The notes: a model not told the origin generated them from the sequence alone. A stretch of 64,000 nt of DNA from Hormiphora californensis (GCA_020137815.1 CM035360.1:4030001-4094000), one strand, 5' to 3'; positions 1 through 64,000 are shown, numbered from the stretch's first letter. A program made the numbers and translations.

Positions 1-2633
1 TCCTGACCATCCTCGGGCACCATTCCCACAACTTGGTTTGTCAAGGGCTACAACTACAATCTCATAGCAAAACAGGTAACACCAATCATTTTGTAGCAAA
101 ACAGGTAAGATAATATTCTTTTGCTGATGCGTCAGCTAACAAAACAATCAGCCTTTGACATACAACTATTATTCCCATGGCAATAAAACAATCAACAATT
201 TTCAGTGTTTCTGGAATTTCACGGAGGAGTCTCATATCAAGTTTGGGTTCGTCTACAACCTTGTTGTGTTTTTACTACTTTTCGCACTGCTAGCCTTTAT
301 GACTATTCTACTCACATTGGGGCTTTATGAGAGGCACAAAGTTCGGACTTCGCATGTCTAAAAAAGGGTAAGGCAAAAGTTAAATCAACTAAATTGTTCA
401 AGCTCTAACTTGTAAGTTTAAGTCGTTAACTCTAGTTAATAAAGACTTATAATGCTGTTTTTTATCAGGCCGCAGAACGCAGTATCCAATAACCATGCCC
501 GAGTAGCAGCCAAGGGGTCTGGTAAAAGCACGGGCAGCGGTGGGGATAAGGCTGGTGGGAGGGGTGAAAAACAGAAGACAGACTACAAACATGCCAGTTT
601 GATATCAATAGCGATAGGCGTGGTTTTCATGATATCTATATTACCATTTTACATTTATGGAATGATCCGATTCTACTCAAATGTAACTAACAAGTAAGTG
701 AAGGGGGTTGTCCAGGAAGAATTATTCCTTAAAGTTTTCCAAATCATACTATTTTTGGGGTAAGAGCTACAGAAGAGTCTGCACAAGTGAAAGTGGGAAA
801 TTACAAATCATTTCTTCAGGCTAGATAAAAACACTCAAATGTTACTACGTATGATAGCATTTTGGATGCTCTACCTAAGTCCAACCTTAAATCCCCTTTT
901 ATACGTCCTGCGCCTGCCCAACGTCAGAAATGAGGTAAGTAAAAGCTTTTCTAATGATGGTGGGGGACACACAAAACACAATAGCTGGGGACTCTGCTCT
1001 TCCGAAGTTAACAAATAATGATCTTACTATGTGACCGTATTGAGCTTGACTTGAGGGCCTATATCTTACAAACGTGAAGAAGAACGGGGAAGACTACTTA
1101 CTATAACTCATTGTACACAACCGCTAGTATATTAAATCGATATTGTATATCTTAGATTAGGGCTCGATTCTCCAGCTCACTTCGTCGGTTACTGAGTGAG
1201 TTTTGCGCTCGCATATCGTGTGCCTTTACTCCTCTTTCTCTTTACCTCTTTCTCTGTGCACGCACCCAAACATGTGCTTTTATATGTAGCCACCTTCATC
1301 AAGAATAATACCCATATATGGGCACTAACCTTGTTGAAATCTCAACAAGATAAACCCTGTGTCGCGGTCTCTATCGATCACGTACACATCACCCGCACAT
1401 CTGTAAAATACAGTATCATGGTTCCCCTGCTGCTCTACAATCGGTACAAGCCATCCTGATGGCAAACGCTGCAGTCCCCCTATATAGCCTGTCGAAAACG
1501 TTTGCACTGGTGGTCTGCTGCAGCGCATACCAAAGCGATATCTGTAAAGCTTCGTGGGAACCAGGTTACTAAGTCTATGACCCCTTCCTCTCTCATGTTG
1601 ATATGCGCTATGTCTGTGTAAATATGTTTTCTGTAGCTCGTACATCAACTTTTCAACTAAAATATTGTGAATAGCAGTGCATGAGTGAAACAACGCTATA
1701 CGTATCATATTCTATTAAATGTCGCACCGGAAATCTAGTAAATACAATTCACAAACACCACTCACCACCTTCCTCTGCTCCGCTAGTCACATAAAACCAC
1801 TGTTTTCAAAGCACACAAATCAGTTCAGACTGGTCCTGAATGTTAGTGACCACCCTGAATATTACAAACACCCCAGCCATGCACCACACCAAGCAATGCA
1901 TCACACCAAGCCATGAATCACGTAGCATAATATTGATCTGCGGATTGAGAGTTTCCCGAAAACCCAACACCACTTCATCTAGCTGGTAGACCGATCGAAC
2001 ACCGGGCTGAAGAGCATCAGAGATCAGACCACGCGGAGCATGCGCCGGATTAGCCGATCTGTGATGGGCCCTCCTCCCAACATGCACCCCATCAACCCTG
2101 TGGAGGGGTATACTGCAGCTGTTACTGTAGCGGAGGAAATAAGTTTGTTACGGCAGGGAGTCAGTGGAAATCAAGAGTGAGACTGCGTGCACGCTACCCA
2201 ATTATATTCAGCTCATAATGAGCTGCTCATTAACACGATACAATCTTGTAAAGCTTGAATGCGAATCTTAGTGAAGACTATTGTAGAGCTGAAAATGAGT
2301 GCTCGAAAATCATTAAACTGCTGAGTTTTAGGTTTGACAGTTGGCTACAGAATGATCCATAAAAATGCGATGTAATTCTTTCTAGACGACAAAACATTTT
2401 CGAAACATCTTACCCTCGGAAATACTTTATACTAAAATGATCAAATTTGTCAAATTTGCGAACAACTACATTATATATCTAGAAATCCAATCATCATTTA
2501 ATATCACATATATTTCCCATTTCAGTTGAGCAACAGATCGAAGGCCGGAACGTTCATGAAGTCGCTCCGAGAGGGGAACACCTTTCTCCTGAACAAACTT
2601 GTCCGTTTTAATTTGAGAACTCGCACCAGCTAG
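1..2633 (+). CDS. Rhodopsin-class (class A) GPCR, 3' part; exons ~<1-75, 206-367, 469-693, 820-934, 2526-2633
   Basis: GT-AG bounded exons encode hydrophobic TM5 (FGFVYNLVVFLLLFALL), TM6 (ISIAIGVVFMISILPFYIY) and TM7 with NPxxY (YLSPTLNPLLY), ending at TAG 2631-2633. Two extra G bases (~16, ~345) break the frame, from either assembly error or pseudogenisation. Confidence 0.8.
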
Positions 2634-2902
2634 GACAATTATTATAGCTGCTTTTTAGTGTTTTCAGACAGTCAGAACTCATATTGTATGAGATATATCC
2701 TCGTAAGATGACGAAGGCCGACAGCTTTTTGGTCTTGTGGATAGAAAATGTGTGTAAATTGATGCCAGTGTAACGTTTTCTTGTAAAAAATCAATACCGC
2801 CAGACGATCCACACCAAACAAAAGACTTGATATATTATGTATACTTGCCATGCTATAATGCTGTGTGTTTAAAGGCTGAATTGTACTGTATTTGGACGTA
2901 AA

Positions 2903-2971
2903 CTGTCTGGCGCCGCCGACCCGATCTGAGCACACTGAGAATCAAATTGGGGTATGGGCGCCGCCATACAG
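2903..2971. mobile_element. ~68-bp MITE, family 1 (CTGTC...TACAG/GACAG termini, 8-bp TSD). Other copies at ~16646-16713, 19157-19224, 21807-21879, 49110-49267 (x2), 50376-50441, 51858-51991
   Basis: TSD GACGTAAA on both sides here. TTCAAACA flanks the 16646 copy, GCCATATC the 50376 copy and GGCACACC the 51858 copy. Conserved core ggcgccgcgacccatctgagc. Confidence 0.8.
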
Positions 2972-3349
2972 GACGTAAAATATGCATAAAATACAGCACC
3001 GCACGTTTGGTGTAATATAGTTTCCGAAAACACAGCATTATGTTTCTCTAGATGACTGTATGTAATGTGTTGTAAAACCCCGTGAAATGTTTAACAGCTG
3101 CTATATGTTCATACGTAAGTAATACAATTATACCCAAAACAATGTCATAATCTTATTTTGGTGACAAATTTGAAGCCGAAAGACCGAAGAATGGAACAAG
3201 CTTTGAGTCGCTTGACACTGTTTCCGTGCTTTGCAATAAAGAGAAAGTTTGAACAATTCAAAAAACGTTAACGTCTCAACCGTTTTGGTCATCATCACAA
3301 AATACTTATTATTCCGCTTTGTAGCCTTAACTGCTAGAAGAGCAATTAC

Positions 3350-4400
3350 ATCTGCTTAATTCAAAGTATATCTGATAGGAAATCCCGAGCCCTAACCCAA
3401 AGGCCAAAACCCAGCCCCAGCCCTAGCTCCTAACCCTACTTTAGGTCTAACCCTTAAAAACCATGGATGCTGAAAATGTCAGCCTGACAATCAAGGATGG
3501 CAAATTCTCACGTTTGCCAGCGGGGCGCCGTTACGATCTGGGTGGTTGGTGGCCTGTTTACAGGTGCGCACTGCCAAAAAAGTACCCTGCACTAAAATGG
3601 CTCTAACCGCCAAACCACTCAACCGTTTCAGCTAATCCAAAGTATATCTGGTAGACAATTTCAAGGCCTAACCCTAACCCTACGTTAGCCTTGCCTGTGA
3701 GGGGATCGCCCTACGGGCGCGCGAACATGAGGGGCGCGACGTGCCCAAACTTTAGCCCTAACCCTAAAAACCCGTGAATGCTGACACTCACCCATATTTT
3801 AACGGGGGCGATTATAATCTGGGTGCCTTGTGCAGCGTGTTCACACCTAAAACCATTTAGACCGACTTTTTTCAAACGGCTATAGCCGCGCAACCACATG
3901 GCCGATTTGAGTAAACTAAGCGGTATCCGATAGAGAATCGATAGCCCTAACCGATAACCCCAAACAAAACCCTAACCCGACCCTAACAACAGCCCTAACC
4001 CGTCTCGACCGCCAAAATCGATAAATTGTTAGCAATGGAAGGCACGCAGATTTTAACGTTTTCCTTGTCAGCGCAGGGCGCGATTATAATCTGGGTGCCT
4101 TGCAGCCTGTTTACAGGTGCGCGCTACCAAAAGAGTATACTTAGACCGACTTTTTTCAAACGGCTATAGCCATTGAACCACATGGCCGATTTGAGAAAAC
4201 TAAACGGTATGAGTATCAGTTAGAGAATCGATAGCCCTAACCGATAACCCCAAACCAAACCAGACCCTAACGGATAGCCCTAACCCGTCGCGCGCGCCAA
4301 AACTACGAATTGTTAGCAATGAAAGGCACCCAGATTTTAACGTTTTCCGTCAGCGCACACTTTGCGGAAAAATCGCGTTTTAACGCTTTCTCCAAAACAT
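3350..4400. repeat. Interspersed repeat with degenerate CCCTAA(C) motifs and internal tandem duplication; related copies inverted at ~44750-45030 and ~63590-63650
   Basis: 4080-4350 is near-identical to the reverse complement of 44755-45025. 3800-4070 and 4075-4350 are diverged direct repeats. Confidence 0.7.
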
Positions 4401-4440
4401 CAGAGTGCACTGCCGCGCGTTATTTAAAGCAGTAACACGC

Positions 4441-4549
4441 TAAAGTCCGTTTCAAGCGACTTGGAATTTGGCGCATTGCGCGTGTATTTACAAAGGGGAA
4501 ATCCTGAATTTCCAGGAATCTCAGGTCAAGTCGTTTGAAACGCACTTTA
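4441..4549. mobile_element. ~110-bp MITE (TAAAG...CTTTA ends); second copy at 44069-44182
   Basis: TIR taaagtgcgtttcaaacgacttga / tcaagtcgtttgaaacgcacttta with a shared internal sequence in both copies. Confidence 0.65.
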
Positions 4550-4664
4550 AAATGTCAAAATACACTGAATGTACTGCGCCGCGCAGCTCAAACGTTGATT
4601 TTTTTAATTTCGTTCGCACGTGTTCTTTTTTTAAATTCTAAAAATGTCTTTTGGCCCAAAAAAA

Positions 4665-5550
4665 AATAAGCCTCTCGGAAATGTTCAGGTCCAACACAGC
4701 CGGCGTGATCTGTTTCCACCGATCACAGCTCATTACTGTGCCTACGCGTCGTTATTCGCTGTGATTAGTAATAAATCACACACTGTGCTCTATGGCGGTG
4801 CATGAGTGCACGATGAAATTTTCAACAAAAACATGAAAAAAAGAAAAAAAATGAAAAAGAAAAAAATAAAAATTTTTAAAAAATGAAAAAAACGATTTTT
4901 GGAAATTTTGTGTGCACTCATGCGCCACGTGAACGGCTCAAAAGTGCACGGTAAAAAATTGTTCCATTTTTTTGACAAATGTCCATTTGCCTCAAATTGT
5001 TTAGTCGTCCCTAACCGTCCGCCAAGCTTGCCACGTCGTCCGAGCTGTACCCGCTAAGTGTTTACCAGTATGGGCATGGAAGGGCAGTCTTAAATGGTTT
5101 GGACGGCAGGTGAATTGGGCTAAATGGCTTTGAACGGCTCGTAACAGGCTTCGAGACGGGCAATGCACGCGCTTATCATTCATAAACCTAGTAAATGTCA
5201 ATTCAACCTGAATGTCGGCCGCGCGTTCAAACGTAAAAAGGTCATATTTCGTTCGCAGCCTCTGTTTTTTAAATCTAAATGCTTGGGGGCTACCTGGATT
5301 CATTTTTGGTAGTGTAGGGGCCCGACCGTGGAAGACCCTACGGGAAAACATTTTGGGCAAAATTCCTTGTTTGCCTTTGTTTTGAATATTTAAAAATATT
5401 CAAACTTCAAGACAAAAATAAGCCTCTCGGAAACGGGAAATGTTCAGGTCCAACACAGCCGGCGTGATCTGTTTCCACCGATCACAGCTCATTACTGTGC
5501 CTACGCGTCGTTATTCGCTGCGATTAGTAAAAAAATCACACACTGTGCTC
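4665..5550 (+). repeat. ~125-bp direct repeat (4665-4789 and ~5416-5550) bracketing ~620 bp
   Basis: aaataagcctctcggaaa...aatcacacactgtgctc occurs twice, nearly identical. Confidence 0.7.
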
Positions 5551-5874
5551 CGTGCTCGACCTGTCTGAACGTTTCAGAGATTGTTTTGCTCATCCGTTAT
5601 CGATTTCATAATTTTGAATTTTCAATTTGAATCAATTTTCTTGACATGTGCTGGCGATGCAGTCCAAAAGGGTCTGCAGCGTAGGCAAAATAATTCTCCA
5701 TTTTCCTGAAATATGACTGTTTTTTTGTGTTCGCGTTACATAGCGATATGTGAAGGCGGGGAACACAGCGTCATGGATACATTATTCTTGTTTACTTTGG
5801 ACAGTTCACTTTGTAGTGTGAGAGTGATTGTCACGTGACAGTTTTCACAAAATCAAAACTTCAGCACAGGAAGA

Positions 5875-6363
5875 ATGCCACAATTAGTTGATAACCCGAC
5901 TGGAGTTACGGTACGAACGACAATGGGAGACATCACCATCGAACTATACTGGAAACACGCTCCAAAAACCTGCAAAAACTTTGCCGAACTGTCGAGGAAA
6001 AAGTACTACAACAACACGATATTTCATCGAATTATCCCTGGATTTATAGTGCAGGGTGGTGACCCAACTGGAACGGGACGAGGCGGGAAGTCAATTTACG
6101 GAGAGACTTTCGCTGATGAGATCCACCCGGGACTAAAACACGCTGGAGCAGGAATCATATCTATGGCAAATAGTGGCCCAGACACAAATGGAAGTCAGTT
6201 TTTCCTAACCCTCGGTCCTACCTCACATTTGGATGGAAAACATGCCATTTTTGGGAGGGTCTGTAAGGGTATTGGTATTCTAAACAGATTGGGAAGTGTA
6301 CAGACGGATCAGGATGACAGACCGACTGATCCGATTAAAATTGTTGACACTATACTTGTGTGA
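5875..6363 (+). CDS. PPIL1: Cyclophilin-type peptidyl-prolyl isomerase-like 1 (spliceosomal), intronless
   Basis: 162 aa with ELYWKHAPKTCKNFAEL, FHRII..F..QGGDPTGTGRGG, SMANSGPDTNGSQFF and HLDGKHAIFGRV, all typical of PPIL1. Confidence 0.93.
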   Translation: MPQLVDNPTGVTVRTTMGDITIELYWKHAPKTCKNFAELSRKKYYNNTIFHRIIPGFIVQGGDPTGTGRGGKSIYGETFADEIHPGLKHAGAGIISMANSGPDTNGSQFFLTLGPTSHLDGKHAIFGRVCKGIGILNRLGSVQTDQDDRPTDPIKIVDTILV

Positions 6364-6589
6364 GTTATTACAGCATATAATATTCTTATTTTTACATCAT
6401 TCTTTCCTTATTTTATCGATCTATGAATAGCCCTTTTGGTCTGAATTTTACCAACACCTTTTTAGCCGATACTCTACCCGACTTTATCTATCAGCTAGAC
6501 TATATATGTCTGAAGAATCTACCTCGTCCCTCCCGATCTTGATTTAATGCTAACAACTACTTCCTATTGCACTGTGTAGATATGACAGA

Positions 6590-9500
6590 ATGAAGAACAA
6601 GGAGAATGGGATGTACTGGGCCCTCATTTTCGGGCTTTCCTGGTACTTTTTTAGCTTTTGCACCCTTATGCTCAACAAGTACATGTTGTCAGAGAGAAAT
6701 GTTGATCCACGGTTCTTGGGAGTTTTTCAGGTTAGTTTTTATCGCAGTTTTTAAGTTTTGTGTCGGTTGCAGCATACTCGCCTGAGATTCTCTTTTTCAT
6801 GCTTTGTGCAATTTAGTAATTGTCGTGTAATTGTATCCCCCTTTTCTTTTTTTACTCACATTCAAATTTTACCTCCGCTCCCCCGCCCAATATCAGTATT
6901 GTATTTCAATTTTCAGATGGTCCTCACAACGACGGTAGGGTTGGTTCAAATTGGAATTCCATCTCTCCTGATCGGTCTCCACGATCCCAACCGATTCTCC
7001 CCGAGATTCGTGAGGAGTATGGCGCTGGTGGGCGGGATGAGATTCCTAACTGTAGTTCTAGGTCTAGTCAGTCTGAAGGCGGTTGCTGCTTCTTTTGTCG
7101 AGACAGTCAAATCTTCTGCTCCCTTGTTTACTGTTTTGGCTTCGTGGATGGTACTGGGGGAGAGAACAGGTAAAATACAATATTGGGTGATGGGTAAGGG
7201 TTTTTAGTTGTTGTGATGATGATGATGAGGTTTTAGCCGATCTTACAGCACAAACGACCATGGTTATTTTATTTAGTCTGACAGTGTATAAATATCAGTT
7301 CACACTTCGCTTGCACTTTAAAATATGCCTTACACCGAAGTGTCTGTAAGGATAAATTCACGTTTGTACCTAGAGAGCTAGAATTGCTAAAAAATATATA
7401 AGATAAATAAATAAAATAAATAAAAAATAAAAGGAATTTGTAACTAAAACATGTAATATGTAGGAACAAGATTTTTATTATAAAATATCTTCTCTAGCTG
7501 CAGGCTGCTATCTCACTTTCTCTCTCACACAACTATAACCTGAATAACATTTCAGGGCTGCTGATCAACTTTTCTCTTCTCCCAATTATGAGTGGACTGG
7601 CCCTGTGTGCTTTTACTGAACTCAGCTTCAACATGGTGGGATTTGGAGCAGCGTTCTCTAACAACGTTGTAGATTGGTAAGTTGTTGATAGTGTTGTTGT
7701 AGTAGGACCAGGGCTGCAACACGTGAACCCACTCTCCCTTGTTAAAGTATCAATATTACTCCCTCTCTATGTCTAGTGTCTCTGTACCTGAGATGTATCT
7801 GTACCTTTATCTTCCACCTCGTTGTACGTGGGGGTAGGAGTGTGGTTGTTGTTTTTTATTATAGATCTCTGTCCCTGTATCTGTTTCTCGTTGTACGTGG
7901 TTCAGTGAAATTTGAAATTTCTACGAAATTACCTCATCTCACTTGATTTCACATTGGACCAAAGTCTCCAGAGACCCCACCCATCTTACTATCTATCTAC
8001 TGTACTATACACATGCATTTATTATTGTGTACTGCTAGTTGCTACTGTTTGCTTCATATAATCCTGCTTTGCTTTTCGAAATACTTGCAGCTTGCTATCA
8101 AATTACAGTACAAATCCTTATTTTGAGTTTTTTTCCTTTCAAACGTTTCCATCAATTGATCAATAGAAATGTCTGAAGATAGTTGAGTTGTTCATATCAC
8201 AGAACAGTGTCAGGCGATCCAACAAGATGTCAGATAAGGACCCGATAAAGGGCACCAACTCGGCGGAGGACTATGGCAGCACTGACAACACCACCGACAA
8301 ACCAACAGACACCACAGACAAACCAACATATACCGTCCAGGAAGCACTAAACCACGCTGGAGTAGGACCCGGAACCGTGATACCCATATTCTGTGCCCTA
8401 ATCTCACAGTTCACTGAAGGAGCAGAGTATACAGTCCTTGGCACGATAATACCCAAACTAAAGTGTGAGTGGTCCCTTTCCCAACTCCAAGTGGCTATCA
8501 TACCCTTCACAATAATCCTCTCTGCAATATCTGGCGGGGTCGCTGGGGGACATCTTATTACTCGGTTTGGTCGGCTCTACAACATAATCATCTTTACTTT
8601 TCTCTCTTCAATTGCTGCTATAGCATCTGCCATGGCAGCGAGTTTCGTTCAGTTTCTCATATTTCGTGGAATCACGGTACTGTTTTTAGAAATAGCAACA
8701 TCGGCAATAACTATTTACTCAGTAGAGTATTCGCCCGTTTGGACCCGACCCTATGTGTTCACTGCCCAGTCCATTTCTTACGGAATCGGTGCGCTAACTG
8801 CCGCCCTTACCGCCAGAGCTCTCCTTGAGTCTTCTGGCTGGAGGGTCGTCTTAGTCATTCTCTCCGTGCCCGGATTTATCGGAGCCCTAGCCTCCCTGAC
8901 CCAACGGGAATCAGCCTTTTATGATATCGCATGTGACAGATTGGACTCCGCTAAAACTACTATAACCAACATATGGCGTTTGAATAAGACAACACCCCTG
9001 GAGGGAGAGTTGGTAAAACACAATGTCGGTGACCCCACTGAGATCTCACTCCTACAACTCCCCTATAAGGACAGCACCTTCCAACGGCATACCTTAGCTT
9101 TCATGTTCGTCAGTATCTCACAGTATCTCACTTGGTCATTGTTAATGTTTGGAGGACCCAGGATGTATAATGAAGGCTACTGTGGCAGCGAGTTTGGGTC
9201 CTCCAATCACACAGCTAATTGCCATACATACAGTGACAAGTCTCTCTCAATGTTGGCGCTAGGTATGACAGGAGATATTGCCGGTGCAGGGATAATGTTA
9301 GTTGTTAATATGTATATATCGAGGATTCTGTCGATCAGGACCATTGTTGGAGCGTTAGCAGCGCTCCTTTTTGCGCTACTCATCTGCATTGGAGGGAGTA
9401 TCAAACTGGTGATCAACATTGTCTTACTGAAGTTTGCAAAGTCGTGTAGCTTTACAATTTTCAAACTTTATTCCAACGAGGTCTACCCCACTGATCAACG

Positions 9501-10532
9501 AGCAATGTTACAAGGCTACCTGCTGAGCACAGGTCGGTTGTTTAGTATCGGAACAGCGGTAGCGGCACTATTACTGAGTCTGGACAACTATCCGTACCTT
9601 ATTGGAGGTATTGGTGGGGTTTCGAGTGTGGCGTTTGTAATGACATTCTTGTTCCAAAAAGAGACACGAACCAGTATTTTGGAGTGATCTATTGGAAAAT
9701 TATTGTGTTAATTATAAAATTGTGTTTTTGTAACTTCCACAGCGTGACAATTTAGCGTGTATACGGCACGTTTTCAAGCTATCTTGTATTCCTTTGTATT
9801 CTGTACTGTTTTCAAATCCGGCCTCCAAAACCAAACTTTTTTATCCCCCTAGCTTTTAGTAATAAAATTACCCCTAGTCCCTACCTTGCGGGCACTATCG
9901 CGATGTCTCTACGAGGGGTAATTTCGTTACCAACCCTAGCTCCTAGATAACCTGGGATAGGTTTCTAGAAAGTACTAATCATTCAGGCTATCCAGGACAT
10001 TACATAAAGAATTCAACTAAACAAACAAACCCCCTTTTCAGTGTCCAAAACGTGTACAGTAAAAAGTTAATGTCAGATGAAATCAGTGGCGTTAGTGCAA
10101 ATGAGCTACAGTTTTATACTTCGCTATCTGCTACATGCTTACAGGTTATAACTTATACTCTCTCTTAGATATTTGAAATACATATATATTTCGGTGTCGA
10201 GATTCTTCCGACCTGCCGACATGTGTATTTGAAATACATATATATTTGAAATACATATATATTCGGGTCTGCCTGAGATACGTCATAGGGAAAAAAACAA
10301 ACCAATAAAAAAACATACTACAACAACAAAACAAAACCAAAAATTCATAACAACCCACCCCTTCAACAAAAAAAATAACAAGGAACTAACCGCCTCTACC
10401 TCGAGAAGAACTACACTACAAAACCAGACCAACAGATCTCTCTCCTCTCTCTATCTCCTCTCTCTCACTCTCATCATCTCTTCTCTCTCTCTCTCATCTC
10501 CTCTCTCTCCACTCATCTCTCTCTCTCTCTGC

Positions 10533-10571
<39 letters not shown>

Positions 10572-12485
10572 TCTCTCCTACTCCCGGCTCATCTCTTCTC
10601 GTCTCTCTCTACTCTCCTATCTACGCAGTCTCTCTTCCAATCTCTCTCGTTGCTTCTGCTATGTCTTTCATCTTCTCTATGCTCTCTCTCTCGTTGATCT
10701 TACTATACCCTCTTCGTCCGTTGTGGCTGTTTCCAGGCCTTCGGTCAGCAATGTCCCCTGTTGCTCTTACGTACTTTGTTCCAATGAAGCTTCTATCGTT
10801 GATACTATTCCGTTTCAAGTAGACTGTTTGTTTGTTTGTTTGTTTGTTGTGTTTGTTTGTTTGTTTGTTTGTTTGTTTGTTTGTTGTTTGTTTGTTGTTT
10901 GTTTGTTTGTTGTTTGTTTGTCTGTCTGTCTGTTTGTTGTTTGTTTGTTGTTTGTTTGTTTGTCTGTTTGTTCGTTTGTTTGTTTGTTTGTTTGTTTGTT
11001 TGTTTGTTTGTTTGTTGTTTGTTTGTTTGTGTGTTTGTTTGTTTGTTTGTTTGTTTGTTGTTTGTTTGTTGTTTGTTTGTTTGTTTGTTTGTTTGTGTTT
11101 GTTTCGTTTGTTGTTTGTTGTTTGTTTGTTTGTTGTTTGTTGTTTGTTTGTTTGTTTGTTGTTTGTTTGTTTGTGTGTTTGTTTGTTTGTTTGTTTGTTT
11201 GTTGTTTGTTTGTTGTTTGTTTGTTTGTTTGTTTGTTTTGTTACGTTTGTTTGTTTGTTGTTTGTTTGTTTGGTTGTTTGTTGTTTGTTTGTTTGTTTGT
11301 TTGTTTGTTTGTTGTTTGTTTGTTTGTTTGTTTGTTTGTTTGTTTGTTTGTTTGTTTGTTTGTTTGTTTGTTTGTTTGTTTGTTTGTTTGTTTGTTTGTT
11401 TGTTGTTTGTTTGTTTGTTTGTTTGTTTGTTTGTTGTTTGTTTGTTTGTTGTTTGTTTGTTTGTTTGTTTGTTTGTTGTTTGTTTGTTTGTTTGTTTGTT
11501 TGTTTGTTTGTTTGTTTGTTTGTTTGTTTGTTGTTTGTTTGTTTGTTTATTTGTTTGTTTATTTGTTTGTTAGTTGTTTGTTTGTTGTTTGTTTGTTGTT
11601 TGTTTGTTTGTTTGTTTGTTTGTTTGTTGTTTGTTTGTTGTTTGTTTGTTGTTTGTTGTTTGTTTGTTGTTTGTTGTTGGTTTGTTTGTTTGTTTGTTTG
11701 TTTGTTTGTTGGTTTGTTTGTTTGTTTGTTTGTTTGTTTGTTTGTTTGTTTGTTTGTTTGTTTGTTTGTTTGTTTGTTTGGAAACATCTTCTGAATAATG
11801 TCATAGGAAAATCTTGTGTTGCGGAGAGTTAACATTGTGCAATCCTTTCCGGAGAGCTTATCGACAAGAAAATCATGTCATATAAGGGAAGGTGGGGAAG
11901 GGGGAAGGGTATATGTAGATATTGTATAATAATTCAACTCTCTCTCTCTCTCTCTCTCGCTCTGTATTTGTGTGCTGCAGTGAGGCATGTGTTTACCACC
12001 CACGCATCACGATTCTCTGGCACATTAACAACAATAAAGTTGCCTTGCTCAACCCTGCCTGAAAAATAAAAAAGGTTTGAACAAAGCAGCAATAAAGAAC
12101 ACAATGGGGGCTTCTAATTATGCCAAGTGTATAGGAGTTTGTACCAATCCTTTATACACGTAGGACAATCCCCTGCCCCCTCTAAACTCGGAGTTAAACA
12201 TCCTAGTTGCATAGATACACATTTAGCACTGTCCACAACTTCTTTGATTCAAGTATAATCTAACACAATATCTAACACTTTTTCAGTGTTGCAAACACCG
12301 TCAAAAGAGGACTACTAATCTGGCTGTCTGTTATGGTATTTGGTAATAAGGTCTCTGTTTACAATTGGATGGGTGCTGGACTGGTCATTGCGGGTGTGTT
12401 CTTGTACAACGAGGCGAAAAAACGGACTGAGCTGGAGAGGAGAGCGAGTTTTAGACATACAGCCTCAAAAACAATAATGATGTAG
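6590..12485 (+). CDS. SLC35E2: SLC35E2-like nucleotide-sugar/triose-phosphate transporter; exons 6590-6730, 6917-7169, 7556-7676, 10042-10144, (one internal exon not found), 12287-12485
   Basis: Phase-compatible GT-AG exons give WYFFSFCTLMLNKY, VAASFVETVKSSAPLFTV, LLPIMSGLALCAFTELSFN, NNVVDCVQNVYSKKLM, ELQFYTS and SVANTVKRGLLIWLSV..FGN..GVFLYN. Confidence 0.85.
8227..9687 (+). CDS. MFS transporter, SV2/SVOP-like, intronless, nested in SLC35E2 intron 3
   Basis: 486-aa ORF from ATG 8227 with ~12 TM segments. Motifs LKCEWSLS, RFGR, R..G, VEYSP..TR, GWR and YSNEVYPT..RA match the SV2/SVOP sugar-porter family. Confidence 0.88.
   Translation: MSDKDPIKGTNSAEDYGSTDNTTDKPTDTTDKPTYTVQEALNHAGVGPGTVIPIFCALISQFTEGAEYTVLGTIIPKLKCEWSLSQLQVAIIPFTIILSAISGGVAGGHLITRFGRLYNIIIFTFLSSIAAIASAMAASFVQFLIFRGITVLFLEIATSAITIYSVEYSPVWTRPYVFTAQSISYGIGALTAALTARALLESSGWRVVLVILSVPGFIGALASLTQRESAFYDIACDRLDSAKTTITNIWRLNKTTPLEGELVKHNVGDPTEISLLQLPYKDSTFQRHTLAFMFVSISQYLTWSLLMFGGPRMYNEGYCGSEFGSSNHTANCHTYSDKSLSMLALGMTGDIAGAGIMLVVNMYISRILSIRTIVGALAALLFALLICIGGSIKLVINIVLLKFAKSCSFTIFKLYSNEVYPTDQRAMLQGYLLSTGRLFSIGTAVAALLLSLDNYPYLIGGIGGVSSVAFVMTFLFQKETRTSILE
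10437..10700. repeat. Degenerate (CT)n microsatellite
   Basis: CT-rich tract with irregular indels. Confidence 0.85.
10826..11780. repeat. (GTTT)n/(GTT)n microsatellite, ~950 bp
   Basis: Direct inspection. It generates the spurious FVCL/TNKQ ORFs. Confidence 0.97.
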
Positions 12486-13128
12486 TTCAGAGAGGGAGAG
12501 AGTTTTAGACAAAAAAAACAATAACTTAACAGAATAATTTGAAACTAAAAATGTTAAAAAATGTGGATATTAGCTTAAAACTTGTTAAAATTATGTGAGA
12601 TTATATTTTTAGAGAGGTAGCGTTCTATTTTCGGGTGAAAATTTTTAATGTACGCGATTTGATTTTCTTACTGCAAAAAAACTGCTGTTATGCAATGTGC
12701 TTCAAGACAATAGCTCTGCCATAGTGCTATTGTCTTCCGTTTCTGTTCATGATCCAATTGACACAGGATATGAAATCAAAGACGGGCGGTTTGCCGCTTT
12801 ATCAAATGTGGTTCACATGATTAGCTTTGGCGCCATTGTGTAGGGCGCGCTAACTTTTTCTTGTGGAAGTTGGCACTGTCAGCACGCGTTGCACGAACGC
12901 ATGCCGCGCATCTATTGTAATTCGGTGGGTGCAATGGTGCATGGCCATGGAGCGGTCATTGATCAAGTGTGCTGTTACTTTTAATTTGCTCTTATCTCGT
13001 GCTCCACCGTCGACCTCTACCCCAGCGTGTCAAGCGTGCTTCCAATTACAAAGGTACTTGAACTTATTTAGAAACGGAAACACTGTCGATTTGATTAAGA
13101 TATTTACAATCGAAGTTAAAACTTGAAA

Positions 13129-15805
13129 CTAGTTGGTAGCTTGTGTTCTGAGCTTATAACTCTTTCCGTTATTCTTGGTCCTTGGGACTTCAAATTCCCG
13201 CTCCTCAGCCATAGCTACTGTAGAAGTAGGTATGAGTCAGTTCATGTCAGTTTCTCCCTAAATTTGTGTCCGATTGATCCCAGAGTTGCTACTGTACGGC
13301 ACTTGGAACACTGCTACCTTTCGTCTAACTTTCTGAAAAGCGCATCTAGGTGATAGAATTAAGAAATGCTGGCAACAAACTGGAGTCGATTAGGGCTGCT
13401 TATCAAGGGTTGGGGTAACTATATGACCCGTTTCACTAAACTAGAACTCACGTTTATGGCTGTGTTGGCCTGCAGAACATTACAGACCCTTCGTCTGGGT
13501 ATCATCTTGAACATGTCGTTGTGCACTAGATTTATCCAGGGGTTTATCGCAGCATTCAGGGTAAACATCAACCCGAGACCTTTAGTAGAGATAATATGCA
13601 ATCATGATCAGTGAGATTAATATTCTGACTGTATAATTATCACTTATCAGATCCTGAATCGCGGGTTAAACCTTCCTTCATATAGGTACACACATGTGAA
13701 CTAACCAATAATGATGGCGTATGGATTATCTTCAGTCAGCTGGCCGCTGTTTCCTTTCAGCAGATCTATGAACTCTTGAAGGGCCACATACATGATACCC
13801 GTATAGCAAGCCAGACAGTTTAGGACAAACAGAATGGTTCGGATCATGTCCTTTCGAGATCTGTCCTCCACCTGAAGTTGCATAATATGGATTTCTCAAT
13901 TTTGAATTTGAGAGAATGAATGAATCACATTACAATTGTATGGCAGTATGGTGACGTATGATAACTTGTCGAGACTCGAGAGGTGTTAATTTACAGTGTC
14001 AACACCTGTGTCCAAAGCCCCTGCCCCTTATAATGACCCATTACTACCAGCATGGCAGTGGTGGTGACGTAGCATGCTTTTTGTAAAGCCATCGTCGTCA
14101 CTTTTCATTTGTCCAAAAACTCATGGATTCCCCCGAAATACATTGCCCAAAATTACACCCAGAAATTGGTAAATTATGAAGGAAACCACGTACCAGATTA
14201 CCGTTGGAGAAATGACAATTCTTGATCGTAAAAAGATCCTCTCTCCGTCGGAAAAGATAAACAATACGAGCTATTAGCATAGCGCTGACAAGAAGAAGAA
14301 TAGACAGGGGAATGATGACACAAATTGCGTTGTAGAGAGACAACCTGAAACATTTTGGTTAGAACACGTCATGACGCGTCATCTTTATGAAGGAGAAACA
14401 CATTTTTTATGAAGGAGCAGCGTTCCTACCATTTGATCTGTTTTGAGTCTCCCTCTCCCATGCCCTCGTAGGCACATTTTGAGACACGGTGCTTGTAGCC
14501 ACTGCCCTTGTTCAGGACGGGGAAACAACAGATAACAATGAGAGCCACCCAGAAGTGAACCAGAACTATCGCCGTGGTCTTTTTCGAGAGAAGATAATAC
14601 CTGTTCCTGTAAATATGTGTGATCGCGTATGGAATTTCTAGGAAAATAGAACTCGATTCCTATGACAATAGTGGCCACTGCAGCAGCGGGGGACCTGTAA
14701 TTGCAAACACTATCTAAATTATAAACGGGGGACCTGTTTCAAATACGTACTCTCGGGAGCGTAGAGGATTAGAGTAGAGGATTAGTTTAGTAACAGCTAG
14801 GTATGCAATACTGAACAGGATCACTGAGGATAGGATCTTTTCTGTGTTAACCAACCAATATGTACACACTGTTTTCACCTGGTGATGCAATAGAAAGGGT
14901 TACATTTTGAAGGTGCCAGATGCTTTTCTTATACTGGGGCCTGGGCATTGATTCTATTTGAAGACTGTGATCGAGATTTTCAAAATCACTGGCAGCTGGC
15001 CTAACCTTACCGATCTGCAATTGAGAGAGAGCACCCTTGTCCAAATAATAAAGCTCTAAAACCGGTGCTACTTTGTTGAGCGGAGAAAACTCACAACAAG
15101 TGCTATACTATAAGATTTTCATGAAAAGCTGCTGCTGCGTACTGTTTCAATATTTCGAAAAATCAAGAGAAAAAGTAAAGACTATCTAGAACTAGATAAA
15201 GACTATCTAGAACTAGATAGAAGAAGATAACTATTCTCCTGTTCTCAATCACCATGAACTGACCTGTTCCGGTGAAAGGTACCAGTTTGGAATGGTTCTA
15301 TCGCCTGATAGAAGGGCCGGTGCAGTGACTATCCAGGAAGTCGCCCCTGTTACCTGATAATGAAAGGGGATAATTATTAATTAATTAATGAAAGGGGATA
15401 ATTATTGGAGAGGATAGTTAAAGAGGATAATTATTAGATTATAATAGAGGATGATTAAAGGGGATAAAGTTAAAGATGATAGTTGTGTGGTAAAACTGGT
15501 GGTCTGTCAGTGCGAGAACTGTGGTCAGAGCATTGGCCTGACAGCTGGTGGTAGGGAAATATGTGAACGAGCTGTAAACAGACGCAGCTCCTTACCAGTC
15601 CTGCAAAGGCGATGTTAACATAAATCACAGTTGTAAAGTTGCTCCTTCCCCTCCAGAAAACGCGTGTCATAAGGGCAATGGCAGCACCGTTTCCCAGCAC
15701 TGCTACAACGCTACATATCACCATGGCAACGCCCAGGGCAATATCCAGCGTTGGATTGTTGTCCAGGACAGGGGTAGTCGAGTTGGAGAGATAAAAGGGA
15801 GTCAT
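13129..15805 (-). CDS. Rhodopsin-class GPCR, multi-exon (3' end uncertain)
   Basis: TM1 with GN (VAVLGNGAAI) after an N-glycosylation site, TM2 (IYVNIAFAG), TM3 (SVILFSIAYLAVTK), TM4 (VHFWVALIVICCFP), TM5 (NAICVIIPLSILL), TM6 and TM7 (LNAAINPWI), in GT-AG exons. Confidence 0.75.
15504..15544. mobile_element. 41-bp micro-MITE (CTGTCAG...CTGACAG) with 8-bp TSD CTGGTGGT; related fragments at ~19835-19895, 22110-22137, 23887-23965, 52893
   Basis: CTGGTGGT flanks both ends, the termini are inverted, and the core gtcagagcattggcctgacag recurs. Confidence 0.7.
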
Positions 15806-17179
15806 GGTTGGGGATCAACTAGTTGCGGTTAGAGTTTTAGAGGTTTATTTGAACAGTGACAAATAGTGTGGCAAGCTGCAAGGAAGGGAAACACAATGTT
15901 TAGCAACCAAACTCGAGAAAAAAACAGATCCGTGACATGCCGCGTTATAGAGCAAAGATCTGATCACACTGATCTGACGGGAGGATCATAAGCTGCTATG
16001 GGGTATCAGTATAACATATGTGATATATGAATCACTCCTCCACCTGCAGCTGACTCTCAAATCTGGACCAACTTAGAAGCAGGAAGCTGAATCTTCTCTC
16101 TCTCTATCTCTTCTCTTTCAATCTCTTCTCTCTCAATCTCTCTTTGAGAGATAACATTTCTCTCTCAATCTCTCCTTCGCTAACGGTATTCTAGCTCTGT
16201 CATATCCTATATGATGGGTCAATGCTAAATACCGGCTAGGAGGACCTGCTGCAGCTGGTGCAGGATCACCTACATGTTATAGGCCCCCCCCACTAAAGAT
16301 GGTGTGAAAACATGATGGCCACACCACTGAGATAGCGAGCCAGTCATTAGTCCAATATATAATGGCAATATATACCATAGTCGTTAGCCCTAGATAATAC
16401 CATGTGATACTCTTATTGTTCGAGATAAGAGTGGAATAATGACCAAGTACCCCTTCAGTCTTCCCTCAATTCAAGAAAAGCTGTGATTTTATTGCTGGCT
16501 GCTGCTCAATTCAATATTTTTTAGCCCTGCACCGGCTGCCACAAAAACATCATTATCAAATAATAAGCCGCTGTATTGTATAGTGCAACCTATGTTTTGA
16601 GTTTATCTGTCAGAGCATTGACTTGGCCCATTCTCATTTCAAACACTGTCTGGCGCCGCGACCCTATCTGAGCGCAGTGTCGAATCAAATTGTGGTATGG
16701 CGCCGCCATACAGTTCAAACAGCAGATCATTTCACCTAGTTTACTGTTGAGTTGACCATCGGTGCCGGAGCTCGAGGCACTGCCGAAAAAACACTGGTGT
16801 ATCGCTCTAGAGGATCTATATCCTCTATAGAATACCCTTTATAGAAATAAAACTAGATGTGATCAAAATGAGAATTGAGAAGAAAATTAAGTATGTAGTA
16901 CATACTTAATTTTCTACATAATGTACTGGACTTCCTTTCAAACAGAAGTAGGAAAAATTTCAAAAGGGCACACAATGATTGTATGTTCAAATGAGCCCTT
17001 CAAAATCACATACTCACAGATAGAGATACGTCAATTGAAGCATACCTGGATTTAATATGTGTCACTAACTATCCAAATAGACACATGCAATGCAGGTGGA
17101 GACTGGAGGGGGCCGGGGCACCAGCAGCAGCCGTAACGGTAACAATGGTGCATGGGGCAATCTCTATCCCTCGAAGAGC

Positions 17180-17722
17180 GCAGGGAGAGGGCGGAGAGGA
17201 GAGAGAAAGAGAGGAGGAAGAGGCGAGAGAGGAGAGAGGAGAGAGAGCGAGAGAGGCGACGAGGAGCAGAGAGAGCGAGAGAGAGAGAGGAGAGCGAGAG
17301 GAGGAGGGAGAGGAGGCAGAGCGCGGGGAGAGAGAGAGGGGGCAGAGCGCGAGAGAGAGAGAGAGGGAGGAGAGAGAGAGCAGGGAGCGATCGAAGAGCG
17401 GCGAGCGAGAGCGAGAGAGAGAGAGGAGAGAGAGAGGGGGGAGAGCGAGGAGAGAGGGAGGGAGGGGAGGAGAGGGAGAGGAGAGAGAGAGAGAGAGAGA
17501 GAGAGGAGGGCGAGAGAGACGAGTAGAGGAGAAGAGAGAGAGAGAGAGATAGAGAGAGAGAGAGGAGAAGAGAAGGAGAGAGAGAGAGAGCAGCGAAGTA
17601 GAGAGACGCTCTCTGTCTCTCTCTATCCCTCTATCTCTCTTCATCTCTCTCTCTCTCTATCCCTCTATCTCTCTTCATCTCTCTCTCTCTCTCTCTCTCT
17701 CTCCCGGTCTCTCTCTCTCTCA
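17180..17722. repeat. Degenerate (GA)n tract followed by (CT)n tract
   Basis: Direct inspection. Confidence 0.9.
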
Positions 17723-18269
17723 GTCCCTTCCTAGTTCCTCCCCCGGCCCCGGTCCCTCTCTTTTTCTCACCCACAAGGCCCTCTTGTGAGTGACATTTGA
17801 CGCGAGATATGACGATTATCCAAGTTCATTTATCCGTTACGCTTATAAATGAACTCAACTAATTGTGTAAAAGTTGGATTAAAAATAAGGATTGTTATTG
17901 TTAGCCGTTAGGTTAGGCAACCACGGAAAATAAATTGTTGCAAATAATAATAGGTTGCAAATAGGTAGATAGCGCTCTCCTCCTCTAAACAAAATATTGA
18001 AGCCGCTGCAGCAGCATGAATGACCGATTCTTCAGGTCTCCCAAAACGGTTCAAACACCTGCTAGGTATCATGTTTCAGTGTCTGGACTGAGGAGATAGA
18101 GAGATCATGCAACTTCAGTTGATGATTCTAACACGCCATGATCCTCTACACGTGGTGAGAGGGGATGCCGGATGGTATTCAATAATTTGGTGAGGCCAAT
18201 ACACAAGTAATGAAACGTGTTAATTTGATATCGGTGGAAAATTAATGACAGCATTTTGGGGTGACCCCC

Positions 18270-18802
18270 GGAGTACCGATTGCCCTCTGTACCAATCGGT
18301 ACAGAGCGAATCGGTACATAGGGTCTAAATAAAAGGAGGGGTTCCGACGAATTGGTGATGGGAACATCGTCGGTACACAGGGCGCCCTACTCCTCTAGCC
18401 TCCTTTTCTCCCTCTGTACCGACGATAACCCTAACGATACCAAGAGGAACAATACCCTAACCATCACCCTAACACCGAACCTAAACGATAACCAGTCTTC
18501 GTAACCAGTCTTCGTAACCAGTCTTCGTAACCAGTCTTCGTATTTGGCCTGTCGGCCAAATTCTCGAGCTCCCTCTCTATCCGTGGCGCCCCACAGTCTG
18601 TCAGTACACTGTATAGAGGGTGAAAAAGAGGGGTCAGATGCCCTCTGCTGCAGTACCTATTGTCGGTACAGAGGGCCTAAAGGAGGGGTCGGGTCCCCTG
18701 TGTACCGACGATGTTCCCATCACCAATTCGCCCGACCCCTCCTTTAGACCCTCTGTACCGATTCCCTCTGTACCGATCAGTACAGAGGGCAATCGGTACT
18801 CC
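18270..18802. mobile_element. Non-autonomous inverted-repeat element with internal CCCTAAC motifs and 4x 13-bp tandem repeat
   Basis: ~150-bp imperfect TIRs (ggagtaccgattgccctctgtacc / tacagagggcaatcggtactcc) and (taaccagtcttcg)x4 at ~18489-18540. Confidence 0.7.
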
Positions 18803-19279
18803 ACTATTCCGGGACCCGGGTATGCACCTCCCGATGGCCCCAACATGTTTTTTTCACCCGATGAACCTGCACGGTATAATACCAATACCGGCAATACCGT
18901 CCGAATTTGTGGAGATATCATATCTCGACAAAAAGAAAAACGTAGATTTAAAAAAGGGTTGCAATCAATTATTAAAATAGCTCTACAAATTCATTAAAAA
19001 GAAAGCACATTTACTGATCACTCATCACATATATCTTCTGCATTTCATAACATTAATGTCCGCTCATAAATCAACATTGCCATCAAAATCGGTGTGTATA
19101 TAATTCATCACACAACTGTACAAACAGACACTCACACACACAAACAAATCTATATTGTCTGGCGGCGCCAGACCCCGATTTGATTCTCAGTGCGCTCAGA
19201 TGGGGTCCGCGGGGCGCCAAACAGCACATCTACTAACACGTAGCCCCCTCGGGAAGCTGTGTGTTATATTAAATATTGT

Positions 19280-22200
19280 TCAATGTCTAACTGGGTTTGT
19301 CAGCAACACATTCCGCCCCTTGATACAGTACGGTATCTCAGTGTGGTATCGTACTAACTCCGACAGGTTTGTGTGGGATACCTCCCCTGGTTTTAGTAGC
19401 CCAATAGCAACCCGCCCATTTTCACGCTTACCCAATCTGAAATCGTTGAAAAATTAATAATTACCGCTGATTGTTTATTAGCTGCATAATCAGTGAGGAA
19501 GTTTAGTTTTCTCCTTCCGGCTGTACAAAATGAGTAGTCTGGTCTTATTGTAGAAAAACGCGGTAAAACCCACCGGAATTGGAGAAAACTAAACTTTCTC
19601 ACAAATGAATCACCGTATCATGATGATATTTATGTTATTTGAATATTTGAGGAAATATATATATCGGTGTTCCAAGGAAGATCTCTACAGTCTACTCACC
19701 TAGTATGTTCAAAGCGCCCGTTCGATAGAAATGTAATGACATAGGGGAAGTTTGGATCTCGGGTTGAGTTCCTTATCAGATAACAACTGGGCCGTCCCTG
19801 AAAAATTAGGATATTAGAACAGGAATCTGCACTGCCAGAGCATTGGCCTGACCCTATTCTCGCGCGAGAACTGTGGTCAGAGCATTGGCCTGGCAGAATC
19901 TGCAGCGATTAGAAAATGTAGCGGAAATATAGACTCTAAGCTATGCTGGACAGAAAGAAAGATAGAGAGAAATGAAGTATCAGAAATAGTTTGATATAGT
20001 GTACATACGTCTTTGTTTAGGAGTTCGTGTGCCTGTTCCCGATCCATGTTTTCAATATATCCGATATAGCCGGGAATAATCTGAAACAATTAAAAACAAT
20101 AATTGACTTAATTACCTCCACTAATTGACCTTCTATCACCCCATACTAACTTCACCCTTTCACTAATTGCTCCTTCTACATAATGCCCCAACTGATTAAT
20201 TACCTCTGCCTCCCCGTCCATATACATGTCCTCAGGATCCTCCTCTTCCTGATCCATGTACATGGCCTCCTCCACAATGTCGTCCTCTGGTCGGGGTGGT
20301 GGCAGGGTGGTCAGGGATGGGGCTGGTGGGGGTGGGCCACTGGGAAGGGCAGGTGGGCCACGCCGGGGCGGGGGTCCAGCCGGTTGTGATTTGATTACAA
20401 TGTCTTCGTATTCACCTATTGGTGATAATATCAAACGAATCAAAAGATCGAGATCGAATAGAGATCGAATCAAAAGTTTTGAACGATTAAAGATCGAATC
20501 GAGATCGGATCAATATTTTTTAATCATCCAAAGATCGAATCGAGATTGTTTGACAAACCCCTTTCCCCCGCGGGTGCCGTTAAATCGGGGTCCGACTGTT
20601 ATAGTACCTATTTTCGGTGTGGGTGGGCGGAGAGGAGCTCCGGGGGGTGGTGCAAGTGGTGGTCTGAAGCCTGGAGTGGGCTCTTCTGTTAGGACAGGTG
20701 GAGGGTGGTGTTGGGGTCGGTTATTGGCAGCAGCAGGAGGAGGAGGTGCTCCAAACAGTGCATTTGCTCGGTCCTTAATCGAAGATGGAGGTTTACCCGC
20801 TAGTTGTTTCTCTGAGGGGGAAGGGGGGGTTGGCACTTAAAATTTAGGAGTAGTAAATAATCGTATTTAGTTGGAGTATAAATTACAAAAATACATTTAA
20901 ATTAGCTTTTTAGGGTGCAATTAAATCAAGTTGCATGGCACATTCAGAAGTTTTATATATAATCCAGAATTTGGTTACATCCAGAAAAGAAGCCTGAAAG
21001 TGAAATTTTTAAAGAGTTTCGTGCCGGATAGTATGTTTGTTTACAAGAAAGGAGAATATCGTAGCAATATTCATGCTAGTTTGTTGCATAGTTCACAATA
21101 TACCCAAGGCTGCAGTTAAGTCAAGACTCAGTCGGCCGACACGGACGGCTCTTGGTTTTTCTGTAAAGATAGTATAGGGTGCTAAAGGGTGCTAAAGGGT
21201 GCTAAAGGGTGCTATAAAACACAGAACCAAAAATATCTGTATACAGACTTACACCAAAGCCCAAAATTTCAGGAAGTATCGGTTTCGCCATGTGATTTGG
21301 TAAACTTCTCCTAAACCATTACTTACATCATGCTTTACACTAGTACCACAATGTACCACAATGTACCACAATGTACCACATAAGTACCACACAACTTGCA
21401 GTTTTCATAGCAAGAAACGTAGTGTAACAGTACGAGATACAATAACATGTTATAACAGCTAGAAGTTTTACGTCCATATTATACTGGTGGTGTTCAAGAG
21501 ACAAGAATTGGCGAGGAACAGCTCTGTACCCATATCAAGACATGAAACACTGTCTGGCAGCGCCGACCCAAAAGACCGGGTCCGCCAGACAACAATAGCA
21601 CTGTTATATTACACACGTGGGCTAGCACATGTATCGGACGTGGTACAATACCAATGGAAGATGTACGGGTCTGAGTTTCAGAGAGAGAAAACCTGCCATG
21701 AACTGGCGGCCTTGTTGGTTTGGGGGACATATTGCCTACTGAAATAATACACGTTATATGTGTAGTGATCACTGAAACACATTCAAGGACATATCATGGC
21801 TTTGGTCTGTCTGGCGGCGCCAGACCCCCATTTGATTCTCAATTGCAGTACACTCAGATAGGGTCGCGGCGTCAGACAGGCTTTGGCAGCTTCCACAGAG
21901 ATATTTCTCTGTTTCTCTGTGTGTGTTTCGTGACACATGATAGTATCAACTATTTTCGTTACCTGGACTTGTCAGTTTATTAATATTCGCCGAACCTCCA
22001 TCAGTAGAAACGGATGTTTGGAACATTTTCAGCCTCGCTTGCAGGATACCTGACCCTAAAAGTTAATTCCACATTTTGTATTTCAATAGCTCAGTGCAAA
22101 GCGCACGAGAACTGTGGTCAGAGCATTGAACTGACAGATGCAAATTTGAATAGATATTATGAACTAGGTTGCCTTGCTCGACCCTTAATCTCTCTCCCCG

Positions 22201-25200
22201 AGCTAGGGTTTGAAAAATGCAATTGAAATGACTGATACTGGTATTATATTTGTTCTACATACCTAACGATGGCTCAGTCTCTGTTCGGCGCAACGGTTTT
22301 GGGTTGACAATGGGTGGGGGTAATGGCATTGGGTCTCTGACCTCATCATCCTGCACTGGTTCAGCAGGGGCTATCAGTCCAGGTCGATCTGGTGCTCCCT
22401 GATCTGTGGAAACATACCGGGGTTATAATCAATAACATTATTATAAAAGAGGGGAAATCCGGGGGGAGGGGGGTCGATCTGTGGAAACATACCGGGGTTA
22501 TAAAAAAGGGGAAATCCCGGGACCCGGGATTATGTAAAAGTAACAACTCATTTATATAAACAAGGCCACACACCCTTCAATGTAAAGTATAATAGTTACC
22601 AACATACATACTGATCGATACTGTGTATCAGTGATGTACACATACCCGAGTTATTGTTTTTAAACTCCCTAGAGTTTTCATACTGTATTTGTGCCAAGCC
22701 AAGCGTCAACCTCCGGGCAAGGTCTGTAAAATCTGCAGACATGTAAATTGCATAATTAATCAATTGAAGTACATTAATTAATTGAATTACATATATTCAT
22801 TAATTGAATGAATTAGTTTGTTCTATGATTGTAGAACCTTATAATTTGGTATAACCAATTACACTGTCTGTAGTTAGGGGTAATAACACCGAATATCGCC
22901 TTGACTGGGAAAAAATTTGTGTCAAGCTGATTTCTTCACTAACGTGTCCCAATGGGTCCCCTCTAGCCCTCCTGAGTTTTTTCAAACTCGGGATGGGGTG
23001 CAACATGTTCATTTCCGGGTTTACTTTGTACCTGCATTTCTAGCCTGAGGCCAAAAGCGTAACTACTCTTAGGAAAAGAGTAGAGATAAAATCGAGGGCA
23101 CTAAAGTGATCAGCGTCCTCGCATTAGTGGGGGTAGGTGCCGGAATTAAGTCTCTATCTCATCTGGTTAATTAGATAATTGGATAATTAGGTTTGCGCAT
23201 AACCGTTTTTTGGCTATATGGCTATAGCCACTTCGGAATGGTTTAGAGACTTTTCATTGGTGCCATTTTGTAGGCAATAGCCAAGTTGTGGGGGGTCGAC
23301 GTCGGACTTTCAAGCTCTATCTTCAACCGTTTAGCCGTTATTTGGCTTTTAATATGCTTAAAATCGGGCTTTTTACCGTATTTTGCTCATTTTGAGCATC
23401 TTTAAAGCCAAATAACGACTAAACGGTTGAAGATAGAGCTTAAAAGTCCGACGTCGACCCCCCACAACTTGGCTATTGCCTACAAAATGGCACCAATGAA
23501 AAGTCTCTAAACCATTCCGAAGTGGCTATAGCCATATAGCCAAAAAACGGTTATGCGCAAACCTAATTATCCAATTATCTAATTAACCAGATGAGATAGA
23601 GACTTAATTCCAGCACCTACCCCCACTAATGCGAGGACGCTGATCACTTTAGTGCCCTCGATTTTCTCTCTACTCCTTTCCTAAGAGTAGTTACGCTTTT
23701 AGCCTCAGGCTAGAAATGCAGGTACAAAGTAAACCCGGAAATGAACATGTTGCACCCCATCCCGAGTTTGAAAAAACTCAGGAGGGCTAGAGGGGACCCA
23801 TTGGGACACGTTAGTGAAGAAATCAGCTTGACACAAATTTTTTCCCAGTCACTCGACTACTGCCCCTAACTACTGCCCGTGTCTGCTGTCAGAGCATTGG
23901 CGGCTGGCGCGGCCATATTCTCATTTCTTTCAAATAACAGCGGTCAGAGCATGTTGGCCTGACGGCAGCTACATTAACATATGATTACCAATACGGGATG
24001 TATAATTAATCTATAACCAATTAACTTAATCAATTAATGATTACACTTAATTACCTCGTGTCGGTGTCGGAGTTTCCTCAGGTAGATCCTCGGGGGGAGG
24101 TGGTGGGGGTAAAGGGGTGTCTGCTGCACTGGGTACTGAAAATAATTTCAAATCAGTCAATTAATATTAAAATGTACAACCGCCATTGTCTTTGAGAGGT
24201 ACCCGATATGATGAATGATGACGAATAAAAGAATTCTGCTGCTAGTTACCTTCATTATTCATATAAAACTGATCTGCATCCTCTCCTCCCCCTCCCTCTC
24301 CTCCTCCTGGTACAAAGTTTTGATACTCATCATTCGGACCAATATCATCCCACTCTTGTTCCTGATTCATGTACATGCTCTCTGTGGACAAGACACGCGG
24401 TAAAAAACACGAAGAGGAGGGGGATTCTACACTTTTAGATCACGGCGTTTAGTCCAACCCAATCATACCGCGTGGTGTGGGCCAATAAAAAGGGAGGGTC
24501 TTAAATCTTGGATTTCTCCGGCACCTTAATTCCAATGGTTCTGAAATTTTGGCACAATCTTGTTGAGCTTATGCCAGATATGTGTACAGAGTTTCAAGTT
24601 CAAAAATGCAGAAATTCATTAATGAACCTAAATTCATGTTTTTAAGCCAATGTAGGTTTTCTCTAGTCCATATTTTTTGTTTTCCAGCAACCTCTTTTGT
24701 ACTCCACGCCAGATTTGTGATACTGGGTACAACAGAGGGCATTGGAGACCAATTGCAATCTTGCTAACAAGATGGTGTGGGCCAATAAAAAGGGAGGGTC
24801 TTAAATCTTGGATTTCTCCGGCACCTTAATTCCAATGGTTCTGAAATTTTGGCACAATCTTGTTGAGCTTATGCCAGATATGTGTACAGAGTTTCAAGTT
24901 CAAAAATGCAGAAATTCATTAATGAACCTAAATTCATGTTTTTAAGCCAATGTTTTTAAGCCAATGTAGGTTTTCTAGTCCATATTTTTTGTTTTCCAGC
25001 AACCTCTTTTGTACTCCACGCCAGATTTGTGATACTGGGTACAACAGAGGGCATTGGAGACCAATTGCAATCTTGCTAACAAGATTTTGTCACACCCTAG
25101 TTACGTTTCTTGTTGCTTGCATGGAGGTCACATGACGCTTGTTGTTACCAATCAGTATAAGCATTAGCAAGCTTTCATTAGCAAGGTTTCGATTTACTAA

Positions 25201-28200
25201 TGTCTCAACTAATGGTTTGTTAATGAACTATCGGTTAAATATGCAGTTATTAACGAAAAGTCGAAAATTTAAAAAAAACCAAAAATTTTAAAAAATTATT
25301 TTTTTTTAAAATTTAACAGTTTTTCATACCAGAACGAACTTAAATGATTAAATCATAACCCAGTTAGGTTTTAATTTCATCTCTACAGTGCAAATCTCTC
25401 ATTTTCAGCGAAAATAAATTTTTTGAAACAATGAACATTTTTAATTCATTAATTTCACCCACTAAACTTTATTCATTTTTAATGAAATTTCAGATTGCCA
25501 TTGATAAATGGTAACACTATTGAGTGGCTGCAATTTTGCGATCAAAATCAACTTGGAACAAGGGAAAACCTTCAATTAATTAAAAAAACGGGAATTTAAG
25601 TTCATTAATGAATATCTGCATTTTTGAACTTGAAACTCTGTACACACATCTGGCATAAGCTCAACAACATTGTGTCAAAATTTCAGAACCATTGGAATTA
25701 AGGTGCCGGAGAAATCGAAGATTTAAGACCCTCCCTTTTTATTGGCCCACGCGGTATAAATCAACGACGAGAAAAGCATAGCAGAAGAGCTCAGATCCAC
25801 TATCTAGGTTTGCCTAGCTCAACCCCTTTTCGCGAGCTCCGCGAAATGTAAAGGGAGGGTTGGAAGCATAACAAATCCAAGTGTGCTGCCTACCTGGATC
25901 TGCTATGATCTCTTCTACAGGCGGTGGAGGGTAAGTTAGGTAATCCACCAACAGATGGGACAGGCCTTTGAGGGGCTGGGGGTCCTCCGTCACCAGGCAT
26001 ATCTGAAAGGATAATTACTAATTAGGACCGGGTAATTAGTGTGTAATTAGAGGGTGATTAGCGGGTAACTATAGTGGTTTAGATTATCACATGTAAATAT
26101 ATAGAAGCTGCTGTGGATGCAATTCTGGACATGAATTAGCGGACTAAATAATAGCTGTTACAATTCTTCAGCAGATCGTGTAGGCTGCAGTAGACCATGT
26201 GTATAGTAATACTAACTTCAACAAATATACACATGTAACACAGATTACACATGTAGCACAGATTACACATGTAGCACAGATTACACGGGACATATAACAA
26301 GTACTTAGTTGCAGTGGGTCAGGTACAGCAGGGCGGTTAACGTAATGGTTAATTGGAGTAGATTGGTTTGGAGTAGATTGGTTTGGAGTAGATTGGTTTG
26401 GAGTAGAAGAATGGTTAGATATTATGAGGCGGGTAGCCGCTCTCCACCGGTCTGCACCCGACTCAACTGAAACACACGTGTACAGGATGGATTGCAGATG
26501 CAATGAGTGATATCATGTCAATATCACACATAGAATCTTGAAGCAGTATCACGTGCCGCATGGTGATATTGCAAAAAGGTGAATCACTCAGCTTGATATA
26601 ATGTACTAGAGAAACAAAATCAGATCACATATATATGTGTGGCATCAGCTGAACTGTCAGCTGATCCACTATGCATGTTTGTTGGTAGTCATGTGTGTTT
26701 GTCATCTGGATGTGAGTTTGTTATTTGATTTCGGCTTGTTTGTCTGTTGTGTTAATAAACCTGAGTTTATTCATTGTTTAACCGCTACAGTATTGTTAGA
26801 CGCTGCAGTCTGAGTTATTTTGCATTGATCGGATTAGAATGCATAATTGTTCCCGGAGGAGAAGAAAGGATGATTATTCTGAAAGAGAAACTTCACACGG
26901 GTGTGGTTTGATCTGGTATGCCGCTTGTACCAAGTTAGACAATAGCTGCTTTTGTCTGACAATCGTCGTAGTCCGCAGCTAGCCAATCAGATGCTCCAGA
27001 AGATCTACCGATAATTGGAGACAATGGGGAACTACCTACGCTCTGGATTGGAGATGGAGAACGTGTGGAGGAGAAGACGGGTGTGGTCAGCTGGTACAAG
27101 AGGAGAGGACACTTGTCAGTTCCCGGCAGTTCCTGAGAGGCAGTTCTGCTGAGGCAGTTCCTGAGTTCTGCGTTGAGAGACACTGAGAGAGTTCCTGAGA
27201 GAGACCGAGAGTTTGGAGTTGAGTAGAGACACTAGAGTGAGTTCTGTACGGAGACAGTTCTGCCGAGAGAGTTGAGTTCTATTGAGTCAGTTCCTGTGAT
27301 CTGAAGCATAGCCTGAGCTTTAGTCTGAGATCCAGCCTTAGTCTAGCAATGTGGCTTACTAAGACGCTGGCGACTAAATGAGTCCCGAGACTCTGCATAG
27401 AGAGCCCCGCATCTGAGAGATGAGTTCTGTACGAGATTGGGTAGAGTAGAGAGAGAGAGAGAGAGTGAGAAATAGTATGGCTGCATTTATTAGTATATTT
27501 TATTGTTTCGGTTTAGTTTTAGTTTTGGCTCGGAATCGGTTGTATTATTTTGTCTGTGTCAGAAACAGCAATCCACCGTTCTTGTGCGGTTGTTGATAGT
27601 CAGTCAGTACAGAAAGGACTACTGCAACACGCACATATGTACAAGTCAGGTGCTTCTGTCGATACTATAATAGGTATACATGGATCAAATCAATTTTATG
27701 CAGTTTAGTGATATGTCTATTACTATAACTTTCTAGTCTGCTAGCTGTAGTATCGAAGTCTACTATAAATGTCAGCAATATTCACATCCAGAGTCCATAC
27801 TCCATGGTGCTACAATCAGCTTGCTACAGATAACAATTCAGCTTGATATGTATAACCGGGGGCTGTTCAGCAAATATAGTAGTAGAGCACATTGCGATTT
27901 GTCGTGCGACGTGTAGCTGGTATTAATTGCATCAGCTTCATATTTTGTGGAGTAATGTTTTGTAAGTGCCCCCAACTTGAGAGAGAATTCATGCAGTTCC
28001 ATCAACTACAAGCTGCTTCAGCATATCACACATGCTATCAGGAACCGACCGACACAAGTAAACAACCAATCAGAACTCGTTATTTAGGTCACGTGACTTG
28101 TTATCCGCCAATCAGGGACCAGTATTTCCTGATTCGGTCGGTTCCAACATGCTATATTATAGCTCCACCTGTTTCTCCAAAGGTTTCATAGCACACATCA

Positions 28201-30863
28201 TCATCATCCCCCTCCTCTAGGCACTGATCCTGGCCGGGGACTTGGAAGGTCTGCACACTGCCCATATCAAGATATGCGCTGGGTAATCTCGGCCGGACCA
28301 TATCCAGATAGTCATCTTCAAATTCCCCTCCTCCTCCTGCAGTGTGATCTTGATCCCTTTCCTTTACTTCCCGGGAAGAGAGCGAGAGAGCGGAGGATCG
28401 GTGTCGAAATGTGTCAGGCATTGTCATTTCCATCACATCTGGATGGTGTAATTGCGTTGTAATTAGTTGTCATTAATTAATTAATTAGTTGTCATTATGT
28501 AAACTATATTGTCAATTAGCTGTCGGTTAGTTTTGTAAACCAATAAAATGCAAATACATGTTATGATTGTTTGTCATGGTACTGTTAGTTATGGTTGTTA
28601 AGGGAAGTGTGAGTACTAATAATTGAATCTGATTAGGAAGACAACATAGAATGATTTAGAGAATTACATGGCGTAACCAACTAAACAAACTTGGGTATGG
28701 AATAATTAACATAAACTAATTAACAAACACATGAACTAATTAACAAACACAAGAACTAATAAACAACATGAACTAATCAACTCATGCACTGGATATACCT
28801 GTAGGAACACAGACGGGTGACAATGGAAAACATTCTGAAATTATACTGATCATGAAACCAGTTTGATAATAATGAATAATGAACCCCTATAATGTTTTAG
28901 TTGTATGAAGGCAAATTAGAGCGGTGCACGTTTCAGTATAATAATTCACTCCGTGAACTAAACAAAAACATGTGTCATCTACAGCTACTGCACACGTACC
29001 TTCAGGTGCCATGTACTCTGCTTCAAGTACCCCGCCATCCACTAGCTCACCTACATCATAATCCTGTATAGGGAGAATGCAGTTAGTTAAACTGCACAGT
29101 GAAGTGAGCAACTCGGTTACATAATATAGAATTTAGACCGCCTGGCGATGTAACCGGTTGCATGTAACCGAGTTGATGGCGCAATTCAAACCCCGTTTTG
29201 ATTCTCAGTCAACGGCCAACAGTGTGCTGTCACTACTCAGGTCGGCGGATCGGTGCTGCCGAACAGATCATTTAGAAGACTTACAGCTATATTATTATTT
29301 ACTTTGTTGGCCCCAAAAGTACTACCCCCTGAGTTAGCTTGACCAAATGATGCGGAACCAGATGTGTTTGGAGAATCAGAGTCAAATTCTATCCTTCTAA
29401 AACCTGGGGGAATAAAATATAGCTGTCAACTTATTAATTCATAATTACTATTGCACTGTATGATTTGTTCAAGTTTTAACTAAAAATTTAATGAGAGCAG
29501 GATATAGATATCGACAAACCATCAATGTTGGAATCTTGATTCTTCGAATTCCTATTCCTCCTTTTTTCTTCTTTTTCAGCTTTCTTTCTCCTCTTATCTT
29601 CCTCATCATTTAGCTTCTTAACTATCTTACTGCAACAGAGGATGTGACGAAGGGTAATGAAAACCAGTCGGTCCATTTTGGTTGTGCCTTGGCTGCTTTC
29701 CAGCGCGAATCCCCAGTGCAGTGCAGTACTCTGTGCAAAGCGCGCGCTATGTTGCGTCTACAGTTGTGTACTTTTAGTGCGCGCCACAGGTTAGGCGATT
29801 GCCGCAGCTCGCATCATTTGACTTCCTTCACTGCAGTATAGCTGTAACAAGGCGTGTAACAACCCTGCTACGATGATTAGCATTTTACTTACTCATATTC
29901 CTTCTTAGCGATCAGTGGAAACTTGTTAACATCATAATACGATACCTGGGGATAAATAGAAATCAAAATGTGACCCCCTCTCAGACCTAGATCTAGAAGT
30001 AGAAATAATGAACATTTTCGACTTTTGGAAACGATTTAGGTATGCCTGGCGCCTTGTATAAACAATCAGTAAATAATGGAAAGGTGCCTCTTAAGTGGTA
30101 TTTTAGCTGGCCAAAAGACTAAAAAGAAGAGGTGGGGTAGGTCGGCAAGAGATCAGTATTGCTGGATGTGATATTAAACATATTAATTACTCACAATGAA
30201 TTCACGGCCCGTCATTCCTTGATTATGAATATAGATCCTTAGTGATTCTGAACTTTTCATCTGGGGGGGGGGGGGGGGGGGGGGGTCACGAGTGTGAGAG
30301 AGATAAGCCAAATCCAAAAGTGCCCAAAAATGAAGTAGATAAAAAAGAATATTCTTTGGCCTGAAACATAATACATTTTTTACAGCAGTTTTAGATTACA
30401 TGAGGGGAACTCATTCCTTCTCTTGGGTGGACCGACATTGACATACAAGCAAAAACAATGTGGTAACATATCACACTGTAATACAGTGTGACTGTATAGA
30501 GACCATTGTGTGGTTACCACTAACCACACTATATGGTAACCACACTGTTTTTGTTCCACATTCAAATTTGCAGGAAGTATCTACCACTAAATTCCATCCC
30601 AAGCGACAGTAGTACAAGATATGATCTGATCACACTATCTGGTCACACTGTCCCTAAATGCAGGCGAGCATGTCAATACTTGGCGCCGCATGTTAGTTTG
30701 AGTCGCCTGACACTGTGACCGTGCTCCGGAACAATTCAAATTTTAGTTAGTAAAACTTGAACTGTTCCGGAGCGTGGACACAGTGTTCGTTAGTTACCTT
30801 GCATTCAGAGAGCCATGCCACAAGATCCGTACAGGTCCACTCACTAACGGGTCTAGTTATCAT
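19280..30863 (-). CDS. SLP-76/BLNK/CLNK-like adaptor: N-terminal SAM, acidic Tyr motifs, Pro-rich region, C-terminal SH2; about 20 exons
   Basis: Exons splice in phase to MITRPVSEWTCTDLVAWLSECK|MKSSESLRIYIHNQGMTGREFI|VSYYDVNKFPLIAKKEYD (SAM-like). They are followed by DDYLDM, EYQNF, EAMYMD and EYED Tyr motifs, many PxxP tracts, and the SH2 sequence YIENMDREQAHELLNKD|GRPSCYLIRNSTRD..YVITF..FEHTR|L..SHTNLSELVRYH..LLTNPV*. Confidence 0.8.
22871..23872. mobile_element. 1-kb palindromic non-autonomous DNA transposon, Academ-like
   Basis: TAGTTAGGGG...CCCCTAACTA termini with 3-bp TSD CTG. Arms 22902-23350 and 23400-23851 are near-perfect inverted repeats. TAG..CTA ends with a 3-4-bp TSD are Academ hallmarks. 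Confidence 0.72.
24468..25754. mobile_element. Non-autonomous Tc1/mariner-type element with ~170-bp TIRs and an internal ~300-bp direct duplication
   Basis: TA|CCGCGTGG...CCACGCGG|TA. 24473-24772 is repeated at 24773-25084. Confidence 0.72.
26675..27629 (-). mobile_element. Possible solo LTR
   Basis: TG...CA ends (tgttgcag start on the minus strand), AATAAA and CT/GA-rich composition. The TSD is only imperfect and the boundaries are uncertain. Confidence 0.3.
28039..28147. mobile_element. 109-bp hAT-type MITE, family 2
   Basis: caggaaccgaccga / tcggtcggttcc TIRs with 8-bp TSD CATGCTAT. Confidence 0.85.
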
Positions 30864-30893
30864 GATGGCTATACAGATAGTGTATGTGTTAGA

Positions 30894-31002
30894 CAGGAAC
30901 CGACCGAAACAAGTAAACAACCAATCAGAACTCGTTATTTAGGTCACGTGACTGGTTATCAGCCAATCAGGGACCAGTATTTCCTGATTCGGTCGGTTCC
31001 TG
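30894..31002. mobile_element. 109-bp hAT-type MITE, family 2
   Basis: Same sequence, with 8-bp TSD GTGTTAGA. Confidence 0.88.
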
Positions 31003-31072
31003 GTGTTAGAACAACATTGGAAAGCACCGTTATCATGGTGAAGCATCAGGAATAGTTTCAAACTGTTGTGTT

Positions 31073-31116
31073 GAGTTTCAAACTTTTCAACACTACTTTA
31101 AACAAATTAATTTGAG
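31073..31116 (+). other. Genomic copy of the ctenophore spliced-leader exon (44 nt), without a splice donor
   Basis: GAGTTTCAAACTTTTCAACACTACTTTAAACAAATTAATTTGAG matches the reverse complement of 62542-62584 at 42/43 nt and matches the pleurobrachiid SL as I recall it. It is followed by CC, not GT. Confidence 0.85.
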
Positions 31117-31160
31117 CCTGATGAAGAGGTAGATCCTCGAAACTTGTTCCGATAATAAAT
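31117..31160 (+). ncRNA. Hammerhead-ribozyme-like core (Penelope/retrozyme type)
   Basis: CTGATGA(A)-GAGG-tagat-CCTC-GAAAC-TT-GT-T followed by AATAAA. The catalytic boxes and stem II are present, but stem I cannot be closed canonically. Confidence 0.55.
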
Positions 31161-31874
31161 CCCCGTCTGGTTCATTTGTACAGTCCAGAGAGAATATTAA
31201 TAATAAAAACTCTGACAATCAAGAAAAGGTAGCTGTGAAAAGAAGCAATTTTACACTAAAACACAGGGGGCATAGCACGATACCGTGAAGGAAGGGGAAT
31301 GCACTGCCCTGAATATCGACACGTCACAGCAGGCCCTGTATGTGACGTGTGTTCACATGTGAAACTCGAGGGGCTCTAGAGGCATCTATAATATGCATAG
31401 AGGCATAATATGCATAATATGCATAGACGCTTTGCCTTAGCTGTACGAAGTACAATTGGATGGATTATGATAGTAAAAACTTTCATGTCAGACACAGTTG
31501 CTAAACCAATTAATAATTGTGGTTCTTCATAAAAGAATTCATTTGTAAAATTAAGAAATTAACAGAATTAGAGGACATGCAACAGCACAGTTCTGACTTC
31601 TGAAACCACTAAAACAAACATTGACTTTGCAGACACTTTCGAAGATTTGGTAGTTGAGATCCTGTAAAGACATTGCAGACACAACATCCCCACAACATAC
31701 AACTCTCTAGTATTGTCAAGGAAACTACTCATAGTACAATATTATCTACACCTGTTTACTGTCTGTCGCTGTATCTGTACTGAGTAGTGAGTATCATATC
31801 TGCCTACTACTCAGGTGTGGAAATTGATATCTTGATACTGAACCAGCCGATATTACTTAGGATGCCGAACTTGC

Positions 31875-31983
31875 CAGGAACCGACCGAATCAGGAAATAC
31901 TGGTCCATGATTGGCTAATAACCAGTCACGTGACCTAAATAACGAGTTCTGATTGGTTGTTTACTTTTGTCGGTTGGTTCCTC
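31875..31983. mobile_element. 109-bp hAT-type MITE, family 2 (inverted), inserted in the last codons of the mucin gene
   Basis: TSD GAACTTGC/GAACTTGT (7/8). Confidence 0.85.
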
Positions 31984-34900
31984 GAACTTGTTGACTCCTT
32001 GGAATTTTATTCCGGTGATGTTCTGGAATCTTATTCTCATTATTTTCTGGAATCTTATTCCGGTGACGCCGCTTGGGAGAAGATAACCTTGCCTTGTGTC
32101 GCCTGTTATATGATCTGTAATGTGACCCGTATTTGATCCCGTGAACCAATGGAACTGGTGGTACTAGGTTCTCCATGGTGGTGGAGAGTCCTTGTCCTCG
32201 AGTGAATGGATGCCAAGTAACCAATTGTTCGTCTGTTTGTGGTTTAGTATTTAGAGGTTGAGTAACCAACTGTTCGTCTGTTTGTGGTTCTGTTTTTGGT
32301 TGCTGTGTAACCAACTGTTCGTCTGTTTGTGGGACAGTATTTACAGGTTGAGTAATCAACAGAACAGGTTTAGTGGGGATATTTCGCTCCGGGGTAAAGG
32401 TTGGATTTTCGCTGTCATCTGGACCAGTTGTTGCTTGTTTGTTGATCTGCGGTTCGTTAGGTCTGGTAGTTTGTTGTCTGTGGGTTGTTCTGTCCGGAGT
32501 AAAGGTTGGCGGGTTGGTCTGAGGCGGATTTGTTGCTGGTTTGGTGGTCTGAGGCGGAGTTGTTGCTTGTTTGATGGTCTGAGGCGGAGTTGTTGCTTCT
32601 TTGGTGGTCTGAGGCGGAGTTGTTGCTGGTTTGGTGGTCTGAGGTGGAGTTGTTGTTTCTTTGGTGGTCTGAGGCGGAGTTGTTGCCTCTTTGGTGGTCT
32701 GAGGCGGCGTTGTTGCTTGTTTGGTGGTCTGAGGCGGAGTTGTTGCTTGTTTGGTGGTCTGAGGCGGAGTTGTTGCTGGTCTGGTGGTCTGAGGCGGAGT
32801 TGTTGCTTGTTTGGTGGTCTGAGGCGGAGTTGTTGCCTCTTTGGTGGTCTGAGGCGGAGTTGTTGCTTCTTTGGTGGTCTGAGGCGGAGTTGTAGCTTGT
32901 TTGGTGGTCTGAGGCGGAGTTGTTGCTGGTTTAGTGGTCTGAGGCGGAGTTGTTGCCTCTTTGGTGGTCTGAGGCGGAGTTGTTGCCTCTTTGGTGGTCT
33001 GAGGCGGAGTTGTTGCCTCTAATTTGGTGGTCTGAGGTGCAGTTGTTGCTGGTCTGGTGGTCTGAGGCGGAGTTGTTGCTGGTCTGGTGGTCTGAGGTGC
33101 AGTTATTGTTGGTTTGGTGGTGTGAGGTGGAGTTGTTGTTTCTTTGGTGGTCTGAGGCGGAGTTGTTGCTTCTTTGGTGGTGTGAGGTGGAGTTGTTGCT
33201 GGTCTGGTGGTCTGAGGCGGAGTTGTTGTTGGTTTGGTGGTCTGAGGCGGAGTTGTTGCTTGTTTGTTGGTCTGAGGTGCAGTTGTTGCTTGTTTGATGG
33301 TCTGAGGCGGAGTTGTTGCTGGTTTGGTGGTCTGGGGTGGAGTTGTTGCTTCTTTGGAGGTCTGAGGCGGAGCTGTTGCTGGTTCTTTGGTGGTCTGAGG
33401 TTCGTTAGGTCTGGTGGTTTGTTGTATGTGGGTTGTTCTGTCCGGAGTACAGGTTGGTGGGTTAGTCAGAGGCGGAGTTGTTGCTGGTTTGCTGGTCTGA
33501 GGCGGAGTTGTTGCTGGTTTGCTGGTCTGAGGCGGAGTTGTTGCTTGTTTGGTGGTCTGAGGCGGAGTTGTTGCTGGTTTGCTGGTATGAGGCGGAGTTG
33601 TTGCTGGTTTAGGGGTCTGAGGCGGAGCTGTTGCTTGTTTGGTGGTCTGAGGCGGAGTTGTTGCTTCTTTGGTGGTCTGAAGCGGAGTTGTTGCTGGTTC
33701 TTTGGTGGTCTGAGGTTTGTTAGGTCTTGTGGTTTGTTGTATGTGGGTTGTTCTGTCCGGAGTACAGGTTGGTGGGTTAGTCAGAGGCGGAGTTGTTGCT
33801 GGTTTGCTGGTCTGAGGCGGAGTTGTTGCTGGTTTGCTGGTCTGAGGCGGAGTTGTTGCTTGTTTGGTGGTCTGAGGCGGAGTTGTTGCTGGTTTGGTGG
33901 TCTGAGGCGGAGTTGTTGCTGGTTTGCTGGTATGAGGCGGAGTTGTTGCTGGTTTAGGGGTCTGAGGCGGAGCTGTTGCTTGTTTGGTGGTCTGAGGCGG
34001 AGTTGTTGCTTCTTTGGTGGTGTGAGGTGGAGTTGTTGCTGGTCTGGTGGTCTGAGGCGGAGTTGTTGTTGGTTTGGTGGTCTGAGGCGGAGTTGTTGCT
34101 TGTTTGTTGGTCTGAGGTGCAGTTGTTGTTTCTTTGGTGGTCTGAGGCGGAGTTGTTGCTGGTTTGCTGGTCTGAGGCGGAGTTGTTGCTTGTTTAGTGG
34201 TCTGAGGCGGAGTTGTTGCTTCTTTGGTGGTCTGAGGTTCGTTAGATTTGGTAGTTTGTTGTCTGTGGGTTGTTCTGTCCGGAGTACATGTTGGTGGGTT
34301 AGTCTGAAGCGGAGTTGTTGCTGGTTTGCTGGTCTGAGGCGGAGTTGTTGCTTGTTTAGTGGTCTGAGGCGGAGTTGTTGCTTCTTTGGTGGTCTGAGGC
34401 GGAGTTGTTGCTGGTTCTTTGGTGGTCTGAGGTTCGTTAGGTTTGGTGGTTTGTTGTATGTGGGTTGTTCTGTCCGGAGTACAAGTTGGCAGGTTAGTCT
34501 GAGGCGGAGTTGTTGCTGGTTTGGTGGTCTGGGGCGGAGTTGTTGCTTCTTTGGTAGTCTGAGGCGGAGTTGTTGCTAGTCTGGTGGTATGAGGTGCAGT
34601 TGTTGCTGGTTTGATGGTCTGAGGCGGAGTTGTTGCTGGTCTGGTGGTCTGAGGCGGAGTTGTTGCTTCTTTGGTGGTCTGAGGCGGAGTTGTTGCTTGT
34701 TTGGTGGTCTGAGGCGGAGTTGTTGCTTCTTTGGTGGTCTGAGGTTCGTTAGATTTGGTAGTTTGTTGTCTGTGGGTTGTTCTGTCCGGAGTACATGTTG
34801 GTGGGTTAGTCTGAAGCGGAGTTGTTGCTGGTTTGCTGGTCTGAGGCGGAGTTGTTGCTTGTTTAGTGGTCTGAGGCGGAGTTGTTGCTTCTTTGGTGGT

Positions 34901-36599
34901 CTGAGGCGGAGTTGTTGCTGGTTCTTTGGTGGTCTGAGGTTCGTTAGGTTTGGTGGTTTGTTGTATGTGGGTTGTTCTGTCCGGAGTACAAGTTGGCAGG
35001 TTAGTCTGAGGCGGAGTTGTTGCTGGTTTGGTGGTCTGGGGCGGAGTTGTTGCTTCTTTGGTAGTCTGAGGCGGAGTTGTTGCTAGTCTGGTGGTATGAG
35101 GTGCAGTTGTTGCTGGTTTGATGGTCTGAGGCGGAGTTGTTGCTGGTCTGGTGGTCTGAGGCGGAGTTGTTGCTTCTTTGGTGGTCTGAAGCGGAGTTGT
35201 TGCTTGTTTGGTGGTCTGAGGCGGAGTTTTTGCTTCTTTGGTGGTCTGAGGTTTGTTAGGTTTGCTAGTTTGTTGTCTGTGGGTTGTTCTATCCGGAGTA
35301 CAGGTTGGCGGGTTAGTCTGAGGCGGAGTTGTTGCTTCTTTGGTGGTCTGAGGCAGAGTTGTTGCTAGTTTGGTGGTCTGAGACGGAGTTGTTGCTGGTT
35401 TGGTGGTCTGAGACGGAGTTGTTGCCTCTTTGGTGGTCTGAGGCGGAGTTGTTGCTTGTTTGGTGGTCTGAGGCGAAGTTGTTGCTTCTTTGGTGGTCTG
35501 AGGCGGAGTTGTTGCTGGTTCTTTGGTGGTCTGAGGCAGAGTTGTTGCTGGTTCCGTCAATATTCCATTCTGTTTTTCAGTAGTCGATGGCTGGGTAGTG
35601 ACTGAAGTGGTTACTGGGACTCCTGTACATTCACAATTAACACGGACTTCTGAAAACTCATCTGAACAAACACACAACTCATTCAAAATTTCACGAGTGG
35701 AATCTGCTTCCAAGAAGTCAACCGTTGCTTCATAGATATCGCCAGTATTGCCACTTTTCAAACTCTCAAGAAACTGAAAAAATGGTAGCTTTTATTATAT
35801 TTTTATTCGGCTGTTACTTTGGTTCTGTTTCAATGGCAAATGGCTAATGGTTTATACTTGTTCAAGAAGGATCCCTAAAAAAGTTCAGTATTTACACAGC
35901 GTTTACACCAGTTATGCCATTACGGTTTTTCCCACGGTAGCACGGGAAGAAAAATTTCGAAATCTGTAAACGTTGTGTAAATCCCTACTGAACTTTTTTA
36001 GGGATCCCTAGTGAGAGACCTTATGTATACACTTTTTTCAAACGCTAAAACCCGTTAATTACCTTGCCGAGCAAGAATATTTCAAAATATGAGAAGTTCA
36101 TATCATCAAATGCCTGGAGCACGGCTTGAGGCTCAAAATCAGTTGTACTCTCCTTAATTCCCAACTCAGGAACATTACATTCACAGGGAGTTACATCGGG
36201 GAAAACATTGGAAAGAGTAAGGATGACCTTGGTTGAGTTAATTTCAGGTTCGGACAGAATGTGCTGGAGGTTTTCAAGTTGAACTGCAGCAGTAGTTGTG
36301 ATATTCAAGGAGTCGGCAGTAGGCAACCAATCTGGAAAGAATGGATGCATAGTCTCGTTAATCTTCATCCGGATGAAGATTAACGAGACTATAACACTGG
36401 TGGTTAAACATGGTAGCACCGAGCAGTGGCCAGCAATTGTCTGTAAAAACAATATCACCGATCCCTTACCTTTGCTGTGATCGGTGAGGTGTTTATCTCG
36501 TTTTAGAATGTTACGAAGAACATGCGTCTGTAGGAGGTGACCTGACAATGAATTGGCAGTTGAAGAGAGAACAACCAAAAGCAAAACAGCAGTATTCAT
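31961..36599 (-). CDS. Secreted mucin-like Thr/Pro-rich repeat protein (~1400 aa); exons 36599-36470, 36331-36063, 35773-31961
   Basis: Signal-peptide-like MNTAVLLLVVLSSTANS, phase-compatible introns, CxC motifs (CECN, CVCS, CECT), a ~3-kb open array of 10-aa TTPPQTTKxA repeats and a basic C-terminus. Confidence 0.8.
32420..35555 (-). repeat. Coding 30-bp tandem repeat with higher-order units (507-bp duplication)
   Basis: The unit ttggtggtctgaggcggagttgttgc.... recurs every 30 bp. The block ending at 34579 recurs ending at 35086. Confidence 0.92.
35868..36009. mobile_element. ~140-bp MITE in mucin intron 2
   Basis: TIR ggatccctaaaaaagttcagta / tactgaacttttttagggatcc. Confidence 0.65.
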
Positions 36600-37753
36600 T
36601 TGGGATTGTTTTGGCGGAGTGACAATAATAATAATGTCTGTGTTCAAGGACATTTTAACATGTTCCATATCACGTGTCACCCCCTTATAATGAATGAAGT
36701 GTTCAGATTGAATTATTTGGGTGAGAAACAGACTGTGCAATTACTTTCAAGTTTTCGACCCATGTAACTCCTTCGTATCACCGAATTAGGGTGCAGTAGA
36801 AACCAAGATAGACCTGGAAAGATGGTCGAAATCAGATGAAAGTTTCCATTTCAAATTCATTTCAAATGATGACATGAACTAGTTAACTGCTAAATGCTAA
36901 TTAAATCAAATCCAACTGTGAGATTGAGGCTGACGGCTGTACGCACATCATTTGGATTCATCATCATCATCAATATACACTTATTATCCCGCTTATTCAC
37001 CCATACGACATACGTTCCAGATGGTAGTTTTGATAGTAACGGAGCAGTATAGATGTCGATAATCTTTTCGTGATAAATTATTGTAGACTCTCTTACCCAA
37101 ATTTGATACACACAGGAGTCAGAAGGATAACACCCCGGTTTCCAAGCACTGCACAATGGTGGCCGGTCTGGGTACTTTGAAAATAAGTTTTGAGGATGTG
37201 AATGGGATCTGAATTCAAGGAAATTGAGAGGATCTGTAGTGAAGGTGTGCAATATTTATACTCTGTTTGGACTTTGGCGTCCAACGCACGCTGAAACACG
37301 TAAAAAGGAAGAGGACTTTTGACTTTCACAAAAAAACTTTTTTTATGCCATTAAAAAAAACTTAAAAACTTGTCTAGGAAAATTTCTGATGAGCTATCGG
37401 CCGCGCGTGGAACCAAATGGAACCAGATCTCAGACAGCATCTGGGCGTGGTTTAGAGCGCGCGGCTCTACCAAGGCGCGCGCCAGGATTGTTTGCTTTGT
37501 ATTGGTATGTTTCGTTCGTTGCTAGTTGCGCTAGCAAAATTGAAAAAATGACGTGACTGAGCAGGATGACTGAGCAGGATGCATCGCGAGGATTTTATTG
37601 AGCCTTTTTCATTATACTTAACTCTGAAATGAGATATCCGGGCGTTGATATCTCATCTCAGTTGTATATTAAAACAGTTAATTATTTTGCAGTTAAAATA
37701 AAAAGGGAATAAAAACACAAATTCAAAGACTGTCCAGTGTCCAACAGGTAACA

Positions 37754-39731
37754 TTATGGTGGCGGGTTCTCCATCAAGACTTCAGGTACAATGGGAGCAA
37801 TGAAGGGAGCAGCGAAGGCATCAACAGCAGGTGCGGGGAAATCAGGGGCTGAGTCAACAGCTGCGATCTCGGCAGCGGCCTCTGTTTCTGCTTTCTTGGT
37901 ATCGTCTGGTCAAACATGAACAGATGGGGCATTCACCTCATTAGACCTAGATGAAATAAAGGTGGGGGTTAATTGCTGTTTGTGGTGGTATCTGCAGTTA
38001 CTAGTGATTTATTATAGTCAGATAGAGCTGATCACCAGCACCTAAATGTTATATGAGGCATAAACTCTAGCCACTGGCGCGTTATTTCAGATAACTTTCT
38101 CCCAGCGCGCCGCTGGGAGAAGTTAGCTGGAGTTTATCCGCCGCTGGCGGATAAACTGGTTTAAATCACGACGACGATCCCGAGGCGGAGCCGAGGGAGA
38201 GGCGGAGGGGTTTAAACCTATAACGTGCCAGTGGTCAGAGTTTATGGGTTATATACCCTGCTTTAGTTGTTTATTTCAAGTATTACACACCAACAAGAGA
38301 GAGAACACTAATCAAAACACACAAAGAGAACTGAGAAATAGTTAAAAACACGTCACAATTGAGTGTACTCACTGTACACTGTTTGGTAACAGTTACTAAG
38401 CAGTTGCTAAGGAAAGAGAGTGAAAGAAATAGCCTGATAAGGGGCATGTCACAAATAACACAGAGAAAGAGATAGTGAGACAAAAGGGGAGATAAAGAGA
38501 GAGTAATTGACGGAATGTGTCCTTTCTTTCTCTCCAATGTAGTGTGTAAGTGTTGCACATAGTGTTCCCTCTGTATTTTAGTAAGAACTGATCATTTACA
38601 CACACTTTGAATGTTACGTAGGAGTTAAAAATAAATAACCTGCCAGTGGGAAATAATCTGCCGCTGGACTGGCTGGTTATCGAGAGCGCGCTAGTGGGAC
38701 TTCTCGCCACTGGCGCATTATTTAAGTTAGCAGGGTATATATCTCTCCCAGCTGTGGAAGAGGGAGGGGTTGGTTTAGTGGAGGGGTCTGGTGGAGGGTG
38801 GTTCGAGAGTGGTCTCTTACAAGGGGGTTGATCATGTAACTAGCTAATGGCTATCAGCCTAATTCTCACCGAAGTTTTGGGATGGGATGTTTTCATGTCA
38901 CTCAGGCCTCGTCTTGAAGACGTAGTTCACCATAGAAAGTTATCAAAGCAGACACAACTCATCATCTTACAGTACTGATTTACTCGTGCCAGCTGTGGGA
39001 GAGGGAGGGGTGGGTTTAGTGGAGAGGTGGGTTTAGCGGAGGGGTGGGTCTGGTGGAGGGGTTGGTTTAGTGGAGAGGTGGATTTAGTGGAGGGGATCAC
39101 ATATCGGAGACGAGCTAACCCTCAACCCCCTGTCATCATCTTAAAACTTCATACCACAGAAGGAAGAAGAAATTAGAGACCATAGGTGACCAGCGTATTA
39201 TATTTAGTGTGACTAGCTCAAGCTAAGTTGAATACCTCCATACCAACTGATTTATCTATGATGAGAGTGAGGGATAAAACTAGAGAACTAGACGGGGTAA
39301 CACGCCCGAGCTAATTAGTAATCAGTGTTTTAAATTACATAGTTCTCACCTTAGCCAGTCAAACTGCTCCTCTGTTGTATATTCCGTTAATTAGAAAGAT
39401 TATCGCTCTCCTTATAAGACCCTCTTGTCCCATGCATTCCCGTAGCCAGCCCATTAGGACCTGATGAGAGTAAGGGGTTAGGAGTAGAGATCGAGAAAGT
39501 AACACAGATAAACGTAAAACGGGATATGGAAACTCTCGATCTCCACTAATTGTCATTAATTTTGAAGCTACTGACTCAATGTAATCAATTTCAATAAATT
39601 ACCTAGGGCTAGAATCTCCTCTCAGCCCCCTTGACGCAGTGCAGTACCACCTCCAATAGAACCGATCATTGCTAAAAAGGTTATTGTGCAGTCGGGGTAG
39701 ATGGGGAAGCACATCCGGGGCGTGGGAGGTC
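37754..39731 (-). CDS. Exons of an unidentified gene (terminal exon 37905-37754; candidate exons ~39461-39349 and 39731-39603)
   Basis: AG...GT bounded segments. The terminal exon reads DTKKAETEAAAEIAAVDSAPDFPAP...NPPP*. Frames between exons are not fully reconciled. Confidence 0.35.
38049..38255. mobile_element. Small non-autonomous DNA transposon, Kolobok-like
   Basis: Imperfect TIR cataaactctagccactggcgcgttat / ataacgtgccagtggtcagagtttatg, with an internal ccgaggcggagccgagg motif. Confidence 0.5.
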
Positions 39732-39738
39732 ACTAAAA

Positions 39739-42700
39739 CAGGGTGTGAACTGCATGTCGTGTTTGCTAGTCGCGAGCGCGCTTGCGAGACAAGCAAACAC
39801 GTCAAGGTTCATTAACAAGCATGCTGCTCAGTCATTTTAGATTTAATACACAATGTAAGGATACCATGTAATAGGTGAGACTCTTGCCGTCACCCTCGTT
39901 CAAGTCCCGTGAAAAACGGAGCAGTACACGCAAACTGATGCCCATTTTCCTCGCGTGACCCCGATTCAGCAGTTTGAGACACCAACTCTTTAGGGGGCCA
40001 TATCTCAGGAACCAGACAAGATAGGAAAAATCGCCGTCTAATGAGGCGTACAGTTTTTAATCTAGTTTACCACTGTACCGGCCGTTTCACTCTCCGACCT
40101 AAAACAAAAATCGCAACCCCACAAAACTTCAAAATAATGAAATTCGCATCTCGCATGTCGTGTTGCATGTCGTGTCATGTTATTGACGCGCTCGCGTTCA
40201 ACTCTCACACAGCAGCTGCAGAACATGGCGGGAAACATCGAGGAGTAGAGAGAGGGTCGGTGCCGAATCAAATATTTCTTGATCTTGATCTACTCCATCT
40301 CTCAGCTATCCTACCCCTCATCAACTCGATCTCTCAGCTACCCTACCCCTCATCTACTCCATCTTTCAGCTACCCTACCCCTCATCTACTCTATCTTTCA
40401 GCTACCCTACCCCTTATCTAGTCCATCTCTCAGCTACCCTACTCATCATCTACTCCATCTCTCAGCTTCCCTATTAGGGAAGCATAGAGATGGAAACGAT
40501 TAGGGGTAGGGAATCCCTATCCATAATCGTTTCCATCTCTATGCTTCCCTAGCCCTCATCAACTCCATCTTTCAGCTACCCTACCCCTAATCTAGTCCAT
40601 CTCTCCGCTACCCTACTCCTCATCTACTCCATCTCTCAGCTACCCTACCTCCCATTTACTCCATCTCTCAGCTTCCCTACCTCCCATTTACTCCATCTCT
40701 CAGCTTACCTACCTCCCATTTACTCCATATCTCAGCTTCCCTACCTCCCATTTACTCCATCTCTCAGATACCCTACCTCCCATTTACTCCATCTCTCAGC
40801 TTACCTACCTCCCATTTACTCCATCTCTCAGCTTCCCTACCTCCCATTCACTCCATCTCTCAGCTTCCCTACCTCCCATTTACTCCATCTCTCAGCTACC
40901 CTACCTCCCATTCACTCCATCTCTCAGCTACCCTACCTCCCATTTACTCCATCTCTCAGCTTCCCTACCTCCCATTTACTCCATCCCTCAGCTACCTTAC
41001 CTCCCATTTACTCCATCTCTAAGCTTCCCTACCTCCCATTCAATTCATCTCTCAGCTTCCCTACCTCCCATTTACTCCATCTCTCAGCTACCCTACCTCC
41101 CATTCACTCCATCTCTCAACTACCCTACCTCCCATTTACTCCATCTCTCAGCTTCCCTACCTCCCATTTACTCCATCTCTCAGCTTCCCTACCTCCCATT
41201 TACTCCATCCCTCAGCTTCCCTACCTCCCATTTACTTCATCTCTCAGCTTACCTACCTCCCATTTACTCCATATCTCAGCTTCCCTACCTGCCATTTACT
41301 CCATCTCTCAGATACCCTACCTCCCATTTACTCCATCTCTCAGCTTACCTACCTCCCATTTACTCCATCTCTCAGCTTCCCTACCTCCCATTCACTCCAT
41401 CTCTCAGCTTCCCTACCTCCCATTTACTCCATCTCTCAGCTACCCTACCTCCCATTCACTCCATCTCTCAGCTACCCTACCTCCCATTTACTCCATCTCT
41501 CAGCTTCCCTACCTCCCATTTACTCCATCCCTCAGCTTCCCTACCTCCCATTTACTCCATCCTTGCCTCCCATTTACTCCATCTCTCAGCTACCCTACCT
41601 CCCATTCACTCCATCTCTCAACTACCCTACCTCCCATTTACTCCATCTCTCAGCTTCCCTACCTCCCATTCACTCCATCTCTCAGCTTCCCTACCTCCCA
41701 TTTACTCCATCCCTCAGCTTCCCTACCTCCCATTTACTCCATCGCTCAGCTTCCCTACCTCCCATTTACTCCATCTCTCAGCTACCTTACCTTCCATTTA
41801 CTCCATCTCTCAGCTTCCCTACGTCCCATTTACTCCATCTCTCAGGGGTAGGAATGTTAGGATAAATGAGAGATGGAGTAAATGGGAGGTAGGGTAGCTG
41901 AGAGATGGAGTGAATGGGAGGTAGGGTAGCTGAGAGATGGAGTAAATGGGAGGTAGGGTAGCTGAGAGATGGAGTAAATGGGAGGTAGGAAAGCTGAGAG
42001 ATGGAGTAAATGGGTGGTAGGGTAGCTGAGAGATGGAGTAAATGGGAGGTAGGGAAGCTGAGGGATGGAGTAAATGGGAGGTAGGGAAGCTGAGAGATGG
42101 AGTAAATGGGAGGTAGGGTAGCTGAGAGATGGAGTAAATGGGAGGTAGGTAAGCTGAGAGATGGAGTAAATGGGAGGTAGGGAAGCTGAGAGATGGAGTA
42201 AATGGGAGGTAGGGTATCTGAGAGATGGAGTAAATGGGAGGTAGGAAAGCTGAGAGATGGAGTAAATGGGTGGTAGGGTAGCTGAGAGATGGAGTAAATG
42301 GGAGGTAGGGAAGCTGAGGGATGGAGTAAATGGGAGGTAGGGAAGCTGAGAGATGGAGTAAATGGGAGGTAGGGTAGCTGAGAGATGGAGTGAATGGGAG
42401 GTAGGGTAGCTGAGAGATGGAGTAAATGGGAGGTAGGGAAGCTGAGAGATGGAGTAAATGGGAGGTAGGTAAGCTGAGAGATGGAGTAAATGGGAGGTAG
42501 GGAAGCTGAGAGATGGAGTAAATGGGAGGTAGGGTATCTGAGAGATGGAGTAAATGGCAGGTAGGGAAGCTGAGATATGGAGTAAATGGGAGGTAGGTAA
42601 GCTGAGAGATGGAGTAAATGGGAGGTAGGGAAGCTGAGAGATGGAGTAAATGGGAGGTAGGGTAGCTGAGAGATGGAGTAGATGAGGAGTAGGGTAGCGG

Positions 42701-43566
42701 AGAGATGGACTAGATTAGGGGTAGGGTAGCTGAAAGATGGAGTTGATGAGGGCTAGGGAAGCATAGAGATGGAAACGATTATGGATAGGGATTCCCTACC
42801 CCTAATCGTTTCCATCTCTATGCTTCCCTAATAGGGAAGCTGAGAGATGGAGTAGATGATGAGTAGGGTAGCTGAGAGATGGACTAGATAAGGGGTAGGG
42901 TAGCTGAAAGATAGAGTAGATGAGGGGTAGGGTAGCTGAAAGATGGAGTAGATGAGGGGTAGGGTAGCTGAGAGATCGAGTTGATGAGGGGTAGGATAGC
43001 TGAGAGATGGAGTAGATCAAGATCAAGAAATATTTGATTCGGCACCGACCCTCTCTCTACTCCTCGATGTTTCCCGCCATGTTCTGCAGCTGCTGTGTGA
43101 GAGTTGAACGCGAGCGCGTCAATAACATGACACGACATGCAACACGACATGCGAGATGCGAATTTCATTATTTTGAAGTTTTGTGGGGTTGCGATTTTTG
43201 TTTTAGGTCGGAGAGTGAAACGGCCGGTACAGTGGTAAACTAGATTAAAAACTGTACGCCTCATTAGACGGCGATTTTTCCTATCTTGTCTGGTTCCTGA
43301 GATATGGCCCCCTAAAGAGTTGGTGTCTCAAACTGCTGAATCGGGGTCACGCGAGGAAAATGGGCATCAGTTTGCGTGTACTGCTCCGTTTTTCACGGGA
43401 CTTGAACGAGGGTGACGGCAAGAGTCTCACCTATTACATGGTATCCTTACATTGTGTATTAAATCTAAAATGACTGAGCAGCATGCTTGTTAATGAACCT
43501 TGACGTGTTTGCTTGTCTCGCAAGCGCGCTCGCGACTAGCAAACACGACATGCAGTTCACACCCTG
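39739..43566. mobile_element. 3.8-kb foldback-type element: ~560-bp unique outer IRs plus inverted 32-bp satellite arrays
   Basis: CAGGGTGTGAAC...GTTCACACCCTG termini flanked by TAAAA on both sides. The arms are near-identical in inverted orientation, the repeat unit is ctccatctctcagcttccctacctcccattta, and the centre is at ~41845-41867. Confidence 0.88.
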
Positions 43567-44348
43567 TAAAACAAGTCAAAACACGGATATAGGTGTCCCT
43601 TCTTTGGCTCAAATGAATAGTTTTGAAAAGTTTGAACTGTGCAGTTTGAACTGTGCAGAGTGTGTACTTCATTGAGATTGTTCTGCCACCGAGTTATTAA
43701 ACTCCATTCAGCCTCTCCGGCGAGACATCTTACTAGCATTTGACATGTGATCCGGTTGAGCAACTCTGAGTTTCTGAGTTTCTCCTTTGCAATATCGTTC
43801 CTGACCTCTCTTGCATTCTTCAATTAGTGCCGATTTACGACAGAGTATCAAATCACCAAGGGGCTGTCTGTGCTCAAGAGTTAGAAACTTTAACAGGGGT
43901 CGGGAGTCAGAAACTCCAACGGGGGTCGAGATTTTCAGTTTCCATTCCACCTTTCCCTATTCCCATAGAAAATTGCCAGGATCTCCCACCGGCCACCCTA
44001 ATCGGACATATGGTAACCAACCAGTTACCAGGCATTGAATCAAGTTTGAAACGGATGTCATGATCAAATAAAGTGCGTTTCAAACGACTTGACCCGTAAT
44101 TCTTGGAATTGGGCGTGTATTTACAAAGGGGAAATCCTGAATTTCCAGGAATCTCAGATCAAGTCGTTTGAAACGCACTTTAGTTCTTTGATATCTGGAA
44201 CTATTCGTAGGAGCGATGCCATTCAAAAGTGAGCTTGGGACAACAAAGTACAAAGGACAAACAGACAAAAACAAACAACACAATAAATTAATTCATCCTC
44301 GGATCAATTCATCCTCGGATCCTCAAGTTCTTCTCATTCCTCTCTTCC

Positions 44349-44720
44349 TCAGGTCACCAGTTCAGTATTTGTTAGACTAGTGATAGCAATCTTCCTCCGA
44401 TTTCCTCTTAATGCAATAAGGCATGATCTCAGGAGGGAGAATCGTAGCCTCGTCCTCAGGTGAGCCATAACCTCACTGTACGGTTCTCCGGTTCTTGTTG
44501 AGATTCGGTGTGAGAGAGTCTTCAGCACCTTTTGGAACTCATTGGCTATGCCACCTGCTGTATTCATTACCAGCGGAGAGAAGGCACCCCCTTCAACTTC
44601 TCGTACACGTTTTCCGTACGACTGCTTCTTGCTAGCCTCGTTTCTTCGGTAGAGTTGGCCGAGGGGCGTGTCGATATAGGAGGGCGAATTGGCATGGAAA
44701 ATTCGCACATCCATATGACA
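44349..44720 (-). mobile_element. 5'-truncated CRE-clade non-LTR retrotransposon remnant (C-terminal restriction-like endonuclease region)
   Basis: DVRIFHANSPSY..LYRRNEASKKQSYGKRVREVEGGAFSPLVMNTAGG..YSEVMAHLRTRLRFSLLRSCLIALRGNR resembles metazoan CRE C-termini. Confidence 0.75.
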
Positions 44721-45327
44721 AAAACAAACCGACAACTGCACCGGGCCGTGGTGGGAAAACGTTAAAATCTGGGTGCCTTTCATTGCTAACAATTCGTAGT
44801 TTTGGCGCGCGCGACGGGTTAGGGCTATCCGTTAGGGTCCGGTTAGGGTTTGGTTTGGGGTTATCGGTTAGGGCTATCGATTCTCTAACTGATACCGTTT
44901 AGTTTACTCAAATCGGCCATGTGGTTCCATGGCTATAGCCGTTTGAAAAAAGTCGGTCTAAGTATACTCTTTTGGTAGCGCGCACCTGTAAACAGGCTGC
45001 AAGGCACCCAGATTATAATCGCGCCCGCCGTGGTGTCAGTGAGTTTTTTACGGATTTTCACTTTTCAAGCTGAAGTCGAACGCGCGCACGTTTTATCATG
45101 CGCGGCGCTATCTTTTTGATTTGCGCGTTCCAAATTTTAACACGATGCGCGTTTTCACTATCCGGATTTTCACCCTTGCGGAGGGCGACTTGTTCACGTG
45201 ATTGAGTCACGTGGCGTGACGTAGCACTGTGTAAACCAATGAGCGCTGAGATGTGACACACTCCGAGTGTGTTCTGATACTGCAGCTGCGTCTGTCAGTT
45301 CTGGAATTTTCGTTTTCTCGTTCCATC

Positions 45328-46676
45328 GGCACTGTTAGGAATGGCCGACACTAACAATTTTTTGTTAGTGTTTTTTGTTAGTGACGTCACTAACAAAAAA
45401 TTTGTTAGTGTTTTCACTAACAAAAAACACTAACAAAAAATTGTTAGTGTTTTCACTAACAATTTTCACTAACAAAAATTTTGTTAGTGTTTCTAATTGG
45501 GGTGATGGTTATTGGCAGTGTGAGACGATACGGGTTATGGAACATGATTCGGTGAAGCTTATTAGGATGGTTAGGCGATATGAGACACGATTCGGGGAAG
45601 GTTTTCTTCGTTTTTCAAGTAACGATACATGGAAAATGAAGATATTTGTGAGTAGACAAGGAATACACCAATTTCAAGAGAATAAAACTAAAAACACAAA
45701 TCAAATAACTTGTCCACATTTAGTTGCTCTGTCCAACAATTGGAGTACAATACGAACAGATTACCCCACCATATGATCCTATCACCCTGCCACACGAACC
45801 AATTACCACACCATATGATCCGGTTATCAAACAGACCGATTACCACTGCACTTGAGGTATCACGTATAGGCATGAGGTACACCGAATCGTGAGCAGTATC
45901 CCGTATCGGTTGATGTTGTAAGAGGTTCCGCTGCTAATGAGGCACACCGAATCGTGAGCAGTATCCCGTATCGGGGCTCAGTGCTCACGATTCGGTGTAC
46001 CTCATTAGCGGCAGAACCGCTTACAATGTGAACTGATACGACGGTATCCCAGTATATCGCTCCTACTTGATAATGAGGAAGTGAACTTACAAGAGAGTTT
46101 ACAGACCCATTGAACGGCTCTGCACACTCTTCCCCGACACCATACACAATCGGATGAACGAACCTGCCACAAAATCCGCCAAACTGGCAATATCTCAAAT
46201 GGAGAGCCTTTCAACAGAGCAACTAAATGTGGACAAGTTATTTGATTTGTGGTTTTAGTTTTATTCTCTTGAAATTGGTGTATTTCTTGTCTACTCACAA
46301 ATATCTTCATTTTCCATGTATCGTTACTGGAAAAACGAAGAAAACCTTCCCCGAATCGTGTCTCATGTCGCCTAACCATCCTAATAAGCTTCACCGAATC
46401 ATGTTCCATAACCCGCATCGTCTCACACTGCCAATAAGGCGTCCCTGAATCGTATCTCATAACCATATATCACCCCAATTAGAAACACTAACAAAATTTT
46501 TGTTAGTGAAAATTGTTAGTGAAAACACTAACAAAATTTTTGTTAGTGAAAACACTAACAATTTTTTTGTTAGTGTTTTTTGTTAGTGAAAACACTAACA
46601 AATTTTTTGTTAGTGACGTCACTAACAAAAAACACTAACAAAAAAATTGTTAGTGTCGGCCATTCCTAACAGTGCC
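45328..46676. mobile_element. Non-autonomous DNA transposon with ~400-bp TIRs and 8-bp TSD (Merlin-like)
   Basis: GTTCCATC|GGCACTGTTAGG...CCTAACAGTGCC|GTTCCATC, with subterminal cactaacaaaa/ttttgttagtg arrays. Confidence 0.8.
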
Positions 46677-48596
46677 GTTCCATCTCTCTGTATCTGATTG
46701 AGGGGTGACATTATTTATGATTATCATATCACCATGGTTGCGAACAGGGCATCATCAGCTTTAGCTTTGTATCGAAGTTTGTTATAAATCATATCGATAT
46801 AATTGCAATTTCCCGCCCATTTTATAGATCAGAGTTCAGACGATCTTTGAAGTTTGACTAATTTGCTGATCCCTTAACTCCCGATTCCTTGGGCTTGATA
46901 TTTATTCCCCCCCCATTTATGAGATTTGATAGTGACGATGTTTCTATTTTGAGTAGGTTCAAAAATGGTGTCAGAAACATTGATTAACTGTGTCCCAACT
47001 GTGGAAAGAGGACGGAACTCAGCATGGACAGCCATTTTCTCAACATGACAAGGAATTGGCACATGGTATGTAATGTTGTGGCAATTCCATAGTTTCAGTA
47101 TTTTGTCAGGTGTTGTCATTCAGGTTGTATTTTTGATTTTTGTGATCTGTGAGAGTAGAAAACGCATATCCATTGATTTTATTTCTCCAGGTACGTCCTA
47201 CATGAACAAGCTTAATTCACGGGAATGAGTATCACGAATTCGATGGAACCCCGATGGAATCTCCAAAGAAAGGTAGAAATCTAACCGTTCTGTTCCGAGT
47301 GTTCCAAATCGAACTTGACTTTCATATTTGTCACAGTCCAGCACCAGAAATAACCATACGAACAATAATTATTGTACTCATTTGTTTTCTCTATTTCTAT
47401 TCCATCAGGTAACGGTTTAGTAACGTTTGGCTGATGTGGTCGACATAGAGGGTCATTCTACAAAGTACCAAGCTGGATCAAGTTTAGAACAAGTTTAAAA
47501 TATTAAATTGATGTGTTTTTACGGAACAATTTTTATTTGAATTGATATAGGTACCTCTTAGTATACCCGAAATCAACGCAAGTGAGAATGATTTCTGGTT
47601 ATTTTTTATTTATCATTCACCGTGTGTCTAATAGGAAAATAGAATAATTATAATGCAGTTGGACGTAGCCGTATGATTCAGAAACAATATTTAGTTTTTT
47701 TGAGTGTTTTTGAGTGTTTTCAATGGGACCAAGATTTATATGTGAGTGCTAGCTACGGAAAGTGTGACACTTCTGATTGTTTCTATTTCAAATCCCCTAT
47801 GACTTGTTTGGTGGGGAAATATAAATACGCCGCCTTTTCCTTGGGCCTATTTAAAACAGCCCAATCATTATTTCCCACTGGACCGTGTTAATATAAAGAT
47901 TTATCACAAGCCAAACTGTCCTGTCTCCTGCAGGATCAGAAAACTGGACATTATGAGCAGTGCATGGGAGCTGGTTAACTTTGACATAACATATTTCGAG
48001 CATAACTACTTACTAAGCGCTGCCATGATATATTATGTATATATGTATATCACTATATATGATGTCGACTGTCGGAATATGTTGCTGTTATAGTGCTTTA
48101 CTTTTCAAATATAGTCAGATTTTAAACAACTGTCTAGTTGCGGTAATATAGTTGCGGTGTTCAATAGGCTAGTGTTCAATATGCTAGTGTCCAATATGGT
48201 ATTGGTAGTGTTCAATATATGATGTAATGTACAAGTTTCCTGTTTTCTTGGTGTATTCAGCACCTTGGCCTAGAAATTCGTCGTGTAGTTGTACTATTTT
48301 AGTCTACCCCATACTGAAAACTAACAATATGAAGGATCGGGTTTATTTCAATCATATCAACAACTATAAGATCTGATCAGATCTACTTCTATGGGACCAG
48401 TTACAAAATTTGAAACTGATGTCAGTTTCAATTTTGCAACTGGAGCGTATGACATCTTTCTGACGGCGCCGACCCAATCTTAGCCTGACAGTGTCAGTCT
48501 AGCATGTGCAGTTGCATTACGCCTGACGGTGTACTTGTGGCGAGACATGTGACTTGGGAGAGGACATGTTCCCAGTCTGTCGACTCCCACACCGGG

Positions 48597-48615
48597 CTCT
48601 CTCTCTCTCCCTCTC

Positions 48616-48651
<36 letters not shown>

Positions 48652-48655
48652 CCTC

Positions 48656-48727
<72 letters not shown>
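48597..48727. repeat. (CT)n microsatellite
   Basis: Direct inspection. Confidence 0.95.
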
Positions 48728-48729
<2 letters not shown>

Positions 48730-50479
48730 GGCGGCTACCGGCTACGCACCTACTCACAGGGTGAATTTCCCCATGAAAAACTGAAAAATGTCGAGACCAC
48801 AACATGCGGGTTAGAAGACAAGACAAAGCATGGGCGGGGCATTCAGTAAGTCCCTAATCAGAAATCATTCAACAAGCTGGGCCTCAGTATGTACGAAATT
48901 AGATACCATCAACTGCAACCCCTTAGAATTAGAAAAACTATATCGTTCTATACAAGATGGCATAACTTCACCCCACCGAAACCACCCTATAAGTATAAAG
49001 GGCGGCATCACATCATCTTACAGTTATAACTAGTTACACCATCTTTGGCTTGGTATCCTTGGGCCGAAGCAGCTTGGCAATATACCAAGTCCAACCACAC
49101 CGGGGCGCTGTCTCAGTCTGGCGCCGCGACCCATCTGAGCACACTGTCTATCAAATGGGGTATGGCGCCGCCATACAGCCGGGGCAGGGAACGGGAGCCT
49201 CATGGCTGTCTGGCGCCGCGACCCCATCTGAGCGCAGAATCAAATGGCGAATGGCGCCGCCATACAGCTCACTGGCTAGTGCTTCACACTAGCCAGCGTC
49301 CTCGCAGAAGAAGAAGGTAGCACTTAGCAGACATGTAGCAGAGGCAGCTAGCTGAGGCACTGGCAGCAATGAGGTAATGCGGTATAGCTCTCTTTTAGTG
49401 TTACCTCTCTACTGTTCCTCGTCTGTCAGCTTACGTAAGCGAGCTGACATATACACGTGCTATATAAGTTCGAGGCGCTTAAAGTGCCGAACAGACAGAC
49501 TGCGTAGCATGCCAAGTTTATCTCATCGCTACGTGCTATACGAGTGACCTGGGGTATATCTCTGCTATCTCTTTACTACTAATAGATGTAGTAGAGAGGT
49601 TTACCTGATTGTTACGTGCTATTATACAAGTGACCTGAGGTATATCTCTGCTATCTCTCTACTATAGTAGATATAACCGACAGGTTTCCCTCTTGGTGAC
49701 ATAGACACCTGGTGTGCGGGGGTCGCGCCAGGTGTCTATGTTACCAAGTTTACCTCATTGCCACGTGCTATACAAGTGACGGTCACTTATTATTAGTACT
49801 AGTAGAACTAGAGAGATAGTTGGCAACATTGCTGCCTGAGAGTGAGTGAGATCCGCCGAGATCGATCTCACATAGCGAGAATAGGTTGCAATGGAGCCAA
49901 GAGAGATAGTTGGATCCATTGCAACCTATTCTCGCTCCGCGAATAATGTATGTGAGATCGAATAATGTATGTGAGATCGATCTCGGTCGCTGCGCGACCT
50001 CGATCTCACTCAGGTATCAATGTGACCAAGAGAGATAGCAGTGCTATCTCTCTAGTTCTACTACTAGTAGTAGTACTAGTAGATGTAGTAGAGAGTTTTA
50101 CATCATTTCAATACAATGCTATAGCACTAGCAGTGCAGCTGCAGCTGCGGCTACCTCTCTACTAGTGTAGCAGAGAGGTAATGGCAGCCTAGAGGTCTGA
50201 GGTCTGAGCTGAGGCGTGTGTTCACTACACTGTTAGTACACTTAGCAGTTAGCTTCACTGCTCCTCTACTGCTACATTGTTCAACTACTAAACCTCTCTG
50301 CTTCCCCTCTGCCTCATGTAGCAGAGTACCAACATGAATATTTGTCAGTTTGTAGAACTGGGCCCGGCCATATCATGTCTGGCGCCGCGACCCATCTGAG
50401 CGCACTGTCGAATCAAATTGGGGTCTGGCGCCGCCAGACAGGCCATATCTATCGATCACAAATCATGAGATCTGCCTCA

Positions 50480-50634
50480 CATCTCTCCCTCCCTCCCTTC
50501 TCTCCCCCTCTCTGAGAGGGCCCCTCTCTCTCTCTCCTCTCTCCTCTCTCTCATCTCTCTCTCTCTCGTCCTCTCTCTCTCTCTCTCACTCTCATCTCCT
50601 CACTCTCTCTCTCTCTCTCCTCGTCCTCTCTCTC

Positions 50635-50675
<41 letters not shown>

Positions 50676-50676
50676 C

Positions 50677-50708
<32 letters not shown>

Positions 50709-50712
50709 GCTC

Positions 50713-50764
<52 letters not shown>

Positions 50765-50900
50765 GCATGCACACACACACACTCTCTCTCTATCTCTCTC
50801 TATCTCCCTCTATCTCTCTCTTTCTCTCTATATCTATCTATCTCTCTATCTCTGTTTCTATATCGATATAGAGAGATCTCTCTATATCTTTATCTCCCCC
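50480..50900. repeat. Degenerate (CT)n microsatellite
   Basis: Direct inspection. Confidence 0.9.
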
Positions 50901-51228
50901 TCTCCCTATTCCCGGCCCTAATTTCTCTCCCCCTCTGATTTTCTACTACTGTAAGTGTATAACGTACTGAGTAACTTACTCTACAGAGACAGGTAAACAG
51001 ACAGCCGACAGGAAAACAGAACGGGGGAACTCAGAAAGATATAAACATAGGAAACAAAACTGTATCAATGGACACTGGATAGTTTCAGTAATGGATATTC
51101 AAGAAGACAGACATAGTCCATGACAAACATCAACCATTGTTTTATATAGGCCGCACAGAAACTGATAGATAATATCTATTAGATACACTGAAAACATACA
51201 TATACAGACATTTAGTTTCATGAACACC

Positions 51229-51487
51229 GAGGGGTCATTCAAATAGGACGTCCAGAGGTAGGGAGGGGGATGTAGCCAATATTTAGTATATCTCTGGACT
51301 TGGACAGGGGGGAGGGGATTAATGCAGTTCGGACTGTCCTAGATTTTTGAAGAAAAATTATACTGATTTGTAGACATTATGGGGACGAAATTCGGAAATC
51401 GAAACGGGAGTGGGGTCTGGGAAATTCGGACTGGCTTGGACAGAGGGGAGGGACCAAAACTCATGGACGTCCTTTTTGAATGGCCCT
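51229..51487. mobile_element. PIF/Harbinger-like MITE
   Basis: TIR gaggggtcattcaaataggacgtcca / tggacgtcctttttgaatggccctc. Confidence 0.6.
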
Positions 51488-52362
51488 CAAAGAAAATACG
51501 GATGTACAAAAGGAAATTTAATATTTTTAGCAAACAAAAATAAACATATTTTCAAGATTTAAATCACAATTTTTTTCAATACCACTATAAAGTATTAACC
51601 GCTCACACCTTCAAACACAATAACACTGAGCTGCATAGAAATCCAAACTACCCAATGCTAATGGGAGACTGACTTGAACATACACTGGCCCAGCCCTAAC
51701 ATAAAAAATAACTCTCAAACTGGACTGTGAAGTTTGTTATCACGAATAGCCAGTAAACAAGATCATTTGCATTATGCATGTTTTATAAAATAACGCTTAT
51801 TTCCCTGCCGTGTAAAGCGCCTAGATACCGTTCCCAGGAACGATATCCAGGCACACCCTGTCTGGCGCCGCGACCCCATCTAGACATGTCTGGCGCCGCG
51901 ACCCATCTGAGAATCAAATGGGGGTATGGCGCCGCCATACAGATCTAGGCGCACTGTTGAGAATCAAATGGGGTATTAGTAATATATACAGGGCACACCA
52001 TAATATTAATGCACTCCACACATTTCATGAAACGGTACCAATGAAGTGGTTTATGAAGGAACAGTTGCTTAGAAGGTAGCATTAAATTGTCTCTCTACCG
52101 ATTTGCTATGCCTCTTTGCAAAGCATTCACCCGGGCAAGAAAAAAAATGTCTTAAATCACAGAATGAATCGCCGAAGTAATATCATCCCTCAATCTCATC
52201 ACCCAGGCGGGATTCAATTCCGTGCATCACACATCTCATGACTCACAAGAAGTTTAGAACGGGGTATATAAAAGTTTGTACACACGAAGACAATATCAAA
52301 ACAAAAGTCCTTCAGACGCTTCATCCCACACACCCGCCAGGTAGGTCTCTAACCAGGTAGAA

Positions 52363-52542
52363 TTAAAGGAACCTGTAGCAGTAGAGTTCATCATCACACA
52401 TGGTAGATCCCCCGCGTACGCAGTAGGTACTTCCTTCCGGGATTGTCAATTCTGATATTGAGTCGCTTGACACTGAACAATTCAAGTCTGATACAGTACT
52501 ATTCATCTTGTACCACTGTACGCTCTCAGGGTTTCCTATACC
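52363..52542 (-). CDS. Possible terminal exon of an unidentified Cys-containing protein
   Basis: Polypyrimidine/AG acceptor followed by GIGNPESVQWYK...YCVRGGSTMCDDELYCYRFL*. Confidence 0.35.
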   Translation of the reverse strand, partial: GIGNPESVQWYKMNSTVSDLNCSVSSDSISELTIPEGSTYCVRGGSTMCDDELYCYRFL

Positions 52543-52742
52543 TGATAAGAAAATGATAGGGGTTAGAATTTCGGTTTCCAAATTAACAGAACAATCGATT
52601 TTGAAGAAAAATGAGCCCGCGGTCCGGCTCCCTTTATTGTACTAACTACTAACCTATTATTAGATCTATGTAGATACCGAGTGAGTTGCATAAAATACTG
52701 GTTCTGGGTCATGTCTAGGAATAATGAATATTATTAATTTAT

Positions 52743-52783
52743 AGAGAGAGAGAGAGAGAGAGAAGAGAGAAAAGAGAGACTAG

Positions 52784-52873
<90 letters not shown>
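52743..52873. repeat. (GA)n(GT)n compound microsatellite
   Basis: Direct inspection. Confidence 0.95.
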
Positions 52874-52876
<3 letters not shown>

Positions 52877-52999
52877 ATCTACATATATAGTCGCTGTCAG
52901 AGCATAAACATTGACCGAACTGTGAAGCAGGAAGTGTGAAATTTAAAATCCGACCGACTAGACTGAGAGCTGATGGGCGCAGAATAGCGAGGGATATTA

Positions 53000-53256
53000 C
53001 AGGGTGGTTCAGAAACATGGAGCCACTTGGAGATAAGAATTTGAAAATTAAAATCATCTCTCTCTCTCTCTCTCTCTATTGTAAGGATCTAAATTTCAAC
53101 GTGTTACCCTGTCAGTTGACAGGAAAGAGTGACTCCCTGTCGATCGCAATCTTCAGGGGACAATTTTTCTAGTCAAGAGACTGTGAAAATACGTGTTTAA
53201 TTACACTGTACATCGGAGAGCGAACTGTATTGACTCCATGTTTCTGAACCACCCTG
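53000..53256. mobile_element. Tc1/mariner-type MITE
   Basis: TA|CAGGGTGGTTCAGAAACATGGAG...CTCCATGTTTCTGAACCACCCTG|TA. Confidence 0.75.
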
Positions 53257-53929
53257 TATTCAATACTACAAAAATCAACATTTCATTGTCATGAGAGGCA
53301 GGTCGCCCGTCGCAGGAGGATGGTAACAATGAAGTATTCAAAATGCGAATAATGCCAGGGAAACAAGGTGAAACAACAATATAGAGGTGCCCGTACAATG
53401 TGTATGACGATAAGGAAGAATTCAGCGGACACAGTGTCAGACGACTGACGACTCACAGAAGAACAAAGAAAGAAGACAAGACTGAGAAAAGACTTACACA
53501 CGTATTCTGCTGACTCGCGCGCGACATCACCTGTAATGAAAGCACAACCGCGCAGCATTCAGCAGTTTCACCCCTCAAAAGTTGGTTCCATTTGGTTCCA
53601 ACGCGCAGCCGCTAGGTCCCCTCGAAAATTTGGGGGGGGGGGGGGGGTGCGCGGCGTCATTTTTTGATTTGCGCGTTGGAGCGCGCTGCGCGTTTTGGAG
53701 ATTCTGCAGAATGTCGATTTCGAAATTCCAAGCTTTCCAGATTTTTTTAAAAAGTGTGCATTCAACTCTTGTTGCGCTTCGGGGAACCAAGAGAAGGGTT
53801 GTCACTTGTCCCAGTCAGTGTGGAAGATGTAGACTTTCGAGACAAGTGAGCAGAGAGAGGGAGTATGAGAGTATGACGGTGTGTGGGTAATTTATTATAA
53901 TTTAATCTTGGAATCTACTTTGATGAAAC

Positions 53930-55716
53930 TAACCATAGCTGCGAAACTGCCACTGTGAAGATTGTCAATGACATCCTCATGCAGATAGACAAAAAGTCCC
54001 AGGTTATCTTAGTCTTGTTGGACCTATCCGCCGCCTTCGACACGATTTCTCACTCCAAACTATTACATCGACTTGAGACTGAATATCGAATGGGAGGCCG
54101 GGTTCTCAAGTGGATAAAGTCCTACCTATCTGGACGATCTGCCAAGGTTAAGATAGGAACTATTGAGTCCAGTCCCAATCAGATTGAGATTGGCGTTCCC
54201 CAAGGGTCCATACTGGGACCACTTCTGTTTATCTTGTACACGAAGGATTTAGAAAAGATTGCTGCTCTATATGGTCTCAGCCTCCACATGTACGCTGATG
54301 ACTCTCAGCTTTACATCTCCTTTCAACCAGACTCCATCGCTGATGTCATTGATAGGTTACAGAAATGTGTGGCACATATAAGGGTGTGGATGGCACACAA
54401 TATGTTGAAACTAAATCCTGACAAAACAGAAGTGCTCATCTTGAAGAGTAAATGGAGCAAAGCAGCAGAAACTGAGACTATTCAAATTGATCCAGAAGAG
54501 GAGGAAACGACGGTCGCTCCATCTGCAAGAAACTTGGGCGTGATATTCGACAGTACCCTATCCATGTCCGATCACGTTACTAAAGTTGTTCAAGCATGTA
54601 ACTTTCAACTTGTGCAAATGTGGAGGATTGCTGGGAAACTCAACAAGATGCAGAAAACGAAGCTGGTGACAACTCTCATCCATAGTCGTATAGATTACTG
54701 CAATTCCCTGTTTTCTTCTATGAAAGATAGTGATCTAAAGAGACTCCAAAAGATCCAAAACGCTGCGACACGATTTATATATGGCAAGAGAGGCAGACGC
54801 GGTGTGACAAAACTGAGAATGAAATCACATTTCTTACCTGTAAGACAAAGAATAGAGTATAAAATTTGCTTACTGGTATATAAAACCATCCATGGAAAAT
54901 CACCCCCCTACATGGCTGAAATGTTAATGAAGCGACCTCAGAAAGTTCAGTCACTCAGGATTGATAACGATGATACAACCCTCAAGGAAATACGGAGAAG
55001 TGAGTTTCACTACGAAAGCACCAAAGGGGCGTTCAGTGTTGCAGCTCCAAAAATGTGGAATGAATTACCACGAGGGATTCGTGACTCCAAATCCCTATCA
55101 TCATTCAAAACAGCACTGAAGACACACCTCTTCTATAAAGCATACGGACAGTAACTGCATTGTAATATCTGTACTGGGTCCTTTTACTCCAACATTATTT
55201 CCCATCGGTTTTTCCGGGTCCTTTCACTTCAGCCTACTTCCCATCAGTTCCAGCATGAGTCCTGGGTCCTTTCCCCCCCCCCTTTGCGACAACATTCCTG
55301 GGTTCCTTTACTCCAACCTAAATTCACATCGGTTTTTGGGTCCCTTTACTTCACTGCTTAATCCATATCAGAAACAGTGTTATAATGATGACTTGTCTAA
55401 CTGTGTTTTCTCATTACTATTGTTATTCGTGTGGCACCCAATCATTAATCAATGTGTAAGAAAACCAACTGTTATTATATAATGTATTGATTGACTTGAT
55501 GATTCGGACAGTACCTAATGTACTTACATATTTCTCGTTACCTAATTGCTATACTCCGCTTAAGGTAACTAGTAATATTATTATTACCGGGCCTGGTTAT
55601 ATGTTAGTGCAAACTGCATTGTGCATATCGAGGCTCGTATAGTGTATGAGCGGACGTTGATTTTATTGACATTATAAATTCTGTTTTAATCTTGAATCTT
55701 GAATCTTGAATCTTGA
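53930..55716 (+). mobile_element. 5'-truncated L2/CR1-group LINE (RT C-terminal half 53930-55154, 3' UTR, (ATCTTGA)n tail)
   Basis: LDLSAAFDT, GVPQGSILGP, YADD, LNPDKTE, RNLGV, SRIDYCNS and FKTALKTHLF, with a tandem tail at ~55688-55716. Confidence 0.9.
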
Positions 55717-56670
55717 CTGTCAATGGAAAGCCATGTGTCACAAGTGGTCAGACGCTGCTCTATGTATCTTCATAACATGTGGCGTATAACTGGAAAGCTA
55801 GATAAAGACTCCAAAGTGAGACTTGTTAACGTCTTCATACACTCCATCCTGGACTTTGGGAACTCTCTGCTTTATGGTATCAAGACATCACAAATACAGA
55901 GGCTACAGAAACTTCAAAATGCTGCAGTGAGGTTTGTTCGGGGCACGAGGGAACGCCGAGGGATCACTGTACTCAGAAAAGAGTTACACTTCTTACCAGT
56001 CAATATGAGAATCTGCTACAAAATATGCTTCCTCATGTTTAATGTGATCAATCACAGAGCTCCGGAATACCTAATGGAAATGGTGACTAAAAGATCGGCA
56101 AAACCACAAGGGCTAAGAGCAGACAACGATCACACATTACTCGAGAAAAGAACCCACTCTGTGAGGTACAAAATTAGTGAAAGAAGACTCTCGATTGCTG
56201 GACCCCAGCTGTGGAATGAACTACCAAGACAATTAAGGGAGGAAACTTCAGAAGACCGCTTCAAGGTGCTCCTCAAGACTCATCTTTTCCAGAGGGCTTA
56301 TAATGGAGAGTGATTATAGTCTGTTGTAGTAAGAGTTTGTCGGTGTGTGTAATGTTTGCAGAAGACAATTTAGTAAAGGAATCCCAGCTTGTTGTATGTG
56401 TGTGTAGGGAGTTTTTCTGTTGTTAGTTTGGAGTTGATGTGTGAGTCAGTATCGTACTGGTCTAAGGGTTTTCGAGTTGTTCCCGGAGTTGATGTGTGAG
56501 GAGTTGTACTATTGTGATAAAAGGAATTCGTTGAATTTTTAGAGTTAGTAGGGACTAAGGAGTAGGGAGTCAGGAGATATAGAGGAGGTTGTTTGTATGT
56601 CTGGTGGTCAGTTGAATACTTTCCGTATTGTTCTAGAAAGTGGAGACTTGGAGACTCGAGTTGATTGATT
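55717..56670 (+). mobile_element. Second, shorter 5'-truncated L2/CR1-group LINE (ORF end 56313), directly abutting the tail of the first
   Basis: LDFGNSLLYG, LQKLQNAAVR, LHFLPV..RI.YK and FKVLLKTHLF. Confidence 0.85.
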
Positions 56671-56724
56671 GGTTTCTTTTTATGTGACGGATCCCCAGAA
56701 CTCGGTAAAAAAAGAGCCTGGGCT

Positions 56725-56806
56725 AAAAAATCAAAAAATCAAAAAAAAAAGAAAAAAAAAAAGAAAAAAAAAAAAAGAAAGAAAAAAGAAAAAAAAAGAA
56801 GAGGCA

Positions 56807-56840
<34 letters not shown>
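56725..56840 (+). repeat. Degenerate poly(A) tract
   Basis: Direct inspection. Confidence 0.85.
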
Positions 56841-56841
<1 letters not shown>

Positions 56842-58242
56842 CCCACCCTCCCCCTCCCTGCAGACTTACTTTGACAATGACAGTAGATTAACACTCGATA
56901 TGAACAATAAACGACCCACACCATGGTATGGCGCTGTGTATTGTCAAGTACTATACTTTCCAATACACAGAGCCAGCCTGCATACGGAGGTTCCGACTGA
57001 CAATTAAATCACCACCTCCGGTGCAAAATATTTTCAGGTGTTAAGATGGGCTTATCGTGACAATATCATGAACTCTTAGACAGAGGATTGAGTAGGGCAA
57101 GTAATTAATATTCAATCCAATTAAGTTTCAATCCTCGACCCCCTTTAGTAGTGTCTAGAGATATTAGTTATACTAGACAGTAAACTGTCCACTAACACGT
57201 AACCTAAACACCCGCAAGCGGGCCGTTTCTCTCCCCTTTTTCAGTATTTAGGTCATTGAAGTTTCCTCAAGTCTTGAGTTTCCTAGTAGTCCGAGATCAA
57301 GCATCATCCTGGGTACAGTTGAAAGTACGGGGGACACGCTAGCATTATTTAGTGGCGACTAGGGAGACTAGGGATAATGGATGTGCAAGGGAGTCATGAA
57401 TGGGTGGCCCAAAACTGTGACGAAATGTATATGAACTGCTCCCGTTTCATAGACAATTGCAAACTGTGCCATGTTATTTAATCAGAGGTTTAAATTGCGA
57501 AATAAGACATAAGTGTGAAGTGAAGTATGTGTGTATGCGTGTTTTTAACTAACTTATTAACTACTAACTTATTAACTACTAATTTATTAACTAATTATCT
57601 AATGCATGAAGATCTGGACTCTTATAGTTATATAAATTGTATATACAAGGACTTAATTGACAACAGACATTAATTATTCTAATTAGTTTCTTGAATTGTG
57701 TGTATTGGAGCCTCCTTCGAATGGCCTGGGCTTATACAGTTGTGTGTGTTACCGAGCGATTCGAAGTAGGCTCCACCGCTTTAGAAAGTCGTTAGTTTTG
57801 CCTGTGTGTGATTTAGCATATGTAAGTGCTCTTCTAGCAGTAGACTACAAAGCGGAATATTAAATATTTGTATGATGATGATGATGATGATGATGATGAA
57901 TAATAATAATAATAATATTCCACGCTTGTATACCGCCCATACCCGACGGAAACATGTCAAAATATTGGCGATGTTCCGACGAGTCATCAGAGCGGTATAA
58001 CCTCGATTAAATATATGACACACACGAACACTCTGGTTGAAAAAAGAACAGTATATTGTAAGACTAAATTAACTGGACTTATAAAACTGAAGGAATAACT
58101 GGTCCCATAAACCTGTAGATATAAATTCAAAACACACTTTACTTACACCTGCTCGAAAAAAGGATACTAGGTAGTGAATTAGTAACATGGCTAGAGAGAG
58201 GATGACACTGATTGCCCGCAGGCCCCACAACTACAACAAACA

Positions 58243-61200
58243 TTACAACTCAGTCATGGGTTCCCCATCACCCACTCCAAATGCACCAACGAAGAGATGT
58301 GTTTTCAGCCGGGTTTTGAAGGTTTCCACGTTGGGGATTGACCTGAGCTCAAGGGGAAGCTCATTCCAGACAGAAGGCAGGAATACTGATAACCTCCTAC
58401 GTCTCAACTTAGAGTTGGCATTAATACTGGTCATCTTTGGATGTTTTAACCTATAGGGATCCGGAACATTAGTCATTCTCGTAGTCCTAGAGGTTCCCCA
58501 AGTCTCATCACGTGGCACCAAATCCTGGAGATAACACGGGGCTGTTCCATTGACTATTTTATAGGCAATCAAACATGCTTTGAAGTCCAGCCTGTAGGAG
58601 ATCGGTAAAATATGACACTGCCTGAAATACTCCATATAGTTGTCCTGGTGTCCATGGAGGTTAAATACAAAACGAACACAGGCATTGAGAAGTTTCTGGA
58701 GCCCGCTGAGAACTCGGCCAGGAAGTCCACAATACAGAATGTTGCTGTAATCAATTCTAGAAATGATCAACTGTTTCACCAACATGATCTTTGTTGTAAC
58801 ATCAAAACACTTGTGTAATTGCCAGAGATTCCGTAATATCAGTCCACACTGTTTCCTCACATTATTAACCTGTCGTTCAAGATTTAGATTGTGATCCAAG
58901 AGAATTCCTAGTGTTTTACCATCTGTTCCACTACATTCACTAGGGAAGATTTCTGTTCCACCGAAGTTGATTACTGGATCGAAAGTGACTTTACTTAACG
59001 AACTGCGTTTTCCAAGGAGGATGAATTCTGTCTTAGCCTCGTTGCACTTCAACCACTGTCCTACCATCCACCTCTTCACCTTCGCCAGACATTCCTCAAT
59101 ATCCACCTTTGCCTCCGACCAGCCCGTAGAATCCGTAGGAACCAGACTCACATAGAGCTGGGAGTCATCCGCGTATAGCTTTATCCGTAGACCATAAGGT
59201 TCCACAATGTCTTGCACAGCTTCAATGTATAGTAGAAACAAAATTGGACCAAGAAGGGACCCCTGGGGTACTCCACATAGTAAGGCCAGGGTTTCCGAAA
59301 GACAATCACCTACAGAGACTCTGAAAGATCTGGAACTCAGGTAGCTCTTAAACCATTGAAGAGGATCACCATCCACTCCAAACCGATTCTGCAACACCTC
59401 CAACAACTTTCCGTGATCCACTGTGTCAAACGCAGCACTCATGTCCAAACAAATGAGAGCCACTACATTTCCTTTATCCATCTCACCTAATACATCATCA
59501 AACATGCTGGCTAACAGAGTTTCACAGCTGTGCCCAACACGATAACCAGACTGGTGCTTGCCCAAAAGAGAATTCCGTTCAAGGTAATCATTTAGTTGCG
59601 TGAGAACTACCTTCTCTAGGAGCTTCGAAAGGAATGGAATATTCGAAACAGGACGGTAGTTACTGAGAGCTTCCCGATCCCCATACATATTCTTAATAGT
59701 AGGGAACACGATCGCCTTCTGGAGAGTTTCTGCTACTGTTGAATGATGGAGAGAGTGGTTCACCATTGATGTTAATACAGGAGCAAGTTCCCGTATACAC
59801 TCCTTAACTACCCAAGTGGGTAATGGGTCAAGATCGCAGTGTTTACTTGACATAGATTTCACAATTGAAACAAGTTCCTCCTCAGATACCTCTCTGAATT
59901 CCTTCCACGTTGTATGACAAGTTCTTCCAGGTTCCTCAAATTCACCAGCTTGTTGCTGTTCTTCGTTAACTTGGTTCCGAATTTTGGTCACTTTGGAACT
60001 AAAAAACTGTGAGAAATCATCAGCCAAGTTCTTAGAGCTAGTAGTTTCAGGGAGAATAGTTTCAGCCTTTCCCAGGAGTTTTTGGAGTTTATTTTGTAGT
60101 TTCTTCGGATCCCCTTTCACTGCATCCAAATCCTCTTTGATGAAAAGTGACCTCTTATCCTTATCCATATTTCCATACAGTTTCTTCAGGTCATTAAACC
60201 TCCGCTTCGCATCCTCAGTTCCATGTTTCCGCCAATACCGTTCCGCACTCCTCCTCTTACGAAGTAATCCCCTAAGTTCCTCATCCCTCCACGGCTTAAA
60301 CTTTTTCCCCGTCCTCACCCGCTTCCTCGGTACTCGCTTTTCCACTATCCCTTCCAGCCAACGATAGAAGTTCACAACACCCTCCTCTGGATCCCTCCCT
60401 TCCTCAAAATCTGCTTTCCTCAAGTCCTCTTTAAATCCCTCCAAATCCATTGACTTGTAGTCCACATATTCTCGAAACACTGATTTCTTCAGACGGGAGT
60501 TAGACAGGTCAGGTCTCACTTGAATCCCAAACCGCACCAGGAAGTGATCTGAAGTAGTACCATTTGGAAAGATGGATATGTCATCCAGAGCAGTTTCTCT
60601 CGTAGTTATCACCAGATCCAAGGTTCCTCCATGCCTATGAGTAGGCAACAGTGGTACTCTTTGTTGAAGGTCAAACGAATCCAGGAGCTCCAACAGTTTC
60701 CTCGAATAGAAGTTGTTAGCATCTTGTACCTGGAAATTTAGGTCTCCAGCGATAATCGGAGTACCTTGTTTCATAACAAGCTCAGAGAGGTAGTCACCAA
60801 ACTCCGACAGGAAAGTTGCCTCCGTAAGTCTTGACTTCGGTGTGTATGGAGGGCGGTAAATATTACAGAGTCTCTTCGGTTGGTCCCTGTCACTGATGAG
60901 AACCTCTTGAACTTGAAATGATTTATACTTGGTCTTCACCGGACACTGTCGAAGAACTAAGCCATCTCGAAAGAGAATTCCAATCCCTCCACCTCCTCTG
61001 TCTCCTCTGGGGCATGAGAATATATCCCATCCATTATCTCTGATTTCTTGGAGTTTTCCCGTGTCTGTGGACTTTAAAAATGTTTCCTGTATGAGACAGA
61101 TATCACAATCAGCGTCTTCCAGATGTGAAATAACACCTCCAGTTTTATTGACAAGAGATCGGACATTTAATGTCCCAATCTTCCAAGTCTTTTCCTGTGT

Positions 61201-61281
61201 AGTTCCTCCTTTGTCCTCGTCCAGTACAGGTTTTTTTCCTCTTTGCTGACACCTGAAGTCCTCTCCATAAGCCGTGCTCGT
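58243..61281 (-). CDS. LINE ORF2: APE endonuclease + reverse transcriptase; open frame extends upstream to 61281 without an ATG
   Basis: KIGTLNVRSL, IQETFL, GGGIG, IYRPP, GDLN, TLDLV and SDH (APE). NYRPVS, QSGYR, LDMSAAFDTVDH, GVPQGSLLGP and YADD (RT). Confidence 0.93.
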   Translation of the reverse strand, partial: TSTAYGEDFRCQQRGKKPVLDEDKGGTTQEKTWKIGTLNVRSLVNKTGGVISHLEDADCDICLIQETFLKSTDTGKLQEIRDNGWDIFSCPRGDRGGGGIGILFRDGLVLRQCPVKTKYKSFQVQEVLISDRDQPKRLCNIYRPPYTPKSRLTEATFLSEFGDYLSELVMKQGTPIIAGDLNFQVQDANNFYSRKLLELLDSFDLQQRVPLLPTHRHGGTLDLVITTRETALDDISIFPNGTTSDHFLVRFGIQVRPDLSNSRLKKSVFREYVDYKSMDLEGFKEDLRKADFEEGRDPEEGVVNFYRWLEGIVEKRVPRKRVRTGKKFKPWRDEELRGLLRKRRSAERYWRKHGTEDAKRRFNDLKKLYGNMDKDKRSLFIKEDLDAVKGDPKKLQNKLQKLLGKAETILPETTSSKNLADDFSQFFSSKVTKIRNQVNEEQQQAGEFEEPGRTCHTTWKEFREVSEEELVSIVKSMSSKHCDLDPLPTWVVKECIRELAPVLTSMVNHSLHHSTVAETLQKAIVFPTIKNMYGDREALSNYRPVSNIPFLSKLLEKVVLTQLNDYLERNSLLGKHQSGYRVGHSCETLLASMFDDVLGEMDKGNVVALICLDMSAAFDTVDHGKLLEVLQNRFGVDGDPLQWFKSYLSSRSFRVSVGDCLSETLALLCGVPQGSLLGPILFLLYIEAVQDIVEPYGLRIKLYADDSQLYVSLVPTDSTGWSEAKVDIEECLAKVKRWMVGQWLKCNEAKTEFILLGKRSSLSKVTFDPVINFGGTEIFPSECSGTDGKTLGILLDHNLNLERQVNNVRKQCGLILRNLWQLHKCFDVTTKIMLVKQLIISRIDYSNILYCGLPGRVLSGLQKLLNACVRFVFNLHGHQDNYMEYFRQCHILPISYRLDFKACLIAYKIVNGTAPCYLQDLVPRDETWGTSRTTRMTNVPDPYRLKHPKMTSINANSKLRRRRLSVFLPSVWNELPLELRSIPNVETFKTRLKTHLFVGAFGVGDGEPMTEL

Positions 61282-62401
61282 TCATTGATGTACGAGGGAC
61301 ACCACATACTAGAAGCTGTATGGGTCCTCGCATACTTCTTGTCCTCTCTTGATCCTCCCACCGCACAGTTCACACACTTCATCTTACCAGTCTCGTTGTT
61401 CTTCTTTGCTCTACAGTCCTTTGTCTGGTGTGTTCCAGCACAAAAACAGCACACAGGATTTTCCTTCTGAGGACAGTAGATTGAGCCTGCTATATGTCCG
61501 TATCCTTGACAGTGATAGCATTGAATCACATGATACCTGTTCTTGACAAAATGTTGTCGAAGACCTAAGTTGAGTTTATCACCGTTGTTAGACAAAAGCC
61601 TCCGGATCTCTGGAGCCATCTGGATCACCGCATACCTATCTCTTTCGCTAACAAACACCACTTTCAACTTCTTATCCTCATGATAAAGCTTTCTGATATC
61701 CTCATTTTTGTCCAAAATCGCTGCCAGGATAGTTTCCTTTTTCAGTAGTTCAGGGTTCAAATCATTGATGGTAACCTTTGGTTCAAGCTTCTTGGCTTCC
61801 TCTGAGAAGAATGACATAGAACAGTCCTGTGCAAGAGGAGTCAAAACTTTCTCTGCTTCCTTCATCTGGTCTTCATTAGGGAAATACAGCCGGGTATGGT
61901 CACTCTGGATCTCACCACCGGTATCGTCTTCAACGCAGTTTCCACTTTAGGTTTGACCTCATCAGTCCACTTCTTCGCACAGAATCCTGGCCCTCCTTCC
62001 TCATTGATGCCAGTTTTAATATTCACATAGTGTTTCATCGTAGGTATAACCGGTTCCTCTGGATCACCACCACCAATATCACTTCTACTATTCTCCATAG
62101 GTTTGACCAAAGCAGAGATAGTGGAAACCAGATCCTTGTGCAGCTTTGCAAACGACTCTTTCAGATCAGTCTGGTCTCCAGGAACAGAAAACGGTGCCGA
62201 CGCCGGAAGCATGTTGTAACAGGCTTTGAGGAGATGCCACAACTGAGGTTTATGGACAGACGACGGACAAACAGTGTCACCCCTCTCAAGGCACACTAAC
62301 AAATCACTACCCTTATAATCATTACTAAATACTTCTCCTGATAACACGTCTTCAAAATCACTCTTAGTGATACATATGTCATAATTACTCGTAACGGTCA
62401 T
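61167..62401 (-). CDS. LINE ORF1, gag-like with three Zn-knuckles (one frameshift near 61900)
   Basis: CYHCQGYGH..C, CCFCAGTHQTKDC and CVNC...H....C. The two ORFs 62401-61862 and 61865-61167 join across a frameshift. Confidence 0.85.
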
Positions 62402-62541
62402 CCTAAAACACCCGTTGCACGCCGGCCAACAGCAAACTCTTCACTGATATCACTCGTAAGTTAAGTTAAAGTAGGCCTAACAGAGATCTATAAGATTAGA
62501 GAATAGATGCTAACACAGTTATCGGAACGATTGACGGCAAA

Positions 62542-62584
62542 CTCAAAATAATTTGTTTAAAGTAGTGTTGAAAAGTTTGAAACT
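62542..62584 (-). other. Spliced-leader exon copy forming the LINE 5' end
   Basis: The minus strand reads AGTTTCAAACTTTTCAACACTACTTTAAACAAATTATTTTGAG, with 1 mismatch to 31074-31116. It is followed by TTTGCC, so there is no GT donor. Confidence 0.87.
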
Positions 62585-64000
62585 TTATTTATTGGTTTTT
62601 TTTAGATCACTAGCCTTTTACTTGAATCAATTATTAAACTATACTACTTACTTAGTATTTACACTATGTACTTATTAATCAACAGTTAATTATCTAACTA
62701 GTTAATTATCTAACTAGTTAATTATCAATTATCTACCTAGTTAATTTCTCAATTATCTAACTACTTAATCACTCATCGAATTAATTACGCTATTTCTTAA
62801 TTAGATATTTTATAACCCTTATTTTCTACATACATTTATATATATATATATTATATCGAATGACTGCCGACGGTTTTTTAAGGCCTTTAGGATCTTATAA
62901 TCCTATAAGAGCCGCTTTAGAAGGCTTGTTAGTGGTGGGTGCGTTGCTTCAATCGACTGATTGAAACGGCGTCCTCCTAGCACTAACAATGCATAGGCCC
63001 AAAAGCGGGATATAAATTATAATTGTATTTGTATTTGTATTTGTATCCGGACGGTCTGTACAATTTATTTGCGATTTCGATGGTTTTGCATTTTTAAAAA
63101 AAGTGTGAATTTTTAATTTGCTTTCCTGAGAACATCTTCTCAAATATTAAAAACCTTTGGAAAGGTGAATTTATGATTCTCCCGTCATTGATAAGTAAAA
63201 AATGCCAGCAACCAGTCTTCGGTATGCGATTGGTTGTGCTCTGACGGCTGACCTATTTGGAATTCTGGAAAATAGGGGCATTTATGGCGAGTACTAAACT
63301 TTGCAGTTATTATACAAATGATGGAAGAGGTGGAGTTGGAAGGTTATGTGAATAAGAAAGGTTTGTTCTAGATATTGACCTCAAGCCACAGCTCTCTTTC
63401 CATTTCTTCCCCTTTTTGTCAGTCCCACTGACAGAATTGTCAGAAATGAGTAATGGGCTACCAAAAACGAAATTTTAACGGCCAAACCCCATTCAGGAGT
63501 ACCTCTAGCTATAGAAATATGCCACCAGTCACGGGTCACCACCAGACACCGAGAGTTAGAGCGGTTAGTGCCATTTTAGTGAATCAAATTTGTTGGCAGC
63601 GTGCACCTGTAAACAGGCCACGAAACACCCAGATCGTAACGGCGTATACTCCATTTTTTCAACTGTTCACCCCCCCAAAGTCGTGTGTGGAATTGTTTTG
63701 CGTGTTTATCACATGTTAACGTGTAGCGCGCGCCACGAAAATTCTAAATTTCAGTTTTTGGGTAAACAGTTGAAAAAAAATGGACTTTAACTTTAAGTCG
63801 AATTTATTGAAACCGACTGCCCACCCTATGACACGCGATTTGTTGATTGCGAACTTGAGTGTTTTTGTGCTCTTATTCTTTTGTTCTTCAAACAATTATT
63901 TGCCCTACTCAGCACTCCACTCTGTGAGACCTCAGACCTACGGCCATCATACACGTACGAGGGTTCTGCAGCGCATGTCAATCCATTTTCTTAGACTTAA

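What the first reader, a model, noticed from the sequence alone, without database searches (positions are those of the whole stretch)
57872..62584. Full-length LINE whose 5' end is the host spliced leader: a candidate trans-splicing-dependent retrotransposon
Seen in the sequence: a 43-nt SL copy lies in the same orientation as the LINE, 140 nt before the ORF1 ATG with no upstream ATG. It has no GT donor and AT-rich non-element DNA lies beyond it. Established: ctenophores trans-splice an SL onto mRNAs, and LINEs normally keep an internal promoter to regenerate their 5' end. NeSL and SLACS/CRE elements exploit SL genes by inserting into them, which is a different arrangement. Inference: this L2/CR1-group RNA was trans-spliced and then fully reverse-transcribed. 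The retained SL ends in TTTTGAG, which could itself act as a trans-splice acceptor, so any read-through transcript would have the old SL replaced by a new capped SL at the same junction. That would give a promoter-independent, self-regenerating 5' end. The single mismatch to the other copy (A>T) makes the tract more pyrimidine-rich.
Basis: partly seen in the sequence, partly recalled or inferred. Interest (0 to 1): 0.9.

Follow-up and report, generated by a model that had tools for sequence, protein, structure and literature searches.

The report
LINE family headed by host spliced leader
A ctenophore jumping gene (a LINE retrotransposon) starts, in every 5'-complete genomic copy examined, with the host's 43-base spliced leader, so its RNA is capped by the host's trans-splicing machinery before it is copied back into DNA, which is an unusual way for such an element to rebuild its 5' end.

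Summary
The element lies on the minus strand (62584 to about 57899). It starts with a 43-nt copy of the published Hormiphora californensis spliced leader (SL), with one mismatch at 62548. A 140-nt ATG-free 5'UTR, ORF1, ORF2 (endonuclease plus reverse transcriptase) and an (ATT)n tail follow.

It is not an SL RNA gene and is not inserted in one. The 16 real SL genes have a conserved promoter, a GTAAGC donor and an Sm-like site, and all three are absent here.

All 37 5'-complete copies examined carry the SL at the identical junction, with different upstream flanks and ragged starts (mostly SL nt 1-3). A junction 28-mer search finds 35 copies genome-wide. No copy has a longer non-SL 5' end. So the template RNAs were trans-spliced and fully reverse-transcribed.

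Re-use of the retained SL's terminal AG is not shown for this family. A sibling family gives indirect support: two different leaders and a 3-nt junction variant occur at one junction, and every copy is SL-headed.

Corrections:
- This copy has a private 7-nt deletion that splits ORF1.
- The A>T change is private too.
- The upstream flank is another dispersed repeat.
- The L2/CR1 assignment is untested.

Other first-stage notes flag the same pattern elsewhere in this genome; none was followed up.

The parts
62542..62584 (-). 43-nt copy of the host spliced-leader exon (SL-A). It is complete from nt 1 and has one private mismatch at 62548 (canonical A, here T).
   Evidence: The exon boundary is exact, and no GTAAGC donor follows.
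62402..62541 (-). 5'UTR of 140 nt with no ATG. It begins TTTGCCGTCAATCG and is highly conserved across subfamilies.
   Evidence: No Rfam ribozyme match at E<=1.
61862..62401 (-). ORF1, N-terminal part (179 codons). It ends early because a private 7-nt deletion near 61905 shifts the frame.
   Evidence: The relatives L032, L033, L066 and L069 have one 425-426-codon frame.
61167..61946 (-). ORF1, C-terminal part in the shifted frame (259-codon open stretch containing Cys/His knuckle-like motifs).
   Evidence: No Pfam match.
58243..61281 (-). ORF2, an open frame of 1012 codons plus stop. It encodes an apurinic-type endonuclease followed by a reverse transcriptase. It overlaps the ORF1 end by about 115 nt in the -1 frame and has no early ATG.
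   Evidence: (RVT_1 E=2.8e-26, Exo_endo_phos_2 E=1e-8), (relatives with the same three Pfam domains; nearest solved structure is LINE-1 ORF2p).
57914..58242 (-). 3'UTR.
   Evidence: Aligned between copies up to GGAATATT, just before the tail.
57872..57913 (-). 3' tail. (ATT)5 lies at 57899-57913. (CAT)9 at 57872-57898 follows, and other copies lack it, so it may be target DNA.
62599..62984 (.). Upstream flank. It is a different dispersed repeat, and all its copies end at 62599 in an A-run, 11 nt before the SL.
   Evidence: about 30 copies at 94-98% identity, all matching query positions 1-386.

Best explanation
This is a full-length copy of an endonuclease-plus-reverse-transcriptase LINE family of the ctenophore host. 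ORF1 is frameshifted in this copy.

Shown:
- The RNA that makes new copies carries the host spliced leader SL-A. The leader is joined by trans-splicing at one fixed site 140 nt before ORF1.
- That RNA is reverse-transcribed to within a few bases of the capped end. Every 5'-complete copy therefore starts inside SL nt 1-19, mostly nt 1-3.

Inferred:
- Every copy that could serve as a source is itself SL-headed, and no copy carries a private promoter or outron.
- New template RNAs therefore most likely come from transcripts that begin upstream of the junction, either by read-through from the flank or at or near the old SL.
- These transcripts would be trans-spliced again at the AG that ends the retained SL. 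The old leader is then replaced by a fresh capped one, and the same 5' end is restored in each cycle.

My sub-confidences: about 0.9 that the templates were SL-trans-spliced RNAs, and about 0.55 that the retained SL's AG is the acceptor that is reused.
For: For trans-spliced templates:
- The leader is identical to the host SL found on at least 56% of Iso-Seq reads.
- Only the exon is present, cut exactly at the donor boundary. The real SL genes continue with GTAAGCTGAG and an Sm-like CCTTTTGG and have a conserved upstream block. None of these is present here.
- All 37 5'-complete copies examined, including old decayed ones, share the same junction, with unrelated flanks and ragged starts. 35 junction 28-mers occur genome-wide.
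- Subfamilies 74-99% identical in the body all carry the canonical SL.
- 0 of 31 SL columns carry a variant shared between copies, against 101 of 400 columns in the UTR plus ORF1 (p=0.0003).

For the wider pattern:
- At least 497 SL-A cores occur in the genome but only 16 SL genes.
- 30 of 30 sampled loci are heads of about 20 different repeats or retrocopies.

For leader replacement (sibling family A):
- All 36 listed 5' ends of family A are SL-headed.
- They comprise 23 SL-A|CAG..., 3 SL-A without CAG, and 10 copies headed by a second leader, SL-B (plus one SL-B-like variant).
- The two CAG-less copies held lie in different lineages (27 informative sites against 1).
Against: - There is no direct RNA evidence. 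The only runs served were seawater metatranscriptome contigs. They hold LINE pieces at 95-99% identity, but no listed contig bridges the SL-LINE junction or the flank-SL boundary.
- GAG has G at position -3, a disfavoured acceptor by general splice-site knowledge, and no clear polypyrimidine tract or branch site was identified in the SL.
- The lack of shared SL variants is not significant against the adjacent, also conserved, 5'UTR alone (p=0.076). Constraint could therefore mimic renewal.
- This family shows only SL-A and one junction form. Replacement is seen only in another family.
- No target-site duplications were found to delimit the insert independently.
Confidence: 0.6

Rival explanations
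1. Master copies with a private outron. A few source elements keep a non-SL upstream region with a promoter and a normal acceptor. Only their trans-spliced RNAs are copied, so SL-headed copies would all be dead-end daughters.
For: This is the standard way a trans-spliced gene works. The fixed junction, and the two leaders and CAG variant of family A, would also fit it.
Against: - None of the 37 5'-complete LINE copies and none of the 36 listed family-A 5' ends has a non-SL upstream sequence.
- At least five subfamilies, from 74% to 99% identity, would each need a master that is absent from a chromosome-scale assembly.
Confidence: 0.15
2. Inherited leader with an internal promoter. The SL was captured once by trans-splicing and is now ordinary element DNA. 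Downstream promoter elements in the conserved 5'UTR start transcription at or near SL nt 1, and selection keeps the SL sequence.
For: - The 5'UTR is much more conserved than ORF1.
- Many LINEs direct initiation at their first base (general knowledge).
- A promoter role for a retroposed leader has been proposed for dinoflagellate retrogenes (PMC6050394).
- Only copies complete to nt 1 (7 of 34) would need to be active.
Against: - Not one SL variant is shared within any lineage, although bodies diverge by up to 26%.
- About 20 unrelated families all carry the exact host leader.
- In family A the leader type and the junction change among SL-headed lineages.
Confidence: 0.18
3. Template switching. 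The LINE reverse transcriptase jumps from the 5' end of LINE RNA onto SL RNA or another SL-capped mRNA, as in U6-L1 chimeras.
For: Such chimeras are known for human L1 (general knowledge).
Against: - The junction is invariant at element nt 1 in all 37 5'-complete copies examined, and the SL part stops exactly at the exon boundary.
- Copying free SL RNA would bring in its intron part (GTAAGC...), which is never seen.
Confidence: 0.03
4. Insertion into an SL RNA gene, as CRE, SLACS, CZAR and NeSL elements do.
For: The SL lies directly next to a retrotransposon.
Against: - The upstream flanks all differ and lack the conserved SL-gene promoter block.
- No SL intron or Sm site follows the 3' tail.
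- The endonuclease is of the apurinic type and lies N-terminal to the RT, not a restriction-like one.
Confidence: 0.01

Closest known systems
Dinoflagellate SL-tagged retrogenes ('recycled' cDNAs; Slamovits and Keeling 2008, as reviewed in PMC6050394)
   Same: A trans-spliced leader is written back into the genome at the 5' end of retroposed copies. The copies are transcribed and trans-spliced again, and a functional role for the retroposed leader has been proposed.
   Different: Those are host genes copied by a borrowed machinery, and they often show tandem leader relics. Here an autonomous LINE family, and many other repeat families, carries exactly one complete leader at a fixed junction in every 5'-complete copy, with no relics.
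SL trans-splicing of transposon transcripts in Hydra (PMC12220107)
   Same: About 30% of transposon Iso-Seq reads carry the host SL, so transposon RNAs use the host trans-splicing machinery.
   Different: In the passages I read, the evidence there is at the RNA level only. Here the leader is fixed in the DNA as the 5' terminus of the whole family.
LINEs that cut their 5' end out of co-transcripts with an HDV-like ribozyme (R2; L1Tc, PMC3185411)
   Same: The element has no promoter or depends on co-transcription, and its exact 5' end is remade by RNA processing in each cycle.
   Different: There the processing is self-cleavage by a ribozyme. Here no ribozyme is detected, and the host spliceosome with SL RNA would do the job and also supply a cap.
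SL-gene-specific retrotransposons (CRE1/2, SLACS, CZAR, NeSL-1)
   Same: Retrotransposons physically linked to spliced-leader sequence.
   Different: Those insert into SL RNA genes and encode a restriction-like endonuclease. This element is dispersed, has an apurinic-type endonuclease and carries only the spliced exon.

Membership tests
Non-LTR retrotransposon (LINE) with apurinic-type endonuclease | Reverse transcriptase domain | tested here: met
   Pfam RVT_1 at E=2.8e-26. The nearest solved chain is LINE-1 ORF2p at E=1e-10.
Non-LTR retrotransposon (LINE) with apurinic-type endonuclease | Exo_endo_phos endonuclease N-terminal to the RT | tested here: met
   Exo_endo_phos_2 at E=1e-8 and Exo_endo_phos at E=4e-4. 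Relatives carry all three domains.
Non-LTR retrotransposon (LINE) with apurinic-type endonuclease | Dispersed copies with 5' truncations, no LTRs and a simple-repeat 3' tail | tested here: met
   42 ORF2 matches, several of them 5'-truncated. All aligned copies with a 3' end held finish in an (ATT)n tail.
Non-LTR retrotransposon (LINE) with apurinic-type endonuclease | Target-site duplications | tested here: inconclusive
   No clear duplications in 8 copies with both ends held. One copy sits in a tandem repeat.
CR1/L2 group of LINEs | Placement in that clade by RT phylogeny with reference elements | not tested
   No reference sequences were available. Database relatives are unnamed. The microsatellite tail and weak or absent duplications are compatible but not diagnostic.
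SL RNA gene | Conserved upstream promoter block, GT donor after the exon, and an Sm-like site with flanking stems | tested here: not met
   The 16 real genes have all three. The window copy has unrelated upstream DNA, and TTTGCC follows the exon.
SL-gene-targeting retrotransposons (CRE/SLACS/CZAR/NeSL) | Site-specific insertion inside SL RNA genes | tested here: not met
   Each of the 37 copies examined has a different upstream flank apart from one local duplicate pair, and no SL intron follows the 3' tails examined.
SL-gene-targeting retrotransposons (CRE/SLACS/CZAR/NeSL) | Restriction-enzyme-like endonuclease C-terminal to the RT | tested here: not met
   The endonuclease is of the apurinic type and N-terminal.
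Ribozyme-processed LINEs (R2, RTE, L1Tc type) | Self-cleaving ribozyme at the 5' end | tested here: not met
   No Rfam family at the gathering score in the window and none at E<=1 in 62100-62750. Only described ribozyme families can be found this way.
SL-tagged retrocopies (dinoflagellate type) | Spliced-leader exon, without its intron, at the 5' end of a retroposed sequence | tested here: met
SL-tagged retrocopies (dinoflagellate type) | Derived from a host gene; tandem leader relics | tested here: not met
   The element is autonomous with its own RT. It has a single leader, and no tandem same-strand leaders occur among the first 100 listed places.
Template-switch chimeras (U6-L1 type) | Variable junction between the small RNA and the truncated element | tested here: not met
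   The junction is identical in all copies.

The most novel reading that the evidence does not exclude
Ctenophore retroelements of several classes have given up their own 5' promoter. The DNA copy of the spliced leader at their head would act as a portable trans-splice acceptor. Any transcript that runs into a copy would then be trimmed at the old leader's AG and given a new capped leader, which makes a translatable, full-length, self-renewing template. This cycle would account for about 97% of the roughly 500-700 leader copies in the genome. The genome paper listed those copies simply as leader sequences in the genome.
Probability: 0.5. Interest if true: 0.9.

Novelty: new variant of a known kind. 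Interest (0 to 1): 0.8.

Why it matters
LINEs must rebuild their 5' end in every generation. The known solutions are internal promoters and 5' ribozymes acting on co-transcripts. A family whose every 5'-complete copy begins with the host spliced leader points to a third solution, in which the host trans-splicing machinery defines and caps the 5' end.

It also changes how the several hundred leader copies in ctenophore genomes should be read. H. californensis has 718 reported copies and Mnemiopsis 491. In this genome only 16 are SL RNA genes, and all those sampled elsewhere are heads of retrocopies. This matters for gene annotation, because the genome paper notes that leader-bearing long reads may be mis-mapped to the nearest SL copy. 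It also matters for SL gene counts, and it offers a built-in tag for dating retroposition.

The idea is directly testable with existing long-read RNA data.

Tried and rejected
- **RNA evidence.** No Hormiphora RNA run held the stretch: the one same-label run listed had none of its words and may be DNA. The seawater metatranscriptome contigs laid instead hold LINE pieces, but no listed contig bridges the junction. One joint, SL to 61709, does not follow an AG, so it was left unexplained.
- **Cross-species test.** Close relatives exist, about 90% identical in Pleurobrachia bachei, plus many ENA contigs of 4-5.7 kb.
- **Metagenome scan.** It returned only distant relatives at 28-43% identity. None contains the leader.
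- **Viral contigs.** Nothing was found.
- **More genome DNA.** The 5'-truncated copies, the SL-B gene candidate and the phylogeny of SL-A against SL-B copies could therefore not be examined.
- **Target-site duplications.** None were convincing.
- **Ribozymes.** No Rfam match was found at the LINE head or at the hammerhead-like core after the other SL copy.
- **ORF1.** No Pfam family matched.
- **Clade assignment.** The Atlas and PDB searches gave only a generic LINE result.
- **Rejected explanations.** SL RNA gene, insertion into an SL gene, and template switching were rejected (see the rival explanations).
- **Literature.** No paper in the held library describes SL-headed LINEs in ctenophores. 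Derelle et al. 2010 is not held.
Full report
**What is there.**
- The window lies on chromosome-scale contig C11 of a 110.7-Mb genome. Its size and its leader sequence match Hormiphora californensis (PMC8527503).
- The element is on the minus strand.
- Read 5' to 3', it starts at 62584 with a 43-nt copy of the host spliced leader (62584-62542).
- A 140-nt 5'UTR without ATG follows, then ORF1 from the ATG at 62401.
- ORF2 is a 1012-codon open frame (61281-58246) with an apurinic-type endonuclease and a reverse transcriptase. A 3'UTR and an (ATT)5 tail complete the element.
- The leader differs at one base (62548) from the only other copy in the window, at 31074-31116. Shuffled sequence gives no match.

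**It is not an SL RNA gene, and it is not inserted into one.**
- I found the real SL genes. They consist of the exon AGTTTC...TTTGAG, then GTAAGCTGAG, a stem, an Sm-like CCTTTTGG and a second stem. A conserved block ending in CCATCAG precedes the exon.
- Only 16 such genes exist. There is a cluster on C13, three head-to-head pairs and one single gene.
- The LINE head has unrelated DNA upstream and element sequence directly after GAG. The DNA after the 3' tail has no SL intron.

**The family test.**
- A search with the first 400 nt after the leader gave 40 matches.
- In all 30 loci fetched, and in 7 further copies, the leader precedes TTTGCCGTCAATCG at exactly the same position. This holds even for old copies in which leader and body have decayed together.
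- Upstream flanks are unrelated apart from one local duplicate pair.
- Of the 34 copies scored, 23 begin at leader nt 1-3 and the rest begin at nt 4-19. This is the pattern expected when reverse transcription runs to, or nearly to, the 5' end of a leader-bearing RNA.
- Genome-wide there are 35 junction 28-mers. 34 are perfect, and the only mismatch is the window copy's.
- No copy has a longer non-SL 5' end.
- Subfamilies range from 99% to 74% identity in the body, and all carry the canonical leader.
- The leader columns carry no variant shared between copies (0 of 31). The 5'UTR has 15 of 140 (p=0.076), and the UTR plus ORF1 has 101 of 400 (p=0.0003).
- Template switching onto free SL RNA is excluded by the invariant junction and by the absence of intron sequence.

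**State of this copy.**
- The normal family layout is one ORF1 frame of about 425 codons and an ORF2 of 1012-1013 codons in the -1 frame, overlapping by about 110 nt.
- The window copy has a private 7-nt deletion near 61905 that splits ORF1. Its ORF2 is open.
- It differs by about 1.1% from its nearest relatives, which have an open ORF1.
- The A>T in its leader is private as well, so I give it no functional weight.
- Other copies end in (ATT)n only, so the (CAT)9 at 57872-57898 may be target DNA.
- The upstream flank is another dispersed repeat that ends in an A-run 11 nt before the leader.

**The wider pattern.**
- The 31-nt leader core occurs 497 times in the genome, and the reversed control gives 0. 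Only 16 of these are genes.
- The first 30 loci on C1 are all non-genes. The leader is followed by about 20 unrelated sequence classes, several of them multi-copy, and many have a long ORF starting within about 20 nt.
- A second leader, SL-B, shares the first 13 nt with SL-A and ends in ACTATTTATTGAG. It is also dispersed in at least 138 copies with ragged starts. There is one exact SL-B+GTAAG site, on C13.

**Evidence bearing on re-splicing.**
- In sibling family A, all 36 listed 5' ends are leader-headed. They comprise 23 SL-A|CAGGAAG, 3 SL-A|GAAG, 10 SL-B|CAGGAAG and one variant.
- The two CAG-less copies I hold belong to different lineages. 27 informative sites separate them, and only 1 joins them.
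- One family therefore received different leaders, and used acceptors 3 nt apart, repeatedly, while no copy with a non-leader upstream region exists.
- The simplest reading is that transcripts of leader-headed copies are trans-spliced again at or next to the old leader's terminal AG.
- For the window's family this is inference only. It shows one leader and one junction.

**What could not be done.**
- RNA data were limited to environmental contigs and were not decisive.

**Comparison with what is known.**
- Dinoflagellate retrogenes carry leader relics and are re-spliced.
- Hydra transposon transcripts carry the SL at the RNA level.
- R2 and L1Tc remake their 5' ends with ribozymes.
- CRE and NeSL elements insert into SL genes.
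- None of these is an autonomous LINE family with the host leader as its fixed genomic 5' terminus, and I found no such report in the held library.

**Verdict.**
- That the templates were trans-spliced is well supported.
- The self-regenerating acceptor is plausible, at about one in two.
- I rate it a new variant of a known kind, with interest 0.8.

Noticed in passing
window 31074-31116 (+) and downstream to about 31160: The second, canonical SL-A copy in the window is followed at once by a hammerhead-like core (CTGATGA, a short stem, GAAAC). Related short repeats occur at L002, L019 and L022. Rfam gives no hammerhead match at E<=1. A partial leader (nt 1-11) lies 9 nt upstream of this copy.
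   Followed up: partly
genome, e.g. C13:3181656-3195351, C5:6431345/6431980, C9:4528289/4528847, C11:221861/222496 (loci L078-L086): Only 16 bona fide SL-A RNA genes exist. They form one cluster of 9 (8 perfect, 1 with 2 mismatches), three head-to-head pairs about 610 nt apart and one single gene. All those read (L078-L086) have a conserved promoter block, a GTAAGC donor and an Sm-like site.
   Followed up: yes
genome, e.g. C1:2355161-2355195, C1:2144255-2144289; candidate gene at C13:2741217: A second spliced leader (SL-B, about 44 nt) has the same first 13 nt as SL-A and ends in ACTATTTATTGAG. At least 138 dispersed copies with ragged 5' ends exist. It falls outside the >90%-identity criterion by which the genome paper counted leader sequences.
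   Followed up: partly
window 62599-62984: A dispersed repeat of about 30 copies at 94-98% identity contains a 16-nt AT-rich minisatellite and ends in an A-run. The LINE head lies 11 nt beyond its end. Similar minisatellite sequence lies beyond the LINE's 3' end (57545-57618).
   Followed up: partly
window 61167-61281: In the ORF1/ORF2 overlap ORF2 has no early ATG, and the heptamer A AAA AAC lies in the overlap. This fits -1 frameshifting, as another first-stage note proposed.
   Followed up: partly
genome, e.g. C3:1526729/1526768, C3:400021/400066, C2:8210008/8210059; L009, L012: Leader copies occur in head-to-head inverted pairs separated by 0-30 nt. Those I could read are followed by hammerhead-like cores, which is reminiscent of the inverted arrangements of Penelope-like elements.
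   Followed up: no
window 61709 / 62542 (run X5): One metatranscriptome contig joins the leader's 3' end to LINE position 61709, which is not preceded by AG. Its origin is unexplained; it may come from a related element or be a misjoin.
   Followed up: partly
L001, L007, L015, L017, L020, L026, L027, L029, L030: Several leader-headed families share a GC-rich hairpin motif (CCGCCC or AGCCCC, four bases, then GGGCAG) 15-30 nt after the leader. Its function is unknown.
   Followed up: no
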